Shown: one piece after another, positions 1 to 64,000 of the stretch
Layout of the letters: each line of letters opens with the position of its first letter
Numbering within the stretch: position 1 is the stretch's first letter
Origin: Eledone cirrhosa
Taxonomy: Eukaryota
Length of the DNA: 64,000 nt
Direction of reading: 5' to 3'
Assembly: GCA_964016885.1 (NCBI GenBank)
Contig: OZ024754.1
Span: 15,190,001-15,254,000, forward strand
Notes under the pieces: generated by a model
Seen by the model: only the letters and a program-made list of their open reading frames with translations
What the model was told of the DNA's origin: nothing
Databases searched by the model: none
Translations under genes and position numbers: made by a program

Positions 1-130
1 AGTCTATCGGAATATATGCAGGTGGGCACTTATAAATCATCATTGGATGCCCGACAATATCGATATAAAAGAACCCCTACCGATATTAACATTCAGCGAT
101 GGTACCCGTCAGTGTTAGAGTGATATATAT

Positions 131-640
131 AAATGGAAAAAATGAAACGAAATTTCATTTCTCACTCTTACTATGGATGTTACTTAAATATAAGTATGTA
201 TACGTACATATATATATGTATACAGACGTACAGTAGTATATATATATATATACATACATGCATATATATATGTACGTAAGGATTTACCGAACATTTATTA
301 TAATGCTCGGTTTGTTTGTAAACAAACAAACAGCCCGAATTAAGCGTATAGTGTTTAGCAACCATCGTTGCCCTTTTGTTCAACACTGACAAAGGAACGA
401 TGTACTACTTTCAAGCTTATTAGCTATCGTCAGCACCGTATACCTTCCAGGCCAGATGATTAAACGTCTGAAAGTATATACTTTCCTTATGCATATTAAC
501 GGCTGAGCAGCCTAATTTGCATATCGAGTGAGTTAATCGGCCGGGCGCACCGAAAACGATAAATGGAAAAAATGAAACGAAATTTCATTTCTGACTCTTA
601 GTACGGCTGTTACTTAAATATAAGTATGTATACGTACATA
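131..640 (-). mobile_element. Candidate retrozyme (non-coding ~430-bp tandem unit with minimal type I hammerhead ribozyme), copy 1
   Basis: AAATGGAAAAAATGAAACGAAATTTCATTTCT recurs at 131 and 561 (period 430). The unit holds an HHR at 397-439 and the octamer ATTTGCAT at 515-522. Homologous to 34123-34810 and 47123-47740. Confidence 0.75.
397..439 (-). ncRNA. Minimal type I hammerhead ribozyme
   Basis: Minus strand: acggug CUGACGA uagc uaauaa gcuu GAAA guag UA caucgu. 6-bp stem I and intact core; stem III palindrome carries one mutation relative to the 34619 copy. Confidence 0.75.
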
Positions 641-1048
641 CATATATGCTTTTCTTACTGCTTCCCCTCTCTCTGTATCTCTCACCTTCTTTTTACCCCA
701 TCTGCCAGTCACACACTCTCTCGGCTGGCCTCTTCCTCACACTTCCACTCACTCAGTCTCTGCTTCTCCCCCTCTCTCACTTCCTCCCGTTTGACCTATG
801 TGAAATCCTTTTCTCGCTCACATCTCACCCATGTCGGATGGTCTGTATCTCTCGTCCATGAATTTACCAAGCTTAAGCTTATAGATATCATGTACTTGTC
901 TCTTCCCATCTTTCCGTTGCAATACCATTAAGGTTGAAAGCAGCGATTCTTTGCTTAAACTTTAATCTATTATTTTAATAAATATATATATATAAATATA
1001 TATATATACATATATATATACATATATATATATAAATATATATATAAG

Positions 1049-1131
<83 letters not shown>

Positions 1132-1132
1132 T

Positions 1133-1500
1133 ATTTCTAAGGCGGGTAAAATTCCCGAGATCCATGGACGAGTTCTCTCCAGCGGTCTCTGTCCCTCATT
1201 ATCGCTGCCATGTCCTGCGTCTCAAACAGACCAGTGTCTGTCCTTAGGGCATCAACATACGTTAACCTTGGTCTTCCTCTTCTAGTGTGTCCATGTAGGG
1301 GCTCCCAAAGGAGCACTGAGTGCAATGTCAACTCTGGATGTCGGTGAGCATGTCCAGCTAACCTCAGTCTCCTCTGTGTCACTTTTGAGCTGACTTTTGG
1401 GATGCTCCGATACAGCTCTGAGTTTTTCATCCTCAGTGTATACTGATTAATGTTCAGAGCCATCCTCAACATTCTCGTGTAGCACCCATCCACCATTGTA
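1133..1500 (-). mobile_element. RTE-clade LINE 3' fragment
   Basis: ORF 1137-1529: RMLRMALNI...RRLRLAGHAHRHPE...[31 protein letters not shown], typical of the RTE C-terminus. Ends at a (TA)n tract. Confidence 0.8.
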
Positions 1501-1597
1501 GCACCCATCGTGTAGCACCCATCACCCATCCACCATTGAGATAGAGCGCCCGTGATGTTTGCTCTAGAGCAAACATCATGGGCGCTCTATCTCAAAA

Positions 1598-1641
1598 TTA
1601 TTTTTGAAAAGCATTAGAAATGCGCAACCGGTAAAAAATAA
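1598..1641 (+). ncRNA. Minimal HHR variant (U3-A8 core), degenerate, in a PLE terminal fragment
   Basis: uuauuu UUGAAAA gcau uagaa augc GcAA ccgg UA aaaaauaa, preceded by a 60-bp palindrome at 1536-1595. Confidence 0.55.
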
Positions 1642-1959
1642 AACCAAAACTGAATACTAACCAATACTATTACTAATTTTCACTTATTCCTAATTAAACT
1701 ATTTTTCACTGTGAACAATTTGTCAGCATTTTCTTTTCCGTTTACCAATATATATATATATATATTGTTATACTTGGGGAGGGTCATATTTGTGTAATAT
1801 TGCCAGAATTAATAACAGTACACACTCACTGTTTGGTTGGTTTTCGCTTTTCGCTTCTGTGTCTTTTATATCGGTAATTTAATTTATTCGGTCCTCAATG
1901 TTGCCATTGACTGACCAACGGTCAAAAACACAGATACAATATAGACACAAACACATATA

Positions 1960-2256
1960 TATAGTTTATCAAAGTTCTTTCGTTGCACATCTGCAACATC
2001 GTCAGTGGTGCTATTGTTTCCTCCTGCTGCATTGTATTTTCTACACCATCTTTATTTAGTCTGTTTATATATTTATTTATGTTTATTTTTTTTTGTCTTC
2101 TTTGCGCATGCGTTTGCGTGTGTGTATAGTGTTTTGTTTGATGTGTGTTCGTGATTGGGTGACTGTGTATTGGTTAATGTATTCTATCTTTACTAGTGTG
2201 TGTTTATATGTGTTTGTTGTTATTGTGCTTGTGTATGTATTTATTTATTTATCTAT

Positions 2257-2295
<39 letters not shown>

Positions 2296-5200
2296 CACTT
2301 CTCTTAGGTCAGTGTTGTTTGTTTGGGTGTTGTTATTCCATTCATTTTTTCTGTTTAGCCTTGGCCTTCTAAGTTCTATTTCACTGGCCTCTCTGATTTG
2401 CCTATCTGCTGGGTCATTTCTATGTTTAGATATTATTCTAATTTCTATGTTGTCTATGTTACCGTCGTGTTGTTGTCTGGCATGTTCTTATAGTACTGAA
2501 CCGTTTTTTCGTCCTTTTAGTTCCACCCAGTGTTGGTCTATCCTTTCACCTATACTACGAGCTGTCTCGCCTATGTATGTTGTTGTCATGTTTCTGCAAG
2601 TACCCTCTGTACATCTTATGCTATAGACTACGTTTCTAGTTTTACAGTTTATCTGGGAGTTTACCTTACATGTATTACAGTTCCTATTAGTACAGTGGGT
2701 TTTCTTAAAAGGGTAGGTTTTGCTGATCAGGGATTTTATGGTGGTTCCTGGCTTTTCTACCACCTTTATTTTTAAGTGGGTCTTTCTCAGGGCCTTTCTA
2801 CACTGTTTAGCTAATTTTCTTCCAGGGGTAGCGTCCACAAACATGACACTCTGGTATCTCTGGTTGTCGTAGCATGAGGTGGCTTTCCCTATCTTATGTC
2901 TAGCCCTATTTAAGCTATTCCATGATTTGCTCCTGTATAATGGGCAAATTCTTTTCATGTCCAGTTCTATGAGGGTCTTATACTTCTCCATGGCTCCTTC
3001 GTATACTCTGATTCTGTCTCTTTGGTTGTAGCCAGAGAACTGCATGCGGTTGATGAAGTGTTGGGTGTGTCTTTGCATTTCTGTTGGGTCGCACATGCGG
3101 GACACGTTCTTCATCACTCGTACCAAGTCTGCGATCAGAATATTAAAATTAGCACTTCTGGACATTGGTGAGTTTTTGAGTATCAGGTATTTGGAGGCCA
3201 TGGGTTTAGCATAGTGTGAGTGGAGAATTTGGGCTCTCTCGTCTATAGTGTTAATCCAGAGTTCCGTGTCTAATACAGGTAGTCTATTGTTAGGGTGTTT
3301 GTAAGGGTAGTCGATAGTTACAGTTATACTCTGGTGTATGGAATTAGCTATCTGCTGGATGCTTTCCATTGTGCTACGTTCTAAATCAAACTTGCTCTCT
3401 TGTGGAGATGTTCTTATAACTATATTGATATCGTCTACGTAACGAGAGTACATGATTAGGTCTATGGAGCTCTCATTAAGGAGATCTTTAAGTCTCCTTT
3501 CCCACCTACCATAAAAATGTTGGCAACGTCACCAGCTATGCTGACGCCAATGGCTGCTCCCTCATTTTGGGTGTAGATCTCGTTGAACTTGAATATGTGG
3601 CCCTTTAGGGTAGTTTTGATACTAGCCCCTATTGCATGTGCGACCATTTTTCTTACCTGATCTTTGTTTTGGGGTCCGTATAGCTTTGGTCCACCCAATC
3701 CACCTTCCCATGGGAGTCTTTTTAGCCATTGAGGTTATGGTGGGGGGTCTACCTCTTATGGGTCTACTGGGGCAGAAACGTCTAAGGTCATGGCTGTCTA
3801 GGTAGTCAGTGTCGTAGGTAAGTCTAAGTAGGCGGCCCAGTTCGTCTGTGTCGACGTCGCAGAACTCCACCTCACTCTCAATGATCATTTCCACACATTT
3901 TCCCACAGCAAAATCAATGTTAATGGATGGGTACTGTGATACCACATCCATGCTGCCTATTATGCAGTTGGATAGGTTCCTGTTTTTGTTGCACTCACTG
4001 ATTCTGCTGAGGAGGTCCTCTGTACTGTCACATACATCTGGGGAAATCTTGATTATGGGGCGTATAACCATTGAGAGGAAGTAGGAGATGCTGTAGTTGC
4101 TAGCTATATTTGCTCCGCATACAGGTCTCGTTGGTGGTCCTGTTGTCGGGTCGTCGACTGTCTTGTGGTCTTTGCGGAGCCCATACAAGGGTGGTATGCC
4201 ATTGTTAGACGCCTGCAAGTTGTTGGCAGTGCGTCTGCTTGGCTTTAGGATGTCGGTCCACATCATCATGTGAGTGTTAAGGATTTTCTCTCTCCCATCA
4301 TGTATTTGCTGTGCAATTTCGCTCGTGTTGGTGATGTGGGTTGCATAGCCTTGATGTAGTTCGGCATGCTATCTATTGACATCCTACCAGACTTATCCGT
4401 GGGTAGACATACTACCTCACCATCCCCTGTGCGCTGCTTGAGGCTAACCAAGCCTTCTACAGGTTTCCTCCCAAGTTGTTGGACCTCTGGTCTGCTCTGT
4501 CTCTTAGCAACCAGTCTACTATTTGTCTAATCTTATTTCTAGCTATGGTGAACTGTGCCTCTGTCTCGTCATCTATTTGTTGCGGTATGCAAACTCTTTT
4601 ATTAAAGGGTAACCTCGTAGGATAGATATTACCCATCTTATATGTTTTGTCAGCTGGGTTGAAGAATAGTTTCTCTAAGGGGTTGTCATTATATCTATCG
4701 TCATAGTTGTGTGTGTTGTTATTATTGTTATCATGGTGGTTGTTATTATTGTTATCATGGTGGTTGTTGTTGTTCCTATCATTAGCATTATTATTATTGT
4801 TATGATTGCTAGATGTATTGTTGCTGTGATTGTTAGATGTATTGTTGTTATGATTGCTAGATGTGTTGTTGCTGTGATTGTTAGATGTATTGTTGTTGTT
4901 TTCTTCACCGTTATTGTTGTTGTTACTGTTATTTCTACCATTGTGGTTGTTACTTTTATTATGTTTCTTGTTTTTGTTGTGTCTATCACTAATGTTGCTA
5001 CATGTATTATTTCTATTATTACCACTGTGGTTGTTATTCGTATTGTTACCGTTATTACTACTGTGGTCGCTGCTGCTGTGTCTGTAGTTAATGTTTCTAT
5101 TATTATTATTATTGTGTTGTTGTTGTTGTTCTGTCTATCGTTAATTTTATTACCATTATTACTATTTCTCACTCTCCTGCTATTGTTATTGTTATGACTA

Positions 5201-5870
5201 TTACTATTATAGCTGTTATTTCTATACTCAGAGTTATTGTTTATATTCCTACTACCGTTATTATTGTTGTTGTTGTCCGTATAGTTGTTGTTGTTGTTTA
5301 CTTTTGCATTCCAACGTATTTTTGTGAAACACTTTTCCAGCTCCATTTTGCACTCAATAGGGTTAATCTTTTTGTAGATGGCAAATTTTGGTGGTAGCTG
5401 CAGGATTTGTTGTTCTTGTTCACTGATTAAAGTGTTCCCATAAATATTTACTGTGTGGTCATTGGTAAATTCTTCCGGTAGTTTTACATCAGTCATACGG
5501 ATATTGTTGATGTTATCTGGGTATTTTTGAGAATATTCTATTTTTCTTTCCTCTAGTTTTTTTCTTATTCATCCATTCTAATTTCTTATTGAAATGCCTA
5601 TTGCATTCGTTTCGGGCGTATTTCGTTTCACGTCGGATGACGCTCAAGAAGTCATCCCTTTCGTTTGGTGTGGTGAGATTTCGGACTTCCTTACCGTTAT
5701 TGCGTTTCTGTCTGTAAAGTTCGTTGACTTTTGTGTATGTTGTTCTTTTCATATTAACTGTTATTGTGTGTTTTAGTCGTTCAGCTTGTGTTTTGTTCAA
5801 TAATAAATTATTTACTTGTTTTGATATGTTTGTTGTGTATATTTTGGAGGAAACTGTGTTTTAAGAAGCG
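1960..5870 (-). mobile_element. Penelope-like element, probably Naiad-type, degenerate (RT + GIY-YIG endonuclease)
   Basis: ORF pieces at 5513-5800, 4675-5496, 4266-4451, 3622-4269, 3462-3698 and 2488-3453. RT motifs KDHK..PTRPV, GSMDV.SQYPSI, QNEGAAIG, YSRYVDD, LPVLD. Linker CxxxxCxxC; GIY-YIG NVVYSIRC..YIGETARS. Frame continues past a TAA to ...LNRKNEW. Several frameshifts and stops. Clade call is from motif recollection. Confidence 0.85.
1962..2013 (-). ncRNA. HHR variant at the 3' end of the Naiad-like PLE
   Basis: Minus strand: uagcacca CUGACGA u GUUGCA gaug UGCAAC GAAA gaac UU ugauaaacua. Perfect 6-bp stem II with one extra U after the core; stem I is imperfect. Confidence 0.65.
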
Positions 5871-5932
5871 GATTTGTTCTGTTGTTATTGTAGTTTGTAT
5901 ATAACAGAAAACAATGTCTTTCAATAACACCT

Positions 5933-6137
5933 GTGAGAAAAACCACAGACCCTCCATCTCAACTCTACTTTTGAAAAGCAGAAGAACTGCGAAACCGGTA
6001 AAGGAACCAAATAAATATATATATATTTTTTAAAATATGACTCCAGTTGCATTTTCGATTTCATCTTTTTTTCTTTATACTTTCACTCGTGTAGGACACC
6101 TCGGTTATTTTTCATTTTGTAAAAAAAAAAACGTCAC

Positions 6138-6145
<8 letters not shown>
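5933..6145 (+). mobile_element. Solo terminal (pLTR/tail) fragment of the Neptune-like PLE family, with U3-A8 HHR at 5968-6003
   Basis: Near-identical to 62749-62957. Contains cuu UUGAAAA gcag aagaa cugc GAAA ccgg UA aag. Ends at (TA)n. Confidence 0.75.
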
Positions 6146-6220
<75 letters not shown>

Positions 6221-6222
<2 letters not shown>

Positions 6223-6424
6223 AGGAACCAGTAAGACCCCGACAGCTGAGCTCAAGCCGTTTCGACGGCTAATTCTGGACTTATTCAGTCCAGAATTAGC
6301 CGTCGAAACGGCTTGAGCTCAGCTGTCGGGGTCTTACTGGTTCCTATTACCCACTCTACTACCTCAAGTATTGAGTACTTTGGTGCGTTATGGTCCACCT
6401 GGTTCCTTACCACATTTCCTTCGT
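6221..6424 (+). mobile_element. Fold-back PLE-type terminal fragment in (TA)n
   Basis: Perfect ~60-bp inverted arms at 6221-6347 with loop TATTC. The right arm carries the HHR 3' half GAAA cggc..gcug UC gggg. Same family as 36590-37294 and related to 32265-32353. Confidence 0.7.
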
Positions 6425-6869
6425 TATATATATATATATATATATATGCGTGTGTGTGTGTGTATCATGACAGTCCAAGGTGAAAGAGCAGTCAGTACGC
6501 ATGATTCTTGTTAGGGCCGCCGAGACGTGTGGAGTTGGGAGAGTCAGTTAACCTGTGTTCGAAAACATGGTCTAAATGTTTGCAACGAAGCAGTACCCGG
6601 AAAAGGCGCCTAGGCCTTTGTTTTTTAGACAAATATTCTTTCTTTACTATGCATATATATATAGAAACACGGGTTTGAACTCCACCTCAAACCCAACCCC
6701 AACTGAGAGGAAACAATTTAAACTGAAAACTCTCATACACAGAATATAGACATAAATATTGTATGAACATTGCTTGTGGGTTTTTTCATCATCAACAACG
6801 GCAACAATTAAATTCTCACACTTACACTTACAGCGGACATAAACTAGAAGATTTTATTATTATCCATAG

Positions 6870-7080
6870 CCGTGCGAGCGTCGAACGAACTCTTAACAGC
6901 ATTTGCTTCGGTTCTTTCCAATCTGAGTTCAAATCCCACCGAGGTCAACTTTACCTTTCATTCTTCCAAGATCGCTAAAATAAAGTACCAGTAAAGAAGA
7001 ACTGGGTTTGATTAAATCGACTTTCTCCTTCTCTTGAAACTGCTGGCCTTGTGTCAGACAGTAGACACAATATTATTTTA
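6870..7080 (+). mobile_element. tRNA-head SINE, diverged copy
   Basis: GAGTTCAAATCCC B-box, ctttcattcttcc..aaataaagtaccagt core and gctggccttgtg tail. Confidence 0.7.
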
Positions 7081-9133
7081 GTAGTTGTGGGAGGCGCAAA
7101 CTTGCGCAATCCCAACCAGGTCCATACACGACAACCTCCACCTGATGCGATACATCATAGAGAGGGTAGGGTATAAACCTGGCTTCCATGGGGCTCTGAT
7201 CAATTTAGATCAATCGAAAGCATTCGATAGGGTCGACCATCGGTACCTGGAGGCTGTCCTCAAGGCGGCTGGCTTCGGCCCCGTCTTCAGAAGCTGGATC
7301 GCTGGAATGCACAGCGGCATCTGCTCGGTGGTCAAAGTTAATGGCCACCTCTCGGAACCGTTTCAGATCTCCCGACCGGTCCGTCAATGGTGCCCTCCCC
7401 CTTCCCTTCTGTACGTATTGATTCTCGAGCCTTTACTGCGGAAGCTGGAGCTGTTGCAGGGCATCCCGCTCGAACCGGGACGTGGAAGGGCTGTGTCGGC
7501 TTATGCGGACGACATCACCGTGATGGTGTCGGACACCTCAGAAATCGAGGTGGTCGGCAACTTATAGGAGAAATATGAAAGGTTGACGGGAGCAAAACTT
7601 AACACGGAAAAGTCAGTGGGATTGCAACTCTGCACCTGGAGAGGCAAGTCCATGCCGTCCAACAGCGTCGTAGGGCGCTGGACGGACGGACCGGTAAAGT
7701 TGCTCGGGGTTTGGTTCGGGCCAGACCTCCCGGTGGATAAGAATTAGGACGAGGTGACGGGCAGGGTAGCCAGTCTCACCCAGAAATGGGCTGCGAGGAA
7801 GCTATCACTGAAAGGTCGGGCGGAGGTGTCAAACGCGTACATCGCGCCCGTCATCTACTACCGCCTGGCCGTCCTCCCTTGCCCCCGTTCGCGCCTCGCC
7901 AACTTGGAACGGCTCCTCTTCAAATTCTTGTGGAAGGGTCGGGTTCCGTTAGTGAGGCGGTCCATCTGCTGCCAGCACCCTCTACGTGAAGGGCTGGGCA
8001 TGCTGTGGCTAATGATGCGCAGACACGCACTGAGACTACGGCATCTCCAGATATTCTGCCTAAACGGTGAACAGGTGTGGTCACCGTTTGTCAGACGAGC
8101 CTTTCCGCAGCTCGTCTCTTTGATTGAGCTGCAGTCCTGGGTCAAGAAGAGACCGAAACTGGGTGACTGGCATCTGGAATATTGCCAGGCACTCACTGCC
8201 CTCTACCAGACGGGCAATGCGGTCAGTGGAACTTCCACTCTCGAGTTCTATAGTGGATTAGTGGTGGGCAAGTGCGACGACGCACTCGGAGAGGCTCTGG
8301 GCCTCGACGAAGTCGAAATAAGCAGTCTGTTCCGGAGGACTTTCGAGCCGGGGACGAGGGATAATTTCCCAAAATCCCTAGCTTGGCAGTGCTACCGGGA
8401 GGCACTGCCGGTTCGAGATAAACTCTACAGGCACGGAAGTGCTGTCAGACGGACCTGCCCGAGATGCGCGCAGAACGACGAAACCGTTCTGCACGCACTC
8501 GTCCAGTGTCCGTGCATTACTGACTGTGGAGTTATGTCGAACAGCTGTTGTCGCGTGTAGAACGGATCCGGCTATCGGCCGAGTCCATAGTGAAGATCGA
8601 CCCGCCGCCTTCTTTTGGCCAGGAAGGGCAGGCAATTTTCCTCTGGTGGCAGTAGTGAAAAAGGTTGTATAGTGGATTAGGTTGAAAGCACTGAAGACAG
8701 ACACTTTTCTCTTCGGCCAATCCCTCATCGACTTTTTCAAGTTTCACTTGGAAAGGAAGGTGAGGGTGGAGAGAGAAGTGCTTCCCCCCAGTACATTTGC
8801 TGAAAGGTGGGTGAATGTGGCGAGAATGGCCCGTGTGAGTGGGCCTACTCTGATCATGCGCCTGTAGGTCGGTAAATTTGAGGAGGAGAAAAGTACCCTT
8901 CCCGGGTGCTCTCGAAGCGTCGGGTCGTTCATGATTGGTGGAGTACCTGAGTGAACCCTGGGTGGTCATCCCCCCTATTGGGGAATTTTTCTTGATGTAT
9001 TTTTCTTGTTATTTTGTTATTGTTATTTATATTGTTTTTACACGTTTTATATATATGTATATATAAACCCCCACTGTCCCAGTCTTTTGTATTGTCCCCT
9101 ATATGTCGGCCCTTGTGGCCAATAAAGAAACCA
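7081..9133 (+). mobile_element. Tx1/L1-clade LINE, 5'-truncated and degenerate
   Basis: ORFs 7085-7567 (LDQSKAFDRV, AYADD), 7754-8560 and 8682-8867 match ORF2 at 12100-15531, with stops and frameshifts. The 3' end is gccAATAAAgaaaccattatt. Confidence 0.9.
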
Positions 9134-9721
9134 TTATTTTAGAAGTAGTATTAGTATTAGAAGAAGAAGAAGAAGAAGAAAGCAAAGAAGAAGAAAGCAA
9201 AGAAGAAGAAGAAGAAGAAAGCAAAGAAGAAGAAGAAAAAGAAGAAGAAGAAGAATGAAGCTAGTGTGGTGGTGTGGTCGTGCTGGTTGTAGGTTTGCAA
9301 GTCGTGGTGGTGGTGTTATTCGCACCTCGCTGGAGAAATCGGTCGTAAAATATTTTAGTATGACTCAACACGATTATTCACTGAAATTGTAAATGCACTT
9401 GCCAGTTGAGACCCCCCCCCCCCCCAACACACACACATACCAAGATTTCATCAACCAAACTATGGTACTATAGCATTATGGCTGCATTCATTTGAAATAA
9501 TAAACCAGTCAAAATGGTTGAAATAAAAGTATTTCCTACATTTTAATAGGCACGAAGAGTTTTATATATAAAAGTCCAGTTGGAAATATATGTGCGGTTT
9601 CACCTTACTCTGTCGATGTTTTACTCGCCTCTCACCATATGCCCCCCCCCCTCTATATATATATGCTTTCCTCTTATTTATAAGTACACCTTATCCAGCA
9701 AATACACAGCCCCTGTTTCTT

Positions 9722-9765
<44 letters not shown>

Positions 9766-9873
9766 TTAGTTAAGCAAAACAAGACCACAAACTTCACAAG
9801 GAAGACATTATTAAAAGATTGTCAACATAGTTTTAGTTTAATGTAAGGAATGTAAAGAATAATAATAATAATA

Positions 9874-10405
9874 ATGATTTCTTTATTGGCCACAAGGGCT
9901 GACATCAAGAAAAACATTACAGACGGCACAGGACGGTACGATGTGGGTTTTGTGCGTGTAAAGATTTTTATTATTTATATAAGAAAAGAAAAAAAAAAGA
10001 ACATAGAAACATATATATATAGTTCTCCATAACTTACATTAAACAATAAAAATGAAAATTGAAACAATGAAAAATTCCCCAATAGGGGGGAAACCTCCGA
10101 GGGTTACTCGTGGCGAAAACCACACAAAAGACCACGGCCACCCTGACCACCAAGGCAAGCACCCTCTCTCAATTTTTCCATTTCTCAAACTACAGAAGTA
10201 TATTCAGAGCGGTCCCGTCCACTCGGACCATTCTCCCTACATTCACCCACCTTTCAATAAACTTGCTAGAAGGCAGCACTTGCCTCCTCTCCACCCTGAT
10301 CTTCCTCTTCAAGTGAAACTTGAAAAAGTTAATTAGGGATTCGCCGAAGAGGAAAGTGTCTGTCTTTAACCCTTTTAACCTTGTCCACCACACAATCTCT
10401 TTCAC
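9874..10405 (-). mobile_element. Tx1-clade LINE 3' fragment ending in (ATT)n
   Basis: ORF 10190-10405 (KEIVWWTRLKGLKTDTFL..ERW) matches the ORF2 C-terminus. The 3' end aataaagaaatc abuts (ATT)n. Confidence 0.85.
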
Positions 10406-10950
10406 TTTATTTTATCGTCCCCGTAAGGATAAACGGCATAGTTAACTTCGGCGGGATTTGAACACAGAACGTAAAGGGGCATAACTCTATGCTGCAATGC
10501 ATGGTGTCTGACACTCTACCGATCCACTTCATCAAATATTTTTTTCTACTTCAGGCACAAAGCCAGCAATTTGAAGGGGGAGGTAAAGTCGATTAGATCG
10601 ACCCCAGTGCATTACTGGTGCTTTATTTTATCGATCTCGTAAGGCAAAGTTGACCTCAGGGTCAATTGAACATTGAACGTAAAGGGCCATAACTCTATGC
10701 TTCAAAGCATGGCGTCCGACACTCTACCGATGCTGCCAATCCAACCCCCTTAATCAAGTAATTGTTTCTACTTTTGGCACAAGGCCAGCAATTGCCCAGT
10801 GTATTACTGGTACTTTATTTTATCGACCCCGTAAGGATGAAAGGCAAAGTTAACCTCGGCGGGATTTGAACTCAGAATGGCAAGGACTGTAACTCTATGC
10901 TAGAAAGCATGGCGTCCGACCCTCTACCGATACTACCAATCCACGCCCCT
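10405..10950 (-). mobile_element. Three adjacent tRNA-head SINE copies
   Basis: Repeated ggcacaaggccagcaatt..tactggtactttattttatcgaccccgtaaggatgaaaggcaaagt..cctcggcgggatttgaactc..ctctaccgatactgccaat at ~10405, ~10545 and ~10760. Confidence 0.85.
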
Positions 10951-11286
10951 TTATCAAGTAATACAATTCAGTCACCTCAGTATGCATAGTTCTGTGTACG
11001 AGTGGCCAATTAAAACTAAAATAATTATCGCTTTAGCCAAGATTGCGATTTTGGACTGGTTTTCAACTGTCAATCTTCAGTTTTCTATAGATTATATATT
11101 TGATTCTGTAGAACTTTCAACTCAATCACGAACAGTATTTAATTGATATTTACCTGGGAGAAGGATAGGAATGTGAGGCGGAGAGAAATATTAGTAAATA
11201 CTCCTGGGTATCAAACAATTCTAAAGAATTATTAATAATAAGCATCGGAGGGAGATATAAAGGGAAACAAGCAAAACGAAAGACAA

Positions 11287-11329
<43 letters not shown>

Positions 11330-11586
11330 CACACGCTCACACATATACAGACACACACGCACACTCACACACACTCACACACACACACACATTCTTTCCC
11401 CCACTTTTTCACACACACAGCTGATTGACTAGAGAAATAATATTATAGAGGGAGATATAAAGGGAAACAAGCAAAATGAAAGACAAACACACACACACAC
11501 ACACTCACATACGAACACACACACACACACACATTCTATTGTGTGTGTGTGTGTAATATTATAGATACAGAAAGAAAAATAGAAAT

Positions 11587-11680
<94 letters not shown>

Positions 11681-12099
11681 TGTGTATGTGTGTGTGTTGG
11701 TAGTTGTGTGTGTTTGTATAACAAAAGAGAAATATGTACATAGAGAGAGAGATTCTCCCCCCTCTCTCTCTTTATATATATGTATATATATATATATGTT
11801 ATAGTCAGACAGATAGATAGACAGATAGACAGATAGACAGATAGACAGACAGATAGATAGATAGATAAATTTCTATTTATTTGCCACGAGGGCACAAAAG
11901 AAGGGGACATTTACACAGTGGGGGAGTTTACATAAATCGAGTAAAGAAAAGAGGAATAACAATAATAATATAACAATAAAAAGTCCTCAAAAGGGAGGGG
12001 GCGTGTTCGGGATTGCACATACCCCCGAAAAGTGTGCAACCCTTTTCGCGGGGGAAGCCCAGAGAGGAGGCGCTCCCCCTTTCCTCTTCACTTCTTCAC

Positions 12100-15000
12100 C
12101 TACAGAACAATGTAGAGAGAAGGCCCATTTACACGAGCCATTCTCGCTTCTTTCACCCACCTTTCATAAAACTGTCTGGGGCCAAGCACTTCTCTCTCCA
12201 TCCTGATCCTTCTTCCGAAGTGGTATCGGAAGAAGTAAACCAGGTGATGGCCGGAGAGAAAGTCACCCGACCTCAGACCTTTCAGGCGCGTCCACCACAC
12301 AACCTCTTTCATCATGGCTATTACGCACAGAAAGACCGCCTCTGCTTCATTTCTGAAAGGAGGAGGCGGCTTGATGTTCACCACAGACTCGGCGGTTAAT
12401 CGAATCGGCGCCACACGCGACAGCAGTCGTTCGACGTAGCCCCACAGATCGGCAACGCCCGGGCAGTGTACCAGTGCATGCGCAACGGTTTCCTCGTCGC
12501 GCACGCATCTGGGACAGATCTTTTTCGCGGGATCCCTGCCCGGGCGCCCGTGTCTGTAGAGCTTTTCTCGAACGGGCAGAGCCCCCCGGTAACACTGCCA
12601 GGCTAGGGACCTCTGGAAGTTGTCCATGGGTCCCGGGCCGAAAGTTCTACCGAACAGGCTGGCCAGTTCGTCCTCCTCCATGCCTAGCGACTCTCCAAGG
12701 GTGTCGTCGCCCTTGCTAGCCACCAACCCTCTATAGAATGTCGAGGTGGATTCTCCATTGATAGTCGGGTCCGCTTGCCAGATAGCCGTGAGCGCCTGGG
12801 CACACTCGGTGTGCCAGTTGCCCAGTTTTCTCGGTCTTTGCTTCACCCAGGATTGCAGTTCGGTGAGCGAGACGAGCTGTGGGAAGGCTCGCCTCACAAA
12901 CGGGGCCCACACCGGCTGACCGTTGAGGAATACCTGTAGATGCCGTAGCCTCAATGCGTGCCTACGCATCAACAGCCACGGCATACCCAGCCCTCCTTTC
13001 GAAGGGTGCTGGCAGCAGATGGATCTCCTCACCATGGGAGGCCGCTTCTTCCAGAGGAACTGGAAGAGCATGCGTTCCATGATGGTGAGCTTTTCCTTGG
13101 GGCAAGGCACGACGGTCAGGCGGTAGTAGATGACGGACGCTATGTAAGCGTTCGTCACCTCCGCCCGACCTTTCAGTGATAGTTTGCACTTGGCCCACTT
13201 CTGGGTCAGCGCAAACACCCTGCTCGTCACCTCGCCCCAATTCTTCTCCACCTGGAGGTCCGGTCCGAACCAGACCCCGAGCAGCTTCACCGGGCCCTCC
13301 GTCCACCGCCCGACGACACCGTCTAACGGCATCGGTTTGCCCCTCCACGTTCCGAGTTGCAAACCGACTGACTTGTCCTGGTTCAGCCTAGCCCCCGTCA
13401 GCCTTTCGTATTCCCCCAGTAGGGTGGCGATCGCCCCGATTTCCGAGGCGTCCGCCACCATTACTGTTACGTCGTCGGCATAGGCCGAGACCGCTTTGTG
13501 CAATCCCGGTTCCAGGGGTATGCCCCGCAGCAACTCCAACTTCCGCAGCAGTGGCTCAAGAGTAAATACGTACAGAAGGGAGGAGAGGGGGCACCCCTGC
13601 CTGATGGACCGGGTGATTTGAAACGGCTCCGAGAGGTAGCCGTTTACTTTAATCCTAGAGTAGATGTTGCCACTGTGCATGGCAGAAATCCAGCCCCTGA
13701 AAACGGGTCCGAAGCCCGCCGCCGCTAGCACCGCATCCAGGTAACCATGGTCGACCCTATCGAACGCCTTAGATTGATCCAAGTTGATCAGGGCCCCACC
13801 AAAGCCGGGTTCGTTGCCAACCCTCTCTATGATGTATCGCATGAGGTGGAGGTTGTCGTGAATGGACCTGGACGGGATAGCGCATGTCTGCGCGTCTCCC
13901 ACCAAACACCCCACCACAAGCGCCAACCTCTTCGCCAACACCTTGGCCAAAATCTGTAACTCTGCATTCAGCAGAGTTATGGGCCTAAAGTTACTTAAGT
14001 CGTCCCCCTTGCTCTCGTCCTTCCTCACTAGCGTGACCACGCCCTTGGTCACAGAACAGGGGATTCTCCCGTTCTGTTGCCAGTTGCAATAGACAGCCTC
14101 GAGGAGTTCGAAGAACAAGACCGGCATAGCTAAATAAAGTTCGTATGGTAGACCATCGAGACCCGGAGATTTGCGTCTGCTGCATTGGCTGAGCGCTTCC
14201 CCGATTTCAGTGGCTGTGATTGGCCTTTCGCAGCACTCCGCTTCGCCGCTCGAAAGACGCGGTAGACCGTCGAGGTATGGACCGAAGTCCACATCCCCGT
14301 CCGGCCCCCCGCCCCCTCCGAACAGTCGAGCAAAGTGCCTTTGAAAGGCCTCGCACATCCGCTCAGGTTCAAGGATCACCAGTCCATCCTGGTCTCGCAA
14401 AGACCGAATGGTGGATTTAATCCCACTCTTGGCTTCTGTCACGCGGGCCCAGCTAACAGCTTTGGTCCCCTCGTTTCCTAAAGCACGTATTTTACTTCGG
14501 ACAACGCAGCCTTCGTGCTTCGCGTCAAAGAACTGGCTCAACGCCGTTCTCGCCGCTAACACTCTGGCTACGTCTCCGCTCCTAATCGCCTCTTCTAGTT
14601 TATCTGTTAACTCTCTTTCCTTCCTATTTCTATTTGCCGCTAGTTCCTTACTGTAACCTATCGAACTTACTCTAATCTCTCTCTTTAGAGATATCCACCA
14701 CCTACTGTTGACGATCGCTCCCGTCAACCGCATCTTAACTAAGCTACTAATCCGGTTTCTGTAATCTTTCTTTGTCGGCAAGGACAAGTTCATCTTCCAG
14801 TAACCGGGACCCTGTCTATGCGTTCTATCAAGGTTGACCACGCAGGTCACTAATTTGTGATCTGAATAGCCAACCATGATCAGTTCTGGACAACTAAATA
14901 CGTCCCTATCCTTACTCCTAACCAAAAACCTATCTAGGTACGATCTAGATTGTCCACTGCGGTTTGCCCAGGTCCAGGTTGGCGCAGTTGGACAATCTAG

Positions 15001-15531
15001 TCGAAATCTATCGACCAGGTCGAATCGATCGAGTAACCCCTTGAGGCTGCTACACCCCCCTCTATCGGGACATGCCCCTGCATAGTCCCAACGCGCATCT
15101 AGGATTCCATTCCAGTCCCCCACTAAAAGCAGGGAACGCGACGTTCCTAGAAAAGTCTCCAGACGCTGGAAGAAGTCGGCTCTTTCCGCCCCGAAGGGAG
15201 CATAAAGACCGACCAGTCTGAAAGCCCCGCCTTCACCGCCTCCGACGTCCAGCACCAGTAATCGACCCCCCGGGTCCGAGTGAACAATCTGTACGTCGAG
15301 AGTCAGACGTTTATCCAGCAGTACGGCAACTCCCCCCCCCCCGCCTCCGGGTTGACAGAGAGATGCGTGCATCTCAAAGTCATCGAAGGCGGGCGCCAGC
15401 TGTCTCACGCTGCTGATCCGACTCTCGCAAACAACCATCACATCTATACTTTGTGACCTGAGGCCACTTAGAAGCTTTGCTTGCTTCCAAGCTGAGCCCA
15501 GGCCACGCGCGTTCAAACAGCCAACTCTCAA
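12100..15531 (-). CDS. LINE ORF2: APE endonuclease + reverse transcriptase + C-terminal Cys/His knuckle
   Basis: 1143 uninterrupted codons. APE motifs LNARGL, GDWN, SYLDRF, YSDH. RT motifs KSPGLDG, FRPITLLN, LDQSKAFD, RQGCPLS, AYADD. C-terminal CPRC..ETVAHALVHC. No ATG at the start (ATA-GAT-CAA-TTG). Confidence 0.93.
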   Translation of the reverse strand: MRVGCLNARGLGSAWKQAKLLSGLRSQSIDVMVVCESRISSVRQLAPAFDDFEMHASLCQPGGGGGGVAVLLDKRLTLDVQIVHSDPGGRLLVLDVGGGEGGAFRLVGLYAPFGAERADFFQRLETFLGTSRSLLLVGDWNGILDARWDYAGACPDRGGCSSLKGLLDRFDLVDRFRLDCPTAPTWTWANRSGQSRSYLDRFLVRSKDRDVFSCPELIMVGYSDHKLVTCVVNLDRTHRQGPGYWKMNLSLPTKKDYRNRISSLVKMRLTGAIVNSRWWISLKREIRVSSIGYSKELAANRNRKERELTDKLEEAIRSGDVARVLAARTALSQFFDAKHEGCVVRSKIRALGNEGTKAVSWARVTEAKSGIKSTIRSLRDQDGLVILEPERMCEAFQRHFARLFGGGGGPDGDVDFGPYLDGLPRLSSGEAECCERPITATEIGEALSQCSRRKSPGLDGLPYELYLAMPVLFFELLEAVYCNWQQNGRIPCSVTKGVVTLVRKDESKGDDLSNFRPITLLNAELQILAKVLAKRLALVVGCLVGDAQTCAIPSRSIHDNLHLMRYIIERVGNEPGFGGALINLDQSKAFDRVDHGYLDAVLAAAGFGPVFRGWISAMHSGNIYSRIKVNGYLSEPFQITRSIRQGCPLSSLLYVFTLEPLLRKLELLRGIPLEPGLHKAVSAYADDVTVMVADASEIGAIATLLGEYERLTGARLNQDKSVGLQLGTWRGKPMPLDGVVGRWTEGPVKLLGVWFGPDLQVEKNWGEVTSRVFALTQKWAKCKLSLKGRAEVTNAYIASVIYYRLTVVPCPKEKLTIMERMLFQFLWKKRPPMVRRSICCQHPSKGGLGMPWLLMRRHALRLRHLQVFLNGQPVWAPFVRRAFPQLVSLTELQSWVKQRPRKLGNWHTECAQALTAIWQADPTINGESTSTFYRGLVASKGDDTLGESLGMEEDELASLFGRTFGPGPMDNFQRSLAWQCYRGALPVREKLYRHGRPGRDPAKKICPRCVRDEETVAHALVHCPGVADLWGYVERLLSRVAPIRLTAESVVNIKPPPPFRNEAEAVFLCVIAMMKEVVWWTRLKGLRSGDFLSGHHLVYFFRYHFGRRIRMEREVLGPRQFYERWVKEARMARVNGPSLYIVL

Positions 15532-15684
15532 TTGATCTATTTTGGTGTTGAAAGTGAAGAAAGAAAAGCACTTACCTCTCCGGGTTGCGTAATTTCCATG
15601 GCATCAGGTGTGTTGGGTGGAGGGATGTTTTGTGGTGGTGTGGGGGTACACGTGTGTGGTGGGGTTGGGGTATTTGGAGTTGTG

Positions 15685-17274
15685 TCAGGGAGAGGGGCGG
15701 TTATGGGGAAATCTTTCAAGAGGACGCGATTCAACGGTTTTAAACAGGGGGGGGCTCACGTCCCGTCTAAATTGTTCTTTTAAGGAACGATAAAGGTCCA
15801 GAGGGACCTTTATCATTTTTAAATGGGTGAAGTTCTCTGTTGAGATAAAGTTTGGCCCTTCGGTCTGCACCATAGGGTTATTGTTTATTAATTTAACCAG
15901 TTTTTTGTTTTCTTTATTTATATATGTGTATTGCAACGTCTTTTTTTGTGATGCTGTCAATGTTTCGGAGAGGGGAGGCGCAGATTTATTTTTGTTTGTT
16001 GAGGGTGGGGTGTTTTTGATTGGAGTTGGTGTTTGTGTGTGGGTTATTTGTGGTGTGCTGGGTGTGTGTTTTCTTTTTTTTCTTTTAACTTGTCTGAAGG
16101 CTTCTCCTCCTTCTTCTTCAGAAGTTGGGGGAAACTCTTCAGCGCTAGGTGGGAGGGACGTGTTGTGTGGTTGTTTTTTTTTTGCGGGAGGGGTAGATTT
16201 GTTACTGTTTTTTTTATTATTTGTTTGGAATGGGTTTTGTGGTGGTGGTGGTAATGTTTGTGTCGTGCTTGTGGTTGGTGATGGTGGTGTTTGTGTTGTG
16301 GTTGGTGGTGGTGATTTTTGTGTCGTGCTTGTGTTTGGTGCTGGTGTTGGGGATGTTTGTGTTGTGTTTGTGGTTGGTGGTGTCTGTATTTTGTTTGCTG
16401 TGTGTGGTATTAGTGTATTTTTGGAGGTGGGTGGTGTTGGTGTACTGTTTGTGGTGGGTGTGGGCAATAGTCCTTTTTGGGGGATACGTTTCGGGCAGTT
16501 AGCCTTAACGTGTCCCCTTTCCATGCATAAATAGCATGCTGGTCTTCTCCCCTCTACAATTATGTCTATTGGGGTAAGGTCATCCAGCCAGATGCGATCC
16601 GGGATTTGTGCTATTCTTTCGGGCCTCATTTGGACTAGTATGTCGAGGCCCATTCCCAGGAACGCATCTCCAGTTGCCTTCCCCATTGACAGCATTGTGT
16701 CTTCGCCCATATCAATGAAGCCAGCAATAGCCCACCAGAAGTCCATTGTGGGCAGCATTGTTTTTACTTTTACTCTCTGTGTTCTTCTACCCATGTAGGA
16801 GGGATAGAAGCTATATGTTGTCGATGAGAGTGGGCTTAAGGAAAGCTTCTCCGCCGTTTCCTTGTCTCTTGTTAGGACCGAAATGCTGCCATAGAGTCGG
16901 TCCTTTCGTATGAAGAGAATATTCTTCATATAGTCTTTTAGGACTAACTCTATTTCCATTTGGCTGGGCTGTGCTGGCTTTCTTGTCTGGTTCAGTATAG
17001 TTCTGAAGAGAACTGTGTTTTCTGCTCTGGCTTTCTTGAATTCTGGGGAGGAGTTAATGGAAAACATTCCGTTCTCCCCCAAAACAATGTGTTTCTTTGC
17101 TTCGGCCAGTTTTTCTCTGGCGGCAGTTAGGTCAATTGGTGTGTATGTAATGGATTGTTTTGTTTTCTGGGCGAAAGTTGCCCTGTTGTTATTTGTATTA
17201 TTTTCTGTTTGTTTGTTTTCTGTTTGCTCATTTTCCTTAACATTTGTTTTTTTCATTTTCTTTGTTTGTTTCAT
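15685..17274 (-). CDS. LINE ORF1 (gag-like nucleic-acid-binding protein, CCHC zinc knuckle)
   Basis: 529 aa with CYLCMERGHVKANC (CX2CX4HX4C), a Pro/Thr-rich tail and a KRKKRK basic patch. The true C-terminus may continue in the 15537-15734 frame after a G8 run. Confidence 0.85.
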   Translation of the reverse strand: MKQTKKMKKTNVKENEQTENKQTENNTNNNRATFAQKTKQSITYTPIDLTAAREKLAEAKKHIVLGENGMFSINSSPEFKKARAENTVLFRTILNQTRKPAQPSQMEIELVLKDYMKNILFIRKDRLYGSISVLTRDKETAEKLSLSPLSSTTYSFYPSYMGRRTQRVKVKTMLPTMDFWWAIAGFIDMGEDTMLSMGKATGDAFLGMGLDILVQMRPERIAQIPDRIWLDDLTPIDIIVEGRRPACYLCMERGHVKANCPKRIPQKGLLPTPTTNSTPTPPTSKNTLIPHTANKIQTPPTTNTTQTSPTPAPNTSTTQKSPPPTTTQTPPSPTTSTTQTLPPPPQNPFQTNNKKNSNKSTPPAKKKQPHNTSLPPSAEEFPPTSEEEGGEAFRQVKRKKRKHTPSTPQITHTQTPTPIKNTPPSTNKNKSAPPLSETLTASQKKTLQYTYINKENKKLVKLINNNPMVQTEGPNFISTENFTHLKMIKVPLDLYRSLKEQFRRDVSPPLFKTVESRPLERFPHNRPSP

Positions 17275-17567
17275 TGTCTAATTTTGTTGTAATTATTTTT
17301 TGTTCTTCAGACTTGGGGGGCGTGGCAGAGCTAATGGCAGACATGTCTGCCATCTTTTCCGCCATGCTGCCAAGAAAGAAATTTTTCGGCAAAAATAGAT
17401 ATTTATTTTACCCCCTAGAAAAGGGGGTAAATGCAAAAATGTTTCCCTAAAAAACAGGGGTTAGTGTTCCAAATGTGTTGCACTGAAAAATTTATCCGGT
17501 ACTTACAATAGTAAGGGTAAATCCCGATGGAATAGCGGAGCCGATGTGAAGCGTGTCTTACTCTATC

Positions 17568-17607
<40 letters not shown>

Positions 17608-17719
17608 CAGATAGAATCGTTTGCTATGTATCTATTTGGAAATTTGGAAATCTTAATAATAACATAAAGTGGTTCAAGTTGAGTTATTGGCTGGGGAAAT
17701 GCTACAATAAAAGCGTAAA

Positions 17720-18115
17720 TTAATTGTTTCTACTATTGACACAAGGCCAGTAATTACCCCAGTGGTACTTTATTTTATTGACCCCCGTAAGGATGAAGGG
17801 CAAAGTTAACCTCGGCGGGATTTGAACTCAGATCATAAAGGGACGTAACTCTATGCTTCAAATCATGGTGTCCGACTCTCTACCGATACTGCCAATCCAA
17901 TGAAAAACTCACAGGTAGGAAAATTTGAAATAATTGTTTCTACTTTTGGCACAAGGCCAGCAATTACCCAGTACATTACTGGTACTTTATTTTATCGACC
18001 CCGTAAGGATGAAAGGCAAAGTTAACCTCGACGGGATTTGAATTCAGACCGTAAAGGGACGTAACTATGCTGGAAAGTATGGCGTCCGAATCTCTATCGA
18101 TACTGCCAATCCACT
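17720..18115 (-). mobile_element. Two tandem tRNA-head SINE copies
   Basis: Same ~185-bp consensus at 17720-17900 and 17930-18115. Confidence 0.85.
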
Positions 18116-18513
18116 CGGAAATATAGAAACATTTGTATCTGTTGGTATGTGAATATATGTAAGTGGACGTATTGTGTGTATGTGCGTGTGTGAATGTATA
18201 ACTATAGATTTAAAGCCACGTAGAAATTCACAAGAAAGAGAATGGAATGAGCATTCTTCGGTTTTGACGATGAATGTTCCAGTTTTTCGATCACTGAAAC
18301 AATATTCTAACATGGTGGCTTTGTAAATAGGTGGGTGATCGTTTTTTGTTTTTTTTGTACTTTAATACATTGTTTTACGTTTTTACCAGTTATCACGTTT
18401 ATTACTAATATATGCTTGTTACATCCTAACATATTTCGTAATCCCTTTTGTACGGCATGTTTATTACTGGATTATGGGACCTTGAGACGAATAAACCAAA
18501 GATTATTATTATT

Positions 18514-18705
18514 GCGGTAGATTGGCAGTATCGGTAGAGGGTCGGACGCCATGCTTTGACGCATGGAGTTACGGCCTTTGCCATTCTGAGTTCAAATCCC
18601 GCCGAGGATAACTTTGCCTTTCATCCTTACGGGGTCGATAAAATAAAGTACCAGTAATGCACTGGGTAATTGCTGGCCTTATGCCAAAAGTAGAAACAAT
18701 TATTA
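18514..18705 (+). mobile_element. tRNA-head SINE
   Basis: A-box-like TGGCAGTATCGG, B-box GAGTTCAAATCC, Nin/Deu-like core gcctttcatccttacggggtcgataaaa, tail agtagaaacaattatt. Flanked by (ATT)n. Confidence 0.88.
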
Positions 18706-18999
18706 TTATTGCGATTATTATTTTCTCATAATTTTATTGAAACAATGTGAACAAGAAATTCTCACATAACATCGAGAACAGTAAGCAACAAGGAATAAAA
18801 AAATTTAAAAAATAAACAAAGAAGAAATATAGAAAAGAATAAACCAAGAAATAAACAACAGCAACAAGAGAAATGGCATCAAACAATGATTCAGAATTCA
18901 TCGAAAAGATAGCAATTCCGAAGAATTATTGCCACATGCAGAACAAATGAAAAGTAAACAAGCAAAGTGGTTACTTCAGATTTGATAAAATATATATAA

Positions 19000-19038
<39 letters not shown>

Positions 19039-19040
<2 letters not shown>

Positions 19041-19996
19041 AAACAACCCAAATACGTGACTGGTAGTAAGGAGCCAATGCTCAGAACTGTACTGAAGGAG
19101 GGGACAATAGACCAGGGGATGTCCAAGGAGGAAATAACAACAAGGAGAAAGAGCAGCCTTCATGAAAAATCCATTCATAGTACCTTCTTTGAGAAAACTG
19201 AATTCAGAGATCCACAGACATGGAACTGGTTGAAAAGAGGAGACCTTAAAAAGGCTACAGAAGGAATGCTAATGGCTGCGCAAGAGCAGGCCCTCAAAAC
19301 GAAGTGGTTGAAACACCATATTTACAAGGAGGAGGCTAGCCCACTCTGCAGGATCTGTGGAGAGAGAGAGAAGACTGTGACTCACATTGTATCCGAGTGT
19401 AAACACCTAGCCCAGACTCAATATAAGGGCTGGAGACATGATGTGATGGGCAAGGTGATCCACTGGCACCTATGCAAAGTAAACAATTTACCACATTCTG
19501 AGAAGTGGTATGAGCATAAGCCAGAGTCGGTGATAGAAAATGATCAGGTGAAGGTGCTGTGGGATTTTAGGATACAGACGGACAAGAAACTGGAACACAA
19601 TAGACCTGACCTGGTGGTTTTGGACAAGGAAAAAAGATCGTGCCTGATTGTGGATGTGGCCTGCCCATTCGACACGAGAGTGCAAGAGAAGGAGAGGGAG
19701 AAAATTAACCGATACCAGGACTTAAAGTGGGAGGTAAAAAGGATTTGGAACTGCCATGAAGTCAAAGTAGTCCCGATTGTCATAGGCGCACTAGGTACTA
19801 TCTCAAGGAGTTTCCAGGGATGGTTAAAGAAAATTGGCCCCTTCACGCTTTTTGGAACGCTTCAAAAGGCATGCTTGCTGGGAACAGCAACAAACCTCCG
19901 ATACGTCTTGAATATCTGTGGCTGCAGGTAGTGGCTTGATATTCATTTCAACAAACTTTCCAGTTAAATAACATCAATGACTGTGACTCAAAGAAC

Positions 19997-19997
<1 letters not shown>
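19039..19997 (+). mobile_element. R4/Dong-like non-LTR retrotransposon 3' fragment (zinc knuckle + restriction-like endonuclease) in (TAA)n
   Basis: ORF 19056-19931: AAQEQAL, CRICGEREKTVTHIVSEC, RHD, LWDFRIQTD..NRPDLVV.D...IVDVACP, K..RYQDL, VPIVIGALG. (TAA)n on both sides. Confidence 0.9.
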
Positions 19998-20039
<42 letters not shown>

Positions 20040-20043
<4 letters not shown>

Positions 20044-20180
20044 TTTCTTTATTGGCCACAAGGGCTGATATCAAGAAAAATATTACAGACGGCACAGGAC
20101 GGTACGATGTGGGTTTTGTGCGTGTAAAGATTTTTATTATTTATATAAGAAACGAAAAAGAAAAAAGACATAGAAACATA
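20040..20180 (-). mobile_element. Tx1-clade LINE extreme 3' UTR fragment
   Basis: Nearly identical to 9874-10012, with (AAT)n on both sides. Confidence 0.8.
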
Positions 20181-20189
20181 TAATAATAA

Positions 20190-20373
20190 TAATTGTTTCT
20201 ACTTTAGGCACAAGGCCAGCAATTACCCAGTACATTACTGGTACTTTATTTTATCGACCCCGTAAGGATGAAAGGCAAAGTTAACCTCGGCGGGATTTGA
20301 ACTCAGACTGTAAAGGGACGTAACTATGCTAGAAAACATGGCGTCCAACCCTCTACCGATACTGCCAATTCAC
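20190..20373 (-). mobile_element. tRNA-head SINE
   Basis: Same SINE consensus, within (AAT)n. Confidence 0.88.
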
Positions 20374-20389
20374 AATAATAATAATAGTA

Positions 20390-20685
20390 ATGCTTTCTTT
20401 ATTAACCACAAGGGTTTACACAAAGTAAGACATTAAGGACAGTACAGGACAATACAGGACGGTACAAATGGGCATTTCTGCGTGTAAAAAAAAAAAACAG
20501 AGGATGTAACAAAAAAGGAACAATGAAAAATTCCCCAATGGGGGGGAAACTTCCGAGGGCCATCGTGGAGAAAGCCCATTAAAAAAAGCCACGGTGACCC
20601 TGACCACCAGGGCAAGTGCTCTCTCCCAGTTTTCCACCTTCAATTTACAGGCACATACTCAGAGTAGGTCCATTCCCTCGGGCCA
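20390..20685 (-). mobile_element. Tx1-clade LINE 3' fragment (related subfamily)
   Basis: Shares gaccctgaccaccagggcaag, aaattccccaat and the aataaagaaagcatt end with 9874-10405. AAT repeats on both sides. Confidence 0.75.
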
Positions 20686-20939
20686 ATAATAATAATAACA
20701 AAAAAAAATAAAACCAAGACATTAGCAGAGAAGGATGGACAGAGAAATTTACTTTCTTCTCTGAAGGAACATATATGTGAAAATTAATTTTTCTTCCCCT
20801 CTATATTTTCTCTTTTGTTATTGTTATTATTTTCACTATTTGTACAAATATGCAACTTAACAACATTCTGCATATCCGCAATTGACAATGCATTTAATGC
20901 TGAAACCGGTATTGTAAATAAATTAATGTTTTGAAATTT

Positions 20940-22759
20940 TAAGAAAATTTGAAAAATTTCAAGAACACTATTGTTAATTCTATCCAACAACGTATTTCAC
21001 GCATCTTCGCTAATAAAAATATTTTTGACGATAAGGCAGAATATTATCATGAAGCTTTAAATAGAGCAGGCTATATAAATAAGATTAAATACATCGACAA
21101 CAGTGATAAGGCAAATAACCCTACTATTAATTATAATTACAATAAAACATCTAACTTAAACTCTAAAACTAACAGAAGAAATAGAACTAGAAATATTATT
21201 TGGTACGCACCCCCATTCTCATTAAGCGTTAAAACACCTTTAGCAAAGCTATTCTTTAAAGCACTAGATAAATGTTTTCCTAAAGCCCACAGATACCACT
21301 CAATCTTTAACAGACATACTATAAAACTATCTTACTCTACTACTATGAACATAGCACAGAATATAAATAGAATCAATAATAGAAATTTAAACCATAACCA
21401 AATAGCAGTAATATCTCTAACAATATCCAACATAATAGTACCGTTCTGAATAACAACAACTCCGCAAAATGTAACTGTAGAATTAAATTAAACTGTCCTT
21501 TACAAAATAAGTGTTTAGATAAGGACGTGGTCTATAAATGTACAGTTAAAACTAGTGATAATATATTTAACAATGTAGGTGCAACTTCTACGGAATTTAA
21601 AAGTCGCTGGAATAATCACAAATGCTCTTTCCAAAGACTTGATAAAAAATCTTCAACTTCTCTTTCAAACCTAATATGGAACTTAAAATGCAAGAATATG
21701 GACTATTCTTTAACTTGGGAAATAGTTTCGAAGCACCCGCGTACCGAAACACAGCTTTATCTACATTTTGCAAATTGTGTGTTGAGGAAATTTTTTTACA
21801 TACTTAAATGTAAGAACTCTATTAATATAAGGACGAATTTATTTAGTTCTTGTAGACATCACCTGAATTCAACATTTAGAACTATATATAAATTATAATT
21901 ATACTTATAATATTTCTACTTATTTCCATAACAATCTTATCCACTTGGTTTTAATATATTGATATCGCTAAATCATATCTATAACATTTGCTATAATTTC
22001 ACTTCTTAAAGTTTCTTAAAATATATACATATATAATTCTAATTTTTTTAATTTAAATTTAAATTTAAATTTAAATTTTAATTGTAATCTTAATCTTAAT
22101 AATTTTTAATTATTTCTTTAATTTTTTATCTATTTTTTAAAATTACTTATTTTTTTAAAATTACTTATGTCTTATAAATTATTATTTTTTTTAATTTTCC
22201 CGAATTTTTAATATTTTTTTCAATATCTTTTATTAGATTTATAACCACTAACTAATTCTGGCTAAATATATATTTCAACATTTTTACTTATTTTGACAAA
22301 ATAGTTTCATACTAACGAATAAATAAACAAAACTGGAGTTTTTTCCGTATCTTCCCATTTTAAAATATATAAATATAAATATTCTTATTAACTCAATTAA
22401 CTTAATTTAATTTAACTTAATATTTACTTACATTAAATACAAAACCAATATCTCTCATAATTCATTAAAACAATTATCTATAACACGATATACCCATCTA
22501 TTCATTTATTTATCTATTTATCCATTTACCTATTTATTTATTTATTTATTTATTTATTTTTCTATCTATTCTTCTATCTATTTATTTTTCTATCTACTTA
22601 TAACAGTAAATATTATATTAGAAAAGAATTTTAACAATTAATTAATCGTAAATACACGCACCATTAGATATATACTTAGAATATATTCCCCCAAATTAAC
22701 GTTATATGAGTTTTATTCATCCTCTTGTTAATTTCTTCTCTCTATCTCTCTCGTAATAT

Positions 22760-22853
<94 letters not shown>

Positions 22854-23166
22854 CAGTGTCATTTAAATAAAGGGTTGTTTTTCAATTATTTACATATTCA
22901 TTTGCATATTCACACATAAGTTTGAATAATCCCTAATATATTTCCACTATCCAGTGAATTTCCAACCGATAAGGTATGATTTTCATGGGTATGTCTCTAT
23001 TTATAAAACAAACTTTGTATTTTATCTGATGAAAGCGACCCAATGTTGTCTTCATTGCCCTTGAAATATATATAATAAAATAAATATGGTTTTATAAATA
23101 TAGTTTCCATTTATTTAATATCATTGATATAACTTTATCCTACACTTCAGCTGCTAACGCACCTTG

Positions 23167-23168
<2 letters not shown>
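20940..23168 (+). mobile_element. Nematis-like PLE, 5'-truncated and degenerate, with AT-rich 3' region and HHR
   Basis: ORFs 20949-21449 and 21527-21898 match the C-terminal half of the 42437-44647 ORF (RNIIW.APPFS, HRYHSIFNRHTIKLSYS, CNCR..CPL, VGATSTEFKSRWNNH). The 3' terminus resembles 46030-46145. Confidence 0.85.
23018..23082 (+). ncRNA. Minimal type I HHR of Nematis-like PLE
   Basis: uauuuuau CUGAUGA aag..caaug..cauug..cuu GAAA uauaua UA auaaaaua. Perfect 8-bp stem I and palindromic stem III. Predicted cleavage after 23074. Confidence 0.8.
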
Positions 23169-23228
<60 letters not shown>

Positions 23229-24307
23229 CAAGGTGCGTTAGCAGCTGAAGTGTAGGATAAAGTTATATCTGAATAAATACAAAGTGTGTATCCGAGACTG
23301 TGTCAGGTCACTCTTGAGTGCTACTGGTAATATGTGAACCAGTACAACCAGTCGCATGGTCGGGTCGTCCGCGACTAAACTGGAAACCCCACCAAAACTT
23401 ACTTGGTGAGGAGAGTGATTTTAGACACCCTGCAGGGCAAAAAACAAAACCTGACAAAGGGCGGGAGAACTCATAAGAGTCAACGGCCATCCAAAAATGT
23501 GTAAATATGTATATACACATGTACATATGGTCTGAAACCCTCCGGTGAGTTAGATAGGGGATGCCTGCCCCTGCATGCGAAGACTGGACTCGGCGGAGTG
23601 AGTGGAGGACGACAACATCGTCCCAACGGTCACGAAGGCGGCGACAGCAAGCGGTGTGGAGCGCTAGGGCACGGCAAGGCACTACAGACGTCGTGGCCAT
23701 CCACTGCAGCCAAGGAAGTCCCTGGTCGTGACGGTCCAACGTACCACCGGATTCTGGATTCTGCGACCGAGTGAGTGGGACCGTCACTGTGCACTGGCCC
23801 TCCCACTATAAACCTCTCCCGCACAGGTTTCTTCTTTGGCGTGCACTCCCAAAGCCCTGCGGTGATGGGCGAGAGGCGGAGATAACAGGTGGAGGTAAAC
23901 TCTGGGAGTTGCCAGTCTCAAACCCACACGAGGCATCAACAGCTGTCCCGAGCGACTCTGGTCTCTTCCTCTGCCCCCACTTTCTCTCTCACGCATACCC
24001 ACACACTTTCTCTTTCACGCACACACACTCTCTCTCACTCACAGACACACACTCTCTCCCTCACTCACACACACACACTCTCTCATTCACACTCACACAC
24101 GCACACACACTCGCTCTCTCTCTCTCACACTCACACACACTTTCTCTCTCTCTATCTCACATACACACACTCACACCCATTCACACACTCACACACTTAC
24201 ACACACATCACAATACAAACGGTAAACTCTCAACTTTCCTATACACAGCACCACACCAACACAACTTTTTATAAGTTTTTATTTTACCAGTCTTATCTAC
24301 TTTATCT

Positions 24308-27300
24308 TTGTCTCTCTATTCTCAATCTAACTTCCTCAGACATCTCTCTATTTGTCTCTCTATTCTCAATGTAACTTCCTCAGTCATCTCTCTATTTGTC
24401 TCTCTATTCTCAATCTCACTTCCTCAGTCATCTCTCTATTTGTCTCTCTATTCTCGATCTAACTTCCTCAGACATCTCTCTATTTGTCTCTCTATTCTCC
24501 ATCTAACTTCCTCAGACATCTCTCTATTTGTCTCTCTATTCTCCATCTAACTTCCTCAGACATCTCTCTATTTGTCTCTCTATTCTCAATCTCACTTCCT
24601 CAGCCATCTCTCTATTTGTCTCTCTATTCTCAATCTCACTTCCTCAGTCATCTCTCTATTTGTCTCTCTATTCTCAATCTAACTTCCTCAGTCATCTCTC
24701 TATTTGTCTCTCTATTCTCAATCTAACTTCCTCAGTCATCTCTCTATTTGTCTCTCTATTCTCAATCTCACTTCCTCAGTCATCTCTCTATTTGTCTCTC
24801 TATTCTCCATCTAACTTCCTCAGACATCTCTCTATTTGTCTCTCTATTCTCCATCTAACTTCCTCAGACATCTCTCTATTTGTCTCTCTATTCTCAATCT
24901 CACTTCCTCAGACATCTCTCTATTTGTCTCTCTATTCTCCATCTAACTTCCTCAGTCATCTCTCTATTTGTCTCTCTATTCTCCATCTAACTTCCTCAGT
25001 CATCTCTCTATTTGTCTCTCTATTCTCAATGTAACTTCCTCAGTCATCTCTCTATTTGTCTCTCTGTTTTCAATCTAATTTCCTCAGTCATCTCTCTATT
25101 ATCCATTTAACTTCCTCAGACATCTCTCTATTTGTCTCTCTATTCTCAATGTAACTTCCCCAGTCATCTCTCTATTTGTCTCTCTATTCTCAATCTAACT
25201 TCCTCAGACATCTCTCTATTTGTCTCTATTCTCCATTTCACTTCCTCAGCCATCTCTCTATTTGTCTCTCTATTCTCCATTTCACTTCCTCAGCCATCTC
25301 TCTATTCCCAATCTCACTTCCTCAGACATCTCTCTATTTGTCTCTCTATTCTCCATCTAACTTCCTCAGTCATCTCTCTATTTGTCTCTCTATTCTCAAT
25401 CTAACTTCCTCAGTCATCTCTCTATTTGTCTCTCTATTCTCCATCTAACTTCCTCAGTCATCTCTGTATTTGTCTCTCTATTCTCCATCTAACTTCCTCA
25501 GTCATCTCTCTATTTGTCTCTCTATTCTCAATGTAACTTCCTCAGACATCTCTCTATTTGTCTCTCTATTCTCAATCTAACTTCCTCAGTCATCTCTCTA
25601 TTTGTCTCTCTATTCTCCATTTCACTTCCTCAGCCATCTCTCTATTTGTCTCTCTATTCTCAATCTAACTTCCTCAGACATCTCTCTATTTGTCTCTCTA
25701 TACTCCATCTAACTTCCTCAGTAATCTCTCTATTTGTCTCTCTATTCTCAATCTAACTTCCTCAGACATCTCTCTATTTGTCTCTCTATTCTCAATCTAA
25801 CTTCCTCAGTCATCTCTCTATTTGTCTCTCTATTATCCATTTCACTTCCTCAGCCATCTCTCTATTTGTCTCTCTATTCCCAATCTAACTTCCTCAGACA
25901 TCTCTCTATTTGTCTCTCTATTCTCCATCTAACTTCCTCAGACATCTCTCTATTTGTCTCTCTATTCTCCATTTCTCTTCCTCAGCCATCTCTCTATTTG
26001 TCTCTCTATTCTCCATTTCACTTCCTCAGCCAACTCTCTATTTGTCTCTCTATTGCCAATCTCACTTCCTCAGACATCTCTCTATTTGTCTCTCTATTCT
26101 CCATCTAACTTCCTCAGTCATCTCTCTATTTGTCTCTCTATTCTCAATCTAACTTCCTCAGACATCTCTCTATTTGTCTCTCTATTCTCCATCTAACTTC
26201 CTCAGACATCTCTCTATTTGTCTCTCTATTCTCCATTTCACTTCCTCAGCCATCTCTCTATTTGTCTCTCTATTCTCCATTTCACTTCCTCAGCCATCTC
26301 TCTATTTGTCTCTCTATTCCCAATCTCACTTCCTCAGACATCTCTCTATTTGTCTCTCTATTCTCCATCTAACTTCCTCAGTCATCTCTCTATTTGTCTC
26401 TCTATTCTCAATCTAACTTCCTCAGACATCTCTCTATTTGTCTCTCTATTCTCAATCTAACTTCCTCAGACATCTCTCTATTTGTCTCTCTATTCTCCAT
26501 CTAACTTCCTCAGACATCTCTCTATTTGTCTCTCTATTCTCAATCTAACTTCCTCAGTCTTCTCACTATTTGTCTCTCTATTCTCAATGTAACTTCCCCA
26601 GTCATCTTCTCTATTTGTCTCTCTATTCTCAATCTAACTTCCTCAGTCATCTCTCTATTTGTCTCTCTATTCTCCATCTAACTTCCTCAGTCATCTCTCT
26701 ATTTGTCTCTCTATTCTCCATCTAACTTCCTCAGACATCTCTCTATTTGTCTCTCTATTCTCCATTTCTCTTCCTCAGCCATCTCTCTATTTGTCTCTCT
26801 ATTCTCCATTTCACTTCCTCAGCCAACTCTCTATTTGTCTCTCTATTGCCAATCTCACTTCCTCAGACATCTCTCTATTTGTCTCTCTATTCTCAATCTA
26901 ACTTCCTCAGTCATCTCTCTATTTGTCTCTCTATTCTCCATTTCACTTCCTCAGCCATCTCTCTATTTGTCTCTCTATTCTCAATCTAACTTCCTCAGAC
27001 ATCTCTCTATTTGTCTCTCTATACTCCATCTAACTTCCTCAGTAATCTCTCTATTTGTCTCTCTATTCTCAATCTAACTTCCTCAGACATCTCTCTATTT
27101 GTCTCTCTATTCTCAATCTAACTTCCTCAGTCATCTCTCTATTTGTCTCTCTATTCTCCATCTAACTTCCTCAGTCATCTCTCTATTTGTCTCTCTATTC
27201 TCAATCTAACTTCCTCAGACATCTCTCTATTTGTCTCTCTATTCTGCATCTAACTTCCTCAGACATCTCTCTATTTGTCTCTCTATTCTCCATTTCTCTT

Positions 27301-28218
27301 CCTCAGCCATCTCTCTATTTGTCTCTCTATTCTCCATTTCACTTCCTCAGCCAACTCTCTATTTGTCTCTCTATTCCCAATCTCACTTCCTCAGACATCT
27401 CTCTATTTGTCTCTCTATTCTCAATCTCACTTCCTCAGTCATCTCTCTATTCGTCTCTCTATTCTCAATCTAACTTCCTCAGACATCTCTCTATTTGTTT
27501 CTCTATTCTCCATCTAACTTCCTCAGACATCTCTCTATTTGTCTCTCTACTCTCCATCTAACTTCCTCAGACATCTCTCTATTTGTCTCTCTATTCTCCA
27601 TTTCACTTCCTCAGCCATCTCTCTATTTGTCTCTCTATTCTCCATTTCACTTCCTCAGCCATCTCTCTATTCCCAATCTCACTTCCTCAGACATCTCTCT
27701 ATTTGTCTCTCTATTCTCCATCTAACTTCCTCAGTCATCTCTCTATTTGTCTCTCTATTCTCAATCTCACTTCCTCAGACATCTCTCTATTTGTCTCTCT
27801 ATTCTCAATCTAACTTCCTCAGACATCTCTCTATTTGTCTCTCTATTCTCCATCTAACTTCCTCAGACATCTCTCTATTTGTCTCTCTATTCTCCATTTC
27901 ACTTCCTCAGCCATCTCTCTATTTGTCTCTCTATTCTCCATTTCACTTCCTCAGCCATCTCTCTATTTGTCTCTCTATTCCCAATCTCACTTCCTCAGAC
28001 ATCTCTCTATTTGTCTCTCTATTCTCCATCTAACTTCCTCAGTCATCTCTCTATTTGTCTCTCTATTCTCAATGTAACTTCCTCAGACATCTCTCTATTT
28101 GTCTCTCTATTCTCCATCTAACTTCCTCAGACATCTCTCTATTTGTCTCTCTATTCTCCATCTAACTTCCTCAGACATCTCTCTATTTGTCTCACTATTC
28201 TCAATCTAACTTCCTCAG
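24308..28218. repeat. 44-bp pyrimidine-rich minisatellite (~89 units)
   Basis: Unit TCTCTCTATTTGTCTCTCTATTCTC(A/C)AT(C/T)T(A/C)ACTTCCTCAG(A/T/C)CA, head-to-tail with no spacers. Confidence 0.97.
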
Positions 28219-28363
28219 AAATGAGTCTGGGGTTCGTTGTTTATGCTCATGTGTATGGGTATACATTCACACATACGCACACGTACGCTCACACACATAC
28301 AGTTACACACACACATACACACATACATATATATATATACATATATATATCTATGTGTGTGTG

Positions 28364-28418
<55 letters not shown>

Positions 28419-28937
28419 ACACACACACACACACACATACATACACACATGCACACATATATATATACAAATACACATATATATATATGTGTGTAATATA
28501 TATTACACACACACATACACACATATATATATTATACACCCACACACACATATATATATATACATACATATATATATGTGTGTGTGTGTAATATATATAT
28601 AATACACACACATATATATATATATACATATACATGTGTGTGTGTAATATATATATACATATCATATACACACACACATATATATATTAGTGTGTGTGTG
28701 TGTGTAATATATATATATATATATTATATACACACACAGAGACACACACACATGTATAAGTGTGTGTCTGTGTGTGTATGCGGCAGAGAGAGAGAGAGTA
28801 AGAAAGAAAGAGAAGTATTGTCAATGGGCATGTCTGGGTTTGAATTATCAACCAATGCGAAAGTCTTTCGTTTCCCACATTAAACAGGGAAATGATTAAT
28901 TTTATACAATTTCAGTAGATTTGTCCATAGTCTAGAC

Positions 28938-29677
28938 CAAAGTTTCTCAACGGGGGGTATATGCACCCCGGGGGGCGTTTCGTAACTCCAGGGGGGCGTT
29001 TGGGAGCGAGGTCGCGTTAGGGGGGCGTTTGGAGCTGGGGGAGGGGGGAAGAGGGCGCTGGAAGGCTCTTTATTTTGGTAAGTTTTATAAGCCATATTTG
29101 TATGTCTTTGAGACAGCCAGTGTGAATGCATTTGAATGAGCTTGCATAACTATAGTCTGACCGCAGCTGTGAGCAGGTGTGCAGGCATGTCCGGTAATTG
29201 AGACGTTAACCGGTAATTGAGATCCTAAAAATGGAAAAACCCACAGTCAAGTGGGTCAAAGACACTTTGAGCGCAGCCAGTTAGAATCTTATCTTTCCTT
29301 CACCGATAACAATGTATTTCATGTCTGAAATTATTGACTCAACCACAACGAGTTATCACTATGTAGATCTATTTTATTCCCTATTGTATAATTATTATTA
29401 CAAATAAAAAAAAAAGAAAAGAAAAAACAGAAGCGAGTAGCACACACATCTAGGACCACATACAACACATAATCAGATAATACACACATCTAGGACCACA
29501 TACAACACATAATCAGATAATACACACATCTTTGGAATATTGTTAATCAATTTTTTAGTACTTTACTGATATAAAAATCAGTAGTATATTGAAAAATGGA
29601 AAAATAGGGGGTGGGGTCGTTTCGTGATTTCGAGGGACAAAAGGGGGCGTTTGACCTAAATGGGTTGAGAACCTGTG
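28938..29677. mobile_element. hAT (Charlie-like) MITE
   Basis: Imperfect TIRs CAAAGTTTCTCAAC / GTTGAGAACCTGTG, with 8-bp TSD GTCTAGAC at 28930-28937 and 29678-29685. Confidence 0.8.
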
Positions 29678-29685
29678 GTCTAGAC

Positions 29686-30030
29686 CATTGGTTCCCAACC
29701 AGGGGGCCATGGCCCAACAATGGGCCATAGCAAGTTATTGGGGGGGGGGGGGGGGGCACGAGAATTAACTAAAAATCACAAAATTTCATACATAAAAAAG
29801 AAAAGTAGTTTCCTAACATAATATTTTCTTTTTCTTGCTTCAAATTTTTATATTCAACTTTTTATCAACTTTCTACCTTTTCTAATTAGGATTTTACTTC
29901 ACAAATAAAAAGACATGCCAAAATTATTTCTACATAAAAAAGTGATATCAAAAATTTTAATTTTTTGGCTGCCATACTGTCTTGCTATATCATTAAGGTG
30001 GAATTTATTATAAAAGGTTGGGAACCGCTG
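29686..30030. mobile_element. Second hAT (Charlie-like) MITE
   Basis: TIRs CATTGGTTCCCAACC / GGTTGGGAACCGCTG, with TSD GTCTAGAC / ATCTAGAC (30031-30038). Confidence 0.8.
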
Positions 30031-30169
30031 ATCTAGACTGTTTCTTGAGGTACCCGGCTTCGCCCAGGAGAACAAAGAAAACGTCTGTATTGGATGTGTT
30101 TTCTGGTATGAGGTGAGACCGTAATGTGTGTATGAGAGAGACATAAAAAAAAATCATAAAACTTCCTTA

Positions 30170-30350
30170 TTACGCTGGGGGGAGTAAACTGACGATTAAA
30201 TGGTAGCATTGGCCTTGGATTCTAAATGTCAAAAAACCATAGTCAGTATGATCCTTTTCAGCCCCAAAAGACGTCATCTGAAGCACAGCAATATACCGCA
30301 TAACATTCTGAAGTGTTGCTTCATTAGTACAATCTGTAAGTAGTATATGG
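30170..30350 (-). pseudogene. Helitron RepHel fragment
   Basis: LQNVMRYIAVLQMTSFGA...TFRIQGQCYHLIVSLLP resembles the conserved Helitron N.R.YN..FQMTSFGA..TF.IQGQ.YH.IGSLLP block. Confidence 0.7.
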
Positions 30351-30557
30351 ATAAAAGCTGGAGGGTAAATTAATTTCAAATAGTATCAATTTTTCTCTGT
30401 CCTGTAAAATCAAAGACTGTAAAACGACTTTATAAAAGCTAACGCAATATTGTTAAGCCTTCCTATAGATCAAAGGATCTATGGTTTAAGCCGTTCTAGA
30501 CTTTCGTTTGACGTTACTCTCTCTCTCTTCCTCTCTCTCTCTCTTCCTCTCTCTCTC

Positions 30558-30615
<58 letters not shown>

Positions 30616-30734
30616 ATCTACCACTTTAATTGTATCTCTCACTGTATAACGGCCTATCTCTCTCTTTCTGCCTCTCCTTCTCTCTCTTTAGATGTGTGTA
30701 TATGTATTTGTGTGTGTGTGTACATCTTTCCTTT

Positions 30735-30922
30735 GGTGAATTGGCAGTATCGGTAGAGGGTCGGACGCCATGCTTTCCAGCATAGTTACGTCCCTTTACG
30801 ATCTGAATTCAAATCCCGCCGAGGTTGACTTTGCCTTTCATCCTTACGGGGTCGATAAAATAAAGTACCAGTAATGTACTGGATAATTGCTGGCCTTGTG
30901 CCAAAAAGTAGAAACAATTATT
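30735..30922 (+). mobile_element. tRNA-head SINE
   Basis: Full consensus ggtgaattggcagtatcggtagag...agtagaaacaattatt. Confidence 0.88.
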
Positions 30923-30977
30923 TATAGATATACACTACCCCTCTCCAACTTCACATCTCCCGACTCCTTCAGTAATA

Positions 30978-31492
30978 TAACAACAGCAACGTCCTAGATG
31001 ATAGCAACAACAGCAACTACAACAACAACAACTACACCAACAACAGCAACTACCAACAACAACAACTACACCAACAACAGCAACTACAACAACAACAACA
31101 ACAACAACAACAACAGAAACAACAGTAACAACAACAACAGCAACAACAGTAACAACAACAACAGCAACAACAACAACAACAACAGCAACTACAACAACAA
31201 CAACTACACCAACAACAGCAACTACAACAACAACAACAACAACAGCAACAACAGCAACAACAACAACAACAACAGCAACAACAACAACAGCAACAACAAC
31301 TACACTAACAACAGCAACTACAACAACAACAACAGCAACAACAACAACAACTACAACAACAACTACAACAGCAACAACTACAACAACAACAACAACTACA
31401 ACAACAACAACTACACCAACAACAGCAACAACACCAACTACAACAACAACTAAACCAACAACAACAATAACAAAAACAACAACAACTACACC

Positions 31493-31530
<38 letters not shown>

Positions 31531-31717
31531 CTACACCAACACCAACAATAGCAACAACAACAACTACACCAACAACAGCAACAACAGCAACAACAGCAAC
31601 AACAACAACTACACCAACAACAGCAACAACAACAACAACAGCAACTACACCACCAACAACAACAACAGCAACTACACCAACAACAACAACAACAACAACA
31701 GCAACAACAACAACAAC
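30978..31717. repeat. Long degenerate (AAC)n trinucleotide array
   Basis: AAC/AGC/TAC/ACC triplets over ~740 bp. Confidence 0.95.
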
Positions 31718-32121
31718 GTCATCAGCAGCTGCAACACGAATAAATTAATTGAAAACCAATGAGAATAAATTATTTTTCTTCCCAATTCTTTATAATAATC
31801 AACCTAACGTCTATCTTGTTTCTATTTTATTTTGATATCTGTATAATGAAAGAGTTTGGCTATGTCCATGCTGGAGTACTACCGTCATTTACTTAAGATA
31901 TTTTTAGTGAAATAGGTATCACCTATGCAGTAACATGATCTGTTAAAAATAGCAGTTGAAATACAGCAATGAAAATACAACACCATACATCTGATGATGA
32001 GTCTCTGAAAGTCTAGAAACACGGATTAGCAACTTTATTGTTCGACCTGGTTCAAATAGGCAAGACACGAACATAAGTCATATTTCAAATAATACATATT
32101 TCACAAAAAAGTTGTTACCCC

Positions 32122-32157
<36 letters not shown>

Positions 32158-32179
32158 CTGTGTGTGTGTGTGTGTGTGT

Positions 32180-32247
<68 letters not shown>

Positions 32248-32264
32248 ATTATAAAGAATCGGAA

Positions 32265-32353
32265 CCCGACGGCTGAGCTCTTGTCGTTTCAACAGCTAGT
32301 TCCGGCCTGTAAGCCGACCGGCCTAGCGGTCAACTGGCCATATCATCAGGGGG
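32265..32353 (-). ncRNA. Type I HHR with long stem II (diverged) in a PLE-like terminal fragment
   Basis: Minus strand: cccc CUGAUGA uauggccaguu...aacuagcuguu GAAA cgac aagagcuca gccg UC ggg. Confidence 0.6.
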
Positions 32354-32559
32354 AAGTTTGTCAATATAAGGGAATAAATTGTCCAACCAATTGTAAATTC
32401 TTTTTATAGGATGGTGCAGAAAAGTTTTAGATTGAATTGATTGTATTTTATATATACAGATACACATACATACATTTTAATATATCTGGTTCTATCCTGA
32501 TACACACACACACACACACACATATATATTTGAGGTACGATGAGTAGTATCTCCGACAG

Positions 32560-33500
32560 CAGCCTGGTAGTCAACCACTGGTCTCACTTTATAACTGTGA
32601 AGATGACTTGAGTCCATTTTTGTTGAGACAGAGTCTCGCACATATGCTGCATGTCAGCGCCATGGGAGGACCTTTGCTGTCTGGAAATGTAACAGCAATG
32701 CCCTCTTTCCCCTCATGTACAGACTTTCTCCATTCATTACGACCAGCAGATACGCTTTTCCATGTATCAGCAGAGACGTTAGCCTATTTCAATGGATCCT
32801 TATAACTCTTTTTTGGTTTAATTGGAGGCCGTTATCCTTTAACTAACTCTCCATAAAAGATTTGTTTTGGTATCCCAGAATCCTTCATCTCGGCAAGGTG
32901 ACCACTCCAACGGAGTCTTTGCTTAAGCACAAGAGCTTCAATGCTTTCACACAGAGAGCTTTCCAAAATCTCTCATCACTGATGTGGTCCCTCCAGTGAA
33001 CTCCATGGATCCGTCTGAGACACATCTGATGGAAACGTTCCAATTGTTTAAGGTGGTGCCGATATGTGACCCAGGTCTCGCAGGCATAAAGAAGAAAGCA
33101 CACATGACTTGTACATTTTTACCTTTGTCTTCTTGCATGTTTCGCCGACCCCAGAGGCGCCATTCTAGCTTTCCGAAAGCATCATTTGCTTTCCTAATCC
33201 TGTGTGGAATCTCATTATCAAGATTGTTGTATCGATTGACAGTGCTTCCCAAGTAGACAAATTGATCAACTACTCCAAATGGTTTACTATACACATAGAT
33301 ATTTGGTTCATTGTACTGCTTACCATGGCGACGGTTTTATTGAGACGGATAGTCAATCCTAGGCAGTGCAAGCATCAGAAAATGCATTCAAAATGTGCTG
33401 CATATAAATATCTGTGTGCGCTATAAGATGGCAATCATCTGCATACAAGAGGCCTCTTATGATAGAGGTAAATGCTTTTGTTTTTGCAGCAAAGCGCATG
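32560..33500 (-). mobile_element. RTE (BovB-like) LINE fragment, decayed
   Basis: VVDQFVYLGS..LDNEI..RI.KA..AFGKL..RLW and LLYACETWVTYRHHLKQLERFHQMCLRRI in fragmented frames. Confidence 0.8.
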
Positions 33501-33571
33501 ATGTTAAATATTCTGCCAGGGGTTCAATAGTCGACGTAAACACCGTGCTTCCAATGTATATATATATATAT

Positions 33572-34065
33572 TCTCTGTTAGCCTCTTCCTCACCCTTCAC
33601 TCACTCACTCTTTTCTACTCCCTCTCCTACTTCCTCCCGTTTGACCTGTGCGTAATTCTTTTCTCGCGCACACTTGACCAGGTTGGTTGTTCCTTTTTTT
33701 CTCTCTTGTCTACGATTTCACAGAACTTATGTTCACCGAATTCAGGGACTAGACTCCTTCTTCCTCCCGTTTGACCTGTACGGAATTCTTTCCTTGCTCA
33801 CATTTCGACTAGGTTTGCTGTTCTTTATTCTCTCTCGTTCACGATTTCACAGAACTTATATTCATAGAAATCTGGGACTTGACTCCTTCTTCCTCACTTT
33901 TCGTTGCATTACCATCTTTGATTGTTTACAGTCTCGCTCGTTCCCTTATTTACGTGTCCCAACGACTTTCTTTAGCCGTTGCTCGCACCAACCGGAGGTA
34001 TATGGTCTTTAAAGTGATGAAATACCAATGAAGGTTGGAAGATCACTGATGAAGGACTAACTTTA

Positions 34066-34070
<5 letters not shown>
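33572..34070 (+). repeat. Dispersed repeat (possible PLE terminal region) related to 650-960
   Basis: Shares gcctcttcctcac..cttcctcccgtttgacct.tg...ttttctcgc with 720-830. Ends CTGATGAaggac..ttattc(AT)n. Confidence 0.5.
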
Positions 34071-34108
<38 letters not shown>

Positions 34109-34122
34109 GTGTATGTATATAC

Positions 34123-34367
34123 AGTTGTAATAAAATGAAAACGAAATTTCATTTCTCACTCTTAGTACGGCACTTACTTAAATGTAAGTATGTATGTATA
34201 CGTACATACATATATGTATACAGACGTACAGTACACAAAAAGGTGACGTGGTTGCCTTAACACCGTGCGGCATAAATTCAGGCTGTTCAGTTTGTTTACA
34301 AACGAACAAAGCGGCGTTATAATAAGCGTCCGCTAAACTCATACGTACATATATGTATGTATACCTG

Positions 34368-34457
<90 letters not shown>

Positions 34458-34810
34458 TATACATACAGGTACACATACATATATGTACGCATCAGTTTAG
34501 CGGACGCTTATTATAGCGCCCGCTTTGTTCGTTTGTAAACAAACTGAACAGCCTGAATTTATGCCGCACGGTGTTAAGGCAACCACGTCACCTTTTTGTG
34601 TTCAACACTGACACAGGAACGATGTACTAGTTTCAAGCTTGTTAGCTATCATCAGCACCGTATACCCATCTGCCAGATAGTTGAACGTTCGAAAGTATAT
34701 ACTTTCCTTATGAAAATTAACGGCTGAGCAGCCTAATTTGCATATCGAGTGAGTTAAATCGGTCAGGCGCACCGAAAACGATGAGTTGTAATAAAATGAA
34801 AACGAAATTT
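34123..34810 (-). mobile_element. Candidate retrozyme copy 2 with an internal inversion around (TA)n
   Basis: Direct repeat gttgtaataaaatgaaaacgaaattt at 34123 and 34785. HHR at 34619-34661 and octamer at 34736-34743. Inverted arms at ~34235-34375 and ~34455-34600. Confidence 0.75.
34619..34661 (-). ncRNA. Minimal type I hammerhead ribozyme (best-conserved retrozyme copy)
   Basis: acggug CUGAUGA uagc uaacaa gcuu GAAA CUAG UA caucgu. Canonical core with palindromic ACUAGU stem III. Confidence 0.82.
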
Positions 34811-35140
34811 AAAATGTAATTTGTTCTCTAATTACAGAACAAATCGGAACTATTAGATATATCAACCTGAAACTGTTGAGCTTTAAATTTTCTAACCTCT
34901 TTAATATGGAATATTGATTATTAATTTTTTAACTTCATCCTATAAGTCTAAACATTGTAACACACTGACCCCCAATATATTCACCTCTGCTAAGATGCGG
35001 GTCCCTGTGAACATTTTATCGCGCCACTCCTGGCCCGACTGTGGTGTGACATTAATATCGACCTTCCTTCCTCTCTCTTTCTATCTTCCTTCTTGTAGCT
35101 ATCAACCATTACTCTTTTACTTCTCCAAGCAAAATTTTAA

Positions 35141-35331
35141 AGTTCCAACTTTCTGTCGGACTGTTGGGTGGGTTTTAATGGCGGCGCGACCGGCTCCCTG
35201 GCGAACGAGCTCACCTGGAGTGCTTGGAAAAATAAATTTCCCCTTCTTTCGGTAAATGAAAATACTCGGCGTAGCTTAATTCGCCGTGGGGCCCGGGGCG
35301 CGGCCGGTGTTTTAACCGCCACATAGTACCT
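35141..35331. mobile_element. GC-rich hairpin MITE with TTAA flanks (Kolobok-like)
   Basis: TTAA|AG...CT|TTAA, with internal inverted arms gcgc-ccgg-ctccc-ggcgaa-agct / agct-ttcgcc-ggggc-ccgg-gcgc. Confidence 0.5.
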
Positions 35332-35427
35332 TTAAATTACAGAACAAATCGGAACTATTATATAATAAAATGTTAAACTGTTGAACTTTAAATTTTCTAA
35401 CCTCTTTAATATTGAATATTGATTATT

Positions 35428-35610
35428 GTGGATTGGCAGTATCGGTAGAGGGTTGGACGCCATGCTTTCCAGCATAGTTACGTCCCTTTACGATCTGAGT
35501 TCAAATCCCGCCGAGGTTGACTTTGCCTTTCATCCTTACGGGGTCGATAAAATAAAGTACCAGTAATGCACTGGGTAATTGCTGGCCTTGTGCCTAAAGT
35601 AGAAAAAAAA
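35428..35610 (+). mobile_element. tRNA-head SINE inserted in the second copy of a local duplication
   Basis: SINE consensus interrupts the sequence duplicated from 34829-35126 at gattatt|. Confidence 0.88.
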
Positions 35611-36209
35611 TATATTATTTTTTTAACTTCATCCTAGAAGTCTAAACACTGCAACACACTGACTCCCAATATATTCATCTCTGCTAAGATGCGGGTCCCT
35701 GTGAAAATTTTCTCGCGCCACTCCTGGCTTGACTGTGGTCTGGCATTAATATCGACCTTTCTTCCTCTTTCTTTCTATCTTCCTTCTTGTAGCCATCAAC
35801 CCTTACTTTTCTACTTCTCTCTTCTCTTCCTTCTCTTCTCCCCTCTTCCTGTCTTCCTCCCGCAGACTTATCTTCCTTCCCCCTCTTGCTTGCCTATATC
35901 TGACCGGTAGTAGTTGCCTTTCTTCTTTTAGCTGACATTAACCCTGGCTTCTCTTCTTCTTTCTTCCCCCTTCTTCTCTCTCCTTCCTTTCTTTCTTTCT
36001 TTTACCTTGTGTCATGAGATCGACGTTAACTTATGTTCCCATCCCTTTCTGTTTTCGTTTATCTGACCGGTAGTAGCATACTATAAACTTTAGCCACGTC
36101 ACTCCAGGGCGACCGGCTGAGGTTGAAGGAACAGAATAGCGGTCGCCCTCGGGTCCTCGATTTTCAGCCGCATGGATTTTATCTATTACATTCACGTATT
36201 ATATTTCGA

Positions 36210-36267
36210 ATACCTGATGATATCACCGGATTCATACGGAACCCGGTCATTGAAATGATCATAGTAT
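36210..36267 (+). ncRNA. Minimal type I HHR, slightly decayed
   Basis: auac CUGAUGA uaucaccgg..ccggucauu GAAA UGAUCA UA guau. Palindromic stem III and accgg/ccggu in stem II. Confidence 0.65.
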
Positions 36268-36461
36268 AATAAACCTTTCAAGGATTTACACAAATCCAGC
36301 CTCCTGTCATTTCATTATAATATTTAACTCCGTAATAGCACCACCAACTACAAAAACAAAGACGGTTGAACTGCTTTACGTTGAGTACTCTCTATATTAT
36401 TGCATTACGATTGACCATACGGAATAGACCAGCTCTATACAGTGGTGAACCTCAAACCTGA

Positions 36462-37294
<833 letters not shown>

Positions 37295-37331
37295 TATATA
37301 TATATATATATATATATATCTATATATATAT

Positions 37332-37860
37332 GTATAAAGAAAACGAAAAATCAGTGATACATCTGGACTTAATTTATTGCGTGTTACAATTGTTTCGCCG
37401 GCAGGTAGCTCGAGACATGGTCCCTGTATGGATCTGGCTGATTCTACGGCTTCAGGTTCTTTCAGACACGGGTATTTCGTTCGGAGCAAATTTTATCACT
37501 GGGGTGTTATCATCAAAAAACACCCTAAAAAAACCCTCTTCCACGCTTGTCATGCCATTGGCTGTTTTTACTCCACGTCATCACAAGTTCTGGTCAGTAT
37601 TTACTGCCACACGGGTCATCAGCCATTTTCCGTCCGACACACTTCAATGGAGTCATGCTGGGTTCAGCATCTCACACGTCTGTTCACACTCCAGAGTAAG
37701 CACTCACACACACGAATATACACACACATATACACACATACACATTCGTGCATACACACACGTACGCCTACATGCGCAGACACACACACACCCACATACA
37801 TATAGGTATATATATACACACACGCTCTCCCTCACTTCCACGGACCCAGTCACACCCACT
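37332..37860 (-). mobile_element. Dispersed repeat (PLE-like terminus) with HHR-like core-insertion variant at 37380-37470
   Basis: Second copy at 46591-47112. Minus strand: cgugu CUGA aagaaccugaa gccg...cggc GAAA CAAUUG UA acacg. Confidence 0.6.
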
Positions 37861-37994
37861 TGTAGATACATATCCCCACAAGCCTTATAACAGCTGCTTA
37901 AATCGCGCCGTATATCCGGTATATCTAAAATATAAAGTATATATAAAGTATATCCGTATATATAAAATATAAAGTATAAAATATCAATATCATA

Positions 37995-38050
<56 letters not shown>

Positions 38051-38261
38051 TGGACATACATATAATTATATATACACACACACGCTCTCCCTCACTTCCA
38101 CGGACCCAGTCACACCCACTTGTAGATACATATCGTCACAAGCCTTATAACAGCTGCTTAAGTCGCGCCGTATATCTGGTATATCTAATATATAAAGTAT
38201 ATATAAAGTATATCCGTATATATAAAATATAAAGTATAAAATATCAATATCATATCTCTCT

Positions 38262-38325
<64 letters not shown>

Positions 38326-38753
38326 CTGAATACCATGTGCGTTTTTGGCTTTGGGTCCTCTCTGTATTATTGGACGAAATACTCGTTGAAGAAGCCTTTC
38401 CGCGTTCATCCCTTCTCTAGAAGTCTTATATATTTTTTTATGTGGGCTGATAGTGATTGGATTAAGGAATTGCAGAAACCCAAGAAGCTAGATTTAACAT
38501 CTTTCTAGCGGGTCCGGGTGAGTTTTTTACATTCATTTAATTTATTAATTTATTGATATTTTATTTGAGTAACCCGAATCTTCCTGGTCGTTCTTTTTCG
38601 GCTGCACGGGTGATTTTAGGCATGATCTCCATGTGTTGGTATTTTAACGATAGTTGTAGCTCTGATTTTTCCAAATTATTGAGCCCTCTGCCACACATAT
38701 CCGATATTGTTTATCGTGATTTCGTGGGCTGATATTCCGATTCTCGATTATTC

Positions 38754-38788
<35 letters not shown>

Positions 38789-38991
38789 TGGACATACATA
38801 TAGGTATATATACACACACACGCTCTCCCTCACTTCCACAGACCCAGTCACACCCACTTGTAGATACATATCGCAACAAGCCTTATAACAGCTGCTTAAG
38901 TCGCGCCGTATATCCGGTATATCTAATATATAAAGTATATATAAAGTATATATAAAATATATATAAAATATAAAGTATAAAATATCAATAT

Positions 38992-39067
<76 letters not shown>

Positions 39068-39532
39068 TGGACGGAGAGGGAGAGAGAGAGAGAGAGGGGG
39101 AGAGAGAGGGAGAGAAAGAGGGGGAGAGAGAAAGTGAATTAAAAAAATAATCATTCTACTCGATCAAAGTTGACCTGATGATACACAACAAACATGTTAC
39201 AAATATACAAATAAACTGACGATCAGATTGATCGATATGTATAGATATATAGATCGATATATATAGATAAAAAGTTAGCTAAACAGACGGCTCGCCAAGC
39301 AGACATATTGATAAATATATAAACAGAAACATACACAGATATGGAGGTAGAGAGTTAGATAAAGAGATGGGTGGGTTGGTGGTTTTATAAGAGAAAGGGG
39401 TATGACTACAATGAACATCAATATATATAAGGCATATTAATAATGCCTAAATCATTTACAGGGAGATTAAATGGTCACTCTTTGTAAAGAAACGTAAATC
39501 TCTTGGTAGAAAAATAGTGAACTTGATTGATG

Positions 39533-39614
<82 letters not shown>

Positions 39615-39648
39615 GTATATATATGTATATGTATATATATGTATATGT

Positions 39649-39734
<86 letters not shown>

Positions 39735-39853
39735 ATATATATGTATATATATGTATATATATATTTATATATATGTATAGATATATATATATAGGCATAT
39801 ATGCCTGATATATATATATATATAGGCATATATGCCTGATGATCATATATATA

Positions 39854-39894
<41 letters not shown>

Positions 39895-39961
39895 TGCCCG
39901 ATGATCATATATATATATATATGTGTGTGTGTGTATATATATATATATGTGTGTGTATGTG

Positions 39962-40011
<50 letters not shown>

Positions 40012-40488
40012 AGAGTATTGAAGTTTGCTTGAAGCATTGTGGATTAATAAAAATTTGGTCGTTTTGGAAGTCTCAACAATGCAGATGGGTAAATCTCCGG
40101 GTAACAGAATCCGGTGGTGGAGAGAGAGATGTAAGAGGAAATGTAGAATGAGATGTATAGTGTGTAGAGGAACGTAGGAAAGAGCGTAAAAAAATTAAAA
40201 ATAATAAAAACGGTGGACAACAGAGGCCACGTACCGTTCCTCTCCGACAGATGACTTTCCCCCTCAGAAAACCCCCAGTTGATGGATGCGAAATCCGAAA
40301 TATAGGGACAATTAAATCTCTCCCAAGGTAACTCTATCTCGTGTTATTATTTTTATTTTTTACGCTCTTTCCTACGTTCCTCTACACACTATACGTCTCA
40401 TTCTACATTTCCTCTTACATCTCTCTCTCCACCACCGGATTCTGTTACCCGGAGATTTACCCATCTGCATTGTTGAGGCTTCCAAAAT

Positions 40489-40717
<229 letters not shown>

Positions 40718-40718
40718 T

Positions 40719-40776
<58 letters not shown>

Positions 40777-41180
40777 GTATATATATATATATTATATATA
40801 TATATATATATAGAACCAGCCGAAATCGGCCCTGTTCGTGTTTAATGGTATCTTAAATGTACATATACAATCACATAAATTTATTAGATTTGGATAAATT
40901 GGAATACAAAAAAATTCATATCTTCAATTCGTCATGGAGCTTTGATTCCATTAAAATTGTTCAATAGAAACCACTCAAAATATAGAAGACAACAGTGAAT
41001 TTTACTCATCTGTTTTTAATTTTCTTGGAAAACATGGTGGGGTTTTCTTTTCAAAATAATATAAATGATTATTTCAAACGTAGTATTTTTTTAATCGATA
41101 ACTCATCGCAATGTCTGTTGAAGTACTTGAGAATATCTAAAACTTAGGTGCCAATCTGTGTTCTAGTTATATTCATTTTC

Positions 41181-41282
<102 letters not shown>

Positions 41283-41567
41283 GAAAATGAATATAAGTAG
41301 AACACAGATTGGCACAGATTGGCACCTAAGTTTTAGATATTCTCAAGTACTTCAACATATATATATAAAGAATTAATATATCACCGACATATGTATACAG
41401 ATGCATACCTATGCTAGCAAATACATATGTTTTGTCTTAGTAACTTTGTGGTTCTATGCAGGGGGGTGCAGAACAATTATATGAAAGACGTAAATAAGAA
41501 AGTTATGAAAATTGACTTACTTACTAAAATAAAGTAAGTCAATTTTCATAACTTTCTTATTTACGTC

Positions 41568-41633
<66 letters not shown>

Positions 41634-41660
41634 CTTATTTATTTATGTTCAAGGTACAAA

Positions 41661-41700
<40 letters not shown>

Positions 41701-42560
41701 GATATTAAATAATGGAAACTATATTTATAAAACCATATTTATTTCATTATATATATTTCAGGGATATCATATTAACAATATGTTATGCCTTCCTCAGACA
41801 AAATACAATATAGACAGTTTTATAGATAAATAGATTTGACATACCGTTCAACATCGACTTGTATTTGTAAAAGTTGATTTGGCAGTGAAAAATTGTAAAC
41901 AGAAAGAAAGAAAGAGAGAAAGAAGGAAAGAAAGAAAGAAAACGAAGAAAAAGAAGAAAAAGAAGAAATGCATGCAACAAAATAGAGAGATGGAAAGATA
42001 GATAAAGAGAAGAACTTCATGTAAAGAAACAGAGAGAGATATATATAGAGAGAGGAAATAGATAGAGATAGATATATATAGAGAAAAGTAGGTAGTTGAA
42101 CATCCGTTGAATGAACGTATCAATGATACATTTATTTATTTATTTATTTATTTAGCTCTAGTATTAATGTAAGGGAGATATATGTGGTTAGGAAAGAAAC
42201 CAGCCGTTGTATAGAGAGAAAAATGAAAAGTAACCAGACATAGGCGAGGCAGAATTTAAAAACCCTATGTTTTAATGTAGAAATATTAGTTCGTATAAAA
42301 ACCAGGCACTATAATGTAAATATCAGTATTCCTGAATGAGACACGTATCCATAATGTGTGAAAAGTAATGATCTTATGTCTAGTTTTAAAAATTCATATG
42401 TTTATATGAAAACTACAAACATCGATGTGAATTTACGTGATCAACTCTGCAAACCCCTATTTCACACGGAGAACATTCTCATTGTGCTATAAAAATTTAA
42501 GTATACATATATGTGTATATATACACATATATATAGAGTCTATATTAATTTTAACAATAC

Positions 42561-44647
42561 AATCTAATATAAATAAAAATGTCTCGGACTTAAACAAAGT
42601 TTTCAAATCTAAAAGAAATCCACCCCCTAACAAACTTTTATCTGACTTTGAAAACGATATAATTTCTATCATACAAGGGGTCAAATTCAAGAGAAACTTC
42701 AAAGGCCAGGAATATCTGAAAGGCATTAAGGATAATATTGAGAGCTTAGAGAAAACTGAGAAGATCTTGGTGAAATCTGACAAGACCAACAACCTCTATG
42801 GAGTGCAGAAAGACATGTATAATGGCCTCATACTGAAGGAACTGAGGAAAAAGTACAAGGTAGCAGATAAGGCCGAGCTTGAGAAAATGAATGTCGAAGC
42901 ATCTTGTATAATGCACGAGTTGGAAATTGAGAACAGAACACAACCTTTCGTGCCCAGGAAACCGAAGATCAATATGAAAGATCACAAAAGGAATTTTGAA
43001 AATGACTTGCCAGTTAGATTGATCGCACCATCAAAATCGGACCTGGGCAAATTAAGCAAAAACATTCTTGACAGGGTGATACAGCAAATTAAAAACTTGG
43101 ATTGTTTACCTAACCTGAGCTTGTGGAAGGGAACTGGAGAGGTTGTTGAGTGGTTTAAACAAATTAAATATAACAATAATAATAAGTTTATTCAACTTGA
43201 TATTGCTAACTATTATTCTTCTATTACCCCTAATCTACTAAATAAGGCACTAAATTACGCATTCAAACGTACAGACCTAACTAGCAATGAAATGCACATT
43301 ATATTATCGGCTAGGAAAACATTGATAGAATTTAATGACCAACTATGGACCAGAGCAGATAGAGATAGCAATTTTGACATTACTATGGGATCATCCGACT
43401 CAGCTCAGGTAACTGACCTTGTGGGCTTATTTTTAATCAATTCGCTACATAGGAAAATACCTGGTACTACCGGAGGTTTATATAGAGATGACATGCTTTT
43501 ACTTATTGATAATAATAACTCTGAATTAAATAGAAAAAGAAAACAAATTACACAATTTTTTAATTACTTTAATCTAAAAATAGAAATTGAGAGCAACCAT
43601 AGAATAGTCAATTTCCTAGATATAACATTAAATCTCAACACATGTCTTCACTATCCTTTTCACAAGTTGAATGAAAACTTAAACTATGTCAGCTTTAACT
43701 CTAACCACCCCAGATCTGTCAAAAACACTATAGTAAACTCTGTTCAAAAACGTATCTCTAGAATCTCGTCTAATAGAAAGATTTTCGACGAAAAAGCCCA
43801 GTACTACAATGAAGCGTTAGCTAGAGCAGGATATAGTGATAAGATTATGTACATAGATAATGATAGACAAACTAAACAAAATAACAACTATTTTAATTAC
43901 GGCCACAACCTTAACAACTATAATAGAAAGCATTACAATAATCCCAAAAGCCAAAAAAGAAATAGAACTAGGAACATAATATGGTTTGCCCCCCCCCCCC
44001 CTTTCTCACTAAACATTAAAACCCACATCGCTAAACTATTTTTTAAAGCTCTTGATAATCGTTTCCCTAGAACACATAGGTATCACTCAATTTTCAATAG
44101 ACATACTATAAAATTAACCTACTCATCCACCAAAAATTTAGCACAAAATATTAATAGAATAAATAATAGGAACTTAAAACCTAGCGATAATAGCATAAAT
44201 AATATACAAGTTAACAAATGTAACTGTAGAGATAGATCTAAATGTCCGTTAAATAACAACTGCTTAGTTAAAAATATAATATACAACTGTAATGTTAAAA
44301 CGGACTCTAATTCTTTTAACTACGTCGGTTCCACATCGACGGAATTTAAACTTCGCTATAATAACCACAAGAATTCTTTCACAGATCCAAGCAAAAAATC
44401 TTCAACAGCACTATCAGGCGTACTCTGGCAACTTAGGCAAGATAACGTTAGATATTCGACGGCTTGGAATATAGTCTCAAGAGGGATTCCTTTTAATTCA
44501 TCTTCTGAGTCATGTGACCTCTGCGCGGAGGAGATATTCTTTATACTAAAATCTAAAAATTCCCTTAATCTACGGACAAATTTATTCAGTTGCTGCAAAC
44601 ATAGATTGAACTCAACTTTTAAATATAAATTTAAATTTAAAATGTAG
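42561..44647 (+). CDS. PLE reverse transcriptase + GIY-YIG endonuclease (5'-truncated, otherwise open)
   Basis: KSDKT, KDHK..F...PVRLI.PSKS, QLDIANYYSSI, FDITMGSSDSA, GLYRDD, NFLDITL, SNHP, CNCR..CPL..C, IIY.C.V..YVGST..FK.R..H. The first ~41 aa of the ORF-track call come from the inverted repeat. Confidence 0.9.
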
Positions 44648-46030
44648 TATATTTAGTTTGATTTATAATTATTTGGGAAACTAGCCGATAAATCTTTCGA
44701 TTTCTTCTTTTTATTCTTCTTTTTATTTTTATTTTTATTTAAACATTCTTCATGAAAAATTAAACTACCCTAAAAGTTGATGCTCCAAATATTTCGAATA
44801 AACGTTACACTAGATAAACTTCTATATTAAATATAAGAACATATGTAGACAAAATGGGCATCCTAAACTTTTTGAAATGATTTCTGCTAGACGCGATTTG
44901 GTAAATAATTTTTAGCTTTATCTGTTTTCGACTCTGATGCTTATAATGAACTTGGCAATATATTGTCAATTAATTTTGAAGGGTTGATCTTTGTGGTCGA
45001 TTTGCGTGGCATATTATGTTTCTATTATGTTTTTATTTTTATTATTTTAATATTTTTAAATATTTTTTTTAATATTTTTAATATTTTTATTTTTAATATG
45101 TAATATTTTTTAGTTTTCTATTTTATTTATTTGTTTATTATTATTATATTTATTTTTATTATTATTATTATTATTACTATTATTATTTTTTGTTTTTGTT
45201 TCTGATATTTTTTATTAATATATTGAAATCTGTTCTCTATTTCTGCTTGATAGATAATCATGTAGAGTAAAGACAAGAATAGTATTGTTAAAATTAATAT
45301 AGACTCTATATATATGTGTATATATACACATATATGTATACTTAAATTTTTATAGCACAATGAGAATGTTCTCCGTGTGAAATAGGGGTTTTCAGAGTTG
45401 ATCACGTAAATTCACATCGATGTTTGTAGTTATCATATAAACATATGAATTTTTAAAACTAGACATAAGATCATTACTTTTCACACATTATGGATACGTG
45501 TCTCATTCAGGAATACTGATATTTACATTATAGTGCCTGGTTTTTATACGAACTAATATTTCTACATTAAAACATAGGGTTTTTAAATTCTGCCTCGCCT
45601 ATGTCTGGTTACTTTTCATTTTTCTCTCTATACAACGGCTGGTTTCTTTCCTAACCACATATATCTCCCTTACATTAATACTAGAGCTAAATAAATAAAT
45701 AAATAAATAAATGTATCATTGATACGTTCATTCAACGGATGTTCAACTACCTACTTTTCTCTATATATATCTATCTCTATCTATTTCCTCTCTCTATATA
45801 TATCTCTCTCTGTTTCTTTACATGAAGTTCTTCTCTTTATCTATCTTTCCATCTCTCTATTTTGTTGCATGCATTTCTTCTTTTTCTTCTTTTTCTTCGT
45901 TTTCTTTCTTTCTTTCCTTCTTTCTCTCTTTCTTTCTTTCTGTTTACAATTTTTCACTGCCAAATCAACTTTTTCAAATACAAGTCGATGTTGAACGGTA
46001 TGTCAAATCTATTTATCTATAAAACTGTCT

Positions 46031-46107
46031 ATATTGTATTTTGTCTGAGGAAGGCATAACATATTGTTAATATGATATCCCTGAAATATATATAATGAAA
46101 TAAATAT
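46031..46107 (+). ncRNA. Minimal type I HHR in PLE pLTR (mirror copy ~41735-41811, minus strand)
   Basis: auauuguauuuugu CUGAGGA agg..cauauu guu aauaug..ccu GAAA uauaua UA augaaauaaauau. Predicted cleavage after 46094. Confidence 0.82.
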
Positions 46108-46465
46108 GGTTTTATAAATATAGTTTCCATTTATTTAATATCGTAAATATAATCCAAATACTTGTTGAGTGCTTTTATATCAGTTATAAATATTTACTAG
46201 TTGTAACCCAACAATTTAAATATAACTTTACATATATATATATATATATATATATTTCGTTTCTGAATTTCTTTAGCAAGATTTTTTATCTGAAACGTGT
46301 GTTGAAACCGATATTGTTATACTTTGGGAGGGTCATGTTGCCAATAAGAAACATACGTACCAGTTGCTTTCACTCCAATTTATTATAAATTTAATTTATA
46401 ATAAATTGGAGTGAAAGCAACTGGTGCGTGTGTTTCTTATTGGCAACATGACCCTCCCAAAGTAT

Positions 46466-46509
<44 letters not shown>

Positions 46510-46590
46510 GTGTATAATGGTAGCTATGGTGCTTCCACAGGCGGTATGCCAAAATTAGCACTCGATATTCAGCAGAGTAGAGTGTAGATA

Positions 46591-47112
46591 GTATAAAGAA
46601 AACGAAAAATCAGTGATGCATCTGGACTTAATTTATTGCGTGTTACAATTGTTTCGCCGGCATGTAGCTCGAGACATGGTCCCTGTATGGATCTGGTTGA
46701 TTCTACGGCTGCAGGTTCTTTCAGACACGGGTATTTCGTTTCGGAGCAAATTTTATCACTGGGGTGTTATCATCAAAAAACACCCTAAAAAAAAAACCTT
46801 TCACTCATGCTGTTTTTACTCCACGTCATCACAAGTTCTGGTCAGTATCTACTGCCACACGGGTCATCAGCCATTTTCCGTCCGACACACTTCAATGGAG
46901 TCATGCTGGGTTCAGCATCTCACACGTCTGTTCACACTCCAGAGTAAGCACCCCCACACACGAATATACACACATATATACACACACATGCAAACACATT
47001 CGTGCATACACACACGTACGCCTACATGCGTAGCCCCCCCCCACATACAAACATATACGTATATATACACACACACGCTCTCCCTCACTTCCACGGACCC
47101 AGTCACACCCAC
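46591..47112 (-). mobile_element. Second copy of the 37332-37860 repeat with HHR-like variant at 46639-46729
   Basis: High identity to 37332-37860. Confidence 0.6.
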
Positions 47113-47122
47113 TACATATAGC

Positions 47123-47740
47123 TTGAACAAAAGGGCAACGATGGTTGCCGAACATTGTGCGGCTAATAATTCGGGCTGTTTGTTTACAAAAGAACCGAGC
47201 ATTATAATAAATGTTCGGTAAACCCATACGTACATAGATATATATATGTGTGCATGTATGTATGTATATACATACTACTGTACGTCTGTATATATATATG
47301 CATGTACATATAATACTTATATTTAAATATCAGCCGTACTAAGAGTGAGAAATGAAATTTCATTTTTTTTTTCTTTTATCGTTTTCGGTACGCCCGGCCG
47401 ACTAACTCACTCGATATGCAAATTAGGCTGCTCAGCCGTTAATATGCATAAGGAAAGTATATACTTTCAAACGTTCAATCAACTGACAGGAAGGTATACG
47501 GTGTTGATGACAGCTAATAAGCTAGAAACCAGTTCATTGTTCCTTTGTCAGTGTTGAACAAAAGGGCAACGATGGTTGCCGAACACTGTGCGGCTAATAA
47601 TTCGGGCTGCTTGTTTACAAACAAACCGAGCATTATAAACCCATACGTACCACACGTACATATATAAACCCATAAGTACATATATTATATGTGTGCATGT
47701 ACTTATATATATATATACTACTGTAGGTCTGTATACATAT
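47123..47740 (+). mobile_element. Candidate retrozyme copy 3 (~1.4 units)
   Basis: ttgaacaaaagggcaacgatggttgccgaac at 47123 and 47554 (period 431). Octamer ATGCAAAT at 47416-47423. Mutated HHR at 47498-47540 (acggug UUGAUGA cagc uaauaa gcua GAAA ccag UU cauugu). Confidence 0.75.
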
Positions 47741-47757
47741 ATGTATGTACGTATATA

Positions 47758-47853
<96 letters not shown>

Positions 47854-48590
47854 TTCATTCATATGTATATATGTATATATTATATATATATTATATATAT
47901 ATGTATATATATATATGTATTAGGTAATTCCAAAGGCAAAGCAAAGGAAAAAGAGTGCTCTATGTATAGAACTGAGCTATTTATATAGAAAGTGAACAAC
48001 ACAAATATAACTACTCCATTACCAAAGGTTTCTGGATTACAGACGATAATAATATACGCCTGGATCGGTCGTCAGACAGAGATGTTATAGATACAAGATA
48101 TGAAATGAGATTTAAAATCTGTTAAAAATTGGAAGTGAGGCTGGAAATAAACGGGAAATATACATAAGAAAAGAAGGGTAAGAAAAATAATATATATATA
48201 AAAAATAATATATATATAAAAAAATATATATATATAGTAATATAGGAAAAGACATTTTCCAATCGTCTGTAATCCAGAAACCTTTGGTAATGGAATAGTT
48301 ATATTTTGTGTTGTTCACTTTCTAATTAAATATATATATATGTATGTATATATGTATGTTTTCTCTTTCTCTTAATTTCGAATATATTTAAGATGACACC
48401 GATAACATTTTTGCTGATGTCGGGGCAGTCGTGGTGAAGGGATTGTATAAATGGCAGCTGCCTCCACTTGTCTTGTGGGTTTAATTCATTTAAATCTATA
48501 CACAACCATTGGCCACTGAGATTTACTTTAAAGTACGCTGCAGTGTGTATGCATGTATATATGTACGTACCTACGTACGTATGTATGTAT

Positions 48591-49048
48591 GTTTTCTCTT
48601 TCTCTTAATTTCGAGTATATTTTTTTGACCGGCCACCTTCCTGGTGGCAAGGTTGTAAAAGAAAGAAATTGTCATCCCTTGAATCGCAAGAATGTTTTGC
48701 AAATTTTGAAGGTGCCAGCTATCGCAGCCATTTGTAGACTATGAATTAGGGGGCTGCGCTTTTTGTCCGCAAATCCAAGTTCAGTCTTACTTTGGTCCAA
48801 GCGGGTTGGTATATAACCCGTAGCACCAATAATGATGGGTATGAAGCTAAAGGTGTATCTTGGATACTGGATTTATAAACTCCTCATCAATGGTCCGTAG
48901 ATGTCCTCCTTCTCCTGTATTTTTTCTGACAACGTTTACATCAAGTGGGCAGCTGATCTCCACAACAGAACACGTTTTCAATGTGTGGTCCCAAACTACA
49001 ATATCAGGCCGGTTGTGCTTTAATTTGGTGGCAGTTTTTATTTTTTTA
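48591..49048 (-). mobile_element. Restriction-like-endonuclease LINE 3' fragment in (CATA)n
   Basis: KHNRPDIVVWD...VVEISCPLD and downstream FIPIIIGATG..CKTFL. The 3' end gagaaaa joins (CATA)n, which also flanks the 5' side. A second identical terminus lies at ~48358-48390. Confidence 0.78.
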
Positions 49049-49254
49049 TGTATGTATGTATGTATGTATGTATGTATGTATGTATGTATGTATGTATGTA
49101 TGTATGTATGTATGTATGTATGTATGTATGTATGTATGTATGTATGTAGTTCCACAATAGACTAGATAAACTCAGAGAAGTAATTTATATAGTGATTTAT
49201 ATAGAGAGACAGATAGATATTCAGATGGATAAATAGACAAATAGATAAATGAAT

Positions 49255-49339
<85 letters not shown>

Positions 49340-49358
49340 AAGGCTGTGCTTTACTTAC

Positions 49359-49794
49359 CAGAAGACACTTCAAATTCGTGGACGTAGTAAGGACATTTGT
49401 TGGTGACCATTGTTTTTTCCGGTGTTCTTTTCCAACAGCTGTAACCATCCCAGGTTGGAGGACATGCTGGTTTATTATCTGCCATTGTTTGTGAAATGTT
49501 CTCTTCCTCTTGCTGATCATAACAGCATTGTAAAGCTCCTTGACAACACGATTTCCATCGTTGGCAATGTTCCTTATTTTTTAATGCATTACAGAACTGC
49601 GCCATAATCGTACCATTTTCTATATCCGGTGAGGCTGTATAGTTGTCCCTTATGATGGTCAATTCCTTGTGATATGTTGTCTTTAGAATATCCGAATGGG
49701 GGTATATGAAGACGTAACACATGGTACATGTTACCAGTTTGAATAATCCGAGGGGATAATAACCGGTTCGATCTCTACAAATTATCGGCGTCAT
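49359..49794 (-). CDS. Exon encoding the extracellular domain of a class B (secretin/calcitonin-receptor-like) GPCR
   Basis: Hormone-receptor domain signature CPPTWDGYSCW..TP...V...CP.Y preceded by Cys-rich C..CY and RWKSCC..A..CC. Ends at a perfect donor G|GTAAGT (49359/49358). The 5' boundary is uncertain (in-frame TAA at 49834-49836). Confidence 0.8.
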
Positions 49795-50760
49795 TGGTAT
49801 AGTTGTGTTCTCCCGTTTTAGTTTTGATTGATTTTATCAAACTTTCTCTCCTCTAATTTTTTTTTTCTCGGGTGAAACAAACACACATATGCAAATCAAA
49901 ACCAGAAAGACAATGATAACTGCGGCAACAATAACAACTAACAGAGATCGACAACAAATAACACAACACCACCAACAACAACAACACCAACAACAGCAGC
50001 AATGACCGTACAACAGCAACAGAAAACACAACAGAAAATAATAATAAATAACAGTAATCACAATAACAACAACAACAAGTAACAACAACAATAACAACAG
50101 CAACACAACACCAACAATAACTGCAACGATAATACAAAAATAGCAACGATGACAATCACAGCAACAAAGGAAATAACAACAGTATCAACAACAACAAGTA
50201 CAACAACAACAATAGCATTCACAACATCAATAACAACAAGTACAACAATAACAACAAATCACAATAGCATGAACAATAACAAATACAACAATAACAACAA
50301 TAACAACACCAACAGCTAAGCAAAAGCACGACCAAGAACAACACTAAATAAACCCAATAATTAAAGAAGTAATAATGATAACACCAAGAAGGAGAAAAAG
50401 AAGAAGAAGAAGAAGAAGAAGAAGAAGAAGAAGAAGAAGAAGAAGAAGAAGAAGAAGAAGAAGAAGAAGAAGAAGAGCAACAACAACAACAACAACAATA
50501 AGAGAAGCTGCAACAACTACAACAACTACAACAACAGACGCAGCGACAATAACAACAACCGCAACCCTAACAACAACAATACGTATAACTAATTTACTAT
50601 AAAGTTCAAAACTAGTTGACGTTTAAGACTATTTTCTCCATTACGTCCTTTCTTGAAATTCGTACTGGTTCTTAAAGACATTTGCCGCAACGTATAGAGT
50701 CACTTCTCACACGACAACAACAACAACAACGACGACAACAACAACAACAACAACAAAAAC

Positions 50761-50806
<46 letters not shown>

Positions 50807-51166
50807 GTAGTAGAAATAATAATAATTTCTTAAGAAGAAATCAGCTGAGATCAATAAATATGGAATGATATCATCTTTTACATTTTTCTTTCTTCCTTCC
50901 TTCTTTCCTTTCCTTCTTTCTTAATATTTTCTCTCTTTCATAGTCGTCTCTTTCTTCTTTAATTAGTCTTCGTATTATTTCCTAGTTATTCTTTCTCCCC
51001 TCGCTTGTTTATATGTCCGCCGTCTTTAGATTTTTCTGGTTTTTCTGCGGGTTTTTTTCTTTATTTCTTTATTTTCTCTATATTGTATAAAATATATAAT
51101 TAAGGAAAAAATATGAGATAATTTTCGGAAGGTTATAATACCGATTATTATTAATGTCATTAGTAC

Positions 51167-51219
<53 letters not shown>

Positions 51220-51222
<3 letters not shown>

Positions 51223-51343
51223 ATATCCACTTTTAATATATATATATAATACCCACAATTCATATATATATACATACATACATACATATATATATATAAT
51301 ATCCACTTTTAATATATATAATACTCACAATTCATATATATAT

Positions 51344-51398
<55 letters not shown>

Positions 51399-52161
51399 CC
51401 ACTTTTAATATATATATATAATACTCACATTCATATATATATATATACATACATATATATATATATATATATAATATCCACTTTTAATATATATATATAA
51501 TACTCACATTCATATATATATATATACATACATGTATATATATATATACATACATATATATATATATATATACATACATATATATATATATATATATAAT
51601 ATCCACTTTTAATATATATATATAATACTCACAATTCATATATATATATATACATATATAAATATATATATATACATACATATATATATATAATCGTTTC
51701 TACTTTAGGCACAAGGCCAGCAATTACCCAGTGCATTACTGGTACTTTATTTTATCGACCCCGTAAGGATGAATGGCAAAGTCAACCTCGGCGGGATTTG
51801 AACTCAGATCGTAAAGGGACGTAACTATGCTGGAAAGCATGGTGTCCAACCCTCTACCGATACTGCCAATTCACCGCCCATATATATATATTTTTTTAAT
51901 TTAAGATAAAGGAGATTGAAAACCTATCTCCAATCTATACATACCTCATGCATGCATAGATACAACAGAACTACCCACACGGCCACCTACAGAACGACTA
52001 TATATATATAATACTCACAATTCATATATATATATCTAAATACATATATATATATATATACATACATACATACATACATATATATATAATATCCACTTTT
52101 AATATATATATATAATACTCACAATTCATATATATATACATACATATATAAATATATATAT

Positions 52162-52242
<81 letters not shown>

Positions 52243-52311
52243 CCACTTTTAATATATATATATAATACTCACAATTCATATATATATACATACATATATA
52301 AATATATATAT

Positions 52312-52378
<67 letters not shown>

Positions 52379-52435
52379 CCACTTTTAATATATATATATA
52401 ATACTCACAATTCATATATATATACATACATACAT

Positions 52436-52440
<5 letters not shown>
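51220..52440. repeat. Compound ~80-130-bp tandem repeat with variable TA/CATA tracts
   Basis: Recurring aatatccacttttaa(ta)n atactcacaattca(ta)n, interrupted by a SINE. Confidence 0.85.
51692..51880 (-). mobile_element. tRNA-head SINE
   Basis: Full consensus including the 5' gggcggtgaattggcag head. Confidence 0.88.
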
Positions 52441-52492
<52 letters not shown>

Positions 52493-52542
52493 TATATTAT
52501 GTATTATATATATTATGTATATAAATACATTATATATATATC

Positions 52543-52574
<32 letters not shown>

Positions 52575-52634
52575 CATAATATATATTATATATACATATA
52601 ATATATATTATACATAAAATACAATAAAATATAT

Positions 52635-52688
<54 letters not shown>

Positions 52689-52957
52689 GAGAGAGGGGGA
52701 GAGGGAGGGAGATAGAGAAATATATATAATATATAAAGATAATATTGAAAAGATAAAAGAGAGCGACCTCTTTGTTAAGATTATTAAGCAATATTTCAAA
52801 ATTAACTTTTCTTATATTTTTTCCTTTTTCTTCTGTTTTCAATCTTTTATTCGCAATAATTTCAATGAGAATGTACAAGTGTATACATACACACACACAC
52901 ATACACACACATTCACACACACAAACACAAACACACACACACACACACAAATATATG

Positions 52958-53048
<91 letters not shown>

Positions 53049-53061
53049 ATACATATATTCA

Positions 53062-53098
<37 letters not shown>

Positions 53099-53112
53099 TT
53101 TATATATATATA

Positions 53113-53159
<47 letters not shown>

Positions 53160-53164
53160 ATGTG

Positions 53165-53196
<32 letters not shown>

Positions 53197-53388
53197 TTAG
53201 AATTGGAGCTATATATATATGTGTGTATGTATGTGTATATATATATATGTATATATATATTAGAATTGGAGCTATATATATATGTGTGTATGTGTATATA
53301 TATATATGTATATATATATATATTAGAATTGCAAAATACATTATATATACTTCCATATACATATGTATATATATATATATATATATAC

Positions 53389-53486
<98 letters not shown>

Positions 53487-53494
53487 TTCTGTGA

Positions 53495-53537
<43 letters not shown>

Positions 53538-53919
53538 TATATATATACATATATACATATATATATATGTGTATGTGTGTGTGTGTATGTGTGTCTGTGT
53601 GTGTGTGTATTGATTCTTCTTTTATAACGGTAACAATACCACCGTTGATGATATATAACTTCTATACAAATCTATACATTTGCCAGTTAGAAGAAAGCTG
53701 GATATATTCTCATATATCAGCCATACTATTTTATTGGAACCGTATCTTATGGACGATTGAGGAAATGGCCTTTTTTTGTTGTCAACGAGATTTAACTTAA
53801 AACATTATTGTTGTAAAAAAACACGTGACTAAATATTGAAATTCATCGTTTGCACTTTTAGCGATTTTGTAATCTTCCTTGCAACAAGAACAACAGCAAC
53901 AATAGTATTTTTGAAAATT

Positions 53920-54122
53920 ATTCCCTCTATGCAAGATGTGCAAAACATTGTTTTAATTGGTACTGCACACGTATTGAGAAGTGCACAATCTCTCTGAAAA
54001 TGATATTCAATGTGGTGTGTTAATTGGCTTACCAATGTATACAGTGGGTTTATTGCCCTAGGTGTCAGCAAGACGGCATATGATGGAAACAATACTGAAG
54101 GAAGAGGGAAAAACGATAATAA
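53920..54122 (+). mobile_element. R4/Dong-like LINE extreme 3' fragment
   Basis: + frame PSMQDVQNIVLIGTAHVLRSAQSL* resembles the LQKACLLGTA..LR end of 19056-19931. Ends in (AAT)n. Confidence 0.55.
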
Positions 54123-54124
54123 TA

Positions 54125-54308
54125 ATAATTGTTTCTACTTTTGGCACAAGGCCAGCAATTATGCCAGTACATTACTGGTACTTTATTTTATCGACCCCGT
54201 AAGGATGAAAGTCAAAATTTACCTCGGCGGGATCTGAGCTCAGATCGTAAAGGGTCGTAACTCTATGCTGGAAAGCATGGCGTTCGACCCTCTACCGATA
54301 CTGCCAAT
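54125..54308 (-). mobile_element. tRNA-head SINE
   Basis: Same SINE consensus. Confidence 0.85.
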
Positions 54309-54487
54309 AAGGAAATGGAGAAACTATCCATATTTAAAGATCTAGAGATAGAGATAACCCGAATGTGGGTGTTGGAGACTGAAGCGGCTAAAGGTTTTTG
54401 TGTCAGGAAAGAGCATCCGCCGCCCATGAAACATTGCCTCAAAAATTCCCGTGGAACCCATGCCAACATGAAAAATACGACTTAAAA

Positions 54488-55190
54488 ACGACGTCGTCGA
54501 CGACGATGATGATGATGACGATGATGATGATGATGATGATGTTGATGGTGATGATGATGATGGTGATGATGATGGTGATGATGGTGATGATGGTGATGAT
54601 GATGGTGATGATGGTGATGATGATGGTGATGATGGTGATGATGGTGATGATGGTGATGATGATGGTGATGGTGGTGATGATAATGATGACGATGATGATG
54701 ATGATGATGTTGATGGTGATGATGATGATGATGATGGCGATGATGATGGTGATGATGACGACGATGATGATGATGATGTTGATGGTGATGATGATGGTGA
54801 TGGTGGTGATGATGATGATGATGATGTTGATGGTGATGATGATGTGATAATGATGATGATGTGATAATGATGATGATGATGTTGACGGTGGTGATAATGA
54901 TGATGGTGATGATGATGATGATGATTATGATGATGATTATAATGATGATGATGGTGGTGATGATGATGATGGTGATTATAATGATGATGTTGGTGGTGAT
55001 GATGGTTATAATGATGATGATGATGGTGATGATGATGATGGTGATTATAATGATGATGTTGGTGGTGATGATGATGATGGTCATTATAATGATGATGTTG
55101 GTGGTGATGATGGTTATAATGATGATGATGGTGGTGATGATGATGATGGTGATTATAATGATAATGTTGATTGTGATGATGATGATGATG
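54488..55190. repeat. (GAT/GGT)n trinucleotide array
   Basis: Directly visible. Confidence 0.95.
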
Positions 55191-55529
55191 TCAGATTATT
55201 CTGTCACTCCAAAAATACATGCCATCTCTCACTTCTAAAACCAACCTACAGCTGTTTAATGTGTATGGACACTTTTAAAGACGCCATTTTCACCACTCAC
55301 GTAGAAACTAGTCTGTCATAAAATCCAAGATAAAAGCCTCTTTATACTCTCTCACCTGATCTAACTGTAGTAGTTGTAGAGGGAAACGCTTCCCAGTAGA
55401 CACGGTTCCGTCCAAACTTATTTAGACTGGCTTCATCACATATCATCTCCTTCATTAACAACAATAACCATTCTTCTGTGCTTAAACGAAGGCGATTAGT
55501 CGATCTTGTGTGGTGCGGCGTCGTCGTCG

Positions 55530-56060
55530 GTAAGGTGGTGGTGTTGGTGGTGCTTGGTGGTGGTGTTGGTAGTGGTGTTGGTGGTAGTGGTGGTGGTGAT
55601 GGTGATGGTGTCGGTGGTAATGGTGTTGGATGATGCATGGTGGTGGTGGCGGTGGTGGTGCGTGGTGATGTTGGTAGTGGTGGTGTTGGTAGTGGTGGTG
55701 TTGGTAGTGGTGGTGCGTGAGGGGCGTGTTGGTGGTGTTGGTGGTAGCGGTGGAGTGGGGTTGGGGGTGCTTGGTGGTTGTTGTGGGGGTGGTGGTTGTT
55801 GTGGTGGTGGTGGTGGTGGTGGTAGTGGTTGTTGTGGTGGTGGTGGTAGTGGTGGTGGTAGTAGTGGTTGTTGTTGTGGTGGTGGTGGTGGTAGTGGTGG
55901 TGGTAGTGGTGGTGGTAGTAGTGGTTGTTGTTGTTGTGGTGGTGGTGGTGGTGGTAGTGGTGGTGGTAGTGGTGGTTGTTGTGGTGGTGGTGGTAGTGGT
56001 GGTGGTAGTGTTGGTTGTTGTGGTGGTGGTGGTTGTTGTGGTAGTAGTGGTGGTGATGGA
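55530..56060. repeat. (GGT/GTT/AGT)n trinucleotide array
   Basis: Directly visible. Confidence 0.9.
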
Positions 56061-56445
56061 GATGAGTGCGGGACGGAGGATGATGAGGAAAGGAGAGTGG
56101 GTGGTTTACTTGTTTTATTAGGAGTAAGTAGAACGATGAAGGAAGGTGGGAATGGCTGACATTACAACGAGGGTGTGTATGAATTAATTCAGATCGGCTA
56201 ATTACAAATAGCTAAAATAAAACTAAAAAAGAAATAAACTCGAGAGGAAACCATTGTGAAGCCAATAAATTATAGCAGGTGGTATATTATCTTTTTAAAT
56301 ACAAGAGATTATATTAACAACACATTAAAATTGTCAATAGTAAAGAATAATAAAGAAGAGTAGTGGGATTTAATATTTAGAATTAAAAACTTTAAATTGT
56401 TTAGTGGGATTATGTGGAGTAGGGTAGACGGAAAATATGATAAAA

Positions 56446-56635
56446 ATAATTGTTTCTACTTTTTTGGCACAAGGCCAGCGATTCACCAGTGTATTACTGG
56501 TACTTTATTTCATCGATCCCGTAAGGATGAATGACAAAGTTAACCTCGGCGGGATTTGAACTCAGAATGGCAAGGGCCGTAACTCTACGCGTCAAAGCAT
56601 GACGTCCGACCCTCTACCGATACTGCTAATCCATC
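56446..56635 (-). mobile_element. tRNA-head SINE
   Basis: Same SINE consensus. Confidence 0.85.
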
Positions 56636-56818
56636 GCATATTCTACATAATCCATCACATATTCTACATAATCCACCACATATTCTACATAATCCACCAC
56701 ATATTCTACATAATCCACCACATATTCTACATAATCCACCACATATTCTACATAATCCACCACATATTCTACATAATCCACCACATATTCTACATAATCC
56801 ACCACATATTCTACATAA
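56629..56818. repeat. 21-bp minisatellite x9
   Basis: Unit ATCCACCACATATTCTACATA, beginning at the SINE 5' junction. Confidence 0.95.
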
Positions 56819-56901
56819 TGAAAGACACTGAGACCCATAGCACCCAATCATAACAGATATATTTCTTCAACAGACAAATATGATAATAATAATGATAAAA
56901 T

Positions 56902-56991
<90 letters not shown>

Positions 56992-57088
56992 ATACTTGGG
57001 GAGGGTCATATTTGTGTAATAACCTCGCAAAACTAATTCATCGCCGTTATATATATATATGTATGTATGCATGTATGTATGTATATGC

Positions 57089-57152
<64 letters not shown>

Positions 57153-57189
57153 GAAGAATGGCGTGCTGCGTTGTTGCGAACATGAACAT

Positions 57190-57487
57190 ATGAATAGAAA
57201 TAGACCAAGAGATAAAATGCCCTCATCAGTAGTCTGCTGATTATCGTTGGTATTTCGACGCATTAAAAACTAGATACCTAAAATCAGTGCGAGCGATAAC
57301 TCAATTAAGTTATCGGGACAGTGGGAACACAGAGGGAAGGAAACTCCCTCTGTTTTCCCAGTGTCCCGATAACTTAATTGAGTTATCGCTCGCACTGATT
57401 TTAGGTATCTAGTTTTTAATGCGTCGAAATACCAACGATAATCAGCAGACTACTGATGAGGGCATTTTATCTCTTGGTCTATTTTTA

Positions 57488-57492
<5 letters not shown>
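57190..57492. repeat. ~300-bp near-perfect hairpin (fold-back insertion)
   Basis: ~145-bp inverted arms around GAAGGAAACT. The arm carries CTGATGAgggc and ends ttattc(AT)n. Confidence 0.85.
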
Positions 57493-57559
<67 letters not shown>

Positions 57560-57601
57560 CATATCTCTCTCCCTATATATATATACACACAAACACACAC
57601 G

Positions 57602-57735
<134 letters not shown>

Positions 57736-57805
57736 TAGATAGATAGATGGATACATAGATCTGTCTCTCTCTCTCTCACTCTGTCTCTCTCTCTCTCTCT
57801 CTCTC

Positions 57806-57847
<42 letters not shown>

Positions 57848-59334
57848 TCTCTCTCTTGCGCGCGTGCCCACGTTCGTTACTCGAGACACTTCGTCGCCTG
57901 AGATGGTTTTATGTTCGGAAAAACTGTTCATGACGTGAACTGATTTCTTCGTGAACCGAGGTTCCACAGCATACATATTCATTAGAGAAACTGAACTGAA
58001 ATTCCTTTAGAAAAGACAACTATAGAGATAAACAGATAATGCCAGTCAATTAAATGGAAGTAAGAGAATTAAATGCAACACAGACATACTCTGGAGGATT
58101 AACACCATAGAGCTAAGTACACAAATTAAAAGAAATGTTTAGAAATATAAAAGACACTAGATTATGTCTATTATAGTTAAAATAATATGCATTAATATTT
58201 CGGCTGTTTCATTAACAATGAATATTTATCATGTTTATATCGTTCTCAACATGAAGCCTAGAAAATTAGCCGACCAGACAGAAAAAAAGTGCTGAGTACT
58301 TTAATATAAAACATACAGAAATGTTAAAAACAAAGAAATACTATATTTATCACAAATACTAAATATATAACTAATCAACTACTGGAGAACTAGAAGTCAC
58401 AAGAATTCTGACTGTCAAAACTTATCTGAAAGGAAATCCTGATGCGAACATTACAAAGTTTCAACTTTCGTATTAAAGAAATTATTCTACAGCATTATTT
58501 GATACTCACAGAAGAAGAAAGATAGTGCAGAAATCAGAAACTGAACACAAAATATCCGAGAGAATGACAGAATATCTATGGCAGGTTATGGTATGGTCTT
58601 GTAACTCCTGCTGGAATCGCAAAGGCGCCGTATTGATATTCAGCGTTTATTGAGCATTTTATGCCTGACGGAGTGTATCCTTTTCCAGGCCTGAGGACTA
58701 CAGTAGAGAAAGATAGAAAATGAGAGAAAGTGAGAAAGGTATATAAAGAAAGAATTCATTCCAGTACTAGACTCAAATGGATGATAAGCAAAGTTGACCT
58801 CGGCGAGATTTGAACTCAGAGAGCAGAGAGTCGGATTTTTAAAGCCCGCGTGGCTACGTCTTTAGAATTTAAATTCCAAATAGGAGTACTCGGGACATAG
58901 ACAATGGAAAAAACTAACAGCGGTAAGACGGACAGTCCTAGCTACCCAGTCAACCTCTGGAAATCACTAAGGTTTCGGTATATTAAGATCGATACTATTC
59001 ATTACAGTGCACATAAGAAAACAGGTAAATACAAGTTATGGCTTTAGGCCAATTACACAAATATAGACTGTGGAAGGGCTTAACTAAAGGAGAATAATAT
59101 AGAAAGGAGAGAAATAGTAAAACAGAAGAGAATAAGGACTGTTGTCCAACATGCAGACAAGGAAGGACACTGAGGTGTAGACAAGGTAAGAAGGCAGAAT
59201 AGGGGTAAACAGGCCGGGCAGTGTGGTGTCTATTATATGATAGTTTTTAAAAAAAGCTTGCATTGCTAAATCTTTAGAATCTAAAGACAATATATATATA
59301 TAGAGAGAGAGAGAGAGGGAGAGAGAAAGAGAGA

Positions 59335-59399
<65 letters not shown>

Positions 59400-59405
<6 letters not shown>

Positions 59406-62400
59406 AATCGAAAATGCAACTGGAGTCTTATTTAAAAATATATATATATATATATATATTTGGTTCCTTTACCGGTTTCGCAGTTCTTCTGCTTTTCAAA
59501 AGTAGAGTTGAGGTGGAGGGTCTGTGGTTTTTCTCACATCTGGTTGGTCTTAGGATTTTACTTGTTTTATATGGAAAAAGTGGCTCGCAACGCCAGCTTT
59601 TTAGAGAAGTAATTTGATTGGTTGGTCAATAAGTATAATAAATTTCGCGCCAGTTCGCGTTACAAAGTTCTTCAAACAAGGGGGGGGGGGGCTCATATAT
59701 GAGTGAAGTTTCGTTGGTTGATGCAGTCACGTGAATAAGCACATCAGCTTTCGCGCCAGTTTGTTTGAATTTCTTTTTACTTCAAAAAAGGGGCCCACGA
59801 AGGCTTTTTTTTTTTATAAATGTAATTTGATTTGTTATAAATGAAATTATGGCTGTCACGTGAACAAGTTCATTAAATTTAGCGCCCGTATTTGGGAATT
59901 TACTTTGTAGCCTTTTAGAGAATTTTATGACAAACAAAAGATAATGGTCAAGAGAAATGGGATGGTAGAATTGTTCTGGTTCAGTGAATATGACTGGTTC
60001 CCTGGGGTGTCAGAATTCAGACTTTCTATTGAAATAAAGAAAGTAGAGATATGTATCTTTATTTGTGTGCTTGTGTGTGTGTGTGTATAGGAAGATGATT
60101 CTATTAGTAGAAATGGGGGAGGGAGTTGTGTGTATGTTTATATGGGTGTTATGTGTGTGGGGGGAGTATATTAAGATGGAGAGAATATATTTTGTGTGTG
60201 TATGTTTGTAGGAAAGTGAATCTATTAGTAGAAATGGGGGAGGGAGTTGTGTGTGTGGGGGGGGGGGGTATGTGTGTGTGTGTATGGGTGTTATGTGTGT
60301 ATGGTTAGCATATTAAGATAAAGAGAATATATATTTTGTGTGTGTATGTGTGTAGGAAAATGATTCCGTTAGTAGAAATATTTTTGAATGAACATATTTT
60401 CCTTATTTATTCGTATTTGTTCTGTTGTATTATCAGCGCAAACGTATGTTAAGGTTTATTTAGTTCGGGTTTTTATTTTCTAAAGTAGGTGTTATGTGTG
60501 TGTGTGTGTGTGTCTGTTTGGATGGTTAGCATGTTATGGTGTTGACATAATGTATATTAAACCATATTTAATGCAGGTCTATATTTTTGAATAAACTTTT
60601 TTTCCTTATTTATTCGTATTTGTTCTGTTGTATTATCAGCGCAAACGTATGTTAAGGTTTATTTAGTTCGGGTTTTCATTGTCTAAAGTAGAAGGTGTTA
60701 TGTGTGTGTGTGTGTGTGTGTGTGTGTCTGTTTGGATGGTTAGCATGTTATGGTGTTGACATAATGTATATTAAACCATATTTAATGCAGGTCTATATTT
60801 TTGAATAAACATATTTTTTTTATTTATTCGTATTTGTTCTGTTGTATTATCAGCGCAAACGTATGTTAAGGTTTATTTAGTTCGGGTTTTCATTGTCTAA
60901 AGTAGAAGGTGTTATGTGTGTGTGTGTGTGTGTCTGTCTGTTTGGATGGATGGTTAGCATGTTATGGTGTTGACATAATGTATATTAAACCATATTTAAT
61001 GCAGGTCTATATTTTTGAATAAACATATTTTTCTTATTTATTCGTATTTGTTCTGTGGTATTGTCAGCGCAAAGGTAAAATGGGAAGACTTGGAATTTGG
61101 GTGTCTTATTACTTGCGCATATGTCTAGATGTGAGCTTAGTGGTATCTGTCTCGTGGTTGAATCTCGTAATTGTTGGCGATGGACTGTCATTCTGTTTCT
61201 GAGTGTGAGTTTAGTTTGTCCTATATAATCTTCATTGCATCCTTTACATTTAATGGCATAAACTAGATTTTTTGATGAACAAGTGAAGTGATTTTTTACA
61301 GCAAAATTTTTTCCTGATTGAAATATATACGTGTTGCCTTCAATGAGGTGAGTGCAGGTTCCACAATTAGAGCGACCACGTATTTTGACAGTTGGTTGTG
61401 GGTTTGTGGTAGGTAATTTGGCATTGGTGAGTAATGTTTTCAGTGATTTCGGTTGTCTTTTGCTTTTGATTATTTTGTGTGTTTCAAGAGCTTTTTTCAT
61501 TCTTGGGTCTTGTTTCAATAGTGTTGTAAGCTTCCGCATTTCTTGGGTTCTGTGTTGAGATATATAATAGAATATTGGACGTAAATTGAATTTGTTTGTT
61601 TTCGTAATTCATCAATGCCTATTCCTTTAGCCCTTTCTATTCCATTATTTATTAGTAATGGTGGGTACTGTCTTTCGAGTAGAATTTCCTTTAATTCTTC
61701 TTTCGTGTTTCATAATTGGAGACAATTGTGCAAATTCTTCTTGCAAATTCTTGTGTGCAAATTCTTGTGTGCAAATTCTTCGTGTATTTTGGATGGTTGG
61801 AGGTGAATAGCAGGTATTGTTTGGAATCTGTTGGTTTGTAGTGTATGTCAGTTTCAATATTTGTGTCTTTTTTTAAGATTAAGGTGTCCAGAAATGGGAG
61901 TTGATCTTGGCTGTATTCCATTGTGAATTGGATGTGGTTATTGATGCCGTTAATTACATTTTTGAAATCATTCAGCTGGTCGAGTGTGTGGGACCAAAGA
62001 ATGAGACAATCATCCAAGTAGCGTTTCCAATTCTCTGATAAATATTTGTGGAAGTTCAATCCGTATTTTGATTTGGACTGTTCATATATCTGGACTTCTA
62101 AGTATGTCATGACTAAGTTGGCATAAGTTGGAGCGGCTTTTGTAAAAGCTTCATCACCGAGGGATTAAAATTTATCTTACAGAACAAGTTTTTGATTTCG
62201 ATGGCAGTACTTACAAGCAAATATCGGGGACTGCGATGGGTACAAAAGCCGCTCCAACTTAGGCCAATTCACTGAACCAGAACAATTCTACCATCCTATT
62301 TCTCTTGACCATTATCTTTTGTTTGTCATAAAATTCTCTAAAAGGCTACAAAATAAATTCCAAAATACGGGCGCGAAATTTAATGAACTTGTTCACGTGA

Positions 62401-62957
62401 CTGCAATAATTTCATTTATAACAAATCAAATTACATTTATAAAAAAAAAAAAGCCTTCGTGAGCCCCTTTTTTGAAGTAAAAAGAAATTCAAACAAACTG
62501 GCGCGAAAGCTGATGTGCATATTCACGTGACTGCATCAACCAACCAAACTTCACTCATATATGAAAAAAACAACCTGAGCCCCCCCCCCCCCCCCCCCCC
62601 GCCCCTTGTTTGAAGAACTTTGTAACGCGAACTGGCGCGAAATTTATTATACTTATTGACCAACTAATCAAATTACTTCTCTAAAAACCTGGCGTTTCAA
62701 GCCACTTTTTTCCATATAAAACAAGTAACATTCTAAGACCAACCAGATGTGAGAAAAACCACAGACCCTCCACCTCAACTTTACTTTTGAAAAGCAGAAG
62801 AACTGCGAAATCGGTAAAGGAATCAAATATATATATATATATATATATATTTTAAATAAGACTCCAGTTGCATTTTCGATTTCATCTTTTTTTCTTTATA
62901 CTTTCACTCGTGTAGGACACCTCGGTTATTTTTCATTTTATTAAAAAACCTCACTTT
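59400..62957 (-). mobile_element. Neptune-like Penelope element, 5'-truncated and degenerate, with ~600-bp inverted pLTRs
   Basis: ORFs 61691-62110 (WKRYLDDC, LPFLD, HYKPTD, SNHP) and 60985-61539 (GRSNCGTC, NLVYAIKCKGC..YIGQT..RMTVH). Arms ~59400-59988 and ~62267-62888. U3-A8 HHR at 59466-59503 (-) and 62784-62820 (+). Confidence 0.88.
60378..61073. repeat. ~200-bp tandem amplification (3-4 units) of the PLE ORF end and 3' UTR
   Basis: atatttttgaat..tatttattcgtatttgttctg..atcagcgcaaa recurs at ~60378, 60581, 60795 and 61009. Confidence 0.85.
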
Positions 62958-63084
62958 ATATAATCATATCTTATTTTGTTTGACCTGTTTAGCTTGTTCG
63001 CTTTTTTGGCTAAGGTGGTTAATGGCTTCTTAACCATCGTCTCAGTGTGTATGACCATTTTAACTTATGTTTATAGCTCTGGTA

Positions 63085-64000
63085 TCCTCATATCCATAGT
63101 CTGATGACTTCGCTCCTGATGTGCTCTCTCAACGAGATTCCTAGCATTGATCTCTCCATGGCTCTTTGAGCCGTTACAAACCTATGCTCTTCTCTCTTCG
63201 TTGTAGCCCAGGTTTCACTGCCATATAACATTGCAGGTAAAACTGTGCTATTGAAGAGGTTGGCGCGGGTTGTCTTGTCCAACCCCCCCTTGAGCACATC
63301 CCTTATGTCGTTGAACACCTTCCATCCGGCCCCTACTCTCCGCGAGATCTCCCTCTCAATGTCTCGGCGCATGTTCACTTCTTGTCCTAGGTAGGCGTAT
63401 TCCTCCACCTCGTCTATTTCATCACCGCCAACCACCATTCGACCTGTTGGTACGTTGTCGGACCGCATGAACTTCGTTTTCATGCGGTTCATCTTTAGGC
63501 CTACTGCAGAGCTTTTGATGTCGAGGTCCGTCAGCATGGTCTGAAGCTGATCCGTGGTTTCAGTGATGAGTACGATGTCATCAGCGAAACGGAGGTAGGT
63601 AAGTATCTTGCCGTTGGTGCTGACACCGCCTTGCCAGTCAATGCCTCTGATAATCTGCTCGAGACAGGCGGTGAAAAGTTTTGGAGAGATCGCATCTCCT
63701 TGATTCACTCCCTTCTCGACCGGCACTCGTACGGGTGATGACATCAGAGCTATGTCCGTGGTGAATCCGGAATTCGCTCGCCGAACAGTTGAACGTATTG
63801 CGCCTCGACTCCTTGCCTCTGCAGCGAGTTCAGCACTGCCTTGATTTCGACGCCGTCGAAAGCCTTCTCGTAGTCTACGAACGCGACGCAAAGAGGCATC
63901 TTCTACTCTTTCGCTCGCTCAAGCAGTTGTGTTAGAGTATATATGTGGTCCATCGTGCTGTAGTTCTTCCGGAAGCCGGCTTGCTCTCTCGGTTGCTGTT
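63085..64000 (-). mobile_element. RTE-clade LINE RT fragment (runs off the window)
   Basis: QQPREQAGFRK..ST.DHI, FVDYEKAFD, KGVNQGDAISPKLF, LRFADDIVL, GLKMN..KTK, YLGQ, LPAMLYGSETW. Internal deletion and frameshift. Confidence 0.9.

Follow-up and report, generated by a model that had tools for sequence, protein, structure and literature searches.

The window, the whole 64,000-nucleotide stretch of Eledone cirrhosa DNA analysed here, holds three dispersed copies of a short tandem repeat, which are 86-92% identical outside their TA-rich part and were rightly recognized as related in the original prediction. Copy A (129..648, minus strand) is a single arm of 1.21 units of 430 nt, in which 129-218 is repeated at 559-648; it is 5′-truncated at 648, and its 3′ end at 129 falls on the distal (long) one of two sites described below and is followed by a short TA tract. 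The tail of this copy (129..196, minus strand), about 59 nt, runs from the proximal 3′ site at about 188 to the distal one at 129. Copy C (47123..47762, plus strand) is also a single arm, of 1.45 units of 431 nt, which ends near the proximal 3′ site and belongs to an older subfamily. Both periods are those originally given, and so is the size of copy A, for which about 1.2-1.4 units had been claimed; copy C exceeds that range, and the ends first placed at 131-640 and 47123-47740 had to be shifted to the positions above. Copy B (34123..34810, minus strand) comprises about 1.06 units, ends 3′ at the distal site and is nearly identical to the youngest subfamily; its expansion by inversion was correctly called and consists of an internal inverted duplication of about 200 nt (34235-34437, plus strand; 97% identical). 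A frame scan agreed that there is no credible ORF, the longest ATG frames being 61 aa in copy A and, in a unit of the B type, one of 95 aa that crosses the TA run. Both palindromes named in the original prediction are present, the second in altered form in copy C.

Each locus carries a hammerhead motif, as had been proposed, though a single one only, and that of copy B (34598..34690, minus strand) is the sole consensus-intact version among the three and matches the family majority. Its core lies at 34655-34649, helix I pairs 34661-34656 with 34624-34619 and continues into an extension, and the predicted cut follows 34625, in agreement with the site suggested earlier. Helix I thus has 6 bp and a long extension, helix II has 4 bp with a U-U at its base, and helix III, of 1-2 bp, is palindromic, with one pair closing a palindromic loop. 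The motif was first described as a minimal hammerhead; by the definition given in PMC4209133, in which the min-HHR of Penelope-like elements (PLEs) has a helix II of 7-8 bp, a helix I of 4-5 bp and a bulge after A9, its sequence is instead that of a canonical type I hammerhead. In copy A (394..439, minus strand; core 433-427, GAAA 412-409, predicted cut 403|402), a G for C at 408 has abolished the helix-III palindrome, and the computed helix-III self-duplex is +2.2 kcal/mol versus -4.8 kcal/mol for copy B. The hammerhead of copy C (47498..47543, plus strand) is mutated: core position 3 is a U, the palindrome is broken and the cut site reads UU. Since copies A, B and C have one ribozyme each, excision of a monomer through two cuts is beyond them, and they represent end products, single-ribozyme insertions. 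In the older subfamily (L126, L133, L144 and window 47504-47534, copy C included) the cut site is likewise UU and helix II has a C at its base, paired with G in the member L144.

A 75-pair structure was evaluated on 52 copies, with 97.4% of cells paired. Two-sided changes occurred in 92 cells versus 39 in shuffles, a value above all 500 shuffles although obtained from related copies, while the number of covarying pairs did not rise above the shuffles (145/500). Seven pairs change on both sides: five, varying across subfamilies, belong to one hairpin of 9 bp (34500..34523 in copy B, minus strand), and the other two to a long-range helix and to helix I, one each. Within the ribozyme, covariation amounts to one pair (G-U to U-G in 4 of the 52 copies), and helix II showed none among the 52. 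The expected covariation across copies was therefore found at the level of cells and mostly outside the ribozyme, and not in the number of pairs. Circular folds of four real units gave z scores of -5.9 to -9.0 (30 shuffles), partly inflated by the TA hairpin, and the unit is predicted to form a highly self-paired circle with conserved structure, as retrozymes do.

A high-copy family of hammerhead repeats

We searched the genome (3.0 Gb, 1,796 contigs) with a hammerhead core pattern in which helix II was left free, which carried out the copy-number check suggested in the original prediction and returned 28,554 matches versus 5 for a reversed-pattern control. These matches are not due to chance, given that control, and all 100 core-pattern matches listed belong to the retrozyme family. 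A 23-nt pattern gave 4,692 matches and a 21-nt pattern upstream of it 9,067; the former undercounts the family because abundant subfamilies diverge in helix I. The loci studied in detail were the best DNA matches together with the first-listed places on the largest contig, a non-random sample of the genome. The non-coding unit is 420-470 nt long, complete units measured 425-541 nt with the surplus contributed by the TA run, and arrays reach up to 9 units (L181). GC content in the non-repeat part is 40%, below the retrozyme limit of 50%, and the organization as dispersed dimers to multimers of short tandem units is that of metazoan non-LTR retrozymes (150-450 bp). Of 100 segments, selected in part by the motif itself, 94 have an intact hammerhead core. 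Searched alone, a copy locus scored 18.6 bits with the Rfam model HH9, under the gathering score of 52, and over the whole window no hammerhead appeared among the 150 matches listed out of 247 with Rfam, which were mostly TA-hairpin noise; the family thus escapes Rfam thresholds.

A U6-like box in the repeat unit

The unit carries a 12-nt U6-like box, TATGCAAATTAG, followed by a TATA box. In copy A the pair occupies 470..523 (minus strand; box 523-512, TATA 480-475, the latter inside the GAAAGTATATACTTTC palindrome), in copy B 34691..34744 (minus strand; box 34744-34733, TATA 34701-34696) and in copy C 47415..47468 (plus strand; box 47415-47426, TATA 47458-47463). The same box is found at -77 to -79, with a TATA at -30, at three U6 loci, U6atac and RNase MRP of this genome (L151-L153, L201, L209), the genes on which the promoter matrix was trained. 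With this five-gene matrix the unit scores 20.4 and the training sites 18.2-21.7, for a motif chosen after the repeat had been seen, and none of 123,866 background positions came within 1 bit. The box is conserved at 97.6% versus 87.7% over all columns, while its hairpin partner changes between subfamilies. A match to Pol II snRNA promoters was considered and rejected, as the U1, U2 and U5 genes (L166-L235) do not have the box; other U6/U6atac matches (L157/L158/L160, L164, L165) and seven U6atac-like copies are also without it.

Two features depart from a U6-type gene. The spacing from box to TATA is 43 nt versus 47-49 nt in the genes, that is 4-6 nt shorter, and this spacing is described as tightly kept in insects (PMC1761439). 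Internal runs of at least four T, which would stop Pol III, occur in 152 of 155 segments, and runs of at least six in 80. Taking the -30 position of the TATA in U6, U6atac and MRP as a guide, we place the predicted start of copy B at 34671, 47 nt ahead of the cut, where a purine follows a pyrimidine at the 5′ arm of helix I. A combination of octamer and TATA can also be used by Pol II. Judging by these sequence features, we give box and TATA roughly an even chance of forming a working promoter.

The small-RNA promoters of this genome follow two layouts, which are useful for native small-RNA expression cassettes. Pol III genes combine an octamer-like box at -77 with a TATA at -30; in the Pol II snRNA genes, TCAGT near -57 is preceded by an AT-rich box near -88 and followed by a TATA-like box at -30.

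Insertion ends and resident Penelope-like elements

Insertion ends were scored in 154 segments, after seven edge segments had been dropped. Numbered from the cut, the 3′ ends cluster at about 218 and about 274, at sites roughly 59 nt apart: 63 are proximal and 62 distal, 16 fall within the TA hairpin, 12 at other places and a single one close to the cut. The 5′ ends are scattered over the whole unit, and 83 of the 154 arms are longer than one unit. The earlier view that inserts start at different points therefore holds for their 5′ ends and fails for their 3′ ends, at which reverse transcription begins. Freely permuted 3′ breakpoints are ruled out by the 125 of 154 ends at the two fixed sites, and insertion ends at the ribozyme cut by the single end found there. 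Where two arms stand head to head, one has a proximal and the other a distal end, in 33 of 35 cases from the first 91 loci (p = 2.8e-6 for the 27 fully covered pairs of this set) and in 11 of 11 from 32 further loci, 44 of 46 in total. Among the motif-called ends, 119 of 127 abut (TA)n, which hides target duplications; at L029, a non-TA target, a duplication of 11-12 nt is visible.

Two fixed internal 3′ ends bounding a tail, 5′ truncation and an inverted arm make up a PLE-type signature. The PLE protein PAc nicks and extends both strands, its two internal start sites delimiting the tail (PMC11167929), and PLE insertions carry a one-sided tail (PMC8557442); two internal start sites plus a tail are the signature published in these two papers. 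By analogy, the short/long geometry of the retrozyme is what would be expected from PAc and from one-sided PLE tails.

The window itself contains two candidate helpers. The first is a young PLE at 41700..46232 (plus strand) with a 738-aa open frame (42431-44647), an inverted arm of 853 nt that is 100% identical, its own hammerhead at 46045, and a short left and a long right end, both in (TA)n. Its motifs (DKT, CxCX5C, CxxC, CxH) assign it to the Hydra clade as described in PMC8557442. All 40 scored matches of its pLTR are 100% identical over 196 nt, so the family was probably active recently. The second, at 1750..5568 (minus strand), is broken; it has a CX4CxxC linker of the Neptune/Nematis type, a hammerhead core near 2003 and a short end in (TA)n. 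Pfam returned no family for the Hydra-clade ORF or the Neptune-type pieces, and the clade assignments are by motif. Short and long ends are paired in 6 of 7 Hydra-clade cases and in 7 of 7 two-ended Neptune-type loci, with three ends at two further Neptune-type loci. The (TA)n target and the end pairing are thus common to the retrozyme and both PLE families, which agrees with the suggestion that PLEs of the window could be helpers.

As to which of the two might serve, comparison of the unit and its tail with three PLE ends gave no significant likeness (best p 0.06) and otherwise only TA-rich matches. Naming a helper by tail likeness was accordingly given up for the Hydra and Neptune-type ends, with a TTCCAT-like end motif kept as a lead only. 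The 59-nt tail resembles the 60-nt form of the Neptune type, again only a lead, and one fusion points to Hydra. At L236:3797-7446, one arm joins the 3′ half of a Hydra element, with its short end, to 1.7 retrozyme units; the other arm has a retrozyme long end, and no retrozyme remainder lies beyond the PLE. The simplest reading of this locus is a template-switch chimera, and a nested PLE insertion with a deletion is possible. We rejected L241 as a hybrid two-armed insertion, since its flank is PLE coding DNA and the retrozyme is therefore nested in a Hydra copy; L237, L238, L239 and L240 were set aside as mere adjacency through (TA)n, which is uninformative.

Several observations concern the PLEs themselves. 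At L241:3773-6896 the junction is present twice, inverted, as if a loaded PLE copy had been re-copied. At L202 and L208, promoterless U6atac-like copies adjoin Hydra PLE ends in TA tracts. A third PLE remnant in the window (59784-62472) has a GIY-YIG match at 60988-61608 between 206-nt inverted arms, and its 3′ end is tandemly repeated with a period of about 180 nt.

Template and proposed mechanism

Of 33 multi-unit loci, 19 have units that group together as a clade, versus a mean of 0.34 and a maximum of 3 in shuffles; the count is 9 of 17 for two-armed loci and was 9 of 19 in a smaller first set. The other 14 of the 33 do not form clades, and mean distances within a locus are often at least as large as the distance to the nearest other locus. 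Young arrays are near-identical internally and have locus-fixed rare variants (four in L182, four in L184, nine in L183). Within the B subfamily, A>G changes on the sense strand of the internal TA run outnumber T>C by 46 to 8 over 32 loci, some of them related and thus non-independent, while the flanking target TA tracts are near-symmetric (55 versus 44) and no A>G excess exists outside the TA run (5 versus 6). In such an AU-rich duplex, these marks probably represent ADAR editing. Locus-specific A>G patterns recur throughout L063, L065, L067, L082, L182 and L184-L186, in every unit or almost every one. Within-locus homogeneity together with these repeated marks led us to favour a single-unit template, and one edited unit copied repeatedly fits a circle best, the circle itself being predicted. 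The homogeneity and the shared edits could also be obtained from a homogeneous source array or by local duplication. A dimeric-circle template was considered for L182, where unit lengths are 484, 502, 484 and 494 and one site alternates, weakly hinting at a period of two units, and was rejected as L181 disagrees.

We consider it likely that this high-copy, non-coding hammerhead repeat is inserted by a PLE enzyme from one RNA unit, probably a circle. For dependence on a PLE as such the genomic evidence is strong, and we regard it as highly probable; fixed 3′ ends and arm pairing support this dependence, and the canonical type I hammerhead the retrozyme identity first proposed. In the mechanism that we envisage, arrays with at least two ribozymes would be transcribed, possibly from the U6-like box and TATA with a start 5′ of helix I, a step to which we give about even odds. 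The hammerheads would then cleave, probably after pairing into dimers by way of their palindromic helix III, and the released monomer would be closed by a host ligase, which seems reasonably likely; A-to-I editing of the AU hairpin in this RNA is a quite likely further step. A PLE protein would nick a (TA)n or AT-rich target on both strands, with about 11-12 nt between the nicks; the two 3′ ends would prime at the two internal sites, one each, and copying would run back across the ribozyme junction over a length of 0.3 to more than 5 units. Finally, the two cDNAs would be joined 5′ to 5′, or a single arm would be kept.

The strongest competing explanation retains PLE-driven insertion and takes an uncut linear multimer as template, with the hammerhead as a passenger or acting late and the circle unneeded. 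Variable 5′ ends with fixed 3′ ends do not argue for a circle, because a linear multimer gives the same, and long arrays such as the nine units of L181 exist as sources. For the one PLE tested in vitro, PAc, ribozyme mutants are reported to insert normally, with unprocessed RNA as the main substrate (PMC11167929), and only 1 of the 154 3′ ends lies near the cut. Moreover, slow cutting is to be expected from the weak helix III and from the U-U that helix II has at its base, traits of the two axolotl motifs, each of which is described as cleaving well only as a dimer (PMC7229834), and eight of nine Xenopus dimers failed to cleave (bioRxiv 10.64898/2026.07.22.740005). A linear multimer, however, would be edited in each unit independently, whereas three units of L067 have one and the same A>G pattern of 11 sites, and locus-specific patterns are common to both arms; the locus-fixed rare variants of young arrays speak against it too, and 5′ truncation would shorten arrays in each generation with nothing to rebuild them. 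On balance we think this explanation unlikely.

A much weaker case can be made for the unit as the orphan pseudo-LTR (pLTR) of an autonomous PLE whose coding part was lost by 5′ truncation. Xenopus retrozymes are homologous to pLTRs (bioRxiv 10.64898/2026.07.22.740005), PLE coding fragments occur at 20 of 149 loci, and the original prediction itself feared that the copies might turn out to be pLTRs on PLE coding DNA. Among these 149 of many thousands of loci, the repeat is never the terminal repeat of an ORF, and no RT plus GIY-YIG ORF is bounded by it. Arms consist of unit after unit with no coding DNA upstream, and six loci that we extended represent nesting, (TA)n adjacency or, once, a fusion with the PLE downstream of the unit, each PLE having its own different ribozyme and end. 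The resident PLE hammerheads have a long helix II, unlike the canonical one of the retrozyme. An orphan pLTR is in our view very improbable. Least probable of all, to the point of being barely credible, is a DNA-level minisatellite that inherited its ribozyme-like motif and owes its spread to recombination, to slippage or to rolling-circle DNA transposition: tandem copies can arise by local duplication and the length of the TA run does change freely between neighbouring units, but dispersed copies with fixed 3′ and ragged 5′ ends, arm pairing, a target duplication and strand-biased A>G changes indicate an RNA intermediate and target priming.

Relation to known retrozymes

By its sequence, the family is a member of the metazoan non-LTR retrozymes, as it fits every testable feature of theirs. 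With those of coral, Mytilus mussel and axolotl (Cervera and de la Pena 2020, PMC7229834) it shares short non-coding tandem units of low GC, a canonical type I hammerhead, a highly paired predicted circle and co-resident PLEs, and the helix III of axolotl Amex1 (1 bp plus palindromic loop) and the U-U helix II base of Amex2 are both present here. It differs from them in its 420-470-nt unit with an expanding AU hairpin, and its circle is so far a prediction. Vertebrate retrozymes (Li, Clavereau, Pollet 2026, bioRxiv 10.64898/2026.07.22.740005) are likewise non-autonomous, PLE-linked and present as monomers to multimers; there the link is pLTR homology, which is absent here for three PLE ends. 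That report describes 35 genomes, no mollusc among them, and does not seem to include an analysis of insertion ends. Mobilization by PLEs was otherwise proposed from co-occurrence (PMC7229834, PMC7761336), whereas here the insertion footprint has been measured.

With the insertions of Poseidon PAc (PMC11167929) and of the Hydra and Neptune clades (PMC8557442), the retrozyme shares two internal starts, a tail at one end, priming on both strands, AT-rich or (TA)n targets and an inverted, 5′-truncated arm. It differs from these PLEs in having no ORF, in its 59-nt tail (30-40 nt in the published elements, 44/60 and about 87-90 nt in the resident ones), in the 2-7 nt of microhomology to the target at which its 3′ starts lie and in that the rule of one short and one long end has been counted here. 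This rule (44/46, and common to two PLE clades) predicts a different start site for each target strand.

Retrozymes seem promoterless according to a review (PMC7761336), while here a U6-like box and TATA are conserved. Internal promoters, of snRNA type and of Pol III type respectively, are described for newt satellite 2 and the schistosome hammerhead satellites (cited in PMC2220036); the candidate here differs in being the genome's own U6/U6atac/MRP box, at altered spacing, and offers a testable answer to how retrozyme RNAs become transcribed. A more complete scenario, for which we have only tentative confidence, would be a self-sufficient retrozyme with its own U6-type box and TATA in every unit, transcribed from the 5′ arm of the ribozyme, a ribozyme-trimmed leader, an ADAR-edited circle, a dimeric Penelope enzyme that copies this circle from both nicks, an obligatory division of one strand per start site (proximal or distal) and occasional template switching between the PLE's own RNA and the circle. 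If true, an internal promoter would for the first time be connected with the life cycle of a retrozyme in an invertebrate of this group, and the PLE tail and inverted pLTR would be explained by a general rule.

We found no description of an octopus or other cephalopod retrozyme in the literature, although supplements or repeat libraries may list the family; the word 'ribozyme' is absent from an Octopus vulgaris repeat paper, and a giant squid paper reports 235 Rfam hammerhead matches, unanalysed. The present data address two published proposals that were without direct evidence, namely that PLEs move retrozymes via RNA circles and how the one-sided tail and inverted arm of PLEs originate. Tens of thousands of insertions, short and readable, are available for this purpose, along with a young subfamily, and the window itself holds young helper candidates; we suggest no host function for the family.

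Other features of the window

An exon on the minus strand, at 49354-49833, contains the hormone-receptor domain (Pfam HRM) typical of a class-B GPCR, and a crude motif scan revealed no further exon. The segment 12100-17277 (minus strand) has two long open frames of 1,167 and 530 aa, stop to stop, and presumably represents an L1/Tx1-like element, judging by its motifs. A 44-bp minisatellite of about 90 copies occupies 24169-28100. Finally, near-perfect palindromes of 117-130 nt lie at 23133-23262 and 46334-46450, the first of which has a (TA)n centre.
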